Source: Candidatus Cloacimonadota bacterium | Lineage (GTDB): Bacteria > Cloacimonadota > Cloacimonadia > JGIOTU-2 | NCBI GenBank assembly: GCA_049903315.1 | Contig: JBNGBT010000003.1 | Coordinates: 1 to 64,000 of the forward strand | DNA: 64,000 nt | Direction of reading: 5' to 3' | Shown here: positions 1 to 64,000 of the stretch, piece by piece | How positions within the stretch are numbered: position 1 is the stretch's first letter | How the letters are laid out: the number at the start of each line of letters is the position of its first letter | Position numbers and translations under genes: made by a program | Notes under the pieces: generated by a model | Database searches by the model: none | Told to the model about the DNA's origin: nothing | What the model saw: only the letters and a program-made list of their open reading frames with translations

Positions 1-1
1 T

Positions 2-67
2 GACGAGTTAACACCAATGGAGAAATTAATAGCATATTTCTTCCCTAAAAGTGTAAACAACGCGTGA
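2..67 (+). CDS. Possible 3' end of a gene entering from the left edge (DELTPMEKLIAYFFPKSVNNA*)
   Basis: Open frame from base 2 to TGA at 65-67, convergent with the next gene; too short to identify. Confidence 0.3.
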   Translation, partial: DELTPMEKLIAYFFPKSVNNA

Positions 68-83
68 AAATCTTACAGAGGAA

Positions 84-725
84 TTATAAATTCTCAATTA
101 TTTCTAGATATTTTTCTATTGGTTGATTACCGACTAATTCGTGTTTCTCATTAATAATAATTTTGGGAACTGCGCTTACGGAATATTTGATAGATTCCGT
201 GGTAAAGGTCTGCGCTTCTACCATATCTGCAGAGATGCGGTCGTTCAACATTGCGAGGTGGTGGGCATTGCTTACAGCGCCCGGGCAGTGTGGGCATCTC
301 AGTGTAATAAACACCTGGATGTGCACATCCTTTTTGATTTCGTTAATGCGTTTCATGAGTTCTTCGTTGAGATCATGCTTCTGTCCGGAAACTTCGAGCA
401 AGCTCGAGATAAAGGAGTTGATCTCATAGCCGCCGGGAAGACCGAAAAATCGTATGCCGTTGTCTTTGCCTTCAGCAGCCAAAATAACCATTGCAGGTAT
501 CTTATCGACACCATATTTTTCTGCGAGGTTTTTGTCCTTTTTGAAATCGTACACTTTTAATTCCAATTTATCTGAGAGTGTTACAAATTCATTAAGAAAT
601 TCATGTTCTTCCTTACAGGTTTCACACTCAAATTCCTGTGTGAAAAATGCGATGGTAACTTTATTTTGAAGCTTCTGCAAAATTTCTTTAAGCTGTGTTT
701 TTATCTGTTCTGTAAATAGATCCAT
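84..725 (-). CDS. Protein disulfide oxidoreductase / glutaredoxin-like protein with two thioredoxin folds
   Basis: Two CxxC motifs (CETC, CPHC), GIRFFGLPGGYE segment and cis-Pro motif SAVP typical of the PDO/AhpF N-terminal family. Confidence 0.88.
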   Translation of the reverse strand: MDLFTEQIKTQLKEILQKLQNKVTIAFFTQEFECETCKEEHEFLNEFVTLSDKLELKVYDFKKDKNLAEKYGVDKIPAMVILAAEGKDNGIRFFGLPGGYEINSFISSLLEVSGQKHDLNEELMKRINEIKKDVHIQVFITLRCPHCPGAVSNAHHLAMLNDRISADMVEAQTFTTESIKYSVSAVPKIIINEKHELVGNQPIEKYLEIIENL

Positions 726-800
726 GTTGATAATCCTTTCAATACTTATTTTTTATACCGTCAAGGTATATTTATTGGGATAATATATAACTGGTTGAGC

Positions 801-1245
801 AAATGTCAAAATCCTAATTTCTAATTACAAATAAATTGCCAAAATCCAAATGTCAAAAGTAAGAGAAACTTGAAATTAGAAATTCTTGGATCGTACTTAT
901 CACACGCTCTAAACCAAGATGAACTTGAGACATGTCGAAATGATTATATTTGTGTAAATGGTTATCTCACACTTGTGAAAAATTTTTTGACCTGTGACAA
1001 GTATTCAGACTGAAGAGCATGTCTTAAGTTAGAAATAATATATCGTACTTATCACAAGCTCTTCGACCTGTGACAAGTCCTTAACGAATAAAATGTCAAA
1101 ATCTAAATGTCAAATGATGAGAGAAACTTGAAAATTGAAGTTAGAAATTAGAAATTACTTGTCACGGCGTATCCCGATCTATCGGGAGAAGACGGAGAAA
1201 TTTGGAATTCCCAACTCAACGATTGTTGATCTGTGAAAAATTTTC
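801..1245. repeat. Composite intergenic repeat region: 7-nt-periodic arms, ACTTATCACA...TGTGACAAGT hairpins and a TCCCGAT-ATCGGGA palindrome
   Basis: TCAAAATCCTAATTTCTAAT at 806-825; internal near-duplication (841-885 vs 1098-1157; TCGTACTTATCACA twice); hairpin at 1047-1078. Confidence 0.7.
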
Positions 1246-1262
1246 AAGCAGAATAATAAACG

Positions 1263-2654
1263 TTAGAGTATATACTTCGTCAAATCTTCGTCGGTAATGA
1301 TCTTTGCGAGTTTTTGTGTGACCAGCTCTTTTGTGATCTTTATATTTTCAGTTTTACTATCAGGCAGTTCGTAGAGATAATCTTCCAGCAGAATGGAGAG
1401 GACAGTATGCAGTCTTCGTGCACCGATGTCCTCCATTTTTGTGTTGGCAAGCGCAGCAAAATTTGAAATTTCTTTGATCGCACCTGATGTGAAGCGCACG
1501 CTTACGCCTTCTGTTTTGAGCATTTCAGTATATTGTTTGATCAGCGCATTTTTAGGAAGTGTGAGTATCTTTGCGAAGTCCTCTTCAGTAAGACTTTTCA
1601 GCTCGACGCGAATCGGGAATCTGCCCTGTAATTCCGGGATCAGGTCGGAGGGTTTGGAAACATGGAATGCGCCCGAGGCAATAAAGAGGATATGGGTTGT
1701 GTCTACCATGCCGTATTTGGTAGGAACATTTGTGCCTTCAATAATAGGAAGCAGGTCGCGCTGTACACCTTCGCGGGACACATCTGGTCCATGCTGGGAT
1801 TTTTCTCCAGCGATCTTGTCTATTTCATCAAGAAAGACAATGCCGTTCTCTTCGACACGCGTGATTGCGATCTCTTTTACATCGCTCATGTCAACAAGCT
1901 TTTTGGATTCATTATAAAAGAGGTAATCGAGTGCTTCACTGACCTTCATCTTCTTGCGTTTGCCGCCAGAAGAATGTCCGGGCATGAAGCCGGCAAGGAT
2001 CTCGCCCATATTTATATCAAAACTATCCATACCCATGCCTGAGAATACTTCGATCCGCGGTTCAGGCATATCATCGAGCTTCATCTCCACTTCTCTATTG
2101 TCGAGCGAGCCGCTCTGGAGCATCTTTCGGAACTTTGCCTTGTTTCTCTCGTGCTTTGCTTTTTCCTCTTCGAATGTTTTTCGTTCCAGTTTCTGCTCTT
2201 CGAGAGAAAGGTTTGTTTTGCGCTGTCGCTTGAGCGGAGGGAGAAGAAGATCGAGTACTTTTTCTTCAGCACGTTCCCGCGCTTCCTCTTCGACTTCCAT
2301 GGTGAGTTCGTCGCGCACCTGGTTGATCGAAAGACTTACGAGCTCGCGGACAATGGATTCCACATCACGCCCTACATAGCCAACTTCAGTGAATTTCGAC
2401 GCTTCTATCTTTATAAAGGGAGCGTTCACAAGGTTTGCGAGTCTTCTTGATATCTCTGTTTTTCCCACGCCGGTGGGTCCGATTAAAATTATATTGTTTG
2501 GAAGGATTTCATCACGAAGGTCTTCTGACACATTCTGCCTTCTCCAGCGATTTCTGAGAGCGATTGCGACTGCGCGTTTTGCCTTGTCCTGGCTGATGAC
2601 ATATTTATCGAGTTCTTTAACTGTTTGCTTGGGAGTGAGTTCGTACATATCCAT
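1263..2654 (-). CDS. hslU: ATP-dependent protease ATPase subunit HslU
   Basis: AVAIALRNRWRR, GPTGVGKT, EASKFTEVGYVGRDVES, FLDEIDKI, IGARRL. Confidence 0.98.
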   Translation of the reverse strand: MDMYELTPKQTVKELDKYVISQDKAKRAVAIALRNRWRRQNVSEDLRDEILPNNIILIGPTGVGKTEISRRLANLVNAPFIKIEASKFTEVGYVGRDVESIVRELVSLSINQVRDELTMEVEEEARERAEEKVLDLLLPPLKRQRKTNLSLEEQKLERKTFEEEKAKHERNKAKFRKMLQSGSLDNREVEMKLDDMPEPRIEVFSGMGMDSFDINMGEILAGFMPGHSSGGKRKKMKVSEALDYLFYNESKKLVDMSDVKEIAITRVEENGIVFLDEIDKIAGEKSQHGPDVSREGVQRDLLPIIEGTNVPTKYGMVDTTHILFIASGAFHVSKPSDLIPELQGRFPIRVELKSLTEEDFAKILTLPKNALIKQYTEMLKTEGVSVRFTSGAIKEISNFAALANTKMEDIGARRLHTVLSILLEDYLYELPDSKTENIKITKELVTQKLAKIITDEDLTKYIL

Positions 2655-3194
2655 TTAGATTTCCTCTATGACAGTATTGTCATTGGTGTAAATACAGATT
2701 TCTGAAGCTGTTTTAAGCGCTTCTATTACGATATCTTTGGGTGTGTTTTTCTTGTCTTTCATGAGCACCAGTGCAGCGGCTTTTGCATACGGACCGCCGG
2801 AACCTATCGCTGCAATGTTATGATCCGGTTCGATCACGTCGCCGGTACCAGATAACACGAGCAGATGGGTTGCATTGCCTGCGATGATCATTGCTTCGAG
2901 GCGCCGGAGGTACTTATCCGTCCGCCATTCTTTAGCAAGCTCCACCGCAGCTCTCATAAGATTGCCCTTGTATTCTTTGAGCTTTTCTTCGAATTTTTCA
3001 AAAAGAGTGAATGCGTCGGCAGTTGCGCCGGCAAATCCGGCAATGACCTTTCCTTCATAGAGTCTGCGGACTTTATGGGCAGTTGCCTTGAAAATAGTAT
3101 CGCCAAGCGTGACCTGTCCGTCACCGCCGATGGCTACCTTTTTCCCGATTTTCACACCGATTATTGTTGTTCCCTTAAGTTTTATCGTTTCCAT
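2655..3194 (-). CDS. hslV: ATP-dependent protease peptidase subunit HslV
   Basis: TTI catalytic start after a short propeptide, [27 protein letters not shown]. Confidence 0.97.
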
Positions 3195-5106
3195 TCTCTT
3201 TTATATCCTGTGATTTCTTACTTTTACTTTTCTGTTTTTTCTCAACTTTTTTCAGATTTCCATTAAGATACTTCTGATAGATATCATCGATTTCTTCTCC
3301 CGTAAGTGTTTCTTTGTCGAGTAGTTCATTGGCAAGCGTATGCAGGAGGGGTTCATTCTCAGAAAGAATTTTCAGGCATCGCTGGAATTGCGCTTCTATG
3401 ATATCGCGTATTTCCGAATCAACAAGCTTTGTAAGGTCTTCGCTATGATTATTTGATCTGCCGAATTCTTTGCCGAGGAAAATATTTTCATCTTTATCCC
3501 CGATAGTCATAGGACCGATCTTCTCGCTCATACCCCATTCGCAGACCATTTTTTTCGCGAGTTCCGTTGCTCTTTTAATGTCATCTCCTGCACCCGTGGT
3601 TGGCTCTCCGCTGGCGATCTTATCTGCAGCACGTCCGCCAAGCAGGTGTGCGATAGTGGCTTCACAATAACTCTTCGAGTAAGTGAGCCTGTCATCAAGC
3701 GGAAGAAAATGAGTTGAGCCGAGAGAACGCCCGCGGGGAATGATCGTCGCCTTATGAATTGGATCGCTGCCCGGTATGAACTTGGCAACCATCACATGAC
3801 CTGCTTCGTGATAGGCAGTGTTCTTTTTTTGCACATCTGTGAGCACCATGCTTCTGCGCTCCTTACCCATGACTACCTTATCTTTTGCTGTTTCAAAATC
3901 GTCCATATGAACTGCTTTATGACCGACTCGCGCACCCCAGAGTGCGGCTTCATTGACAAGGTTTTCCAGGTCTGCTCCGGAAAAACCAGGTGTGCTTTTT
4001 GCGATCACAGTGAGGTTTACATCCTTTGCAAGAGGTACTTTTCTTACATGAACTTTCAGGATGCCCTCTCGTCCTTTCACATCGGGTCTGTCCACAACGA
4101 CCTGTCTGTCGAAACGACCGGGACGAAGAAGTGCCGGATCAAGAATGTCGGGTCTATTCGTTGCAGCAATGATTATGACGCTTTCATTGTCTTCAAAACC
4201 ATCCATCTCTACTAGAAGCTGATTGAGCGTCTGTTCGCGCTCATCATGACCTCCGCCAAGTCCAGCTCCTCTATGGCGACCAACCGCATCAAGTTCATCA
4301 ATAAAGATGATACAGGGAGAATTTTTCTTACCCTGCTCAAAGAGGTCGCGAACACGAGAAGCACCAACCCCAACGAACATCTCAACAAAATCTGAGCCGC
4401 TTATGCTGAAGAACGGCACTTTTGCCTCACCAGCAACAGCTTTTGCGAGCAATGTTTTTCCTGTTCCCGGAGGACCAAGCAAAATAACGCCCTTTGGAAT
4501 TCTGCCACCCAGTCTCTGAAATTTCTTGGGATCTTTAAGAAATTGAATGATTTCTTCGAGCTCTTCTTTTGCTTCATCAACTCCGGCGACATCCTTGAAG
4601 GTCTTGTTGGAGCGGCTGCCAGTGAACATCTTTGCGCGACTTTTGCCAAAGCTGAAAGCTTTTCCCGCTCCACCCTGCATTCTTCTCATTATAAAGATCC
4701 AGAATCCAATGAATATTATGAAGGGAAGCCAGTATGAGAGAAGTGTAGTGAATATCGACGGCTTCTTCGATATTATCTCAATGTCCTTATGCGTTTCAGC
4801 AATATTCTTTACAAGATCGGGATCATCATAAGGAATATTAGTCTCTTTCTTCTCGCTTCCTATAAAGTAGGTGATGTCCTTACCGCTGAATATAATTTTA
4901 TTCACTTTTCCTGATTCTACTTCTTGCAGGAACTGAGAAACCGAAGGTTCAGAAGATTTTCCCGCCCCACCGGAGAAAAGCTGGAAGAAGGCGACAATAG
5001 CAAGAATTACAATAAGCCAGACAAGGAGTGAGCTTCCCTTTGGAGTGTTGACAGGTAATTTATTTTTGGGAGGTTGGTCTTTTCCTGGAGGTGTTTGATT
5101 AGCCAT
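3175..5106 (-). CDS. ftsH: ATP-dependent zinc metalloprotease FtsH
   Basis: Two TM segments, [29 protein letters not shown] zinc motif. Confidence 0.98.
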
Positions 5107-5643
5107 TTACTGATAAATCTCCTTTTTTAAAATTCCGATATAGGGTAGATTCCTATATTTCTCATCGTAATCCAAGCCATATCCTACGATGAATTCATTT
5201 GGTACGTTAAAAGCTTTATATGCCATTCCGATATCAGGTTCGTGCGCATCGACTTTATCCAGAAGCACACACATTTTCAGGGACTTGGGATTTTTACCCT
5301 GAAGATACCGGGTGATATAGTTCAGAGATAATCCGGTATCAACGATATCTTCTATGATCAGCACGTGCCTTTCACTGATATCTATGTTGCAGTCTTTTGT
5401 GATCTGAACGACACCCGAACTTTTCGTGGAATTGCCGTAACTTGCCACTCCCATGAATTCGATCTCAACAGGGATATCCAGAGCTCTCATGATGTCTGCG
5501 AGAAATATAACACCACCCTTAAGAATGCTGATGAGGATGGGATTTTTATCTTTGTAATCCCGGGAAATTTGCTCACCAAGTTCTTTCACTTTTTCCTGAA
5601 TATCCTGTTCTGAAAAAAGAATTTTTTCTATATCATTATGCAT
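5107..5643 (-). CDS. hpt: Hypoxanthine phosphoribosyltransferase
   Basis: LIIEDIVDTGLSL PRPP motif, VGYGLD, YRNLPYI; tilS-hpt-ftsH synteny. Confidence 0.96.
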   Translation of the reverse strand: MHNDIEKILFSEQDIQEKVKELGEQISRDYKDKNPILISILKGGVIFLADIMRALDIPVEIEFMGVASYGNSTKSSGVVQITKDCNIDISERHVLIIEDIVDTGLSLNYITRYLQGKNPKSLKMCVLLDKVDAHEPDIGMAYKAFNVPNEFIVGYGLDYDEKYRNLPYIGILKKEIYQ

Positions 5644-5719
5644 ACGAAACCCTTTTGTATATTTAATTTAAAAAGTATAGGTATAATATACTCACAACCG
5701 CGGATTGGCAAAGCATTAT

Positions 5720-7132
5720 TTATAAACGACGCGCTTTGCGATAGTCCTCGAGTTTTTTCATAATTTTGATTCTGAGCACATGTGTGGTTCGCGATGTCAC
5801 CTTCACGTATTCATGTATACGCATACCCGCAACCCAGATGATCCTGTTTTGATCCTCGATAATGATCTTTTTCTTGCGCTCAAGCCTGGGCACTTTTTCA
5901 TCGATGAAAAATTCTTTAAGTTTCTTTGGATTCTGCATTCCAAGAGGGAAAAAACTGTCTCCGGGCTGACGGTATCTGGCTTTGAGCGGAAATGTGACTT
6001 TGTCAAAATCAATATAACAGGTATCTTCCTCGTGAAAATTGAATCCGTGAATAGGCATAACCTTTATTTCCGATTGCGTGATATAGTAGTCGTCGAAAAG
6101 GATTTGCCGTGTATAGTGATTTATCTCCCTGGAGTAGTTCGAGGTAGTATAATCCGGAGGTGACTTTTTAAAAATGAGCGTATTGGCACTTTTCACGACA
6201 TATACATTATGGGGCAGGTGTATGAATTTACCGCCGGGTCGTCTCAGAAGTTCATAAATTTCTGAAAGATGCACGGAATAAAAATCAGATTCCGAACCGG
6301 TCAGCAAGCCGAATATCCTTCTGAATACATAGAAGTAGAGAACTTCGCTTTGATTAAGTTTGTCCAGAAGCACTACATATTCATCCTCATTCTGCTGAAC
6401 AACATCCTTAAAAATGTCTTTACTATGGGTTTGCAGGAACATATCGGTTTTCTGAAAAATATGAGAGCTGTCGTATATCTTATTTATAACACTTGGATTA
6501 AACTGTTCCTGGATCATCGGAAGAATACGATGCCGTATCTTATTTCTGTCATATCCAAGGTCGTCATTGGACGAATCATGCGAGAAAAGAATTTTATTTT
6601 TCTCGGCAAATGCAGCGATCTCTTCACGCTTGAAAGCCAGCAGAGGACGAATGATGTCACGCCCTTTTGGGAGCATGCCCTTAAGTCCGGTGAATCCGCT
6701 CCCGCGGAATAGGTGCAGCAGAAAGGTCTCTGCCTGGTCATTCATATTGTGCCCGACTGCGATCTTATTAAAATTATATTTTCGCAACAGGTCCCGGAAT
6801 ATCCCATATCGGATTTTTCGTGCCGCATTTTCGATATTTGATTCATCGGAGATCGAAGCATTGTGTACAATAAGGGGGATACCCCATTTGTAGCAGAGAT
6901 TTTTCACGAACTTCTCATTTTCCTTGGATTCATCGCCACGAAGATTGTAGTTGATATGGACAGCAAGAGTTGTTAGCTTGAATTCTGCGGTTATTTTCTT
7001 CAATAAATACAGGAGTACTGTGGAATCAATACCACCGGAAATCCCAATAAGCAGTTTGTCGCCCTGCTCGATAAGGTTCTCATGATGGATGAACTGCTTG
7101 AGACGTATTACAAGATTTTTACGATTATTCAT
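5720..7132 (-). CDS. tilS: tRNA(Ile)-lysidine synthetase
   Basis: SGGIDS PP-loop, ARKIRY, HNMNDQAET, RPLL, RNKIRH, C-terminal TilS_C (KKLKEFFIDEKVP). Confidence 0.96.
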   Translation of the reverse strand: MNNRKNLVIRLKQFIHHENLIEQGDKLLIGISGGIDSTVLLYLLKKITAEFKLTTLAVHINYNLRGDESKENEKFVKNLCYKWGIPLIVHNASISDESNIENAARKIRYGIFRDLLRKYNFNKIAVGHNMNDQAETFLLHLFRGSGFTGLKGMLPKGRDIIRPLLAFKREEIAAFAEKNKILFSHDSSNDDLGYDRNKIRHRILPMIQEQFNPSVINKIYDSSHIFQKTDMFLQTHSKDIFKDVVQQNEDEYVVLLDKLNQSEVLYFYVFRRIFGLLTGSESDFYSVHLSEIYELLRRPGGKFIHLPHNVYVVKSANTLIFKKSPPDYTTSNYSREINHYTRQILFDDYYITQSEIKVMPIHGFNFHEEDTCYIDFDKVTFPLKARYRQPGDSFFPLGMQNPKKLKEFFIDEKVPRLERKKKIIIEDQNRIIWVAGMRIHEYVKVTSRTTHVLRIKIMKKLEDYRKARRL

Positions 7133-7135
7133 ACA

Positions 7136-7723
7136 TTATTTCTGTATATATTTTTCAGTAAAGTCACGCCCACGGTTCAGGGCGTCGAGATTTTTTTGCA
7201 CTACGTCTTCACCTTTGCGTCCAAAAACTGAGCGAATGCCATCCTCGAGCATTTCAAAAGGAATTTCAAGAAAAGGCGAAGCTGCACCAAGTATGACCAT
7301 ATTCATGGAACGCGGAGAGCCGATTTCTTTTGCGATGGCATCACCATCTATCACAATACTGTTTTTGTGTCCTCTTATTTCATTGAGAAGATGTTCCATT
7401 TCCGGGTAATTAGGAATATTCACAAAAGGAGTAACGTTTGTGATAAGCCAGCCATTATGTTTGAGATAGGGAAAATAGCGCAGCGATTCCATTGGTTCCA
7501 CTGCTATGATCATATCTGAGCGCCCATGAGGAACGAGATCGGAGTGGATCTCTTTATCGGAAATTCTTAGGTGGGATTCTACGGCACCACCTCTTTGCGA
7601 CATGCCGTGAACTTCTGCCTGCTTGAGATGCAGATCAGATTGCACAACTGCATAGCCGATGATATTTGCAATAGAAAGAATACCCTGTCCGCCAACACCT
7701 GCAAGTAGAATATCTTTTTTCAT
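7136..7723 (-). CDS. iorB: Indolepyruvate:ferredoxin oxidoreductase beta subunit
   Basis: GVGGQG, EVHGMSQRGGAV, NMVILGA. Confidence 0.92.
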   Translation of the reverse strand: MKKDILLAGVGGQGILSIANIIGYAVVQSDLHLKQAEVHGMSQRGGAVESHLRISDKEIHSDLVPHGRSDMIIAVEPMESLRYFPYLKHNGWLITNVTPFVNIPNYPEMEHLLNEIRGHKNSIVIDGDAIAKEIGSPRSMNMVILGAASPFLEIPFEMLEDGIRSVFGRKGEDVVQKNLDALNRGRDFTEKYIQK

Positions 7724-7735
7724 GATGACCTCCTC

Positions 7736-9328
7736 CTACTTCTGCTTCCGCATCTTTGATGCAATGTGAATACAGGGACGGCGGGGAATAATAACAGACA
7801 CACCATTATAATTTATCTCCTCCTGAATGATCCTTACATTTTCTTCATGATGGGGTTTCAGAGGATTGATAACGCGGATATGCTCTTTCTCAACGCCAAC
7901 GCCCCGGCAAATCTCTTCGATTTTGCCTGTAACTGCCGAGTCCTGCATGCCCGTCATTGCGACAATGCTGTTATCAAGAATTAACACAACAACATTTGCT
8001 TTGGAGTTGACTGCATCCAGCAGCGGTGTCATGCCGGAATGCCCGAAAGTGGAGTCGCCGATCACTGCAATGGATGGGAACAATCCAGCATCTGATGCAC
8101 CAACAGCCATTGATATCGAAGCACCCATATCCACACAGCTATTGATCGCATGAAAGGGAGCAAGGAAACCAAGCGTATAGCATCCTATATCAGCAAAAAC
8201 ATGCCCGGGTCCATATTGTTTCATTGCTTCGTTCAGTGCCAGATATGAATCCCGATGAGGACAGCCCTTGCAAAGTTCGGGTGGTCGCCCCTTCACGATC
8301 TCTGGAATTTCTTTCTTTGGATGTGGCTCGAGCCCGAGTGCAGTCCGAAGTTTAGCAGGATCGAGTTCTCCAACCCGAGGTAGTGTGCCGTCCATTCGTC
8401 CTTTGATATTCAAACTGTTGTCCATATAGCCCCGAAGCCATTCTTCGACCACAGGCATGCCGTCTTCTACAACAAGCACTTCATCGCACTCGTCGATCAT
8501 CTTCGTGATCATCTTTCTTGGAAGGGGATACTGGCATATTTTCAAAATTGGATATTCGCACTCAGCTTCAACATGGTTCTCTTTCACATAATTGTAGCCG
8601 AGTCCGCACGCAATGATACCGAGAGATTTGTCTTTTCCCTCATGATACACATTATATTTTGATTCTTCGGATTCCTTCTCCAGAATTTTATGTTTTTCTA
8701 TCAGATTTTTATAATTCTTTCTCGCAAAAGCAGGGAGCAGCACAAACTGGTTCGGGTTTTCAGGAAGTTTGATTACATTCTCTTTGAGCTGTCTTTTTCT
8801 GATAATACCGGCACGCGAGTGGGACAATCGTGTTACAAGTCTCATAACAACCGGTGTTTTGTGTTTTTCCGAGAGTGCAAAAGCATCAAATGTCATGTCG
8901 TATGCTTCCTGCTGGTTTGAGGGTTCGAAAACCGGAACAAGTGCGAACCTGCCATAATGGCGGGAATCCTGTTCATTTTGAGATGAGTGCATGGAAGGGT
9001 CGTCTGCAACGGCAACGATAAGTCCGCCATTCGTGCCTGTGATGCCGGAATTTACAAACGGATCTGCGGCAACGTTGAGCCCCACATGCTTCATGGTTAC
9101 CAAAGCACGCTTTCCAGTATATGACATGCCGAGAGCTTCTTCCATTGCGGTTTTTTCGTTCGCAGACCAGGTTCTGTGTACATTTCGAACAGCAGCTTCT
9201 TTGCTGTGTTGAACATATTCGAAGATTTCTGTTGAGGGTGTGCCGGGGTAACCGTACGCACCGGATAGACCTGCATCAAGTGCACCTTGTGCAAGAGCTT
9301 CATCACCCAGGAGCAATAATTTGTCCAT
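7736..9328 (-). CDS. iorA: Indolepyruvate:ferredoxin oxidoreductase alpha subunit
   Basis: GYPGTPSTE, MKHVGLNVAAD, SSQNEQD, LCKGCPH, DIGCY, GDSTF TPP motif. Confidence 0.93.
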   Translation of the reverse strand: MDKLLLLGDEALAQGALDAGLSGAYGYPGTPSTEIFEYVQHSKEAAVRNVHRTWSANEKTAMEEALGMSYTGKRALVTMKHVGLNVAADPFVNSGITGTNGGLIVAVADDPSMHSSQNEQDSRHYGRFALVPVFEPSNQQEAYDMTFDAFALSEKHKTPVVMRLVTRLSHSRAGIIRKRQLKENVIKLPENPNQFVLLPAFARKNYKNLIEKHKILEKESEESKYNVYHEGKDKSLGIIACGLGYNYVKENHVEAECEYPILKICQYPLPRKMITKMIDECDEVLVVEDGMPVVEEWLRGYMDNSLNIKGRMDGTLPRVGELDPAKLRTALGLEPHPKKEIPEIVKGRPPELCKGCPHRDSYLALNEAMKQYGPGHVFADIGCYTLGFLAPFHAINSCVDMGASISMAVGASDAGLFPSIAVIGDSTFGHSGMTPLLDAVNSKANVVVLILDNSIVAMTGMQDSAVTGKIEEICRGVGVEKEHIRVINPLKPHHEENVRIIQEEINYNGVSVIIPRRPCIHIASKMRKQK

Positions 9329-9477
9329 TAATCCTTCTCCAACGAGATTTTTTTTTCAAAGAAAGAAAGGGCGGAGAGTTTGTGTCAATGAAATCTTTAT
9401 AATGGTTTTGGGGTTTTTGGATAAATTTTATATTTTCAAAACTTGATAGGAATTTCATCAGAATTTATTTTCTCAAT

Positions 9478-9897
9478 ATGAAGAGAAGTCAAAGAAATAA
9501 TCAGATTTCAGAAATAGGTGAAATTATCAATTTAATCCCCGATTTTACCCGTAAAACAACTGCACAGGAAATCCGCGAGAGGATCACAGGAAAAGACCAC
9601 GATTTATTAATAGCAGAAGATAAAGGACAGTCAGTGGGATTTATTATTGCATATGCGTTGGATAAGAGAACTTATTACAATTGGATCATGGGAGTGCTGC
9701 CCGAATTCAGAGATAAAGGCTACGGCAGACAGCTTATCGAGTTGTTTGAATCCATTGCAATACAGAAGGGATATACTGAAGTAAAAGTCAAAACGACGGA
9801 GAAATTTCTTGCGATGAGACATCTGCTTGCTACATTGAAGTATCAGGAAACCGGATTTGATGAGGAAGGGAAAATCATTCTCAGAAAAAACTTGTAA
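9478..9897 (+). CDS. GNAT family N-acetyltransferase
   Basis: GVLPEFRDKGYG acetyl-CoA-binding motif A; 139 aa. Confidence 0.85.
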   Translation: MKRSQRNNQISEIGEIINLIPDFTRKTTAQEIRERITGKDHDLLIAEDKGQSVGFIIAYALDKRTYYNWIMGVLPEFRDKGYGRQLIELFESIAIQKGYTEVKVKTTEKFLAMRHLLATLKYQETGFDEEGKIILRKNL

Positions 9898-9947
9898 TAA
9901 ATTTTCATCGTTGCATTCTTTTTTATTATTGTTCTGGAGGTACAAAT

Positions 9948-10769
9948 ATGGCAATGGAACTGCCGGAAATGACAAGGATCGCAGGGCAACTCAAAGATGA
10001 ACTTGTTGGTAAGAGTTTTAAAGAAATACTTTTTACCGATAAGGTGAACAAACTCACCGAATGGGGATTCATCAACCTTAAGCAACGTGATATTACTCAT
10101 GCAAAAATTATCGATGTTCGGTCGAGTGGACATTATGTGTTTATTGAAATGGAGAGTGGATATAGTCTTATTTTTGGTGATCTGGTAGGAAAGATTTTGT
10201 ATCATAAAACAAAAGGGGAAGTGTTCGGGAAATTTACTCTCGCTTTTATGCTCTCCAATAATTCGGTGATGACCTTTCACACAACTTTATACGGCTATGC
10301 AATTGCTCTTACTCAAGAAGAGATCGAAGAACATAAATATATCGGTCATGGAGGTATTTCTCCCCTTGATAAAGAATTTACCTATGACCACTTTGAGCGC
10401 ATGCTTAAAGCAAACGAGAAGCTTAAGGTGAAGAAAATCCAGAGTTTGTATGATTATATGATCGGATTTCAGAACGGCTATTTCCAGGATATTTTGTTTT
10501 GCTCGAAAATATCACCACTCAGGAAAATAGGTGAACTTAGTCCCAAAGAGAGAGAGATACTATTCAACTGCCTGATGGATATCATAAAAAAGGCAATAGC
10601 TGAGGACGGCAGTGCAGATGAGGTAGATATTTATGGAGAGCCCGGGCGTTACCAGCGCGTAATGGGGAATCATCTGAAAAACAAGCCATGTCCACGTTGC
10701 GGTACGCCGATCATACAAAAAAATATTCTCGGTTCGAATTCCTATTATTGCGAGAAGTGCCAGAAGTAG
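9948..10769 (+). CDS. Fpg/Nei-family DNA glycosylase-like protein, atypical N-terminus
   Basis: ELPE N-terminal motif, H2TH-like GFQNGYFQDIL, C-terminal zinc finger CPRC...CEKCQ; GGAGG RBS. Confidence 0.85.
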   Translation: MAMELPEMTRIAGQLKDELVGKSFKEILFTDKVNKLTEWGFINLKQRDITHAKIIDVRSSGHYVFIEMESGYSLIFGDLVGKILYHKTKGEVFGKFTLAFMLSNNSVMTFHTTLYGYAIALTQEEIEEHKYIGHGGISPLDKEFTYDHFERMLKANEKLKVKKIQSLYDYMIGFQNGYFQDILFCSKISPLRKIGELSPKEREILFNCLMDIIKKAIAEDGSADEVDIYGEPGRYQRVMGNHLKNKPCPRCGTPIIQKNILGSNSYYCEKCQK

Positions 10770-11291
10770 GGGCAATTCCCCGAATTGAAAGCACTATAAA
10801 TATTACGATAGATTGGGGATAATCAGCCCTACACATAAGATTACACACATGCTCGTTCCCAAAGCCCTTTTCCATCAGGGCGTAATGAATGAAGACCGAT
10901 TTGGTAATGCATCATATTTCGATAATAGATGTTCTTTCTTTTACCTTGATGCAAAAGAAAGAACCAAATAAAAGATCAAGACTGCATGAAAATCATCTAA
11001 ACTATCTTACGAAAGCTATTCGATACCAAACTCATCCCGAAAAGAGGGATTCAGACATGGTATCTCATTTACGCTTTCATTGCGATATTTTTTCACGATA
11101 ATTTTCATGAGGTCGTAAAAATATTATCTTTTACTCAGATGCACTTTAGCTATTTAAATTGAGTTATCATATCTCACGTATTGTAAATCTTACTACTCAC
11201 AAAACATCATTTCCTAAATCTCTCAGTGGTCTCTGTGTTCTCTGTGGTTAATTTTCTTCTCGATCCCAATCAGGAGACTGGGTAATGCATT
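10766..11291. repeat. Cluster of decayed REP-like elements (GTAG type, CTCGTTCCCA...GTAATGCAT type, 9-nt CTCTGTGGT-like repeats)
   Basis: GTAGGGGCAATTC..GAATTG from 10766 and GCCCTAC ending 10832; CTCGTTCCCAA near 10852 and CTCGATCCCAA..TGGGTAATGCAT at 11260-11291; CTCAGTGGT-CTCTGTGTT-CTCTGTGGT at 11222-11248. Confidence 0.55.
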
Positions 11292-11369
11292 AATAAGGAA
11301 CTAATTAATAACTTGACGGCAAATCAACATTTCAGGAAGTGAAATCTAAATAACTTTTCGGAGGTTTCC

Positions 11370-11804
11370 GTGAAAGAACAGCATTCATTTCACAGAGGAC
11401 TGGAAGACATCCTGGAAGGGTACTGGATTGCTTACGAGCAAAAAGATATCGAAAAGATAAAGCAATTTCTTCCGAATGACGGTAATATTCTCTTTATTGG
11501 CACAGGTCGTGACGAAAAGGGAGAATCAATCGATGAATATATTAAGGCGACCGAGCGTGATTTTGAACAATCGGAAAAGCTGGAAGTTGAACTTAAGAAC
11601 TTCAATGCGGATTCTGCAGGCAGCGTAGCGTGGACTGCAGTCGATCTTGATGCAAAGGTAACTGTTGGAGGAAAAGTCCTTCCCCTTTTTGTGCGTTTTA
11701 CCGCAGTACTGGAACGTATCGGCGGTTCGTGGCTTTTCCGGCAAATGCACCTTTCTTTTCCTGCAGAAGGACAGAAAGAAGGTGAGTCCTTTCCCGTACA
11801 ATAA
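11370..11804 (+). CDS. NTF2-like / SnoaL_3 family protein
   Basis: FIGTGRDE, VAW, RFTAVLER..GSW..QMHLSFP pattern; GGAGG RBS before GTG. Confidence 0.85.
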   Translation: MKEQHSFHRGLEDILEGYWIAYEQKDIEKIKQFLPNDGNILFIGTGRDEKGESIDEYIKATERDFEQSEKLEVELKNFNADSAGSVAWTAVDLDAKVTVGGKVLPLFVRFTAVLERIGGSWLFRQMHLSFPAEGQKEGESFPVQ

Positions 11805-11807
11805 TCG

Positions 11808-13034
11808 ATGGACACCCTCTCAAAAGCAGAAGCGCGAAATCTTGTGCTTCATGCGCAGCTTCTGACCGCATCCGCGCCAATAACACGTTGCAAGAATGGA
11901 GTTTATGAAATAATAGACCATCTTGGCTATGTGCAGCTTGATACACTCTCCGTTGTAAAACGCGCACATCATCATACACTCTGGAACAGACAACCTGATT
12001 ACAATCCTGACATGCTGCTCGAATTGCAACGTGATGATAAACTCATTTTTGAATACTGGGGACATGCCGCATCCTATCTTCCTATGAAGGATTACCGTTT
12101 TTATCAGCACAGAATGAACAATGTTGATGACCCGAATTCAAAATGGGAAAAGGAACGGCTTGATAAGTATGGTTATCTCCTCGAACCAATCATGTCTGAA
12201 GTCCGTAAAAAGGGACCATGCCAGGCAAAGGATCTCGAGCTACCCGGGATTTCGTTCAAGAAGGGGAAAAATCTTCCCTGGGAGTCAACCCAGGTGCGGT
12301 TTGCACTGAACATGCTCGTATTCATGGGGCAACTTATGATTGCTGAGCGTAAAAAGTTTCAGAAATATTATGACCTTACAGAACGAGTTCTGCCATTAGG
12401 TATTGATACAACATTACCTTCACATCAGGAGCTTGGCAGATTTCTTGTCACAAGAGCATTGAAAAGTTATGGTATTGCAACAGCGAAAGACATACGAGAT
12501 CATATTTTTCTTGCAAGCACGCAGTTGATTCAAAAAACAATAAAAGAGATGCTAAGAGCTCGTGAGATCATTGATGTTTCCGTCGAAGGGGATGAGAAGA
12601 GCACCTATTATGCACTTCCTTCAACGATTGAATATATCAAAAATATTATTGAACCAAAACGAACGATCATCCTCTCTCCATTTGACAATTTGATCATTCT
12701 GAGAGATCGGATGAAGCGATTGTTCGATTTCAAATATGCCCTTGAATGCTATGTCCCACCCAATAAAAGAATTGATGGATACTTCGTGTGCCCGATTTTG
12801 TGGAAGGACAGATTCGTAGGCCGGCTCGATCCGAAAGCGGACAGAAAAAAGAAACAGCTCATTCTGAAAAATATTTTTTTCGAAGAAGATTTTGATGAAT
12901 TCGATGAATTCCTGCCATCCTTTGCACACACACTTGTAGATTTTATGAAATTTAATGACTGCGAAGGGATTGTGGTAGAATCGATGAGACCGAAGAAGAT
13001 GGGAACAGAGTTGGTTAAAAGGTTGAAAAGTTAG
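11808..13034 (+). CDS. ycaQ: YcaQ/AlkZ-family (HTH_42) crosslink-repair DNA glycosylase
   Basis: VQLDTLSVV (QxD motif), FEYWGHAAS, YDLTERVLP, LSPFDNL, YALECYVP, VGRLDPKADR. Confidence 0.88.
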   Translation: MDTLSKAEARNLVLHAQLLTASAPITRCKNGVYEIIDHLGYVQLDTLSVVKRAHHHTLWNRQPDYNPDMLLELQRDDKLIFEYWGHAASYLPMKDYRFYQHRMNNVDDPNSKWEKERLDKYGYLLEPIMSEVRKKGPCQAKDLELPGISFKKGKNLPWESTQVRFALNMLVFMGQLMIAERKKFQKYYDLTERVLPLGIDTTLPSHQELGRFLVTRALKSYGIATAKDIRDHIFLASTQLIQKTIKEMLRAREIIDVSVEGDEKSTYYALPSTIEYIKNIIEPKRTIILSPFDNLIILRDRMKRLFDFKYALECYVPPNKRIDGYFVCPILWKDRFVGRLDPKADRKKKQLILKNIFFEEDFDEFDEFLPSFAHTLVDFMKFNDCEGIVVESMRPKKMGTELVKRLKS

Positions 13035-13079
13035 CAGGTTTAAATGTTTAAAGGTTTTGGGTATTGGGTGTTGGGATTT

Positions 13080-13328
13080 TCAGGAGAAGATATTCACTAA
13101 TATTTTGATAACCAATCCGATCATAACGATCATTATTCCCACGATGGTTCCAATGGTTTGGAATATGCCGAATTCACCCCAGGTGCCATAACCAATAACA
13201 TCTGCAAGGAGCGAAACGAGTGTAAGCATAAGGCCGATCGTAAGGATTGCAGAGCTTGCGTTCAACAAATCGGTTTTTGCCGAATTTTCCTGATTTCTAT
13301 TCGCTCGTGTCTTGCCATTCTCCAACAT
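13080..13328 (-). CDS. Small two-TM hypothetical membrane protein
   Basis: Two hydrophobic helices around ADVIGYG..GEFG; GAGGA upstream of ATG at 13328. Confidence 0.6.
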   Translation of the reverse strand: MLENGKTRANRNQENSAKTDLLNASSAILTIGLMLTLVSLLADVIGYGTWGEFGIFQTIGTIVGIMIVMIGLVIKILVNIFS

Positions 13329-13494
13329 AGTGTCCTCGTGTGCAGAAAAAGATGTTACCGGGCACATTATTGTCAAGAATATGATTTTATCTCTGACATC
13401 TGCTCATGCAATTCAGGATTTGATGGGGCACACAAAATTAATTGACATGCAAAGAAATAACACATGAGAATCAGTTCTGAAAGAAGGAGATAAG

Positions 13495-14154
13495 ATGCAA
13501 GTAGATATCAAAAAATTTACGTATATGACCGGTCTCGCTGGAGGGGGCTTGATCGTTTGCACGTCAGTAATTACTGCGCTTGTATATCATGGAACGAAGG
13601 GTGAATCGTATTCACCCATTAATCATTTTATATCGGAGCTCGGGCAGAGAGGAGTATCGCAATTGGCACCTCTTTTCAATATCGGGCTCATGATCGGCGG
13701 CGTGCTCTTTGCATTGTTTATGCTTGGACTCGGCATGTATATAAAGAAACTCTCTGCGTATATTGCTTCCGGACTTGGTGTTATCACAGGCATTGCATGC
13801 GGCTTGGTGGGTGTGTTCCCCATGAACAATATGCAAATTCACGTGCCGGTCGCCATGGTCTTTTTCCGTGGTGGACTGATCACGATTTTGTTTTTTACGT
13901 TGATTTTCATTTTTGATACACAGAAAAAAATATCCAAATGGATGGTCATTCCCGGCGGAATTACCGTACTGGCATTTGCTGCTTTTTTGACCATTCCGAA
14001 AATGTTGGGATATGCAACAGGCACTTCTCTTTCTGTGCCCGATGTGCGACCTGCATTCTGGCTGAATCCATTCCTTGAGTGGCTGGTATTCCTGACGGTT
14101 ATCTGCTGGGTGATTTCGCTGTCTGGGTATTTGATGAAGAAGACCTCACCCTAA
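13495..14154 (+). CDS. DUF998-family membrane protein
   Basis: YSPINHFISELG, FNIGL, LVGVFP, H in helix 4, EW near the C-terminus. Confidence 0.8.
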   Translation: MQVDIKKFTYMTGLAGGGLIVCTSVITALVYHGTKGESYSPINHFISELGQRGVSQLAPLFNIGLMIGGVLFALFMLGLGMYIKKLSAYIASGLGVITGIACGLVGVFPMNNMQIHVPVAMVFFRGGLITILFFTLIFIFDTQKKISKWMVIPGGITVLAFAAFLTIPKMLGYATGTSLSVPDVRPAFWLNPFLEWLVFLTVICWVISLSGYLMKKTSP

Positions 14155-14192
14155 CCCTCTCCTTGGGAAGGAGAGGGAATTAAAGGGAGAGG
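14144..14192. repeat. REP-like hairpin CCTCACCCTAACCCTCTCCTT-GGG-AAGGAGAGGG, containing the stop codon of the upstream gene
   Basis: Perfect 10-bp stem CCCTCTCCTT/AAGGAGAGGG. Confidence 0.7.
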
Positions 14193-14318
14193 TTTTTAAA
14201 AACATTTGACAAAAAAGGCAGGAAAATGAAGTGAGGATTATGAACTTGAGTGGCATTTGGTTTTACTGCTGAGGTTGAGTGTGAAAGAGATTTGGAGAAA
14301 AGATTGTTAGGAATAAAT

Positions 14319-14867
14319 ATGAGAAAAGATAAAATTATTCAAGAAATAAAAATATTACGAGAAAAATATATAAAATGTAGGGCTTATTTTCCATATATAT
14401 CAAGTGAAATGATGGGACAAAAACAATTCATAACACCACCTTTATATAGAGGAGAGGGCCATACTTGTATATTTCAGTTCCATGAACCAATAACAGAAAA
14501 GGATATAAAGAATAATAATGAAATTGGGCACTGGATTAACCAAAATGTGATTATTCGATTATATGCTCTTCTGGATTCAAATCATATTGTTTCAAATAAA
14601 GTTAAAATAAGAAAAGAAATCGATAGCTGGGAGTATGTTGATATTTTAAGAAGATTAAGAGGTATTTTTGCACATGCTTCAGGCCATTATGATAAAAAAA
14701 ACGATGACCATAAGAAATTAATAGCAGAAATTAATAAACAATTTAATTTAAGTTATGATCCCGAGGAGTTAGTTGAATTTCCTCTATCAATAGATAAGAT
14801 TATCTCACCTCTTTTTAATGGGTGTATAGGATATATTAAGAATTTAGTTAAATTTGAGAAAAGTTGA
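14319..14867 (+). CDS. AT-rich hypothetical protein with an R-x4-H (HEPN-like) motif
   Basis: ATG at 14319 after AGGA; helical composition; LRRLRGIFAH. Confidence 0.6.
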   Translation: MRKDKIIQEIKILREKYIKCRAYFPYISSEMMGQKQFITPPLYRGEGHTCIFQFHEPITEKDIKNNNEIGHWINQNVIIRLYALLDSNHIVSNKVKIRKEIDSWEYVDILRRLRGIFAHASGHYDKKNDDHKKLIAEINKQFNLSYDPEELVEFPLSIDKIISPLFNGCIGYIKNLVKFEKS

Positions 14868-14902
14868 AGATATTGTGTTAAGTTGGAATTCGCTCTCCAA
14901 TC

Positions 14903-14986
14903 ACTTATCTCAAGCCCTTCGGTTTGTGACAAGATAATTCTTATTGATCGAAATAGCTGTGCAGGATAAACCTGCACTTATCACAG
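14903..14986. repeat. ACTTATC...TGTGACAAG hairpin repeat (copy of 1047-1077) plus GTGCAGG/CCTGCAC hairpin
   Basis: 14903-14933 matches 1047-1077 at 26 of 31 positions by manual alignment. Confidence 0.6.
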
Positions 14987-15074
14987 GGTGGGGATAGAGT
15001 TGAGTTGTATATGACGTCCTATATAACAATTATACAATTTCCATTCTTTATTTAGTGATTTTCGTGGTTAAGCT

Positions 15075-15767
15075 TTATCTTTCCCTATCAAAAATAGACG
15101 GTGGGCAGAATTCCTCGATCCTTTCAATAATGCGTTCTGCCTGCTTAATAATTTCTTCCTCAGAACAATTATTCGTATTTATCTCGAGCACCTGCGTCAT
15201 TTTCCTGGCACGCGGAATCCAATTATCATACGCATCATTGAGCTGCTGAAGATAACTTTTCGGAATACTTTTTTCGCTTTCTCTTCCACGCTGCTGAATG
15301 CGCTCGACAAGTTCGTCCACATCAGCACGAAGGTACACTATCAGGTCAGGATCCTGCAGGTAGTAGGTCATGTTCTTGAATAGGTCCTGGTAATTCTCAA
15401 AATCCCTTTCGGTCATGGAGCCGTTCTTGTACAGAGTGCGCGCAAAGATCTCGGCATCTTCATAGATGGTCCTATCCTGTATGCACGAGATATTGTTCTC
15501 CACGATCTTTTTTTGCATTTCAAAACGCTTTGAGAGGAAGTACACCTGCAGGTGGAAGCTCCATCGTTCCATGTTTTTATAAAAGTCGTCGAGGTAGGGA
15601 TTGGTAATGACTGGCTCGTAGTATGCTTCCCATTCCAGTTTTTTGCTGATGAGTTGGGTCATGGTGGTTTTGCCCACGCCGATATTGCCAGCGATTGCGA
15701 CGAAATAGTGATATTCTGTTGTGCTGTCAGGGTCATTCAAACGATGGAAATCTTTTGCTCTGATCAT
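15075..15767 (-). CDS. Deoxynucleoside kinase
   Basis: AGNIGVGKTT, YEP, LQVYFL, DRTIYED, RGRESE lid. Confidence 0.93.
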   Translation of the reverse strand: MIRAKDFHRLNDPDSTTEYHYFVAIAGNIGVGKTTMTQLISKKLEWEAYYEPVITNPYLDDFYKNMERWSFHLQVYFLSKRFEMQKKIVENNISCIQDRTIYEDAEIFARTLYKNGSMTERDFENYQDLFKNMTYYLQDPDLIVYLRADVDELVERIQQRGRESEKSIPKSYLQQLNDAYDNWIPRARKMTQVLEINTNNCSEEEIIKQAERIIERIEEFCPPSIFDRER

Positions 15768-16000
15768 GTCGATCCTCTGCGATTTATTCTTTACTTTATG
15801 ATAAATTTCTGGAACTCACAATCAGAATTTTATATTTGAAATTATTTGTCAAAATTTATGGGAGAATATGTGAAATTTCAAAATCCTAATTTCTAATGAC
15901 TAATTAAAGGTTAAAATACAAATGGCAAAGCGGATATGCCATAAAAATTTTGTCAGTTAGAGTATGGGAATCTCAGCATGACATTCGTTGGTAATTAAAA

Positions 16001-16045
16001 ACACCCCACGGCCAAAACCGCACCCCTCTTGTTAGAGGGGAATTT
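16001..16045 (+). repeat. REP-like unit ACACCCC-N-CACCCCTCT..AGAGGGGAATT, copy 1
   Basis: Same architecture at 16121-16173 and 32656-32702. Confidence 0.7.
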
Positions 16046-16120
16046 TCGATAACTTTTTCATAAATGGTTAAATTTTAGGTGAAAGAAATCGGTCGTTTGA
16101 AGGCAGTCTTCCCTACATTA

Positions 16121-16173
16121 CACACCCCGTCTTCCGATTATATCGGAATCCACCCCTCTCAAGAGGGGAATTT
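16121..16173 (+). repeat. REP-like unit, copy 2, with inner TTCCGAT/ATCGGAA hairpin
   Basis: CACACCCC..CACCCCTCTCAAGAGGGGAATTT. Confidence 0.7.
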
Positions 16174-16205
16174 ATCAGTAGAAATTAGGATTTAGAAATT
16201 GTCTT

Positions 16206-17099
16206 TTACTTATATCCGAACTCTTTGAGTACTCGTTCTTTTTTCCGCCAGTTTTTACGAATTTTTATCCAGAGATTAAGCCGTATTTTCTTTTGAGTAA
16301 GGTAATGAATATCGCGCTGTGCCGCAAGGCGTATCTCTTTTATCATTTCCCCGTTTTTGCCGATAATGATCTTCTTCTGTGAATGAGACTCAACAAAAAT
16401 ATTTGCCCACACTTCTGCCCTGTCCTCTTCTTCTTCGTACATATCCACAGTAACCGCAGTGGAATAAGGAATTTCCTGGTGGAGATGAAGGAAGATTTTT
16501 TCGCGAATGATCTCCTGTGCAAAGAAACGCATGTTGCGGTCCGAAATATTGGCGATGGGATAATATGGCGGGTGAACCGGGAGCAGCAGGAGAATTTTTT
16601 CCAGCAATTCGACTATGCCGATGCCTTTTTTTGCTGAAATAAAAAAGATATTTTCAAAACCCCAATCAGTGAGAGTGGCATTTGCCTCTTTAAGCACTTT
16701 CTCATTCTTTGCAAGATCAATTTTGTTGATAACAGCGAGTTTCGGGAGCTTTGATTTCAGGAGGATACTGCTCACTTGTGTGTCATAATCTGTGGGGAAA
16801 GTTTCGACGTCGATAATAAACAGAAGGACTTCCGCATCCTTGAGCGCTTCCGAGATCGAGGTTTGCATTTTTTCCTGGAGAAGATAGCGCGGTTTGAGAA
16901 AGCCGGGTGTATCAATAAAAACGATCTGGTAGTCATCATGGGAAAGAATACCGAGCAGGTTCTGGCGTGTGGTTTGAGGTTTGGGAGTCGTGATGGAAAG
17001 CTTCTCACCGAGAAAAGCGTTCATCAAAGTGGATTTGCCTACATTCGGTTTGCCGATTATGGACACAAATCCTGACCGGAAATTTATCTGCTCAGACAT
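16206..17099 (-). CDS. era: GTPase Era
   Basis: GKPNVGKST, PQTTR, DTPG, NKID, EIPYS, IIIGKNG KH domain. Confidence 0.97.
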   Translation of the reverse strand: MSEQINFRSGFVSIIGKPNVGKSTLMNAFLGEKLSITTPKPQTTRQNLLGILSHDDYQIVFIDTPGFLKPRYLLQEKMQTSISEALKDAEVLLFIIDVETFPTDYDTQVSSILLKSKLPKLAVINKIDLAKNEKVLKEANATLTDWGFENIFFISAKKGIGIVELLEKILLLLPVHPPYYPIANISDRNMRFFAQEIIREKIFLHLHQEIPYSTAVTVDMYEEEEDRAEVWANIFVESHSQKKIIIGKNGEMIKEIRLAAQRDIHYLTQKKIRLNLWIKIRKNWRKKERVLKEFGYK

Positions 17100-18102
17100 T
17101 TTTGCACATCCTGTATATCATCATTTCGAGAATTGTTTTGTTTAATTTTGCATCAACCGATTTGAGCTTTTTATCAGCTTCCAGCAGGAGCGCAAAGATA
17201 AGTTCAAAATTTTCAAGGGAATAGAATTCGGATGAGTTCATAAAAGATTTCGCACCCCAGCCACCGAGAGAACGCTCGATTTCTGTTTTTGACTTATTCT
17301 GCTGATACCGTTGAATAAGAATATCCCACAAAGTTGTGTAGAAGCGAGTGAGCATGATCACAATGAGTACAGCAGACATGTTGTTTGCCAGCAGATTTTC
17401 CAGCACTTTTACTGCTTGTCCCAAATTGCGTTGAGCCAGGGCATTTTGAAGTTCGTAGATCGTGTTACCCTTTGAAATGCCGATACATGCTTCTACGTCT
17501 TCGGGAGTGATATGGACTCTGCCGGCGGAGTAAAGTGCGACTTTCTCAAGTTCGCCATGGAGATCCTGAAAATTAAGCCCTATGTAATCGACCATGATAC
17601 GCGCAGCTTCACCGTCAATTGTTTTATTGAGAACAGCAGATTCCTCCCTTAGGAAACGAATCGCTTCGCTCTCATTATACGGATGATAAAAATAGTAGGT
17701 TTGGGCGAGTTTCGCGAGCTTTGCATACATTCCGGAACGGGTATTTACCTTATCTGTCTCGATAACGAAAACTGCATCAGAAATAGGTTTTTCGAGATAT
17801 TCCATGATTTTTTTCTTATAAGTTATGTGCATGGACTGGAAGTTGCGGAGAATAACAAGCTTTTTGTCGGAAAGCATGGGCGGACTTTGCAGCGCTTCCA
17901 TAACTTCATTTGCCTTAGCTTCTTCTCCGAAAAACATCTCGAAATTGAAATCCATTACTTTGGGTGGAACGAGTGCATTTTTAAGGTGTTGAAACGCTTT
18001 ATCTTTCAGATAACTTTCGTCGTCATTGAAAAAGTAATTGTTGTGAATGATCCCCTTTTGAAGTTCGGCTTTAAAATCCCAGTATTTGAGTTTTTTATTC
18101 AT
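17092..18102 (-). CDS. holA: DNA polymerase III delta subunit
   Basis: DFNFEMFFGEE, PMLSDKKLVIL, ELEKVALY, ADKKLKS pattern; 336 aa. Confidence 0.85.
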   Translation of the reverse strand: MNKKLKYWDFKAELQKGIIHNNYFFNDDESYLKDKAFQHLKNALVPPKVMDFNFEMFFGEEAKANEVMEALQSPPMLSDKKLVILRNFQSMHITYKKKIMEYLEKPISDAVFVIETDKVNTRSGMYAKLAKLAQTYYFYHPYNESEAIRFLREESAVLNKTIDGEAARIMVDYIGLNFQDLHGELEKVALYSAGRVHITPEDVEACIGISKGNTIYELQNALAQRNLGQAVKVLENLLANNMSAVLIVIMLTRFYTTLWDILIQRYQQNKSKTEIERSLGGWGAKSFMNSSEFYSLENFELIFALLLEADKKLKSVDAKLNKTILEMMIYRMCKNV

Positions 18103-18694
18103 CAGAGTCTACAGCGAGTAACTCGAGCTGGTCTTCTACTTTCATGTTTTGAGGTTCGGCAATATCCGTCGCCATAAGCTCACGTATCTGATGAAGATTG
18201 GGAAGGTCTTCAATCGCATTGAGTCCGAAAAATTGCAGGAATTTATCTGTCGTTGCATAGAGCAGTGGACGCCCGAAGGTTTTCATTCTGCCTGCAATTT
18301 TTATAAGCTTTACTTCCAGCAGGTTCTTTATATGATATTGAGAATTTACTCCACGTATCGCATCTACTTTAGGTCGCGTGATCGGCTGGTGGTAGGCGAC
18401 GATTGCAAGTACTTCAAGCGCGGAGGAGGTTAAACTGATGTCTTTTTTCTCTTCGTATAACTTTTCTATGAGGTGGTAAAATTGCCGGTCTGTCGCAAAC
18501 TTGTAGCCCCCGGCGACCTTCCTGATGCAGAATGTTCTGCCCTGTTCACTGTATTCAATATTCAGTTTCTCGATAATCTTCTCGACTTCTGATCCGTCTT
18601 CAACGCCAAGATGCTGCGCTATCTGTTCTGCTGATATTGGTTTTTCCGATGCGAAGATAATTACTTCAATGGATTTTTTCATATTCTGTGTCAT
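18095..18694 (-). CDS. scpB: SMC-Scp complex subunit ScpB
   Basis: VAGGY, ALEVLAIVAYHQPITR, IRGVNS, GRPLLYATTDKFL, DLP. Confidence 0.95.
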   Translation of the reverse strand: MTQNMKKSIEVIIFASEKPISAEQIAQHLGVEDGSEVEKIIEKLNIEYSEQGRTFCIRKVAGGYKFATDRQFYHLIEKLYEEKKDISLTSSALEVLAIVAYHQPITRPKVDAIRGVNSQYHIKNLLEVKLIKIAGRMKTFGRPLLYATTDKFLQFFGLNAIEDLPNLHQIRELMATDIAEPQNMKVEDQLELLAVDSDE

Positions 18695-18697
18695 AAT

Positions 18698-19495
18698 TTA
18701 AATAAAAAATATAGTAATGATCCCGATGATCCAGCAGTAAATGGAGAAGTAAAACAACTTTGCTTTCTTGATCATTCTGATGAGAAAAGCAATCGCAAAG
18801 TATCCCACAATTGCTGCAAAAATACCCCCAAGGATAAAGTTTAAACCCATCGAACCGGATGCAACCGCAGACTGAAGATCTTTTAATTTAAGGAAAGTGG
18901 CACCGAGAATTGCAGGGATGGAAAGAAGGAAGGAAAATCTTGTCGCCAGATCGCGGGTTCTTCCTGTAAAAATGCCTGTGGTAATTGTCGCTCCCGAACG
19001 AGAAATTCCCGGAATAATAGCAATACTCTGGGCAAGTCCTACTAGCAGTGCAGAGGGGACGCTCATTTTTGTCTTGGTTGTATTCTTTATTTTATCAGAT
19101 GCAAAGAGAACACCGCCTGTAATGATGAGCATAAAGCCCACAAGAACCGTGTTTTCAAAAAGTGATTCAAAAGTATCCTTGAACTTAAATCCAATGATCG
19201 CAGTAATTACCGATGCGATGAAGAGATAGAAAAGAAGGTGGTGCGCATATTTTATATTTTTAGGAGCATCTTTTCTCCAATTAAACAGAGACTGGATTAT
19301 GTCCCAAATGTCTTTTCTGAAAAAAATGATCACGGCGACAAGTGTGCCGAGATGGACTGCAATCTCAAAAAGGACGCCCGGATCGTTGAATCTCAGAAGT
19401 TTCTGAAAGATAACCAAATGTCCCGAACTGCTTACAGGAAGAAACTCTGTAAGTCCCTGTATAATGCCGAGAATTATTGCTTTGATTGCGGTCAT
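18698..19495 (-). CDS. uppP: Undecaprenyl-diphosphate phosphatase (BacA)
   Basis: QGLTEFLPVSSSGH, PGISRSGAT, FSFLLSIP. Confidence 0.96.
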   Translation of the reverse strand: MTAIKAIILGIIQGLTEFLPVSSSGHLVIFQKLLRFNDPGVLFEIAVHLGTLVAVIIFFRKDIWDIIQSLFNWRKDAPKNIKYAHHLLFYLFIASVITAIIGFKFKDTFESLFENTVLVGFMLIITGGVLFASDKIKNTTKTKMSVPSALLVGLAQSIAIIPGISRSGATITTGIFTGRTRDLATRFSFLLSIPAILGATFLKLKDLQSAVASGSMGLNFILGGIFAAIVGYFAIAFLIRMIKKAKLFYFSIYCWIIGIITIFFI

Positions 19496-20673
19496 AGAAC
19501 ATACTCTTTCGGAAGTACAATATTTGTCACAGGGACAAGTTTGATATTATTTCCTTCAAGGTCTTTCAGTATCTGTTTCAGCTCTTCAAGACTGCCTTTT
19601 TTCGCATGAGATATGACGATGATCTTGTTTGTGCGCAAAGCAAGTTCTAATATATTTTCTGTTTTTGCAGCAACCCTGTCGGGATATTCTCCGGAATCGA
19701 GGAAGATATCTCTCTGGCAGGTTGGCACTTCCATTTCTTCTGCCAACGTGCAGCCCACAGTTTTTGCAGACGTGCGGCTGTCTATGAAGCACATATCATT
19801 CGCTTTCAGAACTTCAAGAACTGGTCTCATAACATTCTCGTGCTGTGTTGCCAGGGAACCCATATGATTATTCACACCTATGCATAAAGGAAGTTGTTTG
19901 ATAAACTTCTTCATTCTCTTTTTGATTTCATTTTCTGAAAGATCCACATAGATGGCATTTTTGCCCGGGTCGTCTTTTGGGTATGTTTCTGGTTCCATGG
20001 GAACATGTATGATGGTTTCTCTACCTTGATTATACGCTTTTTGCATGACCTCTTTACTGTACGCAAGATCAGGAAGTATCGCGAAAGTAATTGCCTTGTT
20101 AAGAGTCAAAAATTCATCAAGCAAGGATCCGCCGAAATAACCGAAATCGTCAATAATAATGGAGAGTTCTGTGATCTTGTCATAGAGCCCCTTCGTATCA
20201 TTTTTCAGGATAAGCATGTAATATTGCTTCGTTGCAGGATCGAAAATCTCCATCTCTATCTTGTTGCCGTCATCAGATTCACTCACATTGAGTATCTGCC
20301 CACCCTTTTCTTCGACCTTATCTGTAATGAAAATATTGCTGATTGTCAAGCTGAGCTGATTGGAATTTATCGTTATTTCTTTGTACGTTTTTCCTTCGAA
20401 TTCGTATGTCTTGATGAACTTATCAGGGATTTCAAGGCGCTTCAGTGCGTAGTCAATAACATTGCCGACACCCTGTACTTCCGTAGTTTCTTCCGTGACA
20501 ATAAGCGTATCGTCTTCCGGTGGTTTTTTTAGCGAGACGACAACTTGCCAGATGAAGAATACCACGATAATAAAGACTGCAACGATCAATAAACCCTTGA
20601 ATTTTAAGAGAGCGTTGTCTTCTTTCTTTTTTGAAGTTTTTTTCTTATATCGTTTGCGTTGATTATTTGCCAT
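19492..20673 (-). CDS. Divergent polysaccharide deacetylase (YibQ/DUF610) with N-terminal membrane anchor
   Basis: IIIDDFG, HVPMEP, GVNNHMGS, FIDSRT, RDIFLD. Confidence 0.9.
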   Translation of the reverse strand: MANNQRKRYKKKTSKKKEDNALLKFKGLLIVAVFIIVVFFIWQVVVSLKKPPEDDTLIVTEETTEVQGVGNVIDYALKRLEIPDKFIKTYEFEGKTYKEITINSNQLSLTISNIFITDKVEEKGGQILNVSESDDGNKIEMEIFDPATKQYYMLILKNDTKGLYDKITELSIIIDDFGYFGGSLLDEFLTLNKAITFAILPDLAYSKEVMQKAYNQGRETIIHVPMEPETYPKDDPGKNAIYVDLSENEIKKRMKKFIKQLPLCIGVNNHMGSLATQHENVMRPVLEVLKANDMCFIDSRTSAKTVGCTLAEEMEVPTCQRDIFLDSGEYPDRVAAKTENILELALRTNKIIVISHAKKGSLEELKQILKDLEGNNIKLVPVTNIVLPKEYVL

Positions 20674-20700
20674 ATAGACCTAAAATGCGCAAGCCTTTTT

Positions 20701-20723
20701 CTTTGTCAAAATTATTGACAAAG
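20701..20723. promoter_or_regulatory. Perfect inverted repeat CTTTGTCAA-N5-TTGACAAAG (back-to-back -35 boxes or an operator) between divergent operons
   Basis: 9-bp perfect inverted repeat; each half contains TTGACA. Confidence 0.5.
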
Positions 20724-20896
20724 ATTTGGACAGACCTGAACTCTGCTTAAAGAAACATGAATGGAACTGTTTATTACATGGCTGATATTAATGTTTTGCA
20801 TTATTTCTTTATAAATGATTCAAAAAACATAGATTATAATCTTGTTCGAAAGAGCACATTTTTATACAATATTAAAAAAAACATGCAGGAGGAAGC

Positions 20897-21448
20897 ATGA
20901 TTGAAATCCGTATGCATGGCCGTGGAGGCCAGGGAGCGGTTAAAGCTTCTTTTGTTTTAGCAGAAGCTGCTTTTCAGGGCGGAAAGTATGTACAGGCATT
21001 TCCCCGATTCGGTGTTGAGCGGCGAGGTGCACCCGTGGAAGCCTTTACAAGAATTGATGATAAGCCAGTACAGATCCGATCACAGATATATGATCCGGAT
21101 GGAGTTATCGTACTCGATCCGTCATTAACTGAGGTTGTTGATATCACAAAAGGGCTGAAAAAGGGAGGTTGGATATTGATCAATTCTGACAAGAAACCCG
21201 AGTTTTATAATTTTGGTGATGAGTATAAGGTTTACACAGTTGATGCGACTGATATTGCCGTTCAAAACAGACTTGGATCCCGAACAGCACCCATTGTGAA
21301 CACCGCAATTGTCGGTGCATTTGCAAAACTTACAGGTATTGTGAAAATTGATGCAGTTTTCAAGGGGATTGAAAGTTCTATTCCCCGATCTCAGGAAGCA
21401 AACAAGCGTGCTGCTAAGCAGGCTTATGATGCAATTGCGACCAGATAG
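20897..21448 (+). CDS. porC: Pyruvate/2-oxoacid:ferredoxin oxidoreductase gamma subunit
   Basis: EIRMHGRGGQG, FGVERRGAPV, NTAIVGA. Confidence 0.92.
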   Translation: MIEIRMHGRGGQGAVKASFVLAEAAFQGGKYVQAFPRFGVERRGAPVEAFTRIDDKPVQIRSQIYDPDGVIVLDPSLTEVVDITKGLKKGGWILINSDKKPEFYNFGDEYKVYTVDATDIAVQNRLGSRTAPIVNTAIVGAFAKLTGIVKIDAVFKGIESSIPRSQEANKRAAKQAYDAIATR

Positions 21449-21461
21449 AAAGGATGTGAAT

Positions 21462-21767
21462 ATGGTTATAAAGTTTCAGAAGAATGATAAGCCGGTTATC
21501 ATCACCGGAGCGAAAGATATGCCTCCAATGGGTGCGTCTCTTGGTTCGATGCTTCAGAACAAGACGGGCAGTTGGCGCAATGTGCGACCGATCATCGATT
21601 ATGAAAAGTGTATAAAGTGCTTCATCTGCTGGAAAATTTGTCCCGAACCTGCAATTGATATAAAGGATGAACTTCCCGTTATCAATTATGATTATTGCAA
21701 AGGATGTCTTATGTGTATGGAAGAATGCCCTAAAGAAGCGATCAGTTACGAAAAGGAGGGCAAATGA
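21462..21767 (+). CDS. porD: Pyruvate/2-oxoacid:ferredoxin oxidoreductase delta subunit (2x[4Fe-4S])
   Basis: KTGSWR..RP, CIKCFICWKICP, CKGCLMCMEECP; start moved to the ATG after AAAGGA. Confidence 0.92.
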   Translation: MVIKFQKNDKPVIITGAKDMPPMGASLGSMLQNKTGSWRNVRPIIDYEKCIKCFICWKICPEPAIDIKDELPVINYDYCKGCLMCMEECPKEAISYEKEGK

Positions 21768-22912
21768 AAAAGACAATGATGGGAAATTTTGCTGCATCAT
21801 GGGGTGCACAGCTAGCTCGGGTGCAGGTCATTGCTGCATATCCGATCACACCCCAGACACTCATCGTAGAGAAATTATCAGAGATCGTTGCAGATGGTGA
21901 GCTTGATGCGAAATTCATCAAAGTGGAGTCAGAGCACTCTGCAATGGCAGCATGTATCGGTGCATCAGCAACCGGTGCGAGAGCATATACTGCGACCAGT
22001 GCTCAGGGTTTGGCTCTCATGCATGAAATGCTGCACTGGGCGGGACTTGCACGTCTGCCAATAGTCATGACAAATGTGAATAGGGCAATGGCACCAGGTT
22101 GGTCTATCTGGGCAGATCAGAATGACAGCTTGTCCCAAAGAGATACTGGTTGGATGCAGATCTATGCATCAAGTGCCCAGGATATTCTTGATTCAACAAT
22201 TATCGGATATAAGGTAAGCGAGAAGGTGTTGCTCCCAACACTCATATCTTTTGATGCTTTCTTCCTTTCTCACACTGTGGAAGTGGTTGATATGCCCGAT
22301 ATCGAGCTTGTTGATAAATATCTTCCGCCCTATAATCCAGAATATAAGCTGGATGTAAATGATCCCCGTTCATTTGGTGCGCTCACTGACGAACAATACT
22401 ATTATGAATTCCGTTACAAGATGCAGGAAGCTATGGATGAAGCAGTGGATGTCATCAAACAAGCCGGCAAAGAATATGAAGAACTTACCGGAAGATTATA
22501 TAAACTGGTACATCCGTACAGATGCGAAGATGCAGACTTGATCCTTGTCACGTCAGGCACGATTGCCGAGACTACTAATGTGGCTGTTGATGAACTTCGT
22601 GCAGAAGGCAAAAAGGTCGGTAATTTACGAATTCGTGTGATCCGTCCCTATCCTAAGAAGGAAATCCTTGAAGTAGTCAAAGGTGTAAAAAAACTTGCAG
22701 TGATCGACAGGAACATTTCTCCGGGTTATTCCGGTATTTTCTCCCAAGAGTTGAAATCTGCATTATACAATGAAGTTGATATTCCGATGCGGTCCTATAT
22801 TGCAGGACTTGGCGGACGAGATGTAAAAGTTGTGGATATAAAAGATATGGCAAATGATGCACTCAAAAATGATACTCCAAATGATTTAATATGGAAAGGA
22901 GTTAAACTATGA
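21764..22912 (+). CDS. porA: Pyruvate/2-oxoacid:ferredoxin oxidoreductase alpha subunit
   Basis: AYPITPQT, VESEHSA, TATSAQGL, GLGGRD. Confidence 0.93.
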   Translation: MKKTMMGNFAASWGAQLARVQVIAAYPITPQTLIVEKLSEIVADGELDAKFIKVESEHSAMAACIGASATGARAYTATSAQGLALMHEMLHWAGLARLPIVMTNVNRAMAPGWSIWADQNDSLSQRDTGWMQIYASSAQDILDSTIIGYKVSEKVLLPTLISFDAFFLSHTVEVVDMPDIELVDKYLPPYNPEYKLDVNDPRSFGALTDEQYYYEFRYKMQEAMDEAVDVIKQAGKEYEELTGRLYKLVHPYRCEDADLILVTSGTIAETTNVAVDELRAEGKKVGNLRIRVIRPYPKKEILEVVKGVKKLAVIDRNISPGYSGIFSQELKSALYNEVDIPMRSYIAGLGGRDVKVVDIKDMANDALKNDTPNDLIWKGVKL

Positions 22913-23784
22913 GATTAACGATACCCGAACAAGAAATCATGACTCCAGGTCACCTTGCATGCCAAGGTTGTGGAGGTTCTCTTGCAATGCGTTATGCACT
23001 GAAGGTCTTTGGTAAGAACACGATGCTTTCCATCCCCGCGTGCTGCTGGGCTGTGATAGATGGTGCTTTTCCATATACTGCCGTGAACGTACCTTTATTT
23101 CACACTGCATTTGAAACTGCTGCAATTATGGCGTCAGGAATAAAAGCAGGTCTTATGGTGCAGGGAAAAGATACCACAAATGTCGTTGCCTGGGCTGGCG
23201 ATGGCGGAACATTTGATATTGGCATACAGGCAATCTCCGGAGCCGCAGAAAGAAATGATGATATTACCTATATTGTGTATGATAATGAAGCATATATGAA
23301 CACGGGTATACAACGCAGTTCTGCAACTCCCGAGGGTGCATGGACTACAACAACCCCTGTCAAGCACTACAAAAAAGGACCAAAGAAAAACATGATCGAG
23401 ATCATGGCAGCTCACCGTATTCCTTATGCGGCAACTGCATCGGTCGGATATCCGGAAGATTTTTGTAAAAAGCTAGAAAAGGCAAAGAACACAAAGGGTT
23501 TTAAATTCATACATGTACTCGCACCCTGTCCCACGGGCTGGAAGGCTGATCCAAGATATACTATTAAACTTGCGAAGCTTGCAGTTCAAACAAATTCTTT
23601 CCCGCTTTATGAAATAACAGATGGAATTCACTATAAACAAAACCTTAAAGTAAAAGAACGAAAACCCATCAAAGAATACTTCCAGTATCAGGGAAGGTTT
23701 AAACATTTGCACGAAGATGAAGTGCAGCACCTTCAGGATTTTATTGATGAAACCTACGGACTTTTAGAAACGAAGTTCGAATAA
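22909..23784 (+). CDS. porB: Pyruvate/2-oxoacid:ferredoxin oxidoreductase beta subunit
   Basis: ACQGCG, AGDGG, DNEAYMNTGIQRS, PCPTGW. Confidence 0.93.
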   Translation: MRLTIPEQEIMTPGHLACQGCGGSLAMRYALKVFGKNTMLSIPACCWAVIDGAFPYTAVNVPLFHTAFETAAIMASGIKAGLMVQGKDTTNVVAWAGDGGTFDIGIQAISGAAERNDDITYIVYDNEAYMNTGIQRSSATPEGAWTTTTPVKHYKKGPKKNMIEIMAAHRIPYAATASVGYPEDFCKKLEKAKNTKGFKFIHVLAPCPTGWKADPRYTIKLAKLAVQTNSFPLYEITDGIHYKQNLKVKERKPIKEYFQYQGRFKHLHEDEVQHLQDFIDETYGLLETKFE

Positions 23785-23802
23785 TAGCGATAGTTAATTA
23801 TT

Positions 23803-23838
23803 ATTCCCTCTTTTTTTATTGAAAGAGGGAATTTTTTT
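23803..23838 (+). terminator. Intrinsic terminator of the por operon
   Basis: ATTCCCTCTTT/AAAGAGGGAAT stem followed by a T-tract, 19 nt after the porB stop. Confidence 0.8.
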
Positions 23839-23857
23839 AAAAATTTTAAACAAAAAC

Positions 23858-23886
23858 TTGACACGGTTTTTTATAGGACAACTAAT
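23858..23886 (+). promoter_or_regulatory. Putative sigma70 promoter (TTGACA-17 nt-ACTAAT) with A-tracts upstream
   Basis: Consensus -35 at 23858-23863; weak -10; no + strand ORF downstream. Confidence 0.45.
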
Positions 23887-23889
23887 CAG

Positions 23890-23956
23890 GGTCCTCATAA
23901 TTCCCTCCTTTACTCTTAGTAGAGTCGAGCCGCTTCCCCGGCGGCTCGTTTTTTTT
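23890..23956 (+). ncRNA. Putative ~65-nt small RNA with anti-SD/anti-AUG seed
   Basis: CATAATTCCCTCCTTT, then ACTCT/AGAGT hairpin, then CGAGCCGC/GCGGCTCG stem and T-tract. Confidence 0.45.
23926..23956 (+). terminator. Strong GC-rich intrinsic terminator oriented on the + strand
   Basis: CGAGCCGC-TTCCCCG-GCGGCTCG followed by 8 T. Confidence 0.8.
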
Positions 23957-26336
23957 ATATATCACAATCAAGAATTTCCTTCTCAGATACGATAGTTTTG
24001 ATCTTCAAAGTAGTACCTCCATATGTAAAGATCACTGCCCCGTCCAAGTCCGTTCGAAATAGTTGTTCAGTACAATTCTCTATCCTCACAATGACCTCTT
24101 TGTTAGGATGATCGTATCTGTTTTTTGTTCCAACAGAAATTACTGCATATTCCGGGGAAACATGCTCCAGGAATTCATAAGTTGAAGAACTATTACTGCC
24201 GTGATGTCCTACTTTTAAAAGATCCGAGTCCAATTTATTTCCCCAATTTTCAATAAGGATTTCTTCCACTTCTTTCTCCGCATCTCCAGTGAATAGCATA
24301 GCAAAATCACCATACTCAGCTTTTAGTACAATTGAGTAGTTATTAACATTAGTTTCATTTCTATATTCGTAGGCAGGATGTAATATTTTTAATTTCACAG
24401 GATTGAATTCCTGAAACACAAGAGAAGTATCTGCATATATTACTTCAATATTATTTTCTTCAAGAGAAGACAAAACATTATCATACAAAGTGGACTCATA
24501 TTCACAACGTGGAATCAGCGCTTTATCAATCCGGATCTGACTTATAACTGTTTGAGCTCCCCCGATGTGATCCGCATGAGGATGAGTGAGGATGAGGAGA
24601 TCAATGTTCTTGATGCCGAGAGCTTTAAAGTATGGAACAACAACCATTTCTCCGTAGTCTTTTTGCATAGTTTTATCACCGGTATCGATAAGTATAGTTT
24701 TGCGAGCAGGTGTATGGATAACGATCGCATCACCCTGTCCAACATCCAGAATAGTGATCTCGAAATTTCGTTCCCTCAAGAATCCTGGTATCACGAGAAT
24801 AATTATTATCAAAATGGAAAAGGAAAGAAATTTATAGAGTTTTATCTTAGAAATGTCCGAATGTTTCCAAAGAAGTATAAGCATGAGCAGTACTGCATAT
24901 AGTGAAAGGATTTGAAAACTGTTCAGATAGAGAAAATCGAACAGAAGAATTTTGTGTAAGGCAACAAATCGAGAAATCGCAAAAACGATGAAAAGCAACA
25001 ATTTATTTGCTGCTGCATATACAGCACAAACTGCTGAAATGGGAAACAAGATTGAAAGAATGGAAAGCGGAAGCACAAGTGAGATAAGGGGTATCGCTAT
25101 CACATTTGCAATTATTCCGCCCAGTGCAAGTGTATGGAAATAATGAATAGTAAGCGGCGCAAGCACTATCTGAACCATCAGACTCAGAAGCACAAGATTC
25201 AATAACCAGAATAATTTTTTATGATTTTTCCGAAGCGGATTTAATTTGCGAGAAAGATACTGAAAAATCACAAGAATGGCGAAAACTGATATAAAAGAAA
25301 GCTGAAAGCCGACGCTGAATAACTGCAAGGGATTTATCACGAGAATAATAAAACCTGCAGCAAAGAGAATATTTATTGTGCTGATCCGTTTTTGCAATAT
25401 CTTTGCAAGAAGCACCAAACTTATCATGATCACTGCACGCTGCACAGAAGGCACTGCATGAGCAAGCAGCATGTAATAAATGAGTAATACTATTGTAAGA
25501 ATTCGAGCTGCGGTGCGATTTCTGAACACTATCTGGAAAATCGTTAAAAAGATGAGCGCAATCACGCCGGTATGCAAGCCGCTGACAGCAAGAATGTGTG
25601 ACAATCCGGATGAAGCAAAATCCTGTCTCAATTGAGGAGGTAGGGAACTTTTTTCACCAAGCAGAATCGCTTTCAAGAAACCGGAATATCCCGATGTATA
25701 GAATTTGTTGATTCGGTTTCTTATCCAATTTCTGGGCACAACTATCAGATAATAATAGAGATCTTTTGATCTTTTTGTGAGAGTGTAATCCGCTTTATAG
25801 AGGTAAGAAAGACCGTGAATATTATTATTCTCAAGATATTCCTGATAATTAAAACTGAATGGATTATTGTTTTTAAGTGGTCGAAATATCGTGCCCCGGT
25901 ATGCAATATGATCTCCATAAGAAGGAGCAGTGTCGGGATTGGCATCTTTTATCGTGAGGAGAATATTTCCCTGCACAGGAACACCTTCAAGTTCAGTAAG
26001 CTTAATCAAACATGATATCTTGCTGGGAGATTCTTCGGGTTCTTCAACAATGTCTCCTTCAATATGAACTTTCTCAATCCCAAGATGATCAATGAAATGT
26101 GCAATATGGTGTTCCGGAAGAAGCTTATATATATGAAATCTGAACATCCCAAAAAGAACCAACAAAACAAAGATTAGAAAGAACGGCTTTTTCCTAAAAA
26201 TGAGGAGAAGCGCTGTAATAAAAACAAGTGTAATAGCAACAGAAAGTGTTGGAAGTTGGAGATATGAACCCAGAAGTAATCCTATAATAAAGCATGTAGT
26301 AATAGGAATAAAAGGATGATCGAATATCTTCCTCAT
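23955..26336 (-). CDS. comEC: DNA internalization competence protein ComEC/Rec2
   Basis: HILAVSGLH, GFQLSF, DVGQGD, THPHADHIGG, FTGD, KVGHHGS. Confidence 0.95.
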   Translation of the reverse strand: MRKIFDHPFIPITTCFIIGLLLGSYLQLPTLSVAITLVFITALLLIFRKKPFFLIFVLLVLFGMFRFHIYKLLPEHHIAHFIDHLGIEKVHIEGDIVEEPEESPSKISCLIKLTELEGVPVQGNILLTIKDANPDTAPSYGDHIAYRGTIFRPLKNNNPFSFNYQEYLENNNIHGLSYLYKADYTLTKRSKDLYYYLIVVPRNWIRNRINKFYTSGYSGFLKAILLGEKSSLPPQLRQDFASSGLSHILAVSGLHTGVIALIFLTIFQIVFRNRTAARILTIVLLIYYMLLAHAVPSVQRAVIMISLVLLAKILQKRISTINILFAAGFIILVINPLQLFSVGFQLSFISVFAILVIFQYLSRKLNPLRKNHKKLFWLLNLVLLSLMVQIVLAPLTIHYFHTLALGGIIANVIAIPLISLVLPLSILSILFPISAVCAVYAAANKLLLFIVFAISRFVALHKILLFDFLYLNSFQILSLYAVLLMLILLWKHSDISKIKLYKFLSFSILIIIILVIPGFLRERNFEITILDVGQGDAIVIHTPARKTILIDTGDKTMQKDYGEMVVVPYFKALGIKNIDLLILTHPHADHIGGAQTVISQIRIDKALIPRCEYESTLYDNVLSSLEENNIEVIYADTSLVFQEFNPVKLKILHPAYEYRNETNVNNYSIVLKAEYGDFAMLFTGDAEKEVEEILIENWGNKLDSDLLKVGHHGSNSSSTYEFLEHVSPEYAVISVGTKNRYDHPNKEVIVRIENCTEQLFRTDLDGAVIFTYGGTTLKIKTIVSEKEILDCDI

Positions 26337-26356
26337 AATGCGCCAATCATAAATTC

Positions 26357-27487
26357 TTAGTAGTTTGTATAAATCTTTTCTTTTATTTCTTTATCTTTCT
26401 CAATAATTGTTTCAAGATCAGGATTGTGAATATTTGACGCGCTAAGCTCTTTCTCTACGATTTTCGGGATGTCTATAAAATGAATTCTTTCCTGAAGAAA
26501 GAGGGTGACCGCAGCTTCATTTGCAGCATTGAAAATAGTGGGCATGATGCCCTCTTTTTGACCGACCTCAAAAGCCATGCCAAGCAGAGGGAATTTCTCA
26601 AAATTTGGCTTGTAGAAGGTCAACTCGTGGATCTTCGCCAGATCTGTATTTTGAGCAGTCGCATCAAGTCTGTCCGGGTAACTCAGCGCATATTGGATCG
26701 GGAGCTTCATGTCTGGGAAACTCATCTGGGAGATGATAGAGCCGTCTATATACTCAACCATCGAATGGATAACAGATTGCGGATGTATGAGCACCTCGAT
26801 TTCGTCATAAGATACATCAAACAAGTGATGTGCCTCGATAATTTCCAATCCCTTGTTTGCCATCGTGGCAGAATCGATTGTGATCTTATCTCCCATAGCC
26901 CAAGTTGGATGCTGAAGCGCATCCTTAAGTGAGATGTTTTTGAATGCTTCAATTTTCAGATTTGAAAACGGACCGCCTGAAGCAGTGAGTATTATTCTGC
27001 GCACCTGGGATTTGTCCTGCGCACCTTCGAGACACTGCATGATCGCACTGTGTTCGCTGTCCACAGGAATAATCCTGCAATTATTTTCTCTGGCAAGTTC
27101 TGTAATAATATCACCTGCCATTACGAGTGATTCTTTATTTGCAAGTGCGACAGTATGACCTGTTTTCAGTCCTGCAACAGTGTATTTCAAACCCGCTGAG
27201 CCGACAACTGCATTGAGCATGATATCATAATCAATATCCTCCAAAAGAGATAGAAGTGTATCTTCTCCATGATGGATATTACCGGCATTTTCTGATCTGG
27301 TGATACCGTTCTCCCCCGTGATTACAAAATGATCTATCGGAATCTGATTGTTATAATTCAGGAGCTCGTCTATCCGGCTGTGCGCAGATGCAAGCACGAT
27401 CTTGAACTTATCAGGATGTCTCTTCACAACTTCTATTGTTGACTGTCCGATCGAGCCGGTTGCGCCGAGTAATGCGATTTTTTTCAT
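26357..27487 (-). CDS. dxr: 1-deoxy-D-xylulose-5-phosphate reductoisomerase
   Basis: LGATGSIG, LANKESLV, PVDSEH, LTASGGPF, KITIDSATMANKGLE. Confidence 0.97.
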   Translation of the reverse strand: MKKIALLGATGSIGQSTIEVVKRHPDKFKIVLASAHSRIDELLNYNNQIPIDHFVITGENGITRSENAGNIHHGEDTLLSLLEDIDYDIMLNAVVGSAGLKYTVAGLKTGHTVALANKESLVMAGDIITELARENNCRIIPVDSEHSAIMQCLEGAQDKSQVRRIILTASGGPFSNLKIEAFKNISLKDALQHPTWAMGDKITIDSATMANKGLEIIEAHHLFDVSYDEIEVLIHPQSVIHSMVEYIDGSIISQMSFPDMKLPIQYALSYPDRLDATAQNTDLAKIHELTFYKPNFEKFPLLGMAFEVGQKEGIMPTIFNAANEAAVTLFLQERIHFIDIPKIVEKELSASNIHNPDLETIIEKDKEIKEKIYTNY

Positions 27488-27490
27488 GAT

Positions 27491-28309
27491 TTATCCTATC
27501 AAAGTAAAATAGAAATATAAGAATGGCACGCTTATCAGCAGACTATCAAACCTGTCGAGTATGCCGCCGTGTCCCGGAATGAGATTGGATGAATCCTTCA
27601 CACCGAAATCGCGCTTGAGATTGGACTCAACAAGATCTCCCAACTGCCCGAGAAATCCTACAATGATGCCATAAGCCACAATGTCTTTCCACGAGTAAAG
27701 CACGAAATATCCGAATATAAGATACACAAGCTGATTGAGCAGATACGTACCTAAAAAAGCTGTAATAAAACCCGCAACGAATCCTTCGATTGATTTGTTC
27801 TTGCTCGCACGGAAGATGTTTTTATGCTTCCCGAATTTGACGCCAAGAAAGTACGCTGCAGAGTCCGTGAGCCAAATACATCCATAAAGTATGATAAGGA
27901 GAAATTTTCCATGCTCGAGATTCCGCACAAGAAAGAGGAAAGATAGCAGCAGGGGAATGTACATCAACGAAAACATACTATAAGATATTTTTTCAACAGC
28001 ATGGATTTCCTTGTTTGCAAACACATCCCATGCAAAAAGCACAAGGAGGAGCAAAATAAGTAATGGAGTAATGTACTGTAACCCGAAAAAAAATATAGAC
28101 CATGTGAGCAACAGTCCGCAAATTATCAGGATAGGAAGATGGAGTTTCACGTCTTTGTGATCACGTGCGAGGAAAGAGAATTCACGAATGCCAAGTATGG
28201 TGACAAGAGAGAGCAGAATTTGAAGAGGATAGCCGCCAAACCAAGCACATACAAGCATTATCGGACCATAAACCAGTGAACTCAGGACTCTTACAATTGC
28301 CTTTTTCAT
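27491..28309 (-). CDS. cdsA: Phosphatidate cytidylyltransferase
   Basis: DSAAYF.G, KSIEG, GDLVESNLKR..GVKDSSNLIPGHGGILDRFDS; start moved to MKKA. Confidence 0.95.
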   Translation of the reverse strand: MKKAIVRVLSSLVYGPIMLVCAWFGGYPLQILLSLVTILGIREFSFLARDHKDVKLHLPILIICGLLLTWSIFFFGLQYITPLLILLLLVLFAWDVFANKEIHAVEKISYSMFSLMYIPLLLSFLFLVRNLEHGKFLLIILYGCIWLTDSAAYFLGVKFGKHKNIFRASKNKSIEGFVAGFITAFLGTYLLNQLVYLIFGYFVLYSWKDIVAYGIIVGFLGQLGDLVESNLKRDFGVKDSSNLIPGHGGILDRFDSLLISVPFLYFYFTLIG

Positions 28310-28313
28310 ACTT

Positions 28314-29033
28314 CTATACTCCTCCAAATCGGCGTGCACGTGTCTGAAAATCAATAATTGCCTGAAGGAATTCTTCTTGAGAAAAATCAGGCCAGAGGGT
28401 TTTTGTGAAGTACATTTCGGAATAGGCGATCTGCCAGACGAGGTAATTGCTGACCCTCAATTCTCCGCTTGTACGGATAAGTAGATCGGGGTCGGGAATA
28501 TCTTTTGTATATAAATAATTCGGGAAATCTTCCAACGTAATTGAATCTCGTTTTTCCCTGAGGAGTGTGTTTATGCCTTCAATAATTTCCAGTCTGCCAC
28601 CATAATTAACTGCCACAAGTAGATGAAGTCCTGTATTATCCTTGGTCATCTCATACGCATCATCCATTTTTTGAGCAAGTGAATCAGAAATCCCATCTCG
28701 CGATCCAATAAATTTGATGACCACATTGCTCTCATATAGTTCCCTTATCTCTTTCATAAGCGTATTCTCAATGAGTGTGAGTACTGCTTTCGGTTCGTTA
28801 TTCGGGCGTTTCCAGTTTTCTGTTGAGAATGCGTAGATAGTAAGATAATTCAACCCGATCTCACCGGACGCTTTCACAATGCGCTTTACTGCCCGGGTTC
28901 CCTCATAGTGCCCTTTAATGCGCGGTAGATTTTTTGATTTTGCCCATCTGCCGTTGCCATCCATAATAATTGCTATGTGCTGTGGCAGGATATTTTTTTT
29001 TACTTCTACAACGAGTTCTGATTTCGATTTCAT
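28314..29033 (-). CDS. uppS: Undecaprenyl diphosphate synthase
   Basis: HIAIIMDGNGRWA, FSTENWKRP, NYGGR, IRTSGELRVSNY, RRFGG. Confidence 0.97.
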   Translation of the reverse strand: MKSKSELVVEVKKNILPQHIAIIMDGNGRWAKSKNLPRIKGHYEGTRAVKRIVKASGEIGLNYLTIYAFSTENWKRPNNEPKAVLTLIENTLMKEIRELYESNVVIKFIGSRDGISDSLAQKMDDAYEMTKDNTGLHLLVAVNYGGRLEIIEGINTLLREKRDSITLEDFPNYLYTKDIPDPDLLIRTSGELRVSNYLVWQIAYSEMYFTKTLWPDFSQEEFLQAIIDFQTRARRFGGV

Positions 29034-29097
29034 AACGAAGATAATTGTTGCAAATGAGCTTTCTGTCTGTCAATAAATGCGTTTGTGAATGTAAATG

Positions 29098-29129
29098 AAA
29101 AAGGGACATCAAGGCGATGTCCCTTTTTT
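29098..29129. terminator. Bidirectional intrinsic terminator downstream of the Spy/CpxP-like gene
   Basis: AAAAAGGGACATC-AAGGC-GATGTCCCTTTTT. Confidence 0.85.
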
Positions 29130-29147
29130 AAGTTAGAGGGAGAGTGT

Positions 29148-29666
29148 TTACTTATCCCACTTTGGATGCTTTGCGGGAGGAACCTGAGGTTTAGATTTGT
29201 GTAATGTTTTAATTTTTGCGATCTGATCTTCAGTAAGAACAGAGGTTATCTTCTCTTTTAAAGTAATACGTTCTTTCGCAAGAGTTGCCTTCTTCAGATA
29301 AATTTGGTCAATGATCTTACGCGCTTCTTTGTAGTTAGAATCTTCCAAGGCATTTTTCTCATCGATCTGAAGCTTATCAATGTCTGCATTCAGGTCGATA
29401 GATACTTTGCGGGAGTCGTCCTGATAACCATCGATCTTATCGATCTGGTCATCGGTGAGTTCGAGCTCTTCAGCCATCCAGAAAGGGAATCCCATGTGTT
29501 GACCTTTTCCGCCAGGTCCCTGTTTCATCGTTTCATGACCTTGTGGAGAATGCTTTTGCATCATCATATTCATTTTTCCTTGGGGATTTGGCATGTCCGA
29601 AGTTTGTGCCAGTAATGGCGTTGCGAACAATCCTAATAGTATTACGAGGACAAGATATTTTTTCAT
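29148..29666 (-). CDS. Secreted Spy/CpxP-like (LTxxQ) periplasmic protein
   Basis: Signal peptide MKKYLVLV..LLAQ, Met/Gly/His-rich linker, LTDDQ and LTEDQ motifs; GGAGG RBS. Confidence 0.8.
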   Translation of the reverse strand: MKKYLVLVILLGLFATPLLAQTSDMPNPQGKMNMMMQKHSPQGHETMKQGPGGKGQHMGFPFWMAEELELTDDQIDKIDGYQDDSRKVSIDLNADIDKLQIDEKNALEDSNYKEARKIIDQIYLKKATLAKERITLKEKITSVLTEDQIAKIKTLHKSKPQVPPAKHPKWDK

Positions 29667-29965
29667 GTGTACCTCCATGATTTTATTTTTTCACATATTT
29701 GCCTGTTATGATAATGGAGGATGAAAAAGGTTTAAAAATTTCACGCGTGAAGAAAAAATTGACACCCATTTCATCATTTTCATTAATACATTTTAAGGAA
29801 AAATATGAAGGCAAATGTTTACGATTTGGATTTTGTGACCGGAGGAATCCCGTTCATCCGGCTTAGGATGATTTATTATATTATGAACATTATAGTAGAG
29901 TGTTTATTTAACAAGAGATGCCAGGAAATCGAATAGAGCATGAGCTATTTATACGGAGAGAAGCA

Positions 29966-32479
29966 ATGAAAAAGATATTTATTCTTATGATACTATTATT
30001 TATTACACTCGCATTTCTTCCGGCAGATGACTTTATCACTTACACCGAAATCTTTACTCATTTAGGACCTGAAGGAGGTGATCCCGAGTATGTCTTTGCC
30101 GAATTTATCGAGGATTGGAGTCTCCATTCTGTTTCTCAAAAATTCAACTATGGAACAAAAGAATTTTTCGAACCGATTATATATTTTGATTCCGGAGAAT
30201 ATCACTTTGATTGCCCCAAAATCTATAATGATAAAGAATACAAAATAAAATTATTCAAGAACAGATTCAATAGGAAAAAAGCCAAACCAAGACCCTATAT
30301 CCCAAATCCGAATCCTCAAACCATCATTGTCGATATCAACGGCACAGGAGACTACTTGAGTATTCAGGAAGGAATCAATAATGCATCAGATGATGATATA
30401 GTACTTGTCTGTCCTGGCACCTATTATGAGAATATAGACTACAGCGGAAAGAATATTACGGTAGCCAGCAAGTACTACACAACAGGAGATGAATCATATA
30501 TAAATAAAACGATTATCGATGGAAATAATAATGGAAGTTGTGTTATCGTAAAGGATGGTGGAGATGAGGCGACTATTTGGGGATTTACCCTTCAGCACGG
30601 AAGTGGGTATGATACAAGCTATTATACATACGGAGGTGGGATATATATTGGTTATGGAGATGATATTATCGACACATTCAACATACTTAATTGTAATATC
30701 CATGATAATACCGCAGAAAACGGAGGAGGTATTTTTGTGAATGATTGTTTGGAACTAAATATTTCCGGGACTAACATTATACATAATTTTGCTCACTTTG
30801 GAGGAGGAGGTATCGGAAAGGGGGGTAGCAATATCAATGTTATTTTTTCACATGATGAACCCTGTAATATATATATGAATTATGCTCCAATAGGGAGTGA
30901 TGTTTATAATCATGTAGGGAATATGACGGTATATGTCGATACCTTTACTGTCCAGGAACCTGATAAATTCTATGCTTACTCACGAAATGGAAATATTACA
31001 ATAACAGTCAATAATCACAAGATCGAGCAAATCAATCAGGATATTTATGTATCTCCTGACGGTAATAATGCAAACAACGGATTGAATTGGAATAACGCAT
31101 TTATTAATATCTATTATGCACTCATTATGGTAAAATCGGATAGTACACATAAGAATACTATTTATGTAGATGAGGGAAACTATTCACCATCCTTAACTGG
31201 TGAATTTTTTGCATTGGGTGGGAAGGATTATATATCAATAATTGGTGTCGATGACAATTTATCTATTCTTGATGCGGAACAGAAATCCAACTTATTTGAA
31301 ATAAAAAATGTTACAGATTTGTTAGTAAGGAATTTAACATTAAAAAATGGACAAGATCCCTATGATGGAGGAATAAGCATCGAATCAAATTCTTCAACTA
31401 AATTTGAAAATATAATATTAAAAGATAATAACTGTAACCATGGTGTAACTAACATACACCTACATGCAGATTGTATCACTACATTCAACAATGTTGAAGT
31501 CATTTCACATGAGGGTGTAAATGGAGTTGCGATGAGAGGTGGTACAAACATATCCATAATGCTAAATAATTGTAAGATATCTGGAAATAAAGTAAATCCT
31601 GATGAATATAATTTTGGGGCATGTTCATTCATTAACAATTGCTCGCCTATTTTTATCAATACAATAATTTCAGGAAATGGTGCACCTATTTCAAGTGGTG
31701 TATCTGTTACATGGGGATTTGAAGAAATGTATATTATAAATTCAACGATTGTTGATAATAAAGACTGTTCTGAGGGAACAATACGGTTAGTTGATGATAG
31801 CCATATAACCTTAATTAATACAATACTCAGGAATGAACCTGAAGCAGAGATATGGTTTCATCCAACAGGGGAGCCAAACTCTGCTTCTATTGAGTACTGC
31901 AATATCGATGGCGGTATCAACGCAATTAATACCAATAATAATGGTAACTTATATTGGGGAGACGGCAATATAGACGAAGATCCACTCTTTATTGGAGGAG
32001 ATCCATATAGTTATGAATTAATGAAATATTCTCCCTGCATCGACGCAGGCACACCGGACACAACGGGATTACATCTTCCGGCAATGGACTTGGCGGGAAA
32101 TCCGAGAATATTCAACGGGAGAATAGATATCGGTGCGTACGAGTGCCAGGATACTATCAGTGTGGATGAACCAGATACGACTTTTATTCACAATCTGTAT
32201 CTTTTCCAGAATACGCCAAATCCTTTCAAGGATGAGACGGAAATATTATTCATTACCGCGGATTATGCAAGAGTTGAAGATTACTCACTTTCCATATACA
32301 ACACCAAAGGACAGCTTTTGAGAAGGTTCGACGGAACAACCAATAATTTCTGGATTAAAACAAAAATCATCTGGGACGGTACGGATGAACAAGGTAAACA
32401 TGTTGCTCCAGGAACATATTTATACAAATTGGAGTACAACGGGCATGCGGTTGTGAGGAAGATGGTTCTACTCCGCTAA
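29966..32479 (+). CDS. Secreted right-handed beta-helix (pectin-lyase-like/DUF1565) protein with choice-of-anchor-Q-like and C-terminal FlgD-Ig/CTD domains
   Basis: Signal peptide; DYLSIQEGI..PGTYYENI; repeated GGGI/N motifs; IYVSPDGNNAN; SPCIDAG..DLAGNPRI..IDIGAYE; QNTPNPF..IYNTKGQ..WDGTDE.G..VAPGTYLY. Confidence 0.82.
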   Translation: MKKIFILMILLFITLAFLPADDFITYTEIFTHLGPEGGDPEYVFAEFIEDWSLHSVSQKFNYGTKEFFEPIIYFDSGEYHFDCPKIYNDKEYKIKLFKNRFNRKKAKPRPYIPNPNPQTIIVDINGTGDYLSIQEGINNASDDDIVLVCPGTYYENIDYSGKNITVASKYYTTGDESYINKTIIDGNNNGSCVIVKDGGDEATIWGFTLQHGSGYDTSYYTYGGGIYIGYGDDIIDTFNILNCNIHDNTAENGGGIFVNDCLELNISGTNIIHNFAHFGGGGIGKGGSNINVIFSHDEPCNIYMNYAPIGSDVYNHVGNMTVYVDTFTVQEPDKFYAYSRNGNITITVNNHKIEQINQDIYVSPDGNNANNGLNWNNAFINIYYALIMVKSDSTHKNTIYVDEGNYSPSLTGEFFALGGKDYISIIGVDDNLSILDAEQKSNLFEIKNVTDLLVRNLTLKNGQDPYDGGISIESNSSTKFENIILKDNNCNHGVTNIHLHADCITTFNNVEVISHEGVNGVAMRGGTNISIMLNNCKISGNKVNPDEYNFGACSFINNCSPIFINTIISGNGAPISSGVSVTWGFEEMYIINSTIVDNKDCSEGTIRLVDDSHITLINTILRNEPEAEIWFHPTGEPNSASIEYCNIDGGINAINTNNNGNLYWGDGNIDEDPLFIGGDPYSYELMKYSPCIDAGTPDTTGLHLPAMDLAGNPRIFNGRIDIGAYECQDTISVDEPDTTFIHNLYLFQNTPNPFKDETEILFITADYARVEDYSLSIYNTKGQLLRRFDGTTNNFWIKTKIIWDGTDEQGKHVAPGTYLYKLEYNGHAVVRKMVLLR

Positions 32480-32900
32480 CGCTTCGCAATGAAAAATGTA
32501 AAATAGAAAGTTTAAAATGGAAAATATAGAGTCGACGACTCCGTCGTCGTATAATCGTAGAGAATGGCGAGTTGAGCATTGTGTATTCACTTCTCGGCGT
32601 TCTTTGCGTTATTTATTTCCTTTGCGCACTTTGCGTGGAATTATTTTTGGAAGTAACACACCCCCCGATTCCTTTGGAATCACCCCTCTCGAGAGGGGAA
32701 TTATTCTTTGTTTTTATAAATCGTTAGAATAAAAACCAGCGCAATTGCCAGCTGGCGGAGGGAGATGTGTAAAAATCTTCCGAACGGTTTCTTTTCGCAG
32801 TGGACGGATAAGTTTAACTTTCGCAATGGTTGTATTTCAAATCTTAAATCGGTGTTTTTCAATCATCATTCAAACTCCGTCATGGAATGGTCCATGACGA
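32470..32900. repeat. Composite repeat-rich intergenic region (7-nt A-rich repeats, CTTTGCG repeats, REP copy 3 at 32656-32702, GTCATGGA/TCCATGAC hairpin at 32879-32898)
   Basis: Direct reading; REP unit matches 16001-16045 and 16121-16173. Confidence 0.6.
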
Positions 32901-32922
32901 CACAGGAAATTATAAAAGAGTT

Positions 32923-34263
32923 CTATTTTTTAGGATTTTTGTCCTCATCCTTTAGTTTCTTCCACCAATCCAGCCGTTTCTTTATTTCCTTTTCAAAGCC
33001 AAATAGTGAAGGAAGATAATACGTTTTTTCATTCATCTTATCCGGGAAATATTTTTGATACGAATACCCATCCTCGAATTCAGGAGAATATTTATAATCT
33101 TTTCCGTAACCGAGTTCTTTCATCAAACCGGTCGGCACATTGCGGATATGATAGGGTACCCCAAGATGGCTTGTTTTTGTGGCATCATCGGCAGCCGATT
33201 TATAGGCAATATAGATTTTATTACTTTTCGGTGCTGTTGCTAGATATATAACAAGTTGAGCGAGTGCAGTATTACATTCCGGCATTCCCAGAAAATGAAC
33301 TGCATCCTTTACAGCAACTGCCTGTACCAGTGCTTGTGGATCGGCAAGTCCCACATCTTCTGAAGCGAAGCGAACTAATCTCCTGACAATGTAAAGCGGA
33401 TTTTCTCCAGCTTCCAGCATGCGAGCCAGCCAGTAAAGCCCTGCCTGCGGATCGCTTCCTCTCAAAGATTTATGCAAAGCCGAAATAATATTATAGTGCT
33501 CTTCTCGATCCTTATCATAAAAGAGGTTATTCCTCTCCAACAGCTTTTTTATTGATTCGACAGAAAGTTTCTCTTTCTGTTTGCCGTATGCCTTGATGAT
33601 GAGTTCAATTGAGTTCAACGCAACACGTGCATCTCCGCAAGAATAATCCGCAAGAAAGTGAAGTATCTTGTCGTCGAACATTTTTTCATATTGTTGGATT
33701 TCGCTATGAGGGTGTATAAAACACCTTTTTATGATCGTATAAACGTCCTCTTCATCGAGCATCTGGAGCACAATGACTTTGCATCGTGAGAGTAGTGGAG
33801 CAATTACTTCAAAAGATGGATTTTCGGTCGTTGCGCCGATAAGGACAATTACTCCCTTTTCGACGAATGGCAGAAATGCATCCTGCTGCGCTTTATTGAA
33901 ACGATGTATCTCATCAATAAAAAGGATGGTCTTTTTATGAAAATTTCGCAGATTGAACTCCGCTTCTTTCATGGCATTGCGCACTTCGAGTATTTTTGAA
34001 AGCACTGCGCTGAAGAAAATAAAGTTGGCTTGTGTCTTGTTTGCAATGATCCTTGCAAGGGTTGTTTTGCCTGTTCCGGGTGGACCCCAGAATATGAGTG
34101 AAGTCAGCTCATTATTCTCAATAATATTTCTGAGGATTGTGTCCTTTTCCAGAATTTTATGCTGACCAACAAATTCATCAAGGGTCTGCGGACGGACGCG
34201 CTCAGCCAGGGGCATGTCTTTATAATCGATCAATTTATCAGAATTGAAAAGCTCTTTATTCAT
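32923..34263 (-). CDS. rarA: Replication-associated recombination protein A (RarA/MgsA)
   Basis: [58 protein letters not shown]. Confidence 0.96.
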
Positions 34264-35033
34264 TTTTTTACAAACTCTCTTTGATAGAGATAGTAATTGC
34301 CTTGAGCAAAACTTGTAAGTTTTTCATTATTCAAAAAGGCATCAAGCTCATTTTTGGGGACGACCGCCACTTCTTCATGTTCATATCCATCATGAGCAGT
34401 TTTGATCTTCTCGACAACTTCTTTCGCTGATAAAAATGTTTTCGTATAAAATACCAGCTCCGGTTTGAAGTGAGTGGTATCACGTATCAAACCAAGACAC
34501 ACACAAATTTCGATATACCCATTTGTGAGAGCCCCTTCTTCAAATAATTCTTTATTTAAGACTTCGAAGGCAGAAAGAGTTCGGGTTTCGTTCTTTTCAA
34601 TCGAGAACTGCCCTGCAATCAGATGCCATAATCTTTCTCCAAAATATACATTCGAACTCCGTTTTACAAAGACAAAATTACCATCGATTGTTTCCAATAA
34701 TGTGCACAGTGCGAGGGCATTTGATAGAGAAGATATTCCGTATTTGGCGGCAAGTTCAGGATGATAAAAGTTAGTCCCCATCAGCTGTTTGAAGTTGGTT
34801 TCGGACACATATACCATGAGATGATCTTCCAAAATTTCGTAATTTTCAAGACGGTAAATGGGTCCGTTGAAAAGGAGTTTGTTTTTCTCTTTGGCAACCT
34901 TCAATTCTTGTTTCCAATGCCTTTCTATGAGCGCAGAAGTCTTTTCGTCATAGGAAAGAGTACAATTAGTGTGTACGATCTTTAGCTTGTTTTCCGGGAA
35001 TAATCCCGAAGCTAAGATTTCAAAAGGTTTCAT
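34260..35033 (-). CDS. Nudix-fold hypothetical protein (NUDT22-like)
   Basis: LFNGPIYRL, FVFVKRS, degenerate Nudix box (KELFEEG), KPELVF. Confidence 0.55.
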   Translation of the reverse strand: MKPFEILASGLFPENKLKIVHTNCTLSYDEKTSALIERHWKQELKVAKEKNKLLFNGPIYRLENYEILEDHLMVYVSETNFKQLMGTNFYHPELAAKYGISSLSNALALCTLLETIDGNFVFVKRSSNVYFGERLWHLIAGQFSIEKNETRTLSAFEVLNKELFEEGALTNGYIEICVCLGLIRDTTHFKPELVFYTKTFLSAKEVVEKIKTAHDGYEHEEVAVVPKNELDAFLNNEKLTSFAQGNYYLYQREFVKK

Positions 35034-35072
35034 GTGCCGGTTTAGAAATATTGGAGAGCACAGCGCGTCGAT

Positions 35073-36506
35073 TTATAGATGTTCTTTCCGCAGTCTGCTG
35101 GCAGGAATGCCGATTTGATTTCTGTATTTTGTGATTGCACGAAGTGATACTTCGATTCCCTGCTCGTTTAAAATATTTACAATTTTCTGATCGCTGAGCG
35201 GTTTTTTCTTGTTCTCGGCATCGACGATTTTCTGAATTTCTTTTTTGATGAGCTGTGATGAGAGATCGCCGACCTTGCTCGTGAAAAACCATTTCATAAG
35301 ATATACGCCGAGAGGGGTTTCAATATAATAATTATTCACAACCCTGCAGATGGTAGAAACATCGCGTTTGATCTTTTTTGCGACATCCTCATAGGTCATT
35401 GGCTGGAGCTCTTTTTTCCCTTCCCGGAAGAAAGAAGATTGTTGGTGAATAAGCTCATCAGTTATCTTAAGAAGCGTCTCCCGTCTCATCCACAATGCCT
35501 TCACAAAATTCTCCGCAGCAAGGAGCTTTGATCGCACATATTTCACTGCGCCTTTCTTATCCACACTCTGCGCAAGTATCCGCTGTGCATACTCTTTATT
35601 GACCGTTATCTCCGGGATATATGTGTCATTCACAATGATCTCGAGATCGCCGTCGATCTCTTTTACGATGATATCCGGTTTAATGTATGATAAAGTCCCA
35701 TTCGTTATCCGGCTGCCGGGTTTGGGGTCAAGGTGGCGGATAATATTTTTGATGGCAACCAGCTCTTCGAGAGCAATATTGTATTTCTTTGTCAGCATAT
35801 CCAGACGGTGATTCTGTAAGATATCAAGATCCTTTTCAATAATAGAAGTAATGACCGGATGGTTTGCAGTTTCCTCGTCGAGCTGTGCAAGCAGGCACTC
35901 CGAAAGATTTCGTGCTCCCATTCCTCGCGGATAGATACCCATTATCATGCGATGTATCTGTTCCGCTCGTACTTCAGTAAGTTCGTGGGATGTATATAAT
36001 TCTTCAAAGGGTGCGTCGAGGTAGCCGTTTGTATCAAGGTTATTGAGAATGGAATCTGCAAATTCATGTTCGGTCGAGTTAAGCGGTAACTCTCTCACCT
36101 GCTGGAGAAAGTGGTCCCAGATATTTTCTTTTGAAGTTTCATACTCCTCATTTTCTGGAGAAGGTCTGGATCTATCTTGTCGTTCATACCCGAACTGGTC
36201 ATTGGTCACTTCACCTATATCATTGATGATCTTGTTTAGTTGCAGTATCTGGTCTGCAAGGTCTCCCTCATCATCATTATATTGATATTCCTCCATCTCA
36301 TCCGCGACTTCAGGAGTATCATATTGCCCTTCATCTGAACTGAGATCCTGCAGGAAAGGATTAATGCGGAGTTCCTTTTTAAGCACCATTTCCAGTTCCT
36401 GGATGGGCTTCTGGATCAACTCAGCAGTGATAAGCATCTGCGGTGAGAGCTTAAGCTTCTGCTGCATCAGTTGCGAGGTTCTTACTCCGACTTTCATCCT
36501 GTTCAT
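35073..36506 (-). CDS. rpoN: RNA polymerase sigma-54 factor (divergent RpoN box)
   Basis: Gln/Leu-rich region I, NPFL, LDTNGYL, GARNLSECLLAQL, LDPKPG, PLSDQKI, TKYRNQIGIP. Confidence 0.92.
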   Translation of the reverse strand: MNRMKVGVRTSQLMQQKLKLSPQMLITAELIQKPIQELEMVLKKELRINPFLQDLSSDEGQYDTPEVADEMEEYQYNDDEGDLADQILQLNKIINDIGEVTNDQFGYERQDRSRPSPENEEYETSKENIWDHFLQQVRELPLNSTEHEFADSILNNLDTNGYLDAPFEELYTSHELTEVRAEQIHRMIMGIYPRGMGARNLSECLLAQLDEETANHPVITSIIEKDLDILQNHRLDMLTKKYNIALEELVAIKNIIRHLDPKPGSRITNGTLSYIKPDIIVKEIDGDLEIIVNDTYIPEITVNKEYAQRILAQSVDKKGAVKYVRSKLLAAENFVKALWMRRETLLKITDELIHQQSSFFREGKKELQPMTYEDVAKKIKRDVSTICRVVNNYYIETPLGVYLMKWFFTSKVGDLSSQLIKKEIQKIVDAENKKKPLSDQKIVNILNEQGIEVSLRAITKYRNQIGIPASRLRKEHL

Positions 36507-36662
36507 AACTCTTATTTGAGAATTAAATATGTGGTTGTCAATAATTATTTTTGGGAAGATTTTTTAGCAGTCAGTGAGAATAGAAAAAAGGATTATTCAA
36601 CTCAAGTCCTTTACTCTAACTTGATTTTTGTTCTATTGTAAAACGATCATTTTCGTGTATGA

Positions 36663-37007
36663 TTAGCATGTCAAATGAAATGCCGCAATGACTTGTTTTT
36701 CCGAATTCTGAAAATCGTTAAAGACATCTATTGCGCTGGATGTATCCTTGCAAACAAGCTTGATGCCTTGTTGATCACAATACTCAATTACTCCTTTATC
36801 AATTTTCATCAAGCCAAACTTCCCTGATCCAATAATAAGTATATCCGGCTTTTCCTTCTGAAGGCAGGGAATGTCTGCAAGAATCAAATGGTGAGAACGC
36901 TTTCTCCACCAATCTGCCAGCACTTCATTTTTATGAATTATCAGGTCATTTGTGTACGGAATTCCGTCTATGACCATCTTTCCAAACTGGTAACTCTCGA
37001 TTCTCAT
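36663..37007 (-). CDS. Mth938-like (DUF498) protein
   Basis: FGKMVIDG..Y..DLII, WWR, LIIGSG, C-terminal FHLTC. Confidence 0.88.
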   Translation of the reverse strand: MRIESYQFGKMVIDGIPYTNDLIIHKNEVLADWWRKRSHHLILADIPCLQKEKPDILIIGSGKFGLMKIDKGVIEYCDQQGIKLVCKDTSSAIDVFNDFQNSEKQVIAAFHLTC

Positions 37008-37128
37008 AATTTTTTTCTGATAGAATGAACATGAATGTCAAGAAAATGCATACAAAATTTGACAAATATATGGGGATAAAAATCTTTATTCTAACCATGC
37101 CAATACAAGGAATAAACAGGGAGCCATA

Positions 37129-37611
37129 ATGGAATTAAAAACGGTGAAATTGACGTTTCCAGAGGAGTGCAATATTATTCTGGGACAGGCCCATTTTATT
37201 AAGACCGTTGAGGACATTTATGAGATCATGGTGAATTCCGTACCGGGCATCAAGTTCGGACTGGCATTCTCAGAAGCATCAGGTCCGTGCCTTATTAGAA
37301 AGGACGGCACTGATAAAGACCTTATTGATATTGCTGTTGAAAACCTGGAGAATATTGCTTCAGGGCACAGCTTCTTCATCGTGATGCAGGATTCATTTCC
37401 TATAAATGTGCTGAACAACCTGAAGCAATGCTTTGAGGTGGTAAATATTTTCTGTGCATCTGCCAATCCTGTAGAGGTTATTGTTGCAGAATCCGAGCAG
37501 GGCAGAGGTATTCTCGGCGTGATTGACGGCTTCTCCCCGAAGGGAGTTGAATCTGATGAGGATATTAAAAAACGAAAAGAATTTCTTAGAATGATAGGAT
37601 ATAAACGCTGA
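37129..37611 (+). CDS. Adenosine-specific kinase family (DUF355) protein
   Basis: ILGQAHFIKTVEDI, FSEASG, ANPVEVIVAE..QGRGILGVIDG. Confidence 0.9.
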   Translation: MELKTVKLTFPEECNIILGQAHFIKTVEDIYEIMVNSVPGIKFGLAFSEASGPCLIRKDGTDKDLIDIAVENLENIASGHSFFIVMQDSFPINVLNNLKQCFEVVNIFCASANPVEVIVAESEQGRGILGVIDGFSPKGVESDEDIKKRKEFLRMIGYKR

Positions 37612-38192
37612 TGAGACTCTTTCTGGCAATAGATTTTCCCGACGAACTTAAAGAACGGCTTGCGCGAAATATCGAGATTTTGAAGGGCTACATACCAAAA
37701 GGAGTCAAATGGGTTGATAAGAAAAATCTGCACGTGACTTTCAAGTTTTTGGGCGACGTGAACGAGCGCATTCTGGAGGACATCTACACATCAGTAGAAG
37801 GCGTTGCAGGTACTCATGCATCCTTTATAATTTCTTTTAAAAATGTCGAAATGATTCCCAATCCGGAGCGTCCGCGCCTTATCTGGTATGATATGAAAGA
37901 CGAGACAGAATCTGCAGCAAAGCTTTTCCAGGATGTTGACATGGCATTGTACGATCTCGGTTTCAGTAAGGAAAAACGCCCCCTGGCTCTGCATACAACA
38001 ATTGGCAGAATTAAATTTGCCCGAAATATCGGATGGGCGAAAATTTCTTCCAACTTGATACCTGTCGATGACATTGTCCAATGTAATGAACTCACATTAT
38101 TCAAAAGTCAGCTCACATCCTCAGGTCCAATATATTCAATTTTAAAAACATTTAAATTAGAGAAAGAAATAAATTACGGAGGTAATATATAA
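37611..38192 (+). CDS. thpR: RNA 2',3'-cyclic phosphodiesterase (2H family)
   Basis: MRLFLAI, two HxT motifs ([16 protein letters not shown]), upstream of recA. Confidence 0.9.
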
Positions 38193-39235
38193 TGAAAAAG
38201 GAAGACTACAAAGAATCCTTAGATACTGCAATGGGTCAGATCCGCAAGAAGTACGGAGAGGGCTCGATCATGCGGCTTGGTGAAGGCACTTTGGTCGATA
38301 TCGAGACCATACCGACAGGAGCCATCAATCTTGATGCTGCTCTTGGCGTGGGTGGAATTCCACGCGGAAGGATCTCAGAAATTTACGGCGAAGAAGCGTC
38401 AGGGAAAACAACACTCGCTTTACATATTGCCGCTGAAGCACAGAAACTTGGCGGCGTGATCGCTTTTATCGATGCAGAACACGCACTTGATCCTTTATAT
38501 GCTCGAAGACTTGGCATCAATACTGATGAAATGCTCATTTCACAACCGGACAATGGAGAACAAGCACTTGAGATCGCAGAAACGCTTGTAAGAAGCAATG
38601 CTGTTGATCTTATCGTCGTGGACTCGGTCGCAGCTCTCGTTCCTCAAACGGAAATTGAAGGAGATATGGGAGATTCCCATGTCGGACTGCAGGCACGTCT
38701 CATGTCGCAGGCGCTGCGCAAACTCACCGGCGTGATCAGCAAATCAAACTGTGCACTTATCTTCATCAACCAAACACGCATGAAGATCGGTGTCACCCCT
38801 TATATGAATCCAAGGACGACCACCGGTGGTGTGGCGCTGAAATTCTATTCCTCAGTACGTATTGAAGTCAAGGCTGGACCCAAGATAAAAAGTGCATCGA
38901 ACGAAATCCTGGGTAATGTGATCTGGGTAAAGATCGTGAAGAATAAGCTTGCTCCTCCTTTCCGTACAGTGCAATTTGATATTATTTATGGCAAAGGCAT
39001 CTCATCACTCGGCATTCTCGTGGACGAGGCAGTGAACGCAAAGATCATCCAGAAGAAGGGCTCGTGGTATTCTTACGAGAACACTCAACTTGGTCAGGGA
39101 AAAGATCAGGCGCAGGACTATCTACGTGAGAATCCAAAGGTAAAGGACCAGATAGAGAAAAAAGTGAAAAAAGCACTCGGTATAGAAACACCTGCCAAAG
39201 ATGAAGTTAACAAGGATAAGCAAGAGAAAAAATAA
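38192..39235 (+). CDS. recA: Recombinase A
   Basis: [52 protein letters not shown]. Confidence 0.98.
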
Positions 39236-39839
39236 ACGCTTATACGATATTTTCATCGATGATGAGTTCGGTTTTTCGGTCTCATCAAAGAACGTATTAC
39301 AAATATTCGGGCTGGAGCAAGGGCGAATCTTCCAGCCCGATGAATTTTATGAACTGCGCAGGAAGATTGAATTCTTTGAAGCAGAATATATTCTGCTGGA
39401 ATTTCTCAAATATCGGTTCCGCTCAAAAAAGGAAATTGTAAGAAAGCTCACAAGTAAGAAAATTTCTCAGCCAACAATTGATTCGCTTATTACTAAATAT
39501 CAGGAAAAGGGTTTTATCAACGATGAAAATTTTGCCGAATCCTATATGCTGGATCTGATTTCACACCATCCGCAAGGGAACTATGCTATTAAACAGAAGT
39601 TAAAGCAAAAGGGGATTTCTAACGAAATCATTCAAAGATTGAGTGAAAAGTATCTTTCTGGCGAAACAGAACATGATATGGCAGAAAGAGAACTCTCAAA
39701 AAGAAAAACAAAATATATGAAATTGGAACCACGCGAGCGAAGAAATAAAGCGCTTGCGTTTTTGCAGAGAAAAGGATTTTCTTATACCTGTGCAAGGGAA
39801 TGTGTCGAGGAAATATTATTTGGTGCTGAGGAAAGTTAG
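39201..39839 (+). CDS. recX: Regulatory protein RecX
   Basis: [32 protein letters not shown]; overlaps the recA end. Confidence 0.9.
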
Positions 39840-39880
39840 AAGCTCATTTGCTGAGATTTTGTTGGAGTGGAAACCTAAAT

Positions 39881-40117
39881 AATTTCTAAATCCTAATTTC
39901 TAATTTCAAATACAATGTCAAAAACCTAAGAATCAAATTAATTCTTACTTCCTTGGTTTAATAGCAATTCTGGGATTCCCTTTTCCGGAGAATTTCATGC
40001 TCTTTTTTATGGCATTGCCCTTCTCACAAATGGAATTCCTATGCTCCCTGAAGAGCATAATTTACCATTTGTCATTTGAAATTTCATTAGATATTAGATA
40101 ATTTGTTATTAGGAATT
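39881..40117. repeat. Third copy of the AAATCCTAATTTCTAAT element with a degenerate inverted right arm
   Basis: 39881-39902 is the exact reverse complement of 16179-16200; right arm ..ATTAGATATTAGATAATTTGTTATTAGGAATT at 40068-40117. Confidence 0.65.
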
Positions 40118-40202
40118 CTTATATTACAGGATGAAACTTGTTTAGAATATTTATATTGAATCCTTAAAATGTCTACTTATCTACTTCGAATCTTACGTTA
40201 AT

Positions 40203-41426
40203 TTATTCTTCCGCTTCCTGAATGACCTTTATCGCATCAATATTCATAGTGCGCCGAGCTGGAATGAGTGTGGTCAGCAGGGTGATAATAAGTGATGCGA
40301 GTGCAACCAGGATCAGATCAAAGAGCTCGATTTTCACAGGCAGAGATTGGAAAGGCATTCCTGATATAGGAATGTGTATGAACTGCCATTTTATTTGAGC
40401 ACCGAGGAGTCCAAGAGATACAATAAAACCCGCAACGGTTCCTATCAGATAGATGAAGATCCCATTGAATAAAAATATTTTCATGACATCTTTTTTCTTT
40501 GCGCCAAAAGATTTGAGTATGCCGATATCCTGCCGTTTTTGAGCAACGAGTTTGAGGTAATTTCCAATCATATTGAAGGCAGCTATAAGAAAAATAAGTA
40601 CAAGTACCAGAAACATGATCTTTTTCTCGAACCGGATGGCAGTGAAAAGATGCTTTTCAAACTCTCTCCAATCGAGCACATCATATGCATCTCCGAGTTT
40701 AATCCTGATATTTTTTGCCACACTGAGAGACTTTTGGGGAGAAACTGTCTTAATCCCAAGATACGAAATAGCATCACCTATATTCTGAAATTTTTGAAGC
40801 GTATGAAGGTCTGTGTACGAATATTTCATGTCGTATTCGGGAATGCCGGTATAGAATAATCCCACAACTTTCAGGGTTATGCTTTTTGGCATCATGCCAA
40901 ATGGTGTTGGCTGGTCGGCAATCGGGGACGTGAGTGTCAGTTCATCTCCCCAGTTCACCCCGAGAATAAGTGCGAGGTCGGAACCGACGATTATACCATC
41001 AATTAATTCCTCTTGTGTTGGTGCGCCGATGTATATTCGTTTCATTAAAAATGTGATATCGTCATGCTTTGAGAGGTCAATGCCCTGGCAGATGGTACCA
41101 CTCACTTTTTTCTCGTGAAGAAGCATAAGCTCTGCTTGCACAATAGGACTGATTCCGGTTATTGCTTTATTTTGGATCTCTTTTTCAATGTGTTGCCAGT
41201 TCGTAAGCGGGGCAAAATCCTTTGCAAATATTTTAATTTCAGAGTGCAGCCCTATGATCCGCTCTGTAATATCCTCTTCAAGTCCGTTCATCACGGACAT
41301 AACAATAATAAGAGCAAATACTCCAAGAAAAATTCCAACAACCGAAATAACATTGCCAAAGGAAAGGAATTTGTGTTTTCCAGAGGTCAGATAAGTTCGT
41401 GCAAGCCGGATGTAGTACTTACTCAC
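40203..41426 (-). CDS. LolC/E-family lipoprotein-releasing ABC transporter permease
   Basis: ISVVGIFLGVFALIIVMSVMNG, EKKIMFLVL.LI..IAAFN, DIGILKSFGA. Confidence 0.9.
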   Translation of the reverse strand: MSKYYIRLARTYLTSGKHKFLSFGNVISVVGIFLGVFALIIVMSVMNGLEEDITERIIGLHSEIKIFAKDFAPLTNWQHIEKEIQNKAITGISPIVQAELMLLHEKKVSGTICQGIDLSKHDDITFLMKRIYIGAPTQEELIDGIIVGSDLALILGVNWGDELTLTSPIADQPTPFGMMPKSITLKVVGLFYTGIPEYDMKYSYTDLHTLQKFQNIGDAISYLGIKTVSPQKSLSVAKNIRIKLGDAYDVLDWREFEKHLFTAIRFEKKIMFLVLVLIFLIAAFNMIGNYLKLVAQKRQDIGILKSFGAKKKDVMKIFLFNGIFIYLIGTVAGFIVSLGLLGAQIKWQFIHIPISGMPFQSLPVKIELFDLILVALASLIITLLTTLIPARRTMNIDAIKVIQEAEE

Positions 41427-42580
41427 TGAGGTTTTTCCCAGGTAACTTTCTGTGTATGAGAAATGTATTTGAATAGCCCGATGAAAGCTGCGTAATTGAT
41501 TATAACAAGGTAGAAAGGAACTGTGATTATAACAGGCATCTTTTTATTTTTAAAGAATATCACACCTGCTAATCCGAGCAAATAGAAGAGGATTTGGAAA
41601 AGAAAAAATATACGAAATCCTGTAATTGGGATAAAGATATTTGAAAAGAAAAGTATGATCATAAAGAGGAATGAGAAGCTTCTGAGAAATTTATGAGAGA
41701 GAAATTCGAAAGCTATTCTACCGCGGAAGGGATTAAGCAGTTTTCTTAAAATAACGAGTTGCTGAAAATTGCCGACGGAAATGCGTATGCGGCGCTTCAT
41801 CTCTCCTAAAACCGAAGTTGTGCCTTCTTCCACCGCAATTGCCCCGGGCTCATATACTGCACGTTTCTTTTGCTGAACTCCATACATAGGAAGAATATAA
41901 TCATCATTGATGGCGTTGGGTGGCAGGATTCGGAAAAGGGATTTTCTTAGGGCATACAGAGCGCCATGAGCTCCTAATATTGAATAGAAAATACTTTCAT
42001 TGGTTTTAAGAAAGGTCTCATAATGCCAGTAAAAGCCCTCACCTTCTGCTCGGGAAGTCGATGTGGCATCTCGAAGAATATAGAGCCCGGATACACTGCC
42101 GACCTCTGGATCTTTAAAAGGGGCAATAAGTTCTTTCAGCGCATTTGCCATAAGCATTGCTGAAGCATCGGAAAAGATTATAATCTCACCCTTGAGTTTA
42201 GGAATTGTTTTGTTGATCAAACCCGTTTTCCCCTCACGTACAGTGTAAGCCATAATCTGGATTTTATCAGAATAGAGCTGTGCGATCTCGACGGTTCTGT
42301 CCGATGAACCATCTGAAGCCACAACAATCTCGATCTTGTCTTTCGGATAATCAAGTTCCAGTGTATTGCGTATCTTTTTCTCTATAACAGGTTCTTCGTT
42401 GTAAGCAGGTATAAAAATGCTGATCGAGGGAAGCGGCGAGGTATTTTGCAGCTCTTCAACAGAAAATTTCACGTATGGTTTTGGAAGTAATTTTGATAGA
42501 AATAGTATCAGTATAGGATAGCCTAAATTGACATAGATGAGCACAATGCCAGAGATCCAGAATGCAATTATCCAGCCCAT
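41423..42580 (-). CDS. Membrane GT2 glycosyltransferase (CESA-like)
   Basis: IPAYNEE, SDGSSDRT, FSDA, NDD, RRIR motif; N- and C-terminal TM helices. Confidence 0.9.
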   Translation of the reverse strand: MGWIIAFWISGIVLIYVNLGYPILILFLSKLLPKPYVKFSVEELQNTSPLPSISIFIPAYNEEPVIEKKIRNTLELDYPKDKIEIVVASDGSSDRTVEIAQLYSDKIQIMAYTVREGKTGLINKTIPKLKGEIIIFSDASAMLMANALKELIAPFKDPEVGSVSGLYILRDATSTSRAEGEGFYWHYETFLKTNESIFYSILGAHGALYALRKSLFRILPPNAINDDYILPMYGVQQKKRAVYEPGAIAVEEGTTSVLGEMKRRIRISVGNFQQLVILRKLLNPFRGRIAFEFLSHKFLRSFSFLFMIILFFSNIFIPITGFRIFFLFQILFYLLGLAGVIFFKNKKMPVIITVPFYLVIINYAAFIGLFKYISHTQKVTWEKPQ

Positions 42581-42581
42581 A

Positions 42582-43349
42582 TTACTCGTACTTCATCTTC
42601 CAAGCTGCATGATACAGCTTATTGCCAAGAATTCTCTGAATAATAAATTTGATATCCTGTTTGAATTTCATTGATTTCCAGAGTTTCCGATCAAGAGATA
42701 CTATTTTATCAAACAACGCTATTGTGCAATTTCTTTTTATTGGAATCCGCCCAAGAGAAAAGAGATTTGTGTCAGCATCATTCGGGTGATATATAGATGT
42801 GCAAAGTGTGTTGTACCCCGCCTTTTGTGCTGCTGCAACAATTCGTTTATTCCCTCTTCCACCTGGAAGCGAAAGGCTTTTTACAGGTTTTTGAACAATA
42901 TTTTCAAGCTGCTTTTTTGATTTTTCCAACTCATAATATAATTTGTCATCTGCAAGATTTGAGAGAAAGACATGATTTACCGTATGAGAGCCGATTTCCA
43001 TACCTTTTTCTGAGAGTGTGCGTATCTGATCCTCTGTAAATCCCATCTCAGAATTTATCAAAGATGTGGTGACGTAGAAAGTTGCTTTAAAATTAAATTT
43101 CTCCAACTCGGGCAGGCAATATTTAAAATTATTAGAATAACCATCATCAAAGGTCAGGCATACATTTTTTGGGGCGTGTTTCTCAAAAGTTTTTTGTTGC
43201 AACACAAAATCTCTTACTGCGATCACATTATACTCATTCTCTTTTAACAATGCTATCTGTACACGGAACTCATCCTTTGTAATAGTATAAGGGTCACCTT
43301 CAGGTAAGATGTTGTGGTACATCAGAAAAGGAACAGCGCTTTTTGCCAT
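42582..43349 (-). CDS. Polysaccharide deacetylase (CE4, IcaB-like)
   Basis: LMYH, TFDDG, GSHTVNH, LPGG. Confidence 0.9.
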   Translation of the reverse strand: MAKSAVPFLMYHNILPEGDPYTITKDEFRVQIALLKENEYNVIAVRDFVLQQKTFEKHAPKNVCLTFDDGYSNNFKYCLPELEKFNFKATFYVTTSLINSEMGFTEDQIRTLSEKGMEIGSHTVNHVFLSNLADDKLYYELEKSKKQLENIVQKPVKSLSLPGGRGNKRIVAAAQKAGYNTLCTSIYHPNDADTNLFSLGRIPIKRNCTIALFDKIVSLDRKLWKSMKFKQDIKFIIQRILGNKLYHAAWKMKYE

Positions 43350-43352
43350 TGT

Positions 43353-45260
43353 TTACTTCGAGATAAACTGAACCGGATCAAGAAATGCCCTGGCAACTTC
43401 GGTTGTTCGTAACTGATCAATATCACTTGTATGGAAGAATATGAGCAAATCGTGGGTTCTGTCGAAATCCTGATTTCTTCGAAATTCATAATTTCGCAGC
43501 ATTTTATTCTGAAGAGTATATTTCACATCAATTTCTTGAGCATAAGGCGGCCAGAGCATGAGTGTCACGTCTTTTTTTTGTATGTAATAACCGAATTGGC
43601 TAAGAGCCCAGAATGGTTTGATTGCTATCATAATGCCACCAGACATATTGCTTGCATCTACCCAACGCGAAAGATCCTGATCAAAAAGCAGCTTGCGTCC
43701 CTGGCTTCTCACCTCAGACCTTTCGATGTCAGATTGATACAGAACAACCGGAAGATCCATCTGCACACCCGTATTAGGCGAGTACACCTGGGTAATCTCT
43801 TCTAAATAAGGCATATAGATCGCAGCAGATTCAATTGGGGCAGTTTTGGAAAAGATGAAATCAAGTGAAATTTCCACAAAGCTTTGCTCTGCAAATGCGG
43901 TGATAAGTGCAACGAATTTGCAAAGATCAAAACCGCTATTGCTTCTAAGGTATCCCTGTGCTTGGAAGGTTGTCCGCAATGGTCCTGCTTCAATCATTTC
44001 AATACTGTATGTCGAATAATCAAATGAGCTCTGGTAGAAGATACCGTTATATGTCATTATGATATCTTCCCCTTCAGACAGAACTTCATCATCAGAGTAG
44101 TAACCATCAGCATTTGCATCAAGCCATACTTTATCCAATAATGTGAAATGGTTTTTATTCAAATTAAAGCGCAGTATTCCTGTATTCACCTGTATGACAT
44201 TCTCTTTGTAACGCGTAGTAACACCGGATTTGAAATTCATTTTTGCCAGATCTTTGCCATAAAGAAGGGCAAATTGCTTATCTTCATTTGCTTTGAAGCT
44301 CGTTTGAAAATCGATCTGAGATTCTCTAAAGCTACCATCGTTCCAAGTTGTATTCGCTTTGATCTGATATGGAATATCCTGACCGGATGGTTCTTTGAGA
44401 AGAAGAACTGACTTCTCATATACTTTTCCTGAAGGAAATTCTATTACTCCCGTGCAAGGTGTATTACTAAGGTCGATCTTGTTTGGATTTTTGACTCTGA
44501 ATGTGACAGCATTTCCTTGGGTATAATTTGTTTTTGTAATTTCGTATTCCGGTTGAGATGAAATATCTTTAACTTTCTGTTGAGTTTGAGGAGGTGATGC
44601 AAATATTTTTTCCTCGTATTGTGAAGTTATGAGTTTGACATCATCAATATATACGATTTCATTTTGAGATGGTTTCCATCTGAAGAAATTGAGGTCAACG
44701 ATTTTTTTAATATTGATCTTGTCAGACATTTTGTCGATGGGAATGGAAAATTTGTTCCATTGTTGCGGTTCTAGAAACAGATCATATTTAAACCGATCTT
44801 CACTGCGGTCTTTAATTTGAAGAATTATCCTCACTTTAGATTCAGAAGGATTATATATCTCAAAATTCAGCGCTTCGAAGTTTGACCACCGTTTTGGAAA
44901 ATACTGCAGGAAAAGCTTTGGAGCGCTTCCTAAGTTGGCAAGAAACTCTACTTTCCCGGAGTGGCTTCCGCTTGAAACAAACTGGTTTGACTGATAGAGC
45001 ATGACGTCTTCATGACGCCATTTTTGCAATTCTTCCGGTGTTTCAAAATCACTGAGCATGAGGAATCCACCTTCAGGACTATATCCATCTTTCTCAGCTT
45101 CTTTAAAAACATCACTTGCGTCGTCAATCGAGTCATAAACCGCACTCTGGATCGGTTCAAAAATGTTGGAAATTAATGGAAAAATATCGAGAATATGAAA
45201 TGCAATAACAACACCAACAACAATCAGTATTGAAATGTAATCTCTTTTGTAAAACTTCAT
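43353..45260 (-). CDS. Membrane-anchored protein with a carbohydrate-binding-like module and a YetA/exo-rhamnogalacturonan-lyase-like N-terminal region
   Basis: N-terminal TM; SDFE..WSNFEALNFEIYNP..WNKFSIP..IYIDDVKL; IPYQ..WNDGS, VNTGILRF, EAGPLR. Confidence 0.5.
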   Translation of the reverse strand: MKFYKRDYISILIVVGVVIAFHILDIFPLISNIFEPIQSAVYDSIDDASDVFKEAEKDGYSPEGGFLMLSDFETPEELQKWRHEDVMLYQSNQFVSSGSHSGKVEFLANLGSAPKLFLQYFPKRWSNFEALNFEIYNPSESKVRIILQIKDRSEDRFKYDLFLEPQQWNKFSIPIDKMSDKINIKKIVDLNFFRWKPSQNEIVYIDDVKLITSQYEEKIFASPPQTQQKVKDISSQPEYEITKTNYTQGNAVTFRVKNPNKIDLSNTPCTGVIEFPSGKVYEKSVLLLKEPSGQDIPYQIKANTTWNDGSFRESQIDFQTSFKANEDKQFALLYGKDLAKMNFKSGVTTRYKENVIQVNTGILRFNLNKNHFTLLDKVWLDANADGYYSDDEVLSEGEDIIMTYNGIFYQSSFDYSTYSIEMIEAGPLRTTFQAQGYLRSNSGFDLCKFVALITAFAEQSFVEISLDFIFSKTAPIESAAIYMPYLEEITQVYSPNTGVQMDLPVVLYQSDIERSEVRSQGRKLLFDQDLSRWVDASNMSGGIMIAIKPFWALSQFGYYIQKKDVTLMLWPPYAQEIDVKYTLQNKMLRNYEFRRNQDFDRTHDLLIFFHTSDIDQLRTTEVARAFLDPVQFISK

Positions 45261-45264
45261 GATT

Positions 45265-46251
45265 TTACTCTTTTTTTTTATAATATTTTTGAGACTCTTT
45301 TAAAAAAATACCGGTATATCCATATTCGTGAGCGAGTTTGAATGCACATTCTATCTTCGCTCGCACTTGTTCATTTAGAGTTAAATTTTTTGAGTATGGA
45401 GATGTTCCAAGACAGAGTTCATTTGAGTGGAACATAAAATTAATCCATTGGATACCTGACTCAAATAAGCGCCGTGTAATATGTTCAAAGATTTTCACAG
45501 GAATGCGAATATCCGAGGGCCGGAACATCATATTTCCAACTCCTTTATAACCAAAGGAGTAAGCAGCAGAGCGGACAATGCTCATTCCTTTCATATTCTT
45601 GAAAATGTCACCTTTTATTCCGGTAACTGGTACTTCAAGTACGGTGTGAGGATTTTCTGTGTTTGCGTTTTCAGTGATATCATTTTCTGATGGATAAAAG
45701 GGATGATTGGGAATCTTTGAGGAATCACGAGAGATTATTTTTTTGATTCCTGTGATCTTCCTGGTCACATTCGCCGGAGATAATGAGCTGTCCGCAACGT
45801 ATCCATGCTCGTAAAGCCAGTGCAGTGTTCTCGCATCTACTCCCCATTTACCAGCCCTATGAGAACGAGCAGTAATTCCAAAGTTTTTCACAATTGCTTC
45901 ATCTAAACGTGACATTTTGAGGTCGAAGAGGTCTTGAGGTAATTCAGCCTGGATACCCTCGAGCATGGTTTCTTCAACGCCAAATTTGTTGGGTTTAAAG
46001 AATGGTGGAGTACTCCACACATGCAGATGATGGCCGATTTCACAAAGATGCTTGTCAGCATATTTTTTCAGAATATTGACCGACTCACTCTTCGTGGCGA
46101 CCTCGTAGGTAATAAGATAGGTTGGTTTCAGATGATATTTCTCACATAATTCTTGAACGAAGTGAATGCCAAAAATATTTGTTACCCGATTTTCCTTAAA
46201 TGAAAACCAGTCAGCTTCAGTGTCGATAGTTATAAGAAAATACTTCATCAT
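45265..46251 (-). CDS. WalW-like polysaccharide deacetylase (CE4 superfamily)
   Basis: FLITIDTEADW, EIGHHLHVWSTPP, HRAGKWG, DSS, FHSNEL. Confidence 0.8.
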   Translation of the reverse strand: MMKYFLITIDTEADWFSFKENRVTNIFGIHFVQELCEKYHLKPTYLITYEVATKSESVNILKKYADKHLCEIGHHLHVWSTPPFFKPNKFGVEETMLEGIQAELPQDLFDLKMSRLDEAIVKNFGITARSHRAGKWGVDARTLHWLYEHGYVADSSLSPANVTRKITGIKKIISRDSSKIPNHPFYPSENDITENANTENPHTVLEVPVTGIKGDIFKNMKGMSIVRSAAYSFGYKGVGNMMFRPSDIRIPVKIFEHITRRLFESGIQWINFMFHSNELCLGTSPYSKNLTLNEQVRAKIECAFKLAHEYGYTGIFLKESQKYYKKKE

Positions 46252-48490
46252 TAATTAATTTCTTATTTTTCAATACATTCCTGTACGTTAAAACCGTATC
46301 ATTAATCATCTTTTCCATAGAAAAAATTTCTTTTACTCTTTGTTGTCCATTTTTTCCGAAATATTCTCCCAGCTCAGGATCTTCAAGGATTTTTATAATC
46401 GCCCGCGCAAGCTTTTCGGGATCATTTGGTGGAACTAGAAAACCTGTTTTTCCTTCCACGACAAGCTCAGGATTTCCTCCAACTGCAGTTGCAACAACAG
46501 GTTTGCATAGTGCCATTGATTCAAGAATGACATTTGAGCACCCCTCGACGACTGAGGTTAGAACCGAAACATCTACTGCATTAATATAATCAAGATAATC
46601 AACGGAATGATCTTTCAAGATTATGCCCTGTTCAATATCGAGTTCATCTAATATTGATTGTATTGATTCTCCGGTCATGCCATCACCCATTGCAAGAAAT
46701 GTAACGTTCTTGTGGTAAGATAGAATGATTTTTGCGGCTTTAAAAAATGTAATATGATCTTTAACCGGATCATTTCTCGCAAAGATGCCAACTAATTGGT
46801 CATGTGTATCCAAAGTAAGATTTTTCCTAACCGCTACTGCTGGTTGTTTGCACTTCATATTCTTTAGGTCAATTCCATTGTAAATTGTACGAATAATTTT
46901 TGGGTTTATTTGTTCTTTGCAAATAAGAAATGAGGTGATTTTATGAACATTTACGAGGATTCGGTCAGTGAAGCATGCAAGAATCCTATCAGTCAGAATG
47001 TGCAGTCTGTTTTTCCACGTATCCACACTACGTAATGAAGTGATAATGGAAGGTATTCGCGCACATACTGCAGCAATCCTTCCATATGTGTCTGCAGTAA
47101 AAAGATAGGTATGAACGATATCAAATGAATTATCCTTGATAAATTTGTACAGCGAAAACAATGCTTTGAGGTCGATGAAACCACTTTGGTAGATCGAGTG
47201 GACAGGGATATCACTCTCTTGAATCTCTCTCGCGAGACCTGCTCTGGTTCCATCGAGATTACACACCGTGATCTGAAATTCAGCACGCGGTAATCTTTTC
47301 ACTAGTTCAATTATCTGGCGCTGTGCTCCCCCGGGATCGAGATGATCGATAATGAGGAGAAGTTTAGTTTTTCTTCGCGGAGCCCCTTCTTTCAAAAAAA
47401 TACCTGATAGAAGTTGTTCGGTCTTTTTTGTCATAATCACCGAAGTAAAATTTTCCCGAACGTTCTTCTGCCCAAATTGTGCAATTTTTTTTGCTGTTTC
47501 TGTATTATCAATCAGAAAATTGATCTTTTGGGTAAGTTCTTCCGTATTATTGGGTTGTATTATAAAGCCATCTATCCCATCTGAAATAATTTCTTTGTTA
47601 CCGCCGACATCTGTAACTATAGCGGGAATACCCGAAGCCATAGCTTCAAGTACTGTTATTGGAAAACCTTCCCGCCGGGAAGGGAGCACAAAAAGATCGA
47701 GAATCTGATATAATTCAGGTATATCTGACCTGAAACCTGCAAATGCAACGTGTTTTGCAAGTCCTAAATCTGCGGCTAATTTTTTAATAATATCTACTGT
47801 GGGACCACTCCCTGCAAAAAGAACTTTTACTTGAGGATGGGCTTTGATAATATTTTTCAGGGATTGAAGGAGTAATTCATGAGCTTTTGCAGGAACAAAA
47901 CGACCAAAAAGACCGATGATATAATCATTATCCTTAAAGCCGAACTCTTTTCTTTTTTTGTTTTTATCAAAGGAAATATTAAACTTTTCAATATCAATAC
48001 CATTGTTAATAATCTCAAATTTTCTTGGAGGAATTTTTGATTTCGTATGATGGAATACTTTTACACTCGAAGAAACCGCAATGATCCTACTTGAAATCCG
48101 AGCTAGAAATCTGTCCGCAAGGTGATAATACCAGGGTCGTTTTTCATCAGTGGTATGTTCGGTGGCGATTATTATTTTCACCCGAGATAAATAAGCGGCA
48201 ATCCTCCCCCAGAAATTAGAAGTCCACAAATGGGTAATGACTATATCAATTTTTTTTTTCGAGATAACCCTTGAAATTTTATAAATAATGAAAGGATCGA
48301 GTTTTGGAAGCTTATGAAGAGCAATAACTTCAGTGCCGAGTTGCTCTAATTCGTTTGCAAAGAATCCTTTTTGGTTAAGACAGCAGATGGTAATATTGAA
48401 TTGAGCCCTATCAGCATTTTTTGCAAGATCGAGCACAACTCTTTCGGCTCCCCCCTGATCAAGTGACCAAATGATGTAAAGAACGTTCAT
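46217..48490 (-). CDS. Tandem double GT4 glycosyltransferase
   Basis: Two modules, each starting with GGA(E/Q)R and carrying E-x7-E (EGFPITVLE, EGCSNVILE) and VGGN. Confidence 0.92.
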   Translation of the reverse strand: MNVLYIIWSLDQGGAERVVLDLAKNADRAQFNITICCLNQKGFFANELEQLGTEVIALHKLPKLDPFIIYKISRVISKKKIDIVITHLWTSNFWGRIAAYLSRVKIIIATEHTTDEKRPWYYHLADRFLARISSRIIAVSSSVKVFHHTKSKIPPRKFEIINNGIDIEKFNISFDKNKKRKEFGFKDNDYIIGLFGRFVPAKAHELLLQSLKNIIKAHPQVKVLFAGSGPTVDIIKKLAADLGLAKHVAFAGFRSDIPELYQILDLFVLPSRREGFPITVLEAMASGIPAIVTDVGGNKEIISDGIDGFIIQPNNTEELTQKINFLIDNTETAKKIAQFGQKNVRENFTSVIMTKKTEQLLSGIFLKEGAPRRKTKLLLIIDHLDPGGAQRQIIELVKRLPRAEFQITVCNLDGTRAGLAREIQESDIPVHSIYQSGFIDLKALFSLYKFIKDNSFDIVHTYLFTADTYGRIAAVCARIPSIITSLRSVDTWKNRLHILTDRILACFTDRILVNVHKITSFLICKEQINPKIIRTIYNGIDLKNMKCKQPAVAVRKNLTLDTHDQLVGIFARNDPVKDHITFFKAAKIILSYHKNVTFLAMGDGMTGESIQSILDELDIEQGIILKDHSVDYLDYINAVDVSVLTSVVEGCSNVILESMALCKPVVATAVGGNPELVVEGKTGFLVPPNDPEKLARAIIKILEDPELGEYFGKNGQQRVKEIFSMEKMINDTVLTYRNVLKNKKLINDEVFSYNYRH

Positions 48491-49713
48491 TATATATGGG
48501 CTCTCTCTATAAAAATTGAAACCAGTTCTCTGATGTTTTTCTTAATATCGAATTTTTCTTCAACGAGCTTCCTTCCATTTGACGCATATATTTTAGCTTC
48601 TTTTGGATCATTAATAAACTTGATCATTGCTTCTGCAAGCTGAACAGAATCTCTCGGCTCAACGGCAATGCCGGTTACATGATTTATAATTATTTCAGGT
48701 ATTCCCGAAACAGTTGTTGAAATAACCGGTGTGCGCATTGCGAGTGATTCGATCATCACGTTGGGGATACCATCTCTATCTCCGTTTTTTGAGATCACGC
48801 AAGGCAGCACGAACATTCTCGTTTTATTGAACATTTCAAAAATGTAGGATTGTGGCTTCATCCCATCAAGGAAAACAGATTCTTTCAATCCCAGTTCGTC
48901 AATTTGTGAGGAAAGGGCATTTCTGTCAGGTCCTTCACCAATGATGACGCATCTGAATTGATGACCTTTATCCCGAAGGATAGCACATGCTTCGATCAAA
49001 TATGGAAAACCCTTCTGTTCACACAGTCTGCCAATAGAAAAGATCAGTTTATCATCAATTTCTTTTCTGATTTCCGGTAGAGTATCAAAATCAATACCGT
49101 GGTAGTTAAGGAATATTTTATCCTTCTCTTTCTGTCCAAGTAATGAGTCCAAATACTTTTTATTATAACCAGTGCATGTGGCGACGAATTCTGCTCTTTG
49201 TACTTTTTCTTCCAGCATCGGATTTTTGAGAAAAATATCCCAGGCGTGAGCAGTAAAACTAAAAGGAATTCCAAGAATTTCAGAAATTATAACAGCGCTT
49301 GTTGTGGGAATTGTCGCCCAGTGTGCATGGATGTGGGAAATCTTCCTGATTCGCATTAATCGTGCATAATAAAGGGAGATCGGTAATATTGCAAGTGATT
49401 TAATAAGGAATTCGAATGATGTATAATTTTGCTGTATCAAATATACAATCAACCTAAAGAGTATAACTGGTTTTTTCCACAAAAAGAAAAAAAATGCGTA
49501 GAGAATTTGTGGTGACAACAGAGATGAATAATGCGTTTTTCTAAGAAATTCTTTAGCCTGTGGATGAATTACCTTGTCTTTGCATTTTTTTAATGAGAAA
49601 AGTTCGGGCTCGATGCCATTTTTTTTTAGCTCAATAATTTCTCTTAAAATAAAGGTTTCGTGTGTCTCGGGGAACTGAGAAAATATATATGCTATTTTAT
49701 TGCAGTTCTTCAT
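48490..49713 (-). CDS. GT4 glycosyltransferase (WcaL-like)
   Basis: FPETHETFI, HIHAH, SFTAHAWDI, GRLCEQKG, DRDGIPNVMIE. Confidence 0.9.
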   Translation of the reverse strand: MKNCNKIAYIFSQFPETHETFILREIIELKKNGIEPELFSLKKCKDKVIHPQAKEFLRKTHYSSLLSPQILYAFFFFLWKKPVILFRLIVYLIQQNYTSFEFLIKSLAILPISLYYARLMRIRKISHIHAHWATIPTTSAVIISEILGIPFSFTAHAWDIFLKNPMLEEKVQRAEFVATCTGYNKKYLDSLLGQKEKDKIFLNYHGIDFDTLPEIRKEIDDKLIFSIGRLCEQKGFPYLIEACAILRDKGHQFRCVIIGEGPDRNALSSQIDELGLKESVFLDGMKPQSYIFEMFNKTRMFVLPCVISKNGDRDGIPNVMIESLAMRTPVISTTVSGIPEIIINHVTGIAVEPRDSVQLAEAMIKFINDPKEAKIYASNGRKLVEEKFDIKKNIRELVSIFIERAHI

Positions 49714-51187
49714 TCGATCGCGCTCTTTTTTTATTTTCGTCTATCATATCCTGAATAATTATCATTTTGAGTCTCTGCATAAGGGCGGCAATGATCCAGA
49801 ATTGTCCTGCTATTTCGAGAGAATTCATTCTTGAACCAAACATACATGCAACGGCAAGTCCAATGATACTTCCCATAAAACCAAGAGCACAACCTTTAAA
49901 GAAATTATCTTTTGAATTCCGGAATACCCATAAGGTTGTTAGAAAAACAACCACAAGCAGGGAGAGGAACACCAGTAAGGCGAATAGGCCCATCTCTGCA
50001 GCGATTCTAAGATATGTATTATGGGCATCACGAGGGACATCGATTTCTGAGTAATCCATAATGTAGTAGTTGAACGTTCCAAAACCAAATCCAAGAACAG
50101 GATTTTGCTTTATCATGTTTATTGCGCCCTTCCAGATTATGATTCTATCAGCTGAGCTTTTGTCAACTGTCTCTTCCACGGATTGTTCTAAATAGGTCTG
50201 CTGCTTTGAAAATGTAGACCTAAATCTTCCCTCAATACTCTCAGGTAGTATCGAGGGATTAATGAAGATAAGGATGACAAGGAGGATTCCCGGAATAATC
50301 AACTTTTTGCTTCTTGATATCACCGCAATAAATAAGGTGCCCGTTCCAAATGCAAGCCATGTCCCTCGGGAATATGTAACATGAGCACCTCTTGCACATA
50401 GCAGGAAGAGGAGCATATAAGCCCAGCTTTTAATTTTATGCACATTATAAACAAATACTCCGAGAAGTAAGGGTCCATAATTAACAAAAAAAGTACCAAG
50501 AGTATTTGGATTACCCGCAATTCCACCAATTCTAGCTTTTGTCCACGTTGAAACATTACCAACATCTGCATGTTCACGAAGTGTGATCAAAGCTACGACA
50601 ACAACGGAAATCATGATGATAGTCAAAACCTTTTTAACAGATTCTCTATCTCGCACATTGTTAACAACAACAACATACAAAAACATGGGGACATACCATC
50701 TCCAAAAAATAAAAATTGGACTCTCACCACCAAGATGTCCTAACAAAAAACTTCCTTGTATCAGGGAAATTATACCTAATAGAGCAAAAAGTAACAAAGG
50801 AAAGTTCAAGGGGGTACTTACAAGGAAACGCTCTTTACCTGATTCATGGCTAACGAACCATGCAAATAGTGTGATTAAAAGAAGCGCATTAGTGAAGTTC
50901 ACTGCAGTGGTGAGATCACCAATGATGATTTTACTAAATGGGACATAGAGAGCAATTGCATATATTGGAATTTCTGGTTTACTCAACGAAAAGAAGAAAA
51001 CAAGTGATAAAGCAAAATAACAAAAGGCGATAAACATCCTTGATTCAATATCAAGATAAACGACGATGGCTTGTAAAATGATAAAAAAGGAAACGATAAA
51101 ATAAAATAATCTATTGCTTGTTAAGGATTGTATAGCTGTACCTGATTGGAATCCAGGTGCATAGGTCAATGTTCCTTGGTTTATCAT
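49697..51187 (-). CDS. O-antigen ligase/Wzy polymerase family membrane protein
   Basis: About 12 TM segments, GNPN, TYSRG, RIIIW, LGFGFGTF, AHNTYLRIAAEMG. Confidence 0.88.
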   Translation of the reverse strand: MINQGTLTYAPGFQSGTAIQSLTSNRLFYFIVSFFIILQAIVVYLDIESRMFIAFCYFALSLVFFFSLSKPEIPIYAIALYVPFSKIIIGDLTTAVNFTNALLLITLFAWFVSHESGKERFLVSTPLNFPLLLFALLGIISLIQGSFLLGHLGGESPIFIFWRWYVPMFLYVVVVNNVRDRESVKKVLTIIMISVVVVALITLREHADVGNVSTWTKARIGGIAGNPNTLGTFFVNYGPLLLGVFVYNVHKIKSWAYMLLFLLCARGAHVTYSRGTWLAFGTGTLFIAVISRSKKLIIPGILLVILIFINPSILPESIEGRFRSTFSKQQTYLEQSVEETVDKSSADRIIIWKGAINMIKQNPVLGFGFGTFNYYIMDYSEIDVPRDAHNTYLRIAAEMGLFALLVFLSLLVVVFLTTLWVFRNSKDNFFKGCALGFMGSIIGLAVACMFGSRMNSLEIAGQFWIIAALMQRLKMIIIQDMIDENKKRARSNEELQ

Positions 51188-51274
51188 ATTAATAAAATCT
51201 TATTCGAAGTATTATTTAAATTACCAGATTAAGTTTTTGAGTATTGATTAGCTTTAATAACAATGAAAAAATTA

Positions 51275-52342
51275 TTATCCCATCTTAGGTATAACTCCCA
51301 CAACAGGAACGCTAAGCAATCTTTCTATGTCAATGGGTTTTTTAACATAATCCTTTAGGAAATCAACCATAATAGGAAGACCGATTGCCACAAAAAGTGC
51401 AAAAATGAATCCGATAAGCCTTGTTTTCATAGTACTGGATCCAGTAGGCTTGTCTGCAACTTGAGGAACATCAATTACTTGAATATCACTTTTAACAAGT
51501 CTATCCCAAACAAGAATTTCTCTTAATTTATTATACCATGCATTATAGTTTGCTCTACAGGACTTGACCTCTGATGAAAGTCTTGCTAGCTCCGGATCGA
51601 TCTGCTCGACCTCCCACTCCTCTTGATAATCATAATGGACGGGAATACCAATATATTGCTTGTATTTGATATAATTTTCTTCTGCAGTGTTGAGTTTTTG
51701 AGATGCAGTTTCAAGTTCTTCTTCAATAAATTTCTTTGCAGATATTGCATCTTCCTTATTTTCTTGTAGATTCATCCCCTGCCAAAGGGTAATATAGGCA
51801 TCAACTATTTCGTAGGAAATTTCCGGATCTTGTGTTGTGGCCGATATTGTAAGCACACCATCTCCCCGATATCTAATAGAGGTGCTTTCTTCAACTCTGG
51901 CAAGAACACTTTTTTCCATTTCTTGCGTACTTTGATTATCATCTGCCGATTTCCCCAAAATTCTCTTAAAAGAATTATAGGCCTTTGTGCCAATTAATTT
52001 TTTAATTCTTTGCATTACCCGTTCTTTTAAATTAAGAGTGTTATACAATTCAAAAAAAGTTTTTTCGGGAAGAGATCTAATTACAGCCTTAGAAAAATCC
52101 AATGAGCGCAAGCGCACCATTTCTTTTGTAATATCAATACGTGATGAGCCGCGCCTGAAAATGATTTCCTCACTCTTTAAAGGCACTTTTTCAATAAATA
52201 GTATTGCCTCACTCTTATAATTAGAAACAATCTCAAAGCTAATAAAAAATATTGGGATAAAAATACATAAGAAGACAATGATAATCTGCTTCTTGTGCTC
52301 CTTAAGTACTTGAGTATATTCGGTTAAGTCAATTTGCTGCAT
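51275..52342 (-). CDS. Polysaccharide co-polymerase (Wzz/Wzc membrane domain)
   Basis: IDL start, two TMs, coiled coil, C-terminal DIERLLSVPVVGVIP activator-like tail. Confidence 0.85.
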   Translation of the reverse strand: MQQIDLTEYTQVLKEHKKQIIIVFLCIFIPIFFISFEIVSNYKSEAILFIEKVPLKSEEIIFRRGSSRIDITKEMVRLRSLDFSKAVIRSLPEKTFFELYNTLNLKERVMQRIKKLIGTKAYNSFKRILGKSADDNQSTQEMEKSVLARVEESTSIRYRGDGVLTISATTQDPEISYEIVDAYITLWQGMNLQENKEDAISAKKFIEEELETASQKLNTAEENYIKYKQYIGIPVHYDYQEEWEVEQIDPELARLSSEVKSCRANYNAWYNKLREILVWDRLVKSDIQVIDVPQVADKPTGSSTMKTRLIGFIFALFVAIGLPIMVDFLKDYVKKPIDIERLLSVPVVGVIPKMG

Positions 52343-52345
52343 ATC

Positions 52346-53011
52346 TTACTTTACCTCTATTATACCTTTTTTCTTCTTCTCCTGAGGAACAAATTTATTA
52401 TTCATTACCACTCCAAAAATGCTGCTTCCTGCCAGATTTATCAACTCATTTGATTTTAATACAGAATTCTTTCTTGTGCGTCTGGCAAGTACGACGAGTA
52501 AAACGATGTCCATTAACGAACTGAGGATCGCAGGATCAATATTTCCTCTGTTAGATGCCAATATTGGAGAAGATTCAACCATGGTAATATCTGCAGACTG
52601 ACGGAATTCTTCTATCACGAATCGCAGATCATTAAAAGATTGAGCAACAATGCCTCCATAGGTTCCGCTTGTGATGATTTTGAGGTTTGGAAAATCTGTG
52701 GTTTTTAAAGCGTCTTCGTAATGGACTTTATCATTGATAATATCAGTAACTCCGTTTTCTTTTGGGAGTCCAAATATTTTATGCAACTGTGGATTTCTGA
52801 GGTTCATGTCTACCAGGAGAATTCTCTGGGGAGTGTTTTTGATGAAATTCAAGGCAAGGTTTACTGCCATGAAGGTTTTTCCTTCTGCATCACCGCTGCT
52901 TGTAAAGAGAATCGTTTTACCATTCTGCTTTTGAATTTCCTTGGAAATAATCTTGTTCATTCTATTGAATTCTACAAAATTATACGTTTTGAGATCTTTT
53001 GTTGGGTTCAT
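52346..53011 (-). CDS. CpsD/CapB-family tyrosine-kinase-like protein (degenerate motifs)
   Basis: TSSGDAEGKT, NLA, LLVDMNLRNP, GVVMN; no C-terminal Tyr cluster. Confidence 0.82.
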   Translation of the reverse strand: MNPTKDLKTYNFVEFNRMNKIISKEIQKQNGKTILFTSSGDAEGKTFMAVNLALNFIKNTPQRILLVDMNLRNPQLHKIFGLPKENGVTDIINDKVHYEDALKTTDFPNLKIITSGTYGGIVAQSFNDLRFVIEEFRQSADITMVESSPILASNRGNIDPAILSSLMDIVLLVVLARRTRKNSVLKSNELINLAGSSIFGVVMNNKFVPQEKKKKGIIEVK

Positions 53012-53014
53012 AGT

Positions 53015-54178
53015 TTATTGTTTTGAAAGTAAATAGAGCGTGGAAAATGCAGAAACAAGATATAATAAGTCTTTCAGGAAATCAATTGAGCCTTTCCATG
53101 CCTTGAAAAGCCAGGTCTTTCTTTGCTCTGGCACATAAATTGTCTCACCGGCCCCGACAAATGGAATATCCTGGAAGTTCTTGTTTTCAATAAATTTTTC
53201 AAGATCCACTACTTTTGACCTGTAATTTCCATCTTTTAATTTTTTAACTAAGAAAATATGTTGTAGGTCTGCGCTTGTAGTCGTGCCCCCTGCAGAAATT
53301 AGAACATCGAGAAGGTTGCTGCCCTTAACCGGTTCTAACATGCTGGGATTTCGAACCATTCCTGCAACCCGGATCTTCTCTTCTGTATCAGTTTCAAGTT
53401 TTTCTTGAGGAGGTGTGTATGCACCAAGTGTTCTTTTTATTGAACCCAAGCGAGGTGTCATTGGCACAACGATGATGTCTTTTGATTTTATTTGTGGTAA
53501 TATATTATAGTCCGTAGACGTAAGAAAGGTGAACATGTCCACCAAAATGGTCTTCTGTTCAGCCGATTTCAGATTATACATTGTTCTATACAAGTTAACT
53601 TCATTAAGAATTGAACCATCAATCATGCCGCCGGCAGCAACAAAAGCTCCCTGTATACCAGCATTTTCTGGTAATAGATACCATCCTGGGGTGACCACAT
53701 ATCCTAATACCTGAATGTATTTCTTTTTTTCTTTTATCTGAACTTGAACGTCGTCCTGCTTTCTCAAATAGAGCGGCAGGCTGAAGAATATTGATTTTTC
53801 CAACTCTCCGATAGTGAGCCCTTCTGCCATGAAATTACCGAGTTTTGGAAGTGTAATATATCCTTCAAAGTTAACTTCATATGTGCTGAATTCTTTTTCA
53901 TCAGGCAATTTAATTATAAGGATATCACCACCGGTAATATAATAGGTTCGTTCTTCAGCAGACAAAAAATCAAGGTTGCCATCTTGAAATTGAAGAGATT
54001 TAAATACTTCTGCACTAATCGGAGGATTTAGTCTGCTGAGGCTTAAGGTCACAATACCAGTATCGTCATCAAGAACATCAATACCATCTTTCTGTGACGA
54101 CACCTCTATACCTCCGGCATAAAGCATGCTTGCAAACAACAAAACAGCTATAAAAGAAATCAGGTATTTTTTGGGCAT
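53015..54178 (-). CDS. Polysaccharide export protein (Wza-like, Poly_export + SLBB domains)
   Basis: Signal peptide, YYITGGDIL, GYITLPKLG, VLGYV..PG, AAGG and SAGG, IYVP. Confidence 0.85.
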   Translation of the reverse strand: MPKKYLISFIAVLLFASMLYAGGIEVSSQKDGIDVLDDDTGIVTLSLSRLNPPISAEVFKSLQFQDGNLDFLSAEERTYYITGGDILIIKLPDEKEFSTYEVNFEGYITLPKLGNFMAEGLTIGELEKSIFFSLPLYLRKQDDVQVQIKEKKKYIQVLGYVVTPGWYLLPENAGIQGAFVAAGGMIDGSILNEVNLYRTMYNLKSAEQKTILVDMFTFLTSTDYNILPQIKSKDIIVVPMTPRLGSIKRTLGAYTPPQEKLETDTEEKIRVAGMVRNPSMLEPVKGSNLLDVLISAGGTTTSADLQHIFLVKKLKDGNYRSKVVDLEKFIENKNFQDIPFVGAGETIYVPEQRKTWLFKAWKGSIDFLKDLLYLVSAFSTLYLLSKQ

Positions 54179-54195
54179 CTATAGAACTCCGCATT

Positions 54196-54224
54196 TATTT
54201 CATATCTGATGAAATATTTGTCAA
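54196..54224 (-). promoter_or_regulatory. Putative wza-operon promoter (-35 TTGACA on the minus strand) next to an 8-bp inverted repeat TATTTCAT-N5-ATGAAATA
   Basis: TGTCAA at 54219-54224; palindrome at 54196-54216. Confidence 0.4.
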
Positions 54225-54312
54225 CTATATTAATATATTATGTACTATTAATATAAGTTTTATACACCGATAAAATGGATATTCTCTCTTTCTTGACATA
54301 CTTTATTTTTGG

Positions 54313-55179
54313 GTGATGAAAGATGTCATGAAACCAAAAAAGATCTTCATGAAAATTAAATTTCGAATATTTATTCTTATAAAAGCATTATTACAGCCAA
54401 TCATTTACTCGAACAAGTTAAAAAAGAAACTAATATTTATTATTGCATGTCAACGTTCCGGAACCAGCATTATGGTTAAGGTATTTGAGAAGGATTTTCG
54501 GACAAAAGTATATGAAGATGAACATAGTGCTATTACATCCGAAGATACTAATAACTTCATCCGTTTTAATTCTTTTGAATCACTCTCTAAGATATTCAAA
54601 AAAGTCCATGCTAAAATAATTATTACAAAACCACTAGTTGAGTTACAGAATATTCTTTCTTTTTTTACATTTTTCCCCGGCTCGGGAGCAATATGGATAT
54701 ACAGAAATTATAAAGATGTTGCTTTCTCAAATATTGCACACTTTGGTGTCAAAAACGGTCACAATAACCTGAGACCTATCTTATCGAACGAGCAAAACAA
54801 CTGGCGCTCTCAAAATCTTCCGGTTGAGATCAGAGAAGTTGTTCAAAAATATTTTGATGAAGAGATGAGCTCTTATGATGCTGCCGCTTTATTCTGGTAT
54901 GTCAGGAATGCCTTGTTTTTTGAGTTGAATCTGGATAAAAGAAACGATGTGACCATGTGTAAGTATGAGGATTTTGTGCAAAAGCCAAAAGATAATATGA
55001 GAAGGATTTACAACTTTTTTCAAATTAACTATCCTGGTGACAAGGTCGTGGATGAAGTCCATGCAAGGGCTACAGGGAAAGGTGAGACTTTAGAATTGTC
55101 CGCTCCAATAGCAGGGCTTTGCAAGAACTTGTATCAAAAAATGGAACAAGCTTACAAAGAGTGTTTAGATAAGCAGTAG
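54313..55179 (+). CDS. PAPS-dependent sulfotransferase family protein
   Basis: IIACQRSGTS (5'-PSB), IYRNYKDVAFS (3'-PB), KYEDFVQKP; exact start uncertain. Confidence 0.85.
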   Translation: MMKDVMKPKKIFMKIKFRIFILIKALLQPIIYSNKLKKKLIFIIACQRSGTSIMVKVFEKDFRTKVYEDEHSAITSEDTNNFIRFNSFESLSKIFKKVHAKIIITKPLVELQNILSFFTFFPGSGAIWIYRNYKDVAFSNIAHFGVKNGHNNLRPILSNEQNNWRSQNLPVEIREVVQKYFDEEMSSYDAAALFWYVRNALFFELNLDKRNDVTMCKYEDFVQKPKDNMRRIYNFFQINYPGDKVVDEVHARATGKGETLELSAPIAGLCKNLYQKMEQAYKECLDKQ

Positions 55180-55201
55180 CAGAATTTTTTTTTATAAAAT
55201 G

Positions 55202-56335
55202 TTAGAACATTCGGCTTAGTTGCCGTGTCGCGTTCCACTGCAAGTCTTTATAATGATCTATTTTGGTTTTAAGGATATTCTGATATAGCTGAATATTATG
55301 GTAGATTTCGTCCAACAAGGATAAGACATTATTCATTTCTACATGATTTGTTTTTATATTAAATTCTTCCATATCCATTGAGAGCATATAATCAAGACAC
55401 TTCGGTCTGTATTCTAGCATAATTGCTGGCGTATAGGCGCAGTGCGCGAGGATTACAGCATGAAGCTTCATGCCAATTAGGACATCACATCCTGAAAGAA
55501 ATTTTAATGTTTTACTAATTGATTTATACCCGTTAAATATTTTGATTGGTTTATTTATCCTTTGCGCTACTTGTGTTATGACTTTCAAGTCTTTTTCCCA
55601 CACTGGAAAGAGTGTGATATTCCATTCTTCTTTTATAAGCTGATTAATCAGTTCTACAATTTGATCGAATAAATTTTCCTCATTTCCCCATATTCTCCCA
55701 CTGCCGGATCCAAAATTAATGGCGAGTAATTTCTTTTTCTGTTTTCTTATTATGCGGTCACCTGATAATGATAAGGCAAGATCTCCAATTATTTCTACGC
55801 GTTCAAATCCACCATCTGCCAGTATTTTTTTTGAAAGAGGTCCTCTTACACTAACATATTCGCATTGTTCGAGCAATTTGATCCAGTTTGCAATATTATT
55901 TTGCCAACCTTCGACATTGTTCCAAAAGAGAGGATTTTTTACTCCACTGCCCAAAGCAAATTTTATTGAATCAGGGTAATTATCAAAAGCTTTGTTAAAT
56001 GTGTCAAAGGAGCCGGGACTATTAATTAATGTACCTCCTCCGAGAGCAACTGCCTGTAATTTTCTAGGTCGTAACTTATCCTCCAGTCGTGGAAAGTTTT
56101 TGATTGTGCTGTAGGGGAATATCTTGTAATTTGAAAACAATTTTTTAAACGAGTAAATCATTGCTTCATCACCAAGGTTATTATGCCCAACCCAGCCGAT
56201 ATACCCGATTGAATTTTGTGATAGACCGGAAATAGTTCGCCAGTGCGATGCGACAAGCCTAAGCAGTTTTATCCGATTAATAACATCCATTTCCATCATC
56301 CAATATTTCCAAGGAGCGTCTATATGTATATGCAC
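55202..56335 (-). CDS. Polysaccharide pyruvyl transferase family protein
   Basis: NNLGDEAM, LGGGTL, SVRGPLS, GMKLHAVILA; start uncertain. Confidence 0.85.
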   Translation of the reverse strand: MHIHIDAPWKYWMMEMDVINRIKLLRLVASHWRTISGLSQNSIGYIGWVGHNNLGDEAMIYSFKKLFSNYKIFPYSTIKNFPRLEDKLRPRKLQAVALGGGTLINSPGSFDTFNKAFDNYPDSIKFALGSGVKNPLFWNNVEGWQNNIANWIKLLEQCEYVSVRGPLSKKILADGGFERVEIIGDLALSLSGDRIIRKQKKKLLAINFGSGSGRIWGNEENLFDQIVELINQLIKEEWNITLFPVWEKDLKVITQVAQRINKPIKIFNGYKSISKTLKFLSGCDVLIGMKLHAVILAHCAYTPAIMLEYRPKCLDYMLSMDMEEFNIKTNHVEMNNVLSLLDEIYHNIQLYQNILKTKIDHYKDLQWNATRQLSRMF

Positions 56336-56338
56336 TCA

Positions 56339-57847
56339 TTATTTGATTGCTGCCCTGATTATCAGTCTTTCATCTTTACTGAAGAAAAAATTATAGCTGA
56401 TCAATACAAAAAAGATCGTTTGTATAAAAGCGATAGTAAAAATAATTTTATACGAAGTGGTTAAAAAACCTTTTGAGATAAAATGATAAACAAATAATAT
56501 TAAAGCCGGACGAATAATATTTAAAAGAAACTGCGAATAGTAATGTTTGAGGTCAAGTTGCAAAATTCTAGAAATATATATTGGTTGGATGATAAGTTTC
56601 ATTATCATCATAGGAATTGCCGTTCCCATCGCAACGCCGCTGATTCCAAATTTTTTTACTAAAAGAAGGCTTAGTACTATGTTGAAAACACCCTCAACGA
56701 TATTAGAGTAAGCCCAGAATTTGGTCTTTGAAATACCGTATAGAACAGTTTTAGTCGGGAACTGTGCTAAAAATATTACTGTCGAGATGGTTATTATAAA
56801 TAGAACCTGATATGCATCCGAGTAATTTCCCCCCATCCATCTTAATATGAAATCTTTGCCGTAAAATATTATTGAAAGTCCAATAAATACAGCTATATAT
56901 GTAGACAACTTTGTCATGAACATAAATTTATCTCGGATGGATTGATAGTTCCCTGCCCCATCTTCCTGGCTGATGTATGTTTGGAAAATGCCAGTAGCGT
57001 TTGTGAAGAACATTATGAAATAAACGATTAAACGAAAACCCACATTGTAATGAGTAACTGCAGCTAAACCAATGAAGGTTGTTATAACAATAGTGTCTAC
57101 CTTGAAACGCAATGTATCTGCAAGTTGCGCAATGAAAGTGAAGAATGAATATGAAAACAGAGTTTTGAATTTACTCTTATCAAAATATTTTAATCCAATT
57201 TTGATTGAAGGATATTTAAAAATAACGTAAATTACATGGAATGCAGATATAAAAATGTTGCAAATAAAATAAATCCACGCAATACTAATAAGGCCATTAC
57301 CGCTACTTACAACGATAAAGATCAATCCATTTTTCAATATCAGAATGATAATGTTTGCCAGCTTAGAGACCATATAGTTCATATGTGCATTCAAAATTGC
57401 ACCAAACACACTAATGGGGGGCGAGATCGCAGTATTGATGCCCAAGATCAGTATTATTGTCTGAAACTGTTTCAAACTCAATGGATTTTTTACAATTATT
57501 TTCGCGCCGAATATTAAACCTACGGTTAGAAACAGCATCGCCACAGAAACACCAAGATATATAAAGAAAGAGGTGCTTGTTATCTTCGACATGCCCTCTT
57601 CATTTTTTTCACCGATAGCCCGGGCTAGATACCGAACAACCGCGGTACTGAAACCCATTCTCAGAAGAACATAGTAATCAAGGAAAGTCATTACAAGTAT
57701 CCATAAACCATAAGTTTTGTCACCCAGGTTGTGGATGAGGAACGGGAGCATGAAAAACCCAATGATAATTTGAAGCACAACTGAAATGGTTATGAGAATA
57801 GAACCTCTGAAAAGTTTAACGCCACGATTTTTCACTGATGATTCCAT
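56339..57847 (-). CDS. Wzx-type oligosaccharide flippase
   Basis: About 12-14 TM segments, LG..YGLW, GFSTAVVRY, LSLLLV.KFGISGVAMGT. Confidence 0.9.
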   Translation of the reverse strand: MESSVKNRGVKLFRGSILITISVVLQIIIGFFMLPFLIHNLGDKTYGLWILVMTFLDYYVLLRMGFSTAVVRYLARAIGEKNEEGMSKITSTSFFIYLGVSVAMLFLTVGLIFGAKIIVKNPLSLKQFQTIILILGINTAISPPISVFGAILNAHMNYMVSKLANIIILILKNGLIFIVVSSGNGLISIAWIYFICNIFISAFHVIYVIFKYPSIKIGLKYFDKSKFKTLFSYSFFTFIAQLADTLRFKVDTIVITTFIGLAAVTHYNVGFRLIVYFIMFFTNATGIFQTYISQEDGAGNYQSIRDKFMFMTKLSTYIAVFIGLSIIFYGKDFILRWMGGNYSDAYQVLFIITISTVIFLAQFPTKTVLYGISKTKFWAYSNIVEGVFNIVLSLLLVKKFGISGVAMGTAIPMMIMKLIIQPIYISRILQLDLKHYYSQFLLNIIRPALILFVYHFISKGFLTTSYKIIFTIAFIQTIFFVLISYNFFFSKDERLIIRAAIK

Positions 57848-57877
57848 ATGTATTAAGTTCTCTTGCTTATGATCATT

Positions 57878-59089
57878 TTAATGTGAGAACTTTCTCGTTA
57901 CTTTATACTGTATCTTTTTTATAAACGGTTTAAGATCCATGAAATTCAGAATTGCAAAAGTTTTTTTACCCCTAATTGATTTAAGCCATTGCCAGAACGT
58001 TAATGACTCTTGCGGATACCCCATTCTTTTAAATCCAACAAGGGAGAGAGAGAGGTCGTCAATAAGCGAAACCCATGTAATGTTCTTACTCTTGTTCGTT
58101 TTACAGAACGATTCTCCGAAATAATCTTTGTATAATATCAAAGGCAGATTGATTCCCGAGGCTTTAACGGAATAATTCCAAACGCCACTTCGAGGATTGA
58201 TTTCCATGAGCTTGTATTGACCATCTCGTTCATCCTTTTTAAACTCAATATTTGAGATACCATAAAACTTGGCAGATTTTACGAGTTTCCGACTGAGGTA
58301 TAGAATTTGAGGAACATTGTCTATTCGCCCAGAGGTTATTGTACCTGCAAAAGGAGGATCTTGCCGGATCTTATGCCCAATGGAATAACTAATGATCTCA
58401 TGATTTCTATTAGTATAAGATGTTATGGTATAGAGGTTCTCGACACTTCCGGGGATGAATTCTTGTATAATGAGCGGTTTTTCAGAAAAAATGGTCGTTG
58501 ATAATTTTGCCCCAAAGGATAATAATTCTTGTTTCGAGTTTATTATGAGCACTTTTTTTCCAAATACTTCTGTAAATCCGATTGTGACTGAAGGTTTGAT
58601 AATAACAGGAAAACCAAGTTGTTCGGTTATACGTTCAATATTTTGAGTGTTTCTCACTTCATATGTACGAGGTTTTTTTATTCCAATAGTCTCAGCAAGA
58701 GCATACAACTTTTCTTTATTTATTAAGTTTTCAAGAGTTGACCACCTTGAAGTTGGAAAGCAGTAATATTCTTCTAATAGCTCTTGATTTTTGCTTATTG
58801 AAATAAGAAATTTATCACTAGTCGCTATCAAAAAACCTTTATACTTTAATCTTCTTCCGAAATTCATTAAAAATTTTATAAATGATCTGTTGTCTCCGAT
58901 TGGACTGGGGCAAATGAGTCCTGTTGAATACCTTGAATACAATGCCACATCTGGATACTCTTCAAAGACAAAGGAATGAATACCTTCTTCGCCAAAACTC
59001 CTGACAACCCCCAGTCCATTTATACCACCACCCAGGATAATTGGAATGCTTTTATAGATAGAAGCTGTCGGATTTTTTGTCAAATCCAT
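57878..59089 (-). CDS. ATP-grasp carboxylate-amine ligase, D-aspartate-ligase-like
   Basis: NGLGVVRSFG, ATSD, PVIIKP, IQEFIPG, NIEFKKDERDGQYKLMEINPR. Confidence 0.85.
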   Translation of the reverse strand: MDLTKNPTASIYKSIPIILGGGINGLGVVRSFGEEGIHSFVFEEYPDVALYSRYSTGLICPSPIGDNRSFIKFLMNFGRRLKYKGFLIATSDKFLISISKNQELLEEYYCFPTSRWSTLENLINKEKLYALAETIGIKKPRTYEVRNTQNIERITEQLGFPVIIKPSVTIGFTEVFGKKVLIINSKQELLSFGAKLSTTIFSEKPLIIQEFIPGSVENLYTITSYTNRNHEIISYSIGHKIRQDPPFAGTITSGRIDNVPQILYLSRKLVKSAKFYGISNIEFKKDERDGQYKLMEINPRSGVWNYSVKASGINLPLILYKDYFGESFCKTNKSKNITWVSLIDDLSLSLVGFKRMGYPQESLTFWQWLKSIRGKKTFAILNFMDLKPFIKKIQYKVTRKFSH

Positions 59090-59093
59090 AACA

Positions 59094-60176
59094 TTAAATT
59101 CTTCTATTGAGCAAATTTAATAATTCGTCATTTGATAACTTGCTCAACCCCAAGTTATTTAAATTACGACCGATTTCTCTGAAGTCAGTTTCTAATAACA
59201 TACTCGCCAGATTAATAATTATCTCTGTATAGTTCATGTACAGGCCGAATTTTTTTCCAATGGCTTCAAGGGGAACTAGTCCGGATGGAATATCTTCAAA
59301 AATATATCGGTGATGCAGCGTTTTCGGAGCGTCGATAGTGGCGTATGATTTAACATTTTGGATACATTCATAAATATTTTTACCATCGACACCATAGCTT
59401 CTTTTAAGCCAACCCGTTAAGGGTTCCACAGGAGAGCCTAGTTTATTTGAGACCTCAATCCTCTCATTGTCTAGATGCTGTAGAAAATGGGCGATACTTT
59501 CCGTTATGCCATTATAATAGTATTTAAAATTCGCATGTTTATATTCTATCCAGCCGGCATTCAGTAAAACCGGAGTACAGTGTAGTATCATGCCAACATT
59601 TCCAATGGAAGTAGCAATCATGGAATCGGTAGGCTTGAAAAAATTTTTCAAACATTGAGGTAAGGCTGTCATTATTCGGTTCAGATCGCTTTTTTTTAAT
59701 GTAGAAATGAGAACATCTTTCTTCACTGCAAGAATTGTTGAGGTATCTTCTGCAATTTTACGGCAAGTAAAAACAATCGTCTGGGTTTCGGCAATTATCG
59801 GGAGTGGTGAGTTTGATTCTCTTAAAGTATTCCCAAAAACAAGAGCACCAAATGTCCTGCCGGGATTAAGAATTATTGGGACATCTGGATCGATGTGTTC
59901 CTTCAAGATATTTGCAATGTCCACATGTGAGTTCGCCGGAGTCGTGACCATTATCAGATCAGTATTCTCGATTGCCTGGTTAATATCAGTAGTAACGACA
60001 TCTAACCTTGCTTCTCCCTGTGAGACACCACCTACTTTAATAGTCTTAGTCTTGATCAATTTTTTGATTGTTTTATGTGATCGATTCCATAATCTAACAG
60101 AGAAGCCGTTCATCGAGAGGTATCCGGAGGTTGCCAAGCCTGAATTCCCTGCTCCAATAACAGTAATATTTTTCAT
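59094..60176 (-). CDS. NAD/NADP octopine/nopaline (opine) dehydrogenase family protein
   Basis: VIGAGNSG Rossmann motif, LNPGRTFGA, AETQT, NVGMILH, RYIFEDIPSGL. Confidence 0.9.
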   Translation of the reverse strand: MKNITVIGAGNSGLATSGYLSMNGFSVRLWNRSHKTIKKLIKTKTIKVGGVSQGEARLDVVTTDINQAIENTDLIMVTTPANSHVDIANILKEHIDPDVPIILNPGRTFGALVFGNTLRESNSPLPIIAETQTIVFTCRKIAEDTSTILAVKKDVLISTLKKSDLNRIMTALPQCLKNFFKPTDSMIATSIGNVGMILHCTPVLLNAGWIEYKHANFKYYYNGITESIAHFLQHLDNERIEVSNKLGSPVEPLTGWLKRSYGVDGKNIYECIQNVKSYATIDAPKTLHHRYIFEDIPSGLVPLEAIGKKFGLYMNYTEIIINLASMLLETDFREIGRNLNNLGLSKLSNDELLNLLNRRI

Positions 60177-60979
60177 TTTTGCCTTTGCATTTCAAAATTT
60201 TTATTAAAAACAAAGAAGGTATTTCCGTCATGGTCCTTGAAGAATTTGTCCAGAAATTGTGAAAGAAACAAAAGGAGTTCATTAAACCAACGGAATAATA
60301 TACTATTATTTGCCATAAGAATATCAGAGCTGAAAAATAATTTGCCGATCGGTTTAATGATTCTATATCGACATTTATTATAAAATGGAAAGATTATGGT
60401 ATTTTTGTGATGTAATTTCAGATTGTTTTTGTTAAACAGTTCGATATAATCCTGCTCTGTCCTCCTGAACCATTTTGAGCCACTGAAGGATTCAATCCCT
60501 GTGGCCTCAAATAGTAATATTTTTCCAGAATATGTTAGACGATTTGATAGGACCTCAAGCACGTATTTGATTTGTTTGTCAGTTAAATGGGCAAAAACTG
60601 CAAAAATGTATATTATATCAAATTTCGTATGTGCAGGGAATTTGGCAGAAAAAGTAATTTTTCTTTTATGGGCTGAACCTCTTTTTTTCTTTGCTCTTTT
60701 TATCATGCTATGTGCCACATCATAACCCCAGACAGAACAGTTGCTCAGAAGGTTTCTCGTGTAGATAGAATAGAATCCGTCACCGCATCCGAAGTCCAAT
60801 ACTGTTATGTTGTGGCTTTGTTCACTATACTCTGAAATTTCTTTTCCGAGCAGATTGAGTAATACCTTTCTGCGTTGATAGTAATAAGGGATTGGGCTGA
60901 TAGTATAAAAATCTTCTCCCCTGTAATAATATTTTCTTTTTCCTCGGTTTTCCCAATATTCTCTGTTAAAATTAATCAT
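60173..60979 (-). CDS. Class I SAM-dependent methyltransferase
   Basis: VLDFGCGDG, GYDV, FDII, VFAHL, GKILLFE. Confidence 0.88.
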   Translation of the reverse strand: MINFNREYWENRGKRKYYYRGEDFYTISPIPYYYQRRKVLLNLLGKEISEYSEQSHNITVLDFGCGDGFYSIYTRNLLSNCSVWGYDVAHSMIKRAKKKRGSAHKRKITFSAKFPAHTKFDIIYIFAVFAHLTDKQIKYVLEVLSNRLTYSGKILLFEATGIESFSGSKWFRRTEQDYIELFNKNNLKLHHKNTIIFPFYNKCRYRIIKPIGKLFFSSDILMANNSILFRWFNELLLFLSQFLDKFFKDHDGNTFFVFNKNFEMQRQK

Positions 60980-62837
60980 GTTTTACCTCATCTAGTTCCT
61001 TGAGCCTTTCTAGTCTTCGAGTTATTCCAAGTTCCTTACCGTTTTTGTCTACAACTCTGGTGCTTCCATCAATAAATCCTGTTTTCCAGTTTATTGCATT
61101 TGGAAATTCTTCTCGACATCCCCAAAGAAATGGAACGGGGAAATAGCCCTTTCTAAAGATTTCATAGAAGCCGTTTGCTGAATATGGATTTATGATATTT
61201 GTTTCTATGTCACGAATAAGGATCCAGGCTCTGTTCATTAAATCCTCAAATTTTTCCTGCATCAATTTATTATCAATAAAATCACGTATGTTATTTAATT
61301 CTCGATAGTGAGGATAATGTTTGATTGAACTTTTGGTAATTCTAATACTTTCGTTTATAATTTCCGGATTTGCGAGAAACAACGCCTCAGAATAACTTAC
61401 AACATGGATAATTTCGGGGGAGTCTGATTTATTATACTCCACATCGCTCATAAGTGCTGTGACAGCAGACAATTGTCTCTTTGCTTTTTCTAAATCTGGT
61501 GATAGGTAATTTAATCCTGCTCGAGGTTGATAAATCACCTTGAATGCCTTATCTTCAAGTGTTCTCACGGTTTTTAATAAAACTCGTGCTCTGATCAGGT
61601 CTGCCAGTCCGGATGTAAACTTCGGTGTATTTAACATGTTCTGTAAAATCAAGAATCTTATGCCGGACTTTTTTGCCATTTTTGCAGCAATGTATGTAGC
61701 AGCAATATAGGTCACATCATCACCTCCGCGAAAGGCAAAATGATGGGGAACGTTTGGTTCAAAAGGTTTTCCGGTTTTTGCTATGAATTTCAGCGCGTCG
61801 AAATGCTGGGTAAGATTTTCTTTCAGTGTGAGAGGACCTCTACCATCCAATTGATTGAACCACCAGAAAGAGAGAGCGTGCCAAGCCATATTAAGATTTT
61901 TTTCAAGGATTTTTGCCATTGTTTCGACCTTGTTTGTTCCAGAATATGACCTAGTAAGCATTGGAAGAGAATCAGACCAGATGGCTTTTAATTCAAACTC
62001 GGAATTAACAGGAATGCCGCCACCATTTGGTCTGTCTCCCCAATTTTCTCCGAAGTTTGATTGGCTGAGTTGTGATGAACCAACCGATACAATATCTAAT
62101 AATTTGCTCTTCGAAAGCTCTTTTAACCAATCAGAAAATAACGCTAAAGCTTCTTCACGTTTTTTTATATAAGGACCGATATGACATCTTATCAAGGGTA
62201 GGAGGCCATTTTTTTTTGCATAGGACAGCCTATCGATTAGTGTGTCATCTCTCTGCCCAAAATGGGGATAATTATATTCATTGGTAGCAATGGATTTGTG
62301 ATGAAGACCTTGCGTGATCAGCTCATTTCCAAAACCGTATAATATTTTATCATATTGAGATTGTTGTTTATAGGTTTCAGGAATCCTTGCTGATGGAACG
62401 TGGAGTTTCTCAAGAACTTCTGTTATTTTTTCATCACCCATAAACGTAGTAAATCGTCCGTTAAATCGTTGCTCAATCAGATCACAGGCATCTTTTAAAC
62501 CTGCAAAAAACATATTGTCAGCAAGTTTACAATTTTGTGAATGTAGAATTTTACTAGTGTCGATCTTGTGAACCAACGTGCAAAAAATGTCAGCCCCTTC
62601 ATATGGATCGAGCCTGTAACTAAAACCTAAATGAGTTATTCGGTTTTTTAATATCCAATCTTCAATCAACCCGAAGTGTTGATTGCTCGATATTTTGCTT
62701 ACCGCATCTGAAATAAGCTCATTTCCAATGATTACATCGAATCCGCATTGTTCTAGAATTTGCGATATAGTGATAATACCCAAAGTGTGAGCATCGACAC
62801 TTGGCTTGATAATACCAAATCTATAATTATTTTTCAT
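60972..62837 (-). CDS. Cobalamin-binding (DxHxxG) mutase-like protein of unknown function
   Basis: N-terminal DAHTLG..GFDV..LGFSY..FAG B12-binding domain fused to a ~450-aa alpha/beta domain; no CxxxCxxC. Confidence 0.75.
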   Translation of the reverse strand: MKNNYRFGIIKPSVDAHTLGIITISQILEQCGFDVIIGNELISDAVSKISSNQHFGLIEDWILKNRITHLGFSYRLDPYEGADIFCTLVHKIDTSKILHSQNCKLADNMFFAGLKDACDLIEQRFNGRFTTFMGDEKITEVLEKLHVPSARIPETYKQQSQYDKILYGFGNELITQGLHHKSIATNEYNYPHFGQRDDTLIDRLSYAKKNGLLPLIRCHIGPYIKKREEALALFSDWLKELSKSKLLDIVSVGSSQLSQSNFGENWGDRPNGGGIPVNSEFELKAIWSDSLPMLTRSYSGTNKVETMAKILEKNLNMAWHALSFWWFNQLDGRGPLTLKENLTQHFDALKFIAKTGKPFEPNVPHHFAFRGGDDVTYIAATYIAAKMAKKSGIRFLILQNMLNTPKFTSGLADLIRARVLLKTVRTLEDKAFKVIYQPRAGLNYLSPDLEKAKRQLSAVTALMSDVEYNKSDSPEIIHVVSYSEALFLANPEIINESIRITKSSIKHYPHYRELNNIRDFIDNKLMQEKFEDLMNRAWILIRDIETNIINPYSANGFYEIFRKGYFPVPFLWGCREEFPNAINWKTGFIDGSTRVVDKNGKELGITRRLERLKELDEVKHD

Positions 62838-62861
62838 ACAGTATCCGAATCATCATAATAT

Positions 62862-63860
62862 CTATGTCGTGGGATGTACGAGTGACCACATAAAATGATT
62901 AAAATCAGCTTTTGCTGCAACGCGATTTAATGTAAATATATTTGATTTTCTGTCTACAAAATTGCTGTCTGTTGAGAGAGCTGCATCATAATATTTGCTT
63001 GTTATTTCGACTATTTCATTATTATAATCACCGTTTGGATAACAGAAAAACCTAATTTTTTTGTTAATTTTATTTTCCAATGCAGTTTTAGAATCCCTAA
63101 TCTCGTGTATGCTCTCAGTTCTGGTTAGTTTTGTTAAAATTGGATGCGTGAGTGTATGGGAACCGAATTCAACATATTGCGGTGACATTTTTTTGATCGT
63201 ACTATAATCTAACATACGGTAATTTATTGCATTTTGAGGATCTATCTTAACCTTAAGGTCTTGTTGTATCTGGAGCAGTAATTTAATAAGTTCAGATGGA
63301 TGAAGATTCTTCAATAAATTCTTTAGGATTTTATATGCTTTAGACTTGTCTGTTCTGTTAAGTAGCCTAAAGTACGATTCCCCATTATTAGGGATATTGA
63401 TTTTCAAAGAGTCTATCTTTGTTTGAGAGATGATGTATTCGAGAGTATTGACCCAAATCCATGAATCGCGGTTAATGAAATCTGCTGTTAAGAATATGGA
63501 AACAGGAACGTCGTATTTCTTCAATATGGGATATGCTAATGTATAATTGTTCATATACCCATCATCAAAGGTTAATACTACAGAATATTTGGGTATTGAT
63601 ATTTTCCCATTTAAATAATCTACCAGTTCTTGAAGACTAATAATGTTGTAATACTTTTTAAGATATTTAATCTGCCGTTCAAAAATCGTGATATCAAGAC
63701 TAACATTTATATGATCTCGACTATTCGGCTGGTGAAAATTATGATACATCAAAACAACAATCTTTTGCTTGTTAATTATTCTGAGAGTATGATGAATATG
63801 ACTTTTGCATAAAGAGATCCTTATTGCTTTTTTAATAGTGTCCGATATTGATGTGTTCAT
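62862..63860 (-). CDS. Polysaccharide deacetylase (CE4)
   Basis: LMYH, LTFDDGY, GSHTLTHPIL, FCYPNG. Confidence 0.9.
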   Translation of the reverse strand: MNTSISDTIKKAIRISLCKSHIHHTLRIINKQKIVVLMYHNFHQPNSRDHINVSLDITIFERQIKYLKKYYNIISLQELVDYLNGKISIPKYSVVLTFDDGYMNNYTLAYPILKKYDVPVSIFLTADFINRDSWIWVNTLEYIISQTKIDSLKINIPNNGESYFRLLNRTDKSKAYKILKNLLKNLHPSELIKLLLQIQQDLKVKIDPQNAINYRMLDYSTIKKMSPQYVEFGSHTLTHPILTKLTRTESIHEIRDSKTALENKINKKIRFFCYPNGDYNNEIVEITSKYYDAALSTDSNFVDRKSNIFTLNRVAAKADFNHFMWSLVHPTT

Positions 63861-63879
63861 CAGTTTTTTTTAAAATATT

Positions 63880-63999
63880 CTAGGACTTTTTTAACTTCTT
63901 CCCTGGTTTTAGAAGTATTTTGATGAAGGTTTTTACAAGTCGTGCATATAATAACAAATTAAAAGGGAAGAGCCCGATGGCCTTGTAATACTGTGCAAG
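63880..63999 (-). CDS. 3' end of a gene cut by the window edge (possibly a glycosyltransferase C-terminus)
   Basis: Open frame LAQYYKAIGLFPFNLLLYARLVKTFIKILLKPGKKLKKS*, stop 19 nt before the next start. Confidence 0.55.
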   Translation of the reverse strand, partial: LAQYYKAIGLFPFNLLLYARLVKTFIKILLKPGKKLKKS

Positions 64000-64000
64000 A

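Follow-up and report, generated by a model that had tools for sequence, protein, structure and literature searches.

A single-chain B12 enzyme beside an opine dehydrogenase in Cloacimonadota, possibly a mutase acting on an amino-acid opine

Glutamate mutase (GlmS/GlmE; EC 5.4.99.1; PDB 1cb7, 1ccw, 1i9c and 6h9e) combines a His-on Rossmann domain with a catalytic barrel, in which Glu330 makes contact with the adenosyl group (PMC4413051), the adenosine cavity is lined by the carbonyl of Gly68, and Arg100 and Tyr177 hold the acrylate fragment (PMC10947579). About a dozen classes of adenosylcobalamin (AdoCbl) enzymes are known according to the accessible text of PMC2667541, in which Zhang, Rodionov, Gelfand and Gladyshev predicted in 2009 a B12 family with an N-terminal distant B12-binding domain and a dehydrogenase neighbour. 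According to that text the octopine/nopaline dehydrogenase (PF02317) is 'always' adjacent, and several organisms also have a D-Ala:D-Ala ligase and an asparagine synthase in the vicinity; all of these features, the N-terminal domain included, recur in the loci analysed here. The accessible parts of the paper name neither an enzyme class nor a substrate, draw no link to glutamate mutase, and call for experiments. From architecture and context, we infer that the protein described below, P0001, and its relatives are this family, which the sequence-only reading had fitted to no class that it recognised but which had been flagged in 2009.

P0001 is encoded in a 64,000-nucleotide stretch of a Candidatus Cloacimonadota contig (the window; Table 1). 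The open reading frame of 621 codons and all nine motifs lie where the sequence-only reading had placed them: DAHTLG at residue 15, RCHIGPY at 217, GSSQLSQ at 253, NGGGIP at 271, WHALSFWWF at 319, DGRGP at 331, EPNVPHHFAFRG at 360, QPRAGL at 437 and HVVSYSEA at 478. These motifs are not due to chance, because among 98 relatives (46-89% identity) their core residues are fully or almost fully conserved. None of the six cysteines falls into a CxxC or into the CxxxCxxC triad of B12-dependent radical SAM enzymes, in agreement with the same reading. Direct searches with P0001 against Pfam, NCBIfam and PDB sequences gave no match, including none to PF06368 above the curated cut-off; in a Pfam scan of 46 relatives, PF06368 matched weakly in nine, two of them above the cut-off. 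The same scan revealed fusions to a MutL/GlmL-family protein (three), an opine dehydrogenase domain (one) and an ATP-grasp domain (one), and the first of these, in distant relatives, is a further likeness to glutamate mutase. The family comprises 2973 clusters among 7999 candidates scored, with source names in Cloacimonadota, Aminicenantes, Acidobacteriota, Bacteroidota and Bacillota.

Table 1. Features of the P0001 locus (coordinates in the window)
Feature	Coordinates	Strand	Remarks
Single-chain B12 enzyme P0001, 621 aa	60972..62837	-	N-terminal B12-binding Rossmann domain fused to GlmE-like TIM barrel
B12-binding domain, residues 1-~150	62388..62837	-	D15-x-H17-x-x-G20, S73, G113; profile alignment
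His17 codon of P0001	62787-62789	-	
Catalytic TIM barrel and helical tail, residues 195-608	61014..62255	-	Predicted fold, GlmE alignment
Class I SAM-dependent methyltransferase, 268 aa	60173..60979	-	Occasional module member
Opine dehydrogenase, 360 aa	59094..60176	-	PF02317 E 2e-42; 1bg6 E 1.8e-59
ATP-grasp carboxylate-amine ligase, 403 aa	57878..59089	-	4 nt after dehydrogenase
Polysaccharide deacetylase	62862..63860	-	PF01522; 24 nt upstream of mutase
Wzx-type flippase of Wzy-dependent exopolysaccharide cluster	56339..57847	-	Pfam scan

The N-terminal part carries the base-off/His-on pattern (DxHxxG ... SxL ... GG), and the His17 that the sequence-only reading had pointed to within it is present in 96 of 98 alignment rows, the other two being gaps. 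Residues 1-113 align with the small B12 subunit of the genome's own methylmalonyl-CoA mutase (MCM; HHalign 96.9%, E 1.4e-10) and with a GlmS-like domain (HHalign 71%). PF02310 is faint (E 0.1), and residues 1-166 folded without an alignment reached a pLDDT of 39; the domain assignment is based on the motif, the full-length model and the profile alignment. A first beta-strand comes as early as residue 6, which leaves no space for an N-terminal cap such as the four-helix one known from corrinoid methyltransferases, and position 28 is Leu, Ile or Val in all 98 relatives. Judged from these patterns, His17 is very probably the cobalt ligand, with B12 in its adenosyl form. The genome encodes CobA/BtuR and a split MCM, so AdoCbl synthesis is likely, and at locus L006 the gene immediately after that for the mutase encodes a PduO adenosyltransferase. 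MutL-family genes occur in 31 of 36 genomes tested, one of which lacks the P0001 family. The two in the present genome were not counted as a P0001 reactivase, since they lie on another contig and such genes also occur in the genome without the family.

In the full-length model (pLDDT 91), residues 195-608 fit GlmE best (Foldseek E 5e-12; Z 27.0 over 375 residues, rmsd 3.2 A). The top eight rows of the fold search (VIA) are all AdoCbl mutases, namely GlmE (Z 27.0 and 26.6) and the lysine and ornithine aminomutases (23.4-26.5), and the acyl-CoA mutases (16-19, MCM next in rank at 19), the first non-mutase barrel (16.9) and pterin-binding barrels (15) score lower. The modelled fold thus speaks for the S-E-like fusion that the sequence-only reading had suggested, and the barrel superposes both on GlmE and on an aminomutase, as that reading had considered supportive. 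P0001 differs from GlmS/GlmE in having one chain, S then E, and from the acyl-CoA mutases (MCM, IcmF) in its N-terminal B12 domain, whereas in those enzymes the barrel precedes a C-terminal B12 domain or the B12 domain is a separate small subunit.

A non-radical role, such as a methylcobalamin-linked methyltransferase component, a lyase or a non-catalytic B12-binding protein, is improbable in our estimate. The divergent B12 domain, the absence of a MutL-family gene from 5 of 36 genomes, the adjoining SAM methyltransferase gene and the NCBI name of the relatives, merely 'cobalamin-binding protein', would all suit it. However, the barrel groups with the mutases and not with the pterin-binding barrels of corrinoid methyltransferases (MetH and MtaC type; Z 15 versus 27), to which no Pfam or NCBIfam match exists either, Glu484 is conserved, and MutL fusions and the PduO neighbour exist. 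As a core partner the SAM methyltransferase was rejected, similar methyltransferases being found in just 6 of 80 metagenome loci.

The aminomutases are structurally tied with GlmE, lysine 5,6-aminomutase reaching Z 26.5, and both KamDE (1xrs, 8t0v) and OraSE (3kow, 3kp1) share with P0001 an equivalent of the catalytic glutamate (OAM Glu338). They differ from the single-chain P0001, with its N-terminal B12 domain, in their conserved PLP lysine (OAM Lys629), which we take to lie ~11 residues after the His ligand. In P0001 no conserved lysine was found near the B12 histidine (columns 12-143 are all below 85% Lys in three alignments), and hence PLP is probably absent. A PLP-free aminomutase, in which nitrogen and not carbon migrates, could then proceed in two ways. 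Either a pyruvate imine formed by the dehydrogenase would replace the PLP aldimine, with beta-glutamate as the product, or the nitrogen of the opine would be shifted along its pyruvate part, yielding an N-(2-carboxyethyl) amino acid. We regard this as quite unlikely. The near-constant link to the dehydrogenase, fused once, and AsnB-like neighbours without the N-terminal Cys (L091, L096) would agree with it, but free imines hydrolyse and would require channelling, saturated secondary amines are poorly shifted by radical chemistry, and Foldseek and profile matches favour GlmE. Just as doubtful is its broader form, a widespread AdoCbl isomerase class in which a partner-made pyruvate adduct replaces PLP and products are, depending on lineage, ligated to polysaccharide or to D-amino acids or built into amides.

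By sequence, P0001 and GlmE share 13-14% identity. A broadened family alignment matched GlmE (HHalign 98.4%, E 7.7e-14), whereas the close-family alignment found nothing by HHalign (E 0.58), which makes the residue correspondence around Glu171 uncertain. At the adenosyl site, G221, N271 and E484 are the predicted counterparts of Gly68, Asn123 and Glu330, and Lys326 is replaced by Val480; among 61 diverse members, 60 have Glu at position 484 and one has Asp. The arginine claw (Arg66, Arg100 and Arg149, with Glu171 and Tyr177) is not conserved. Arg149 alone is kept, as R296, and H219 stands for Arg66, Q259 for Arg100, W326 for Tyr177 and R439 for His291, with no acid on the Glu171 strand. Among GlmE rows, Arg66, Arg100 and Lys326 are invariant (11/11), and Glu171, Tyr177 and His291 occur in 10 of 11; the P0001 family has its own invariant residues (R217, H219, Q259, W326, R333, R370 and R439). 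The segment QPRAG at 437-441, letter-identical to GlmE 64-68, was dismissed as coincidence, since it aligns to GlmE 289-293.

With the claw reduced to Arg149 and with Glu171 and Tyr177 lost, free glutamate is probably not what the enzyme acts on. An ordinary glutamate mutase (L-glutamate to threo-3-methylaspartate) with a remodelled pocket has the best fold match and the retained Arg149, Gly68 and Glu330 in its favour, and at locus L064, within a polysaccharide cluster, a relative's true GlmS-E fusion adjoins an ATP-grasp gene homologous to the present one. Replacement of all six of Arg66, Arg100, Lys326, Glu171, Tyr177 and His291, and the lacking PF06368 match, make it improbable nonetheless.

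The genomic context differs as well, glutamate mutase being tied to methylaspartate ammonia-lyase and the P0001 family to an opine dehydrogenase. The sequence-only reading had found neither a partner subunit nor a reactivase gene in the window; a Pfam scan of 27 window proteins, encoded beyond 29 kb, indeed showed no reactivase and no separate S subunit, but a conserved functional partner is present, the dehydrogenase encoded two genes downstream of the mutase. Such a dehydrogenase accompanies the family's mutase in 26 of 27 GTDB loci, 45 of 80 metagenome loci and 8/8 in a third count, and the reverse test gave 28/30. In 15 of the 56 metagenome loci for which 1.1 kb or more of upstream sequence was at hand, the DNA fetched contained no dehydrogenase, and L012, where a glutaminase follows the mutase, is the sole GTDB locus without it. 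We are highly confident that mutase and dehydrogenase share one pathway.

The window dehydrogenase resembles Arthrobacter CENDH (1bg6; match over residues 2-348) and the acidic-amino-acid mODHs of PMC10787698, and has the acidic-substrate pair R107/G195, the catalytic H199/D295, and R32, from which acceptance of NADPH is predicted. All 70 mutase-linked dehydrogenases carry the pair, and none of seven unlinked ones does. According to the accessible text of PMC10787698, this Arg/Gly pair experimentally selects L-Asp/L-Glu with pyruvate as partner, and the ArODH exchange A111R/N198G, equal to R107/G195 here, switches specificity to L-Asp. In the same text, related dehydrogenases in vitro prefer L-Asp over L-Glu and use pyruvate but barely 2-oxoglutarate, one enzyme excepted, and no physiological role or genomic neighbour is given there for the six enzymes.

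In our preferred reading, P0001 is an AdoCbl-dependent radical carbon-skeleton mutase whose substrate would be an opine instead of free glutamate. Within the measured scope of such dehydrogenases (Asp/Glu and pyruvate), the glutamate opine alone has the gamma-carbon that a carbon-skeleton mutase needs, and it is on this account our candidate substrate. From L-glutamate and pyruvate, the dehydrogenase would form N-(1-carboxyethyl)-L-glutamate, which the mutase would rearrange to the 3-methylaspartate opine. By analogy with GlmE, Co-C homolysis may be aided by Glu484; a hydrogen would then be abstracted at C4, and the resulting radical would break into acrylate and an N-substituted glycyl radical, which would recombine. 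As far as the alignment indicates, the loss of Glu171, which hydrogen-bonds the free glycyl amine, and the new invariant arginines would fit an N-alkylated tricarboxylate. The replacements Arg100 to Gln259 and Tyr177 to Trp326, as aligned, argue against an unchanged acrylate site. Finally, the predicted role of the ATP-grasp ligase is to couple the product to an amine, here that of a de-acetylated amino sugar in the exopolysaccharide. Its look-alikes in the Atlas bear the names carboxylate-amine ligase and putative D-aspartate ligase (0.98, a lead only), and the polysaccharide deacetylase would supply the free sugar amines. The pyrrolysine pathway (PylB/PylC/PylD) follows a similar logic, a radical mutase, an ATP-grasp ligase and an NAD(P) dehydrogenase together giving an unusual amino-acid derivative; PylB is a radical SAM enzyme, and we claim no homology to P0001.

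The methyltransferase gene shares 8 nt with the end of the mutase gene and 4 nt with the beginning of the dehydrogenase gene, and the exopolysaccharide cluster extends to ~41.4 kb with a pyruvyltransferase, a sulfotransferase, an export protein, chain-length proteins, an O-antigen ligase-like protein and glycosyltransferases. In G000:C33:62000-69999, a stretch that includes the probable start of the operon, no Rfam family reached the gathering score, and no plasmid match was found. Most family loci are not polysaccharide clusters and lack the ligase, and the acceptor step is thus specific to the locus; an exopolysaccharide amino sugar as acceptor is the weakest part of the scheme. Taken as a whole, from opine mutase to exopolysaccharide, the scheme is tentative and falls somewhat short of an even chance, and, given an AdoCbl cofactor and a shared pathway, we consider the exact substrate and step order evenly balanced.

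The reverse order of steps, in which the mutase rearranges a free acid (2-oxoglutarate, another 2-oxo acid or an acidic amino acid) and the dehydrogenase then makes the opine, is unlikely in our view. Loss of Glu171 would also suit a substrate without an amino group, the preference of this dehydrogenase type for Asp-sized acids would suit 3-methylaspartate, and the glutaminase at L012 would be in keeping with it. On the other hand, 2-oxoglutarate is barely used by related dehydrogenases, two of the three claw arginines are replaced, and a near-canonical S-E fused glutamate mutase of the same genus, with the claw intact, has no dehydrogenase nearby (L043/L064).

The P0001 family has been a standing prediction since 2009, and no experimental report of an assay of the family or its reaction was found in the literature searched, which lay outside most subscription journals; a polysaccharide-bound opine of the Asp/Glu-pyruvate kind was likewise not found described in the literature searched. 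The fold and the Arg/Gly pair of the partner now leave, as candidate substrates, an opine of Asp or Glu with pyruvate and the direct precursors of such an opine, and in this organism P0001 likely helps to make an unusual acidic amino-acid decoration of a surface polysaccharide. If our proposal is true, a further reaction would join those known for AdoCbl, opine dehydrogenases for acidic amino acids would gain a physiological role, and a substituent that depends on B12 would be expected on bacterial surface polysaccharides.

The sequence-only reading had taken the mutase for a single-chain cobalamin enzyme, a fusion resembling the S and E subunits of glutamate mutase (GlmS and GlmE) and acting on a new substrate. 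Its nine motifs were each found where it had placed them, and the radical-SAM cysteine triad is absent, as it had noted. Searches of Pfam, NCBIfam and PDB sequences gave no match to the protein. Relatives are numerous (2973 among 7999 candidates scored), the fullest name on any of them is 'cobalamin-binding protein', and, of those with names, the closest (64%) belongs to a genome of Candidatus Cloacimonetes, so that phylum is probably also the host's. Against 1.84 billion representatives, a profile search returned 554 matches, many of which are fragments, and the family is patchy in the host phylum (8/232 genomes).

Positions of the mutase, its partner and other features
Feature	Coordinates	Strand	Length (residues)
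Mutase ORF	60972-62837	minus	621
Opine dehydrogenase	59094-60176	minus	360
Protein with no family match	45265-46251		328
Protein with faint PcRGLX match	43353-45260		635
Sulfotransferase	54313-55179	plus
Second S-E fusion type, same genus (G213:C6)	L043:883-2808
MutL-family protein, source genome	G000:C69:15213-18116		~970
MutL-family protein, source genome	G000:C69:63063-64958		~630

A structure model built on a 98-row alignment (mean pLDDT 91, pTM 0.91) had glutamate mutase E as its top Foldseek hit (E 5e-12); next came the ornithine and lysine aminomutases, followed by methylmalonyl-CoA mutase (MCM). In VIA-align, residues 195-608 of the model superposed on 1cb7_B with Z 27.0 (375 aligned, rmsd 3.2 A, 14% identity), tied with lysine 5,6-aminomutase (Z 26.5); MCM reached 19, and no non-mutase barrel exceeded 16.9. 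Since the predicted barrel matches GlmE-type mutases and residues 1-113 align to the MCM B12 subunit of the same genome (96.9%), the model supports the S-E fusion.

For comparison of active sites, GlmE was represented by eleven GlmE-type sequences, among which that of locus L151 carries the solved enzyme's residues at the published numbers. A 61-row alignment of the mutase family matched the GlmE alignment in HHalign (98.4%, E 7.7e-14); the close mutase alignment alone failed to match. Gly68, Arg149 and Glu330 of GlmE are kept as G221, R296 and E484, and Asn123 probably as N271. Substitutions are found at Arg66 (H219, beside an invariant R217), Arg100 (Q259), Tyr177 (W326), His291 (R439) and Lys326 (V480), and Glu171 is without an acidic counterpart in a region of uncertain register. 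In glutamate mutase, carbonyls of Gly68 and Asn123 hold the adenosine, Arg66, Arg149 and Glu171 the glycyl fragment, and Arg100 and Tyr177 the acrylate (PMC10947579); Glu330 contacts the adenosyl group (PMC4413051). The radical-generating side is therefore predicted to be largely conserved and the substrate side rebuilt. The protein is predicted to work like glutamate mutase, yet it fails the substrate-site test and is for this reason not classed as one; an ordinary glutamate mutase is accordingly a very improbable reading. No conserved lysine was found near the B12 histidine, which argues against PLP use. A PLP-free nitrogen shift, which the tied aminomutase fold might bring to mind, seems quite unlikely.

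In minus-strand order, the genes of deacetylase, mutase, SAM methyltransferase, opine dehydrogenase, ATP-grasp ligase and flippase are separated by at most 30 nt or overlap, and the run belongs to an exopolysaccharide cluster of the Wzy type. The mutase's constant neighbour is the dehydrogenase, present at 26 of 27 GTDB loci (25 directly upstream) and at 45 of 80 partly redundant metagenome loci; counting just the 56 metagenome loci that have 1.1 kb or more upstream, it is present at 41. It occurs in 8/8 mutase genomes of the phylum versus 16/232 overall; in G217 the cluster is split across two contig ends. Conversely, among the 30 best dehydrogenase loci, drawn from 108 of the 401 genomes that a search with the dehydrogenase found and biased to close relatives, a mutase lies within 1.5 kb in 25 and within ~4 kb in three more; two have none inside ~6 kb. 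A mutase subgroup with 50-60% identity to that of the window lacks an adjoining dehydrogenase (L067, L068, L076-L078, L080, L081, L088 and L022), and at L022 (Aminicenantes) one stands ~6 kb upstream. A new B12 family, found in 11 bacteria, was predicted by Zhang et al. in 2009; it has an N-terminal B12 domain, PF02317 is always adjacent, and Ddl and asparagine synthase lie nearby (PMC2667541). Our family is very probably this one. It was thus already flagged in print, with no assay or other characterisation found in the literature searched, which covered few subscription journals. The sequence-only reading of an S-E-like fusion is supported, and the dehydrogenase partner extends it.

Two proteins of the surrounding cluster have no confident family (Table); the L064 cluster encodes a homologue of the shorter one (34%). 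The sulfotransferase gene lies inside the cluster but runs opposite to its minus-strand genes, and G217 is arranged alike.

The partner matches Arthrobacter CENDH (E 1.8e-59), with R107 and G195 at the positions of Ala111 and Asn198. Both residues occur in 70/70 mutase-linked dehydrogenases (38/38 after dereplication at 70%) and in 0/7 unlinked ones, an eighth being too distant to align. The same Arg/Gly pair switches specificity to L-aspartate; enzymes bearing it have L-Asp as their best substrate and also convert L-Glu well, with a strong preference for pyruvate, and their product has an R centre (PMC10787698).

We tentatively propose, by analogy and at rather less than even chances, that the dehydrogenase would supply the glutamate-pyruvate opine N-(1-carboxyethyl)-L-glutamate, that the mutase would rearrange it to the 3-methylaspartate opine, and that this would then be ligated to a de-acetylated amino sugar. 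GlmE chemistry requires a radical gamma to an alpha-amino acid carbon, and this substrate was chosen because, among the opines that such dehydrogenases make, the glutamate one alone offers that site. Loss of Glu171 and the extra arginines fit this proposal; the missing Arg100 and Tyr177, and the preference of such dehydrogenases for Asp in vitro, count against it. That the mutase instead acts first, on a free acid, is an unlikely order of events.

Several observations support the use of adenosylcobalamin. Among 46 mutase relatives scanned, three are fused to MutL/GlmL-family domains and nine give weak PF06368 matches; at L006 a PduO adenosyltransferase gene begins at the mutase stop. The source genome has genes for CobA/BtuR and for a split MCM, and GlmE and PduO gave no match in it (96% complete). 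That the mutase is not an AdoCbl radical enzyme appears highly doubtful. The relatives with fused domains are the distant P0167, P0182, P0225, P0159 and P0255: the three with MutL/GlmL, one with a RimK/GshB-type ATP-grasp and one (a fragment) with an opine dehydrogenase. In 17/23 distant full-length relatives, the residue two positions ahead of the His ligand is Cys rather than Asp. Two MutL-family (PF13941) proteins of the source genome have no adjoining mutase, and long frames of similar sizes occur in 9/9 genomes of the host phylum tested.

Different kinds of amide-forming enzyme recur at mutase loci: the ATP-grasp ligase of the window's type (L060, L065, L117, L166), L-amino-acid-ligase-like ATP-grasp genes (15/80 metagenome and 4/27 GTDB loci, several in capsule clusters with DegT aminotransferases), Ddl-like ligases, AsnB-like enzymes (6/80 metagenome loci) and, in one case, an ATP-grasp fused to a mutase relative. 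At L016, L020, L059, L061, L063, L185, L188 and L195 a Ddl-like ligase below the Ddl cut-off accompanies mutase and dehydrogenase, with an ornithine-racemase-like gene too at L020, L059, L061 and L063. Because neighbours are so varied and many loci hold the mutase–dehydrogenase pair alone, the pathway probably ends in a small acid, which is either used in free form or ligated. A second S-E fusion type, near-canonical glutamate mutase (L043; wider view L064), is intact at Arg66, Arg100, Arg149, Glu171, Tyr177, Lys326 and Glu330, in a single frame broken by one in-frame TAA. Directly before it stands an ATP-grasp gene that shares 24% identity with the one in the window, and the locus lacks an opine dehydrogenase. 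The fusion's place in a polysaccharide cluster suggests repeated recruitment of mutases to loci for surface polysaccharides.
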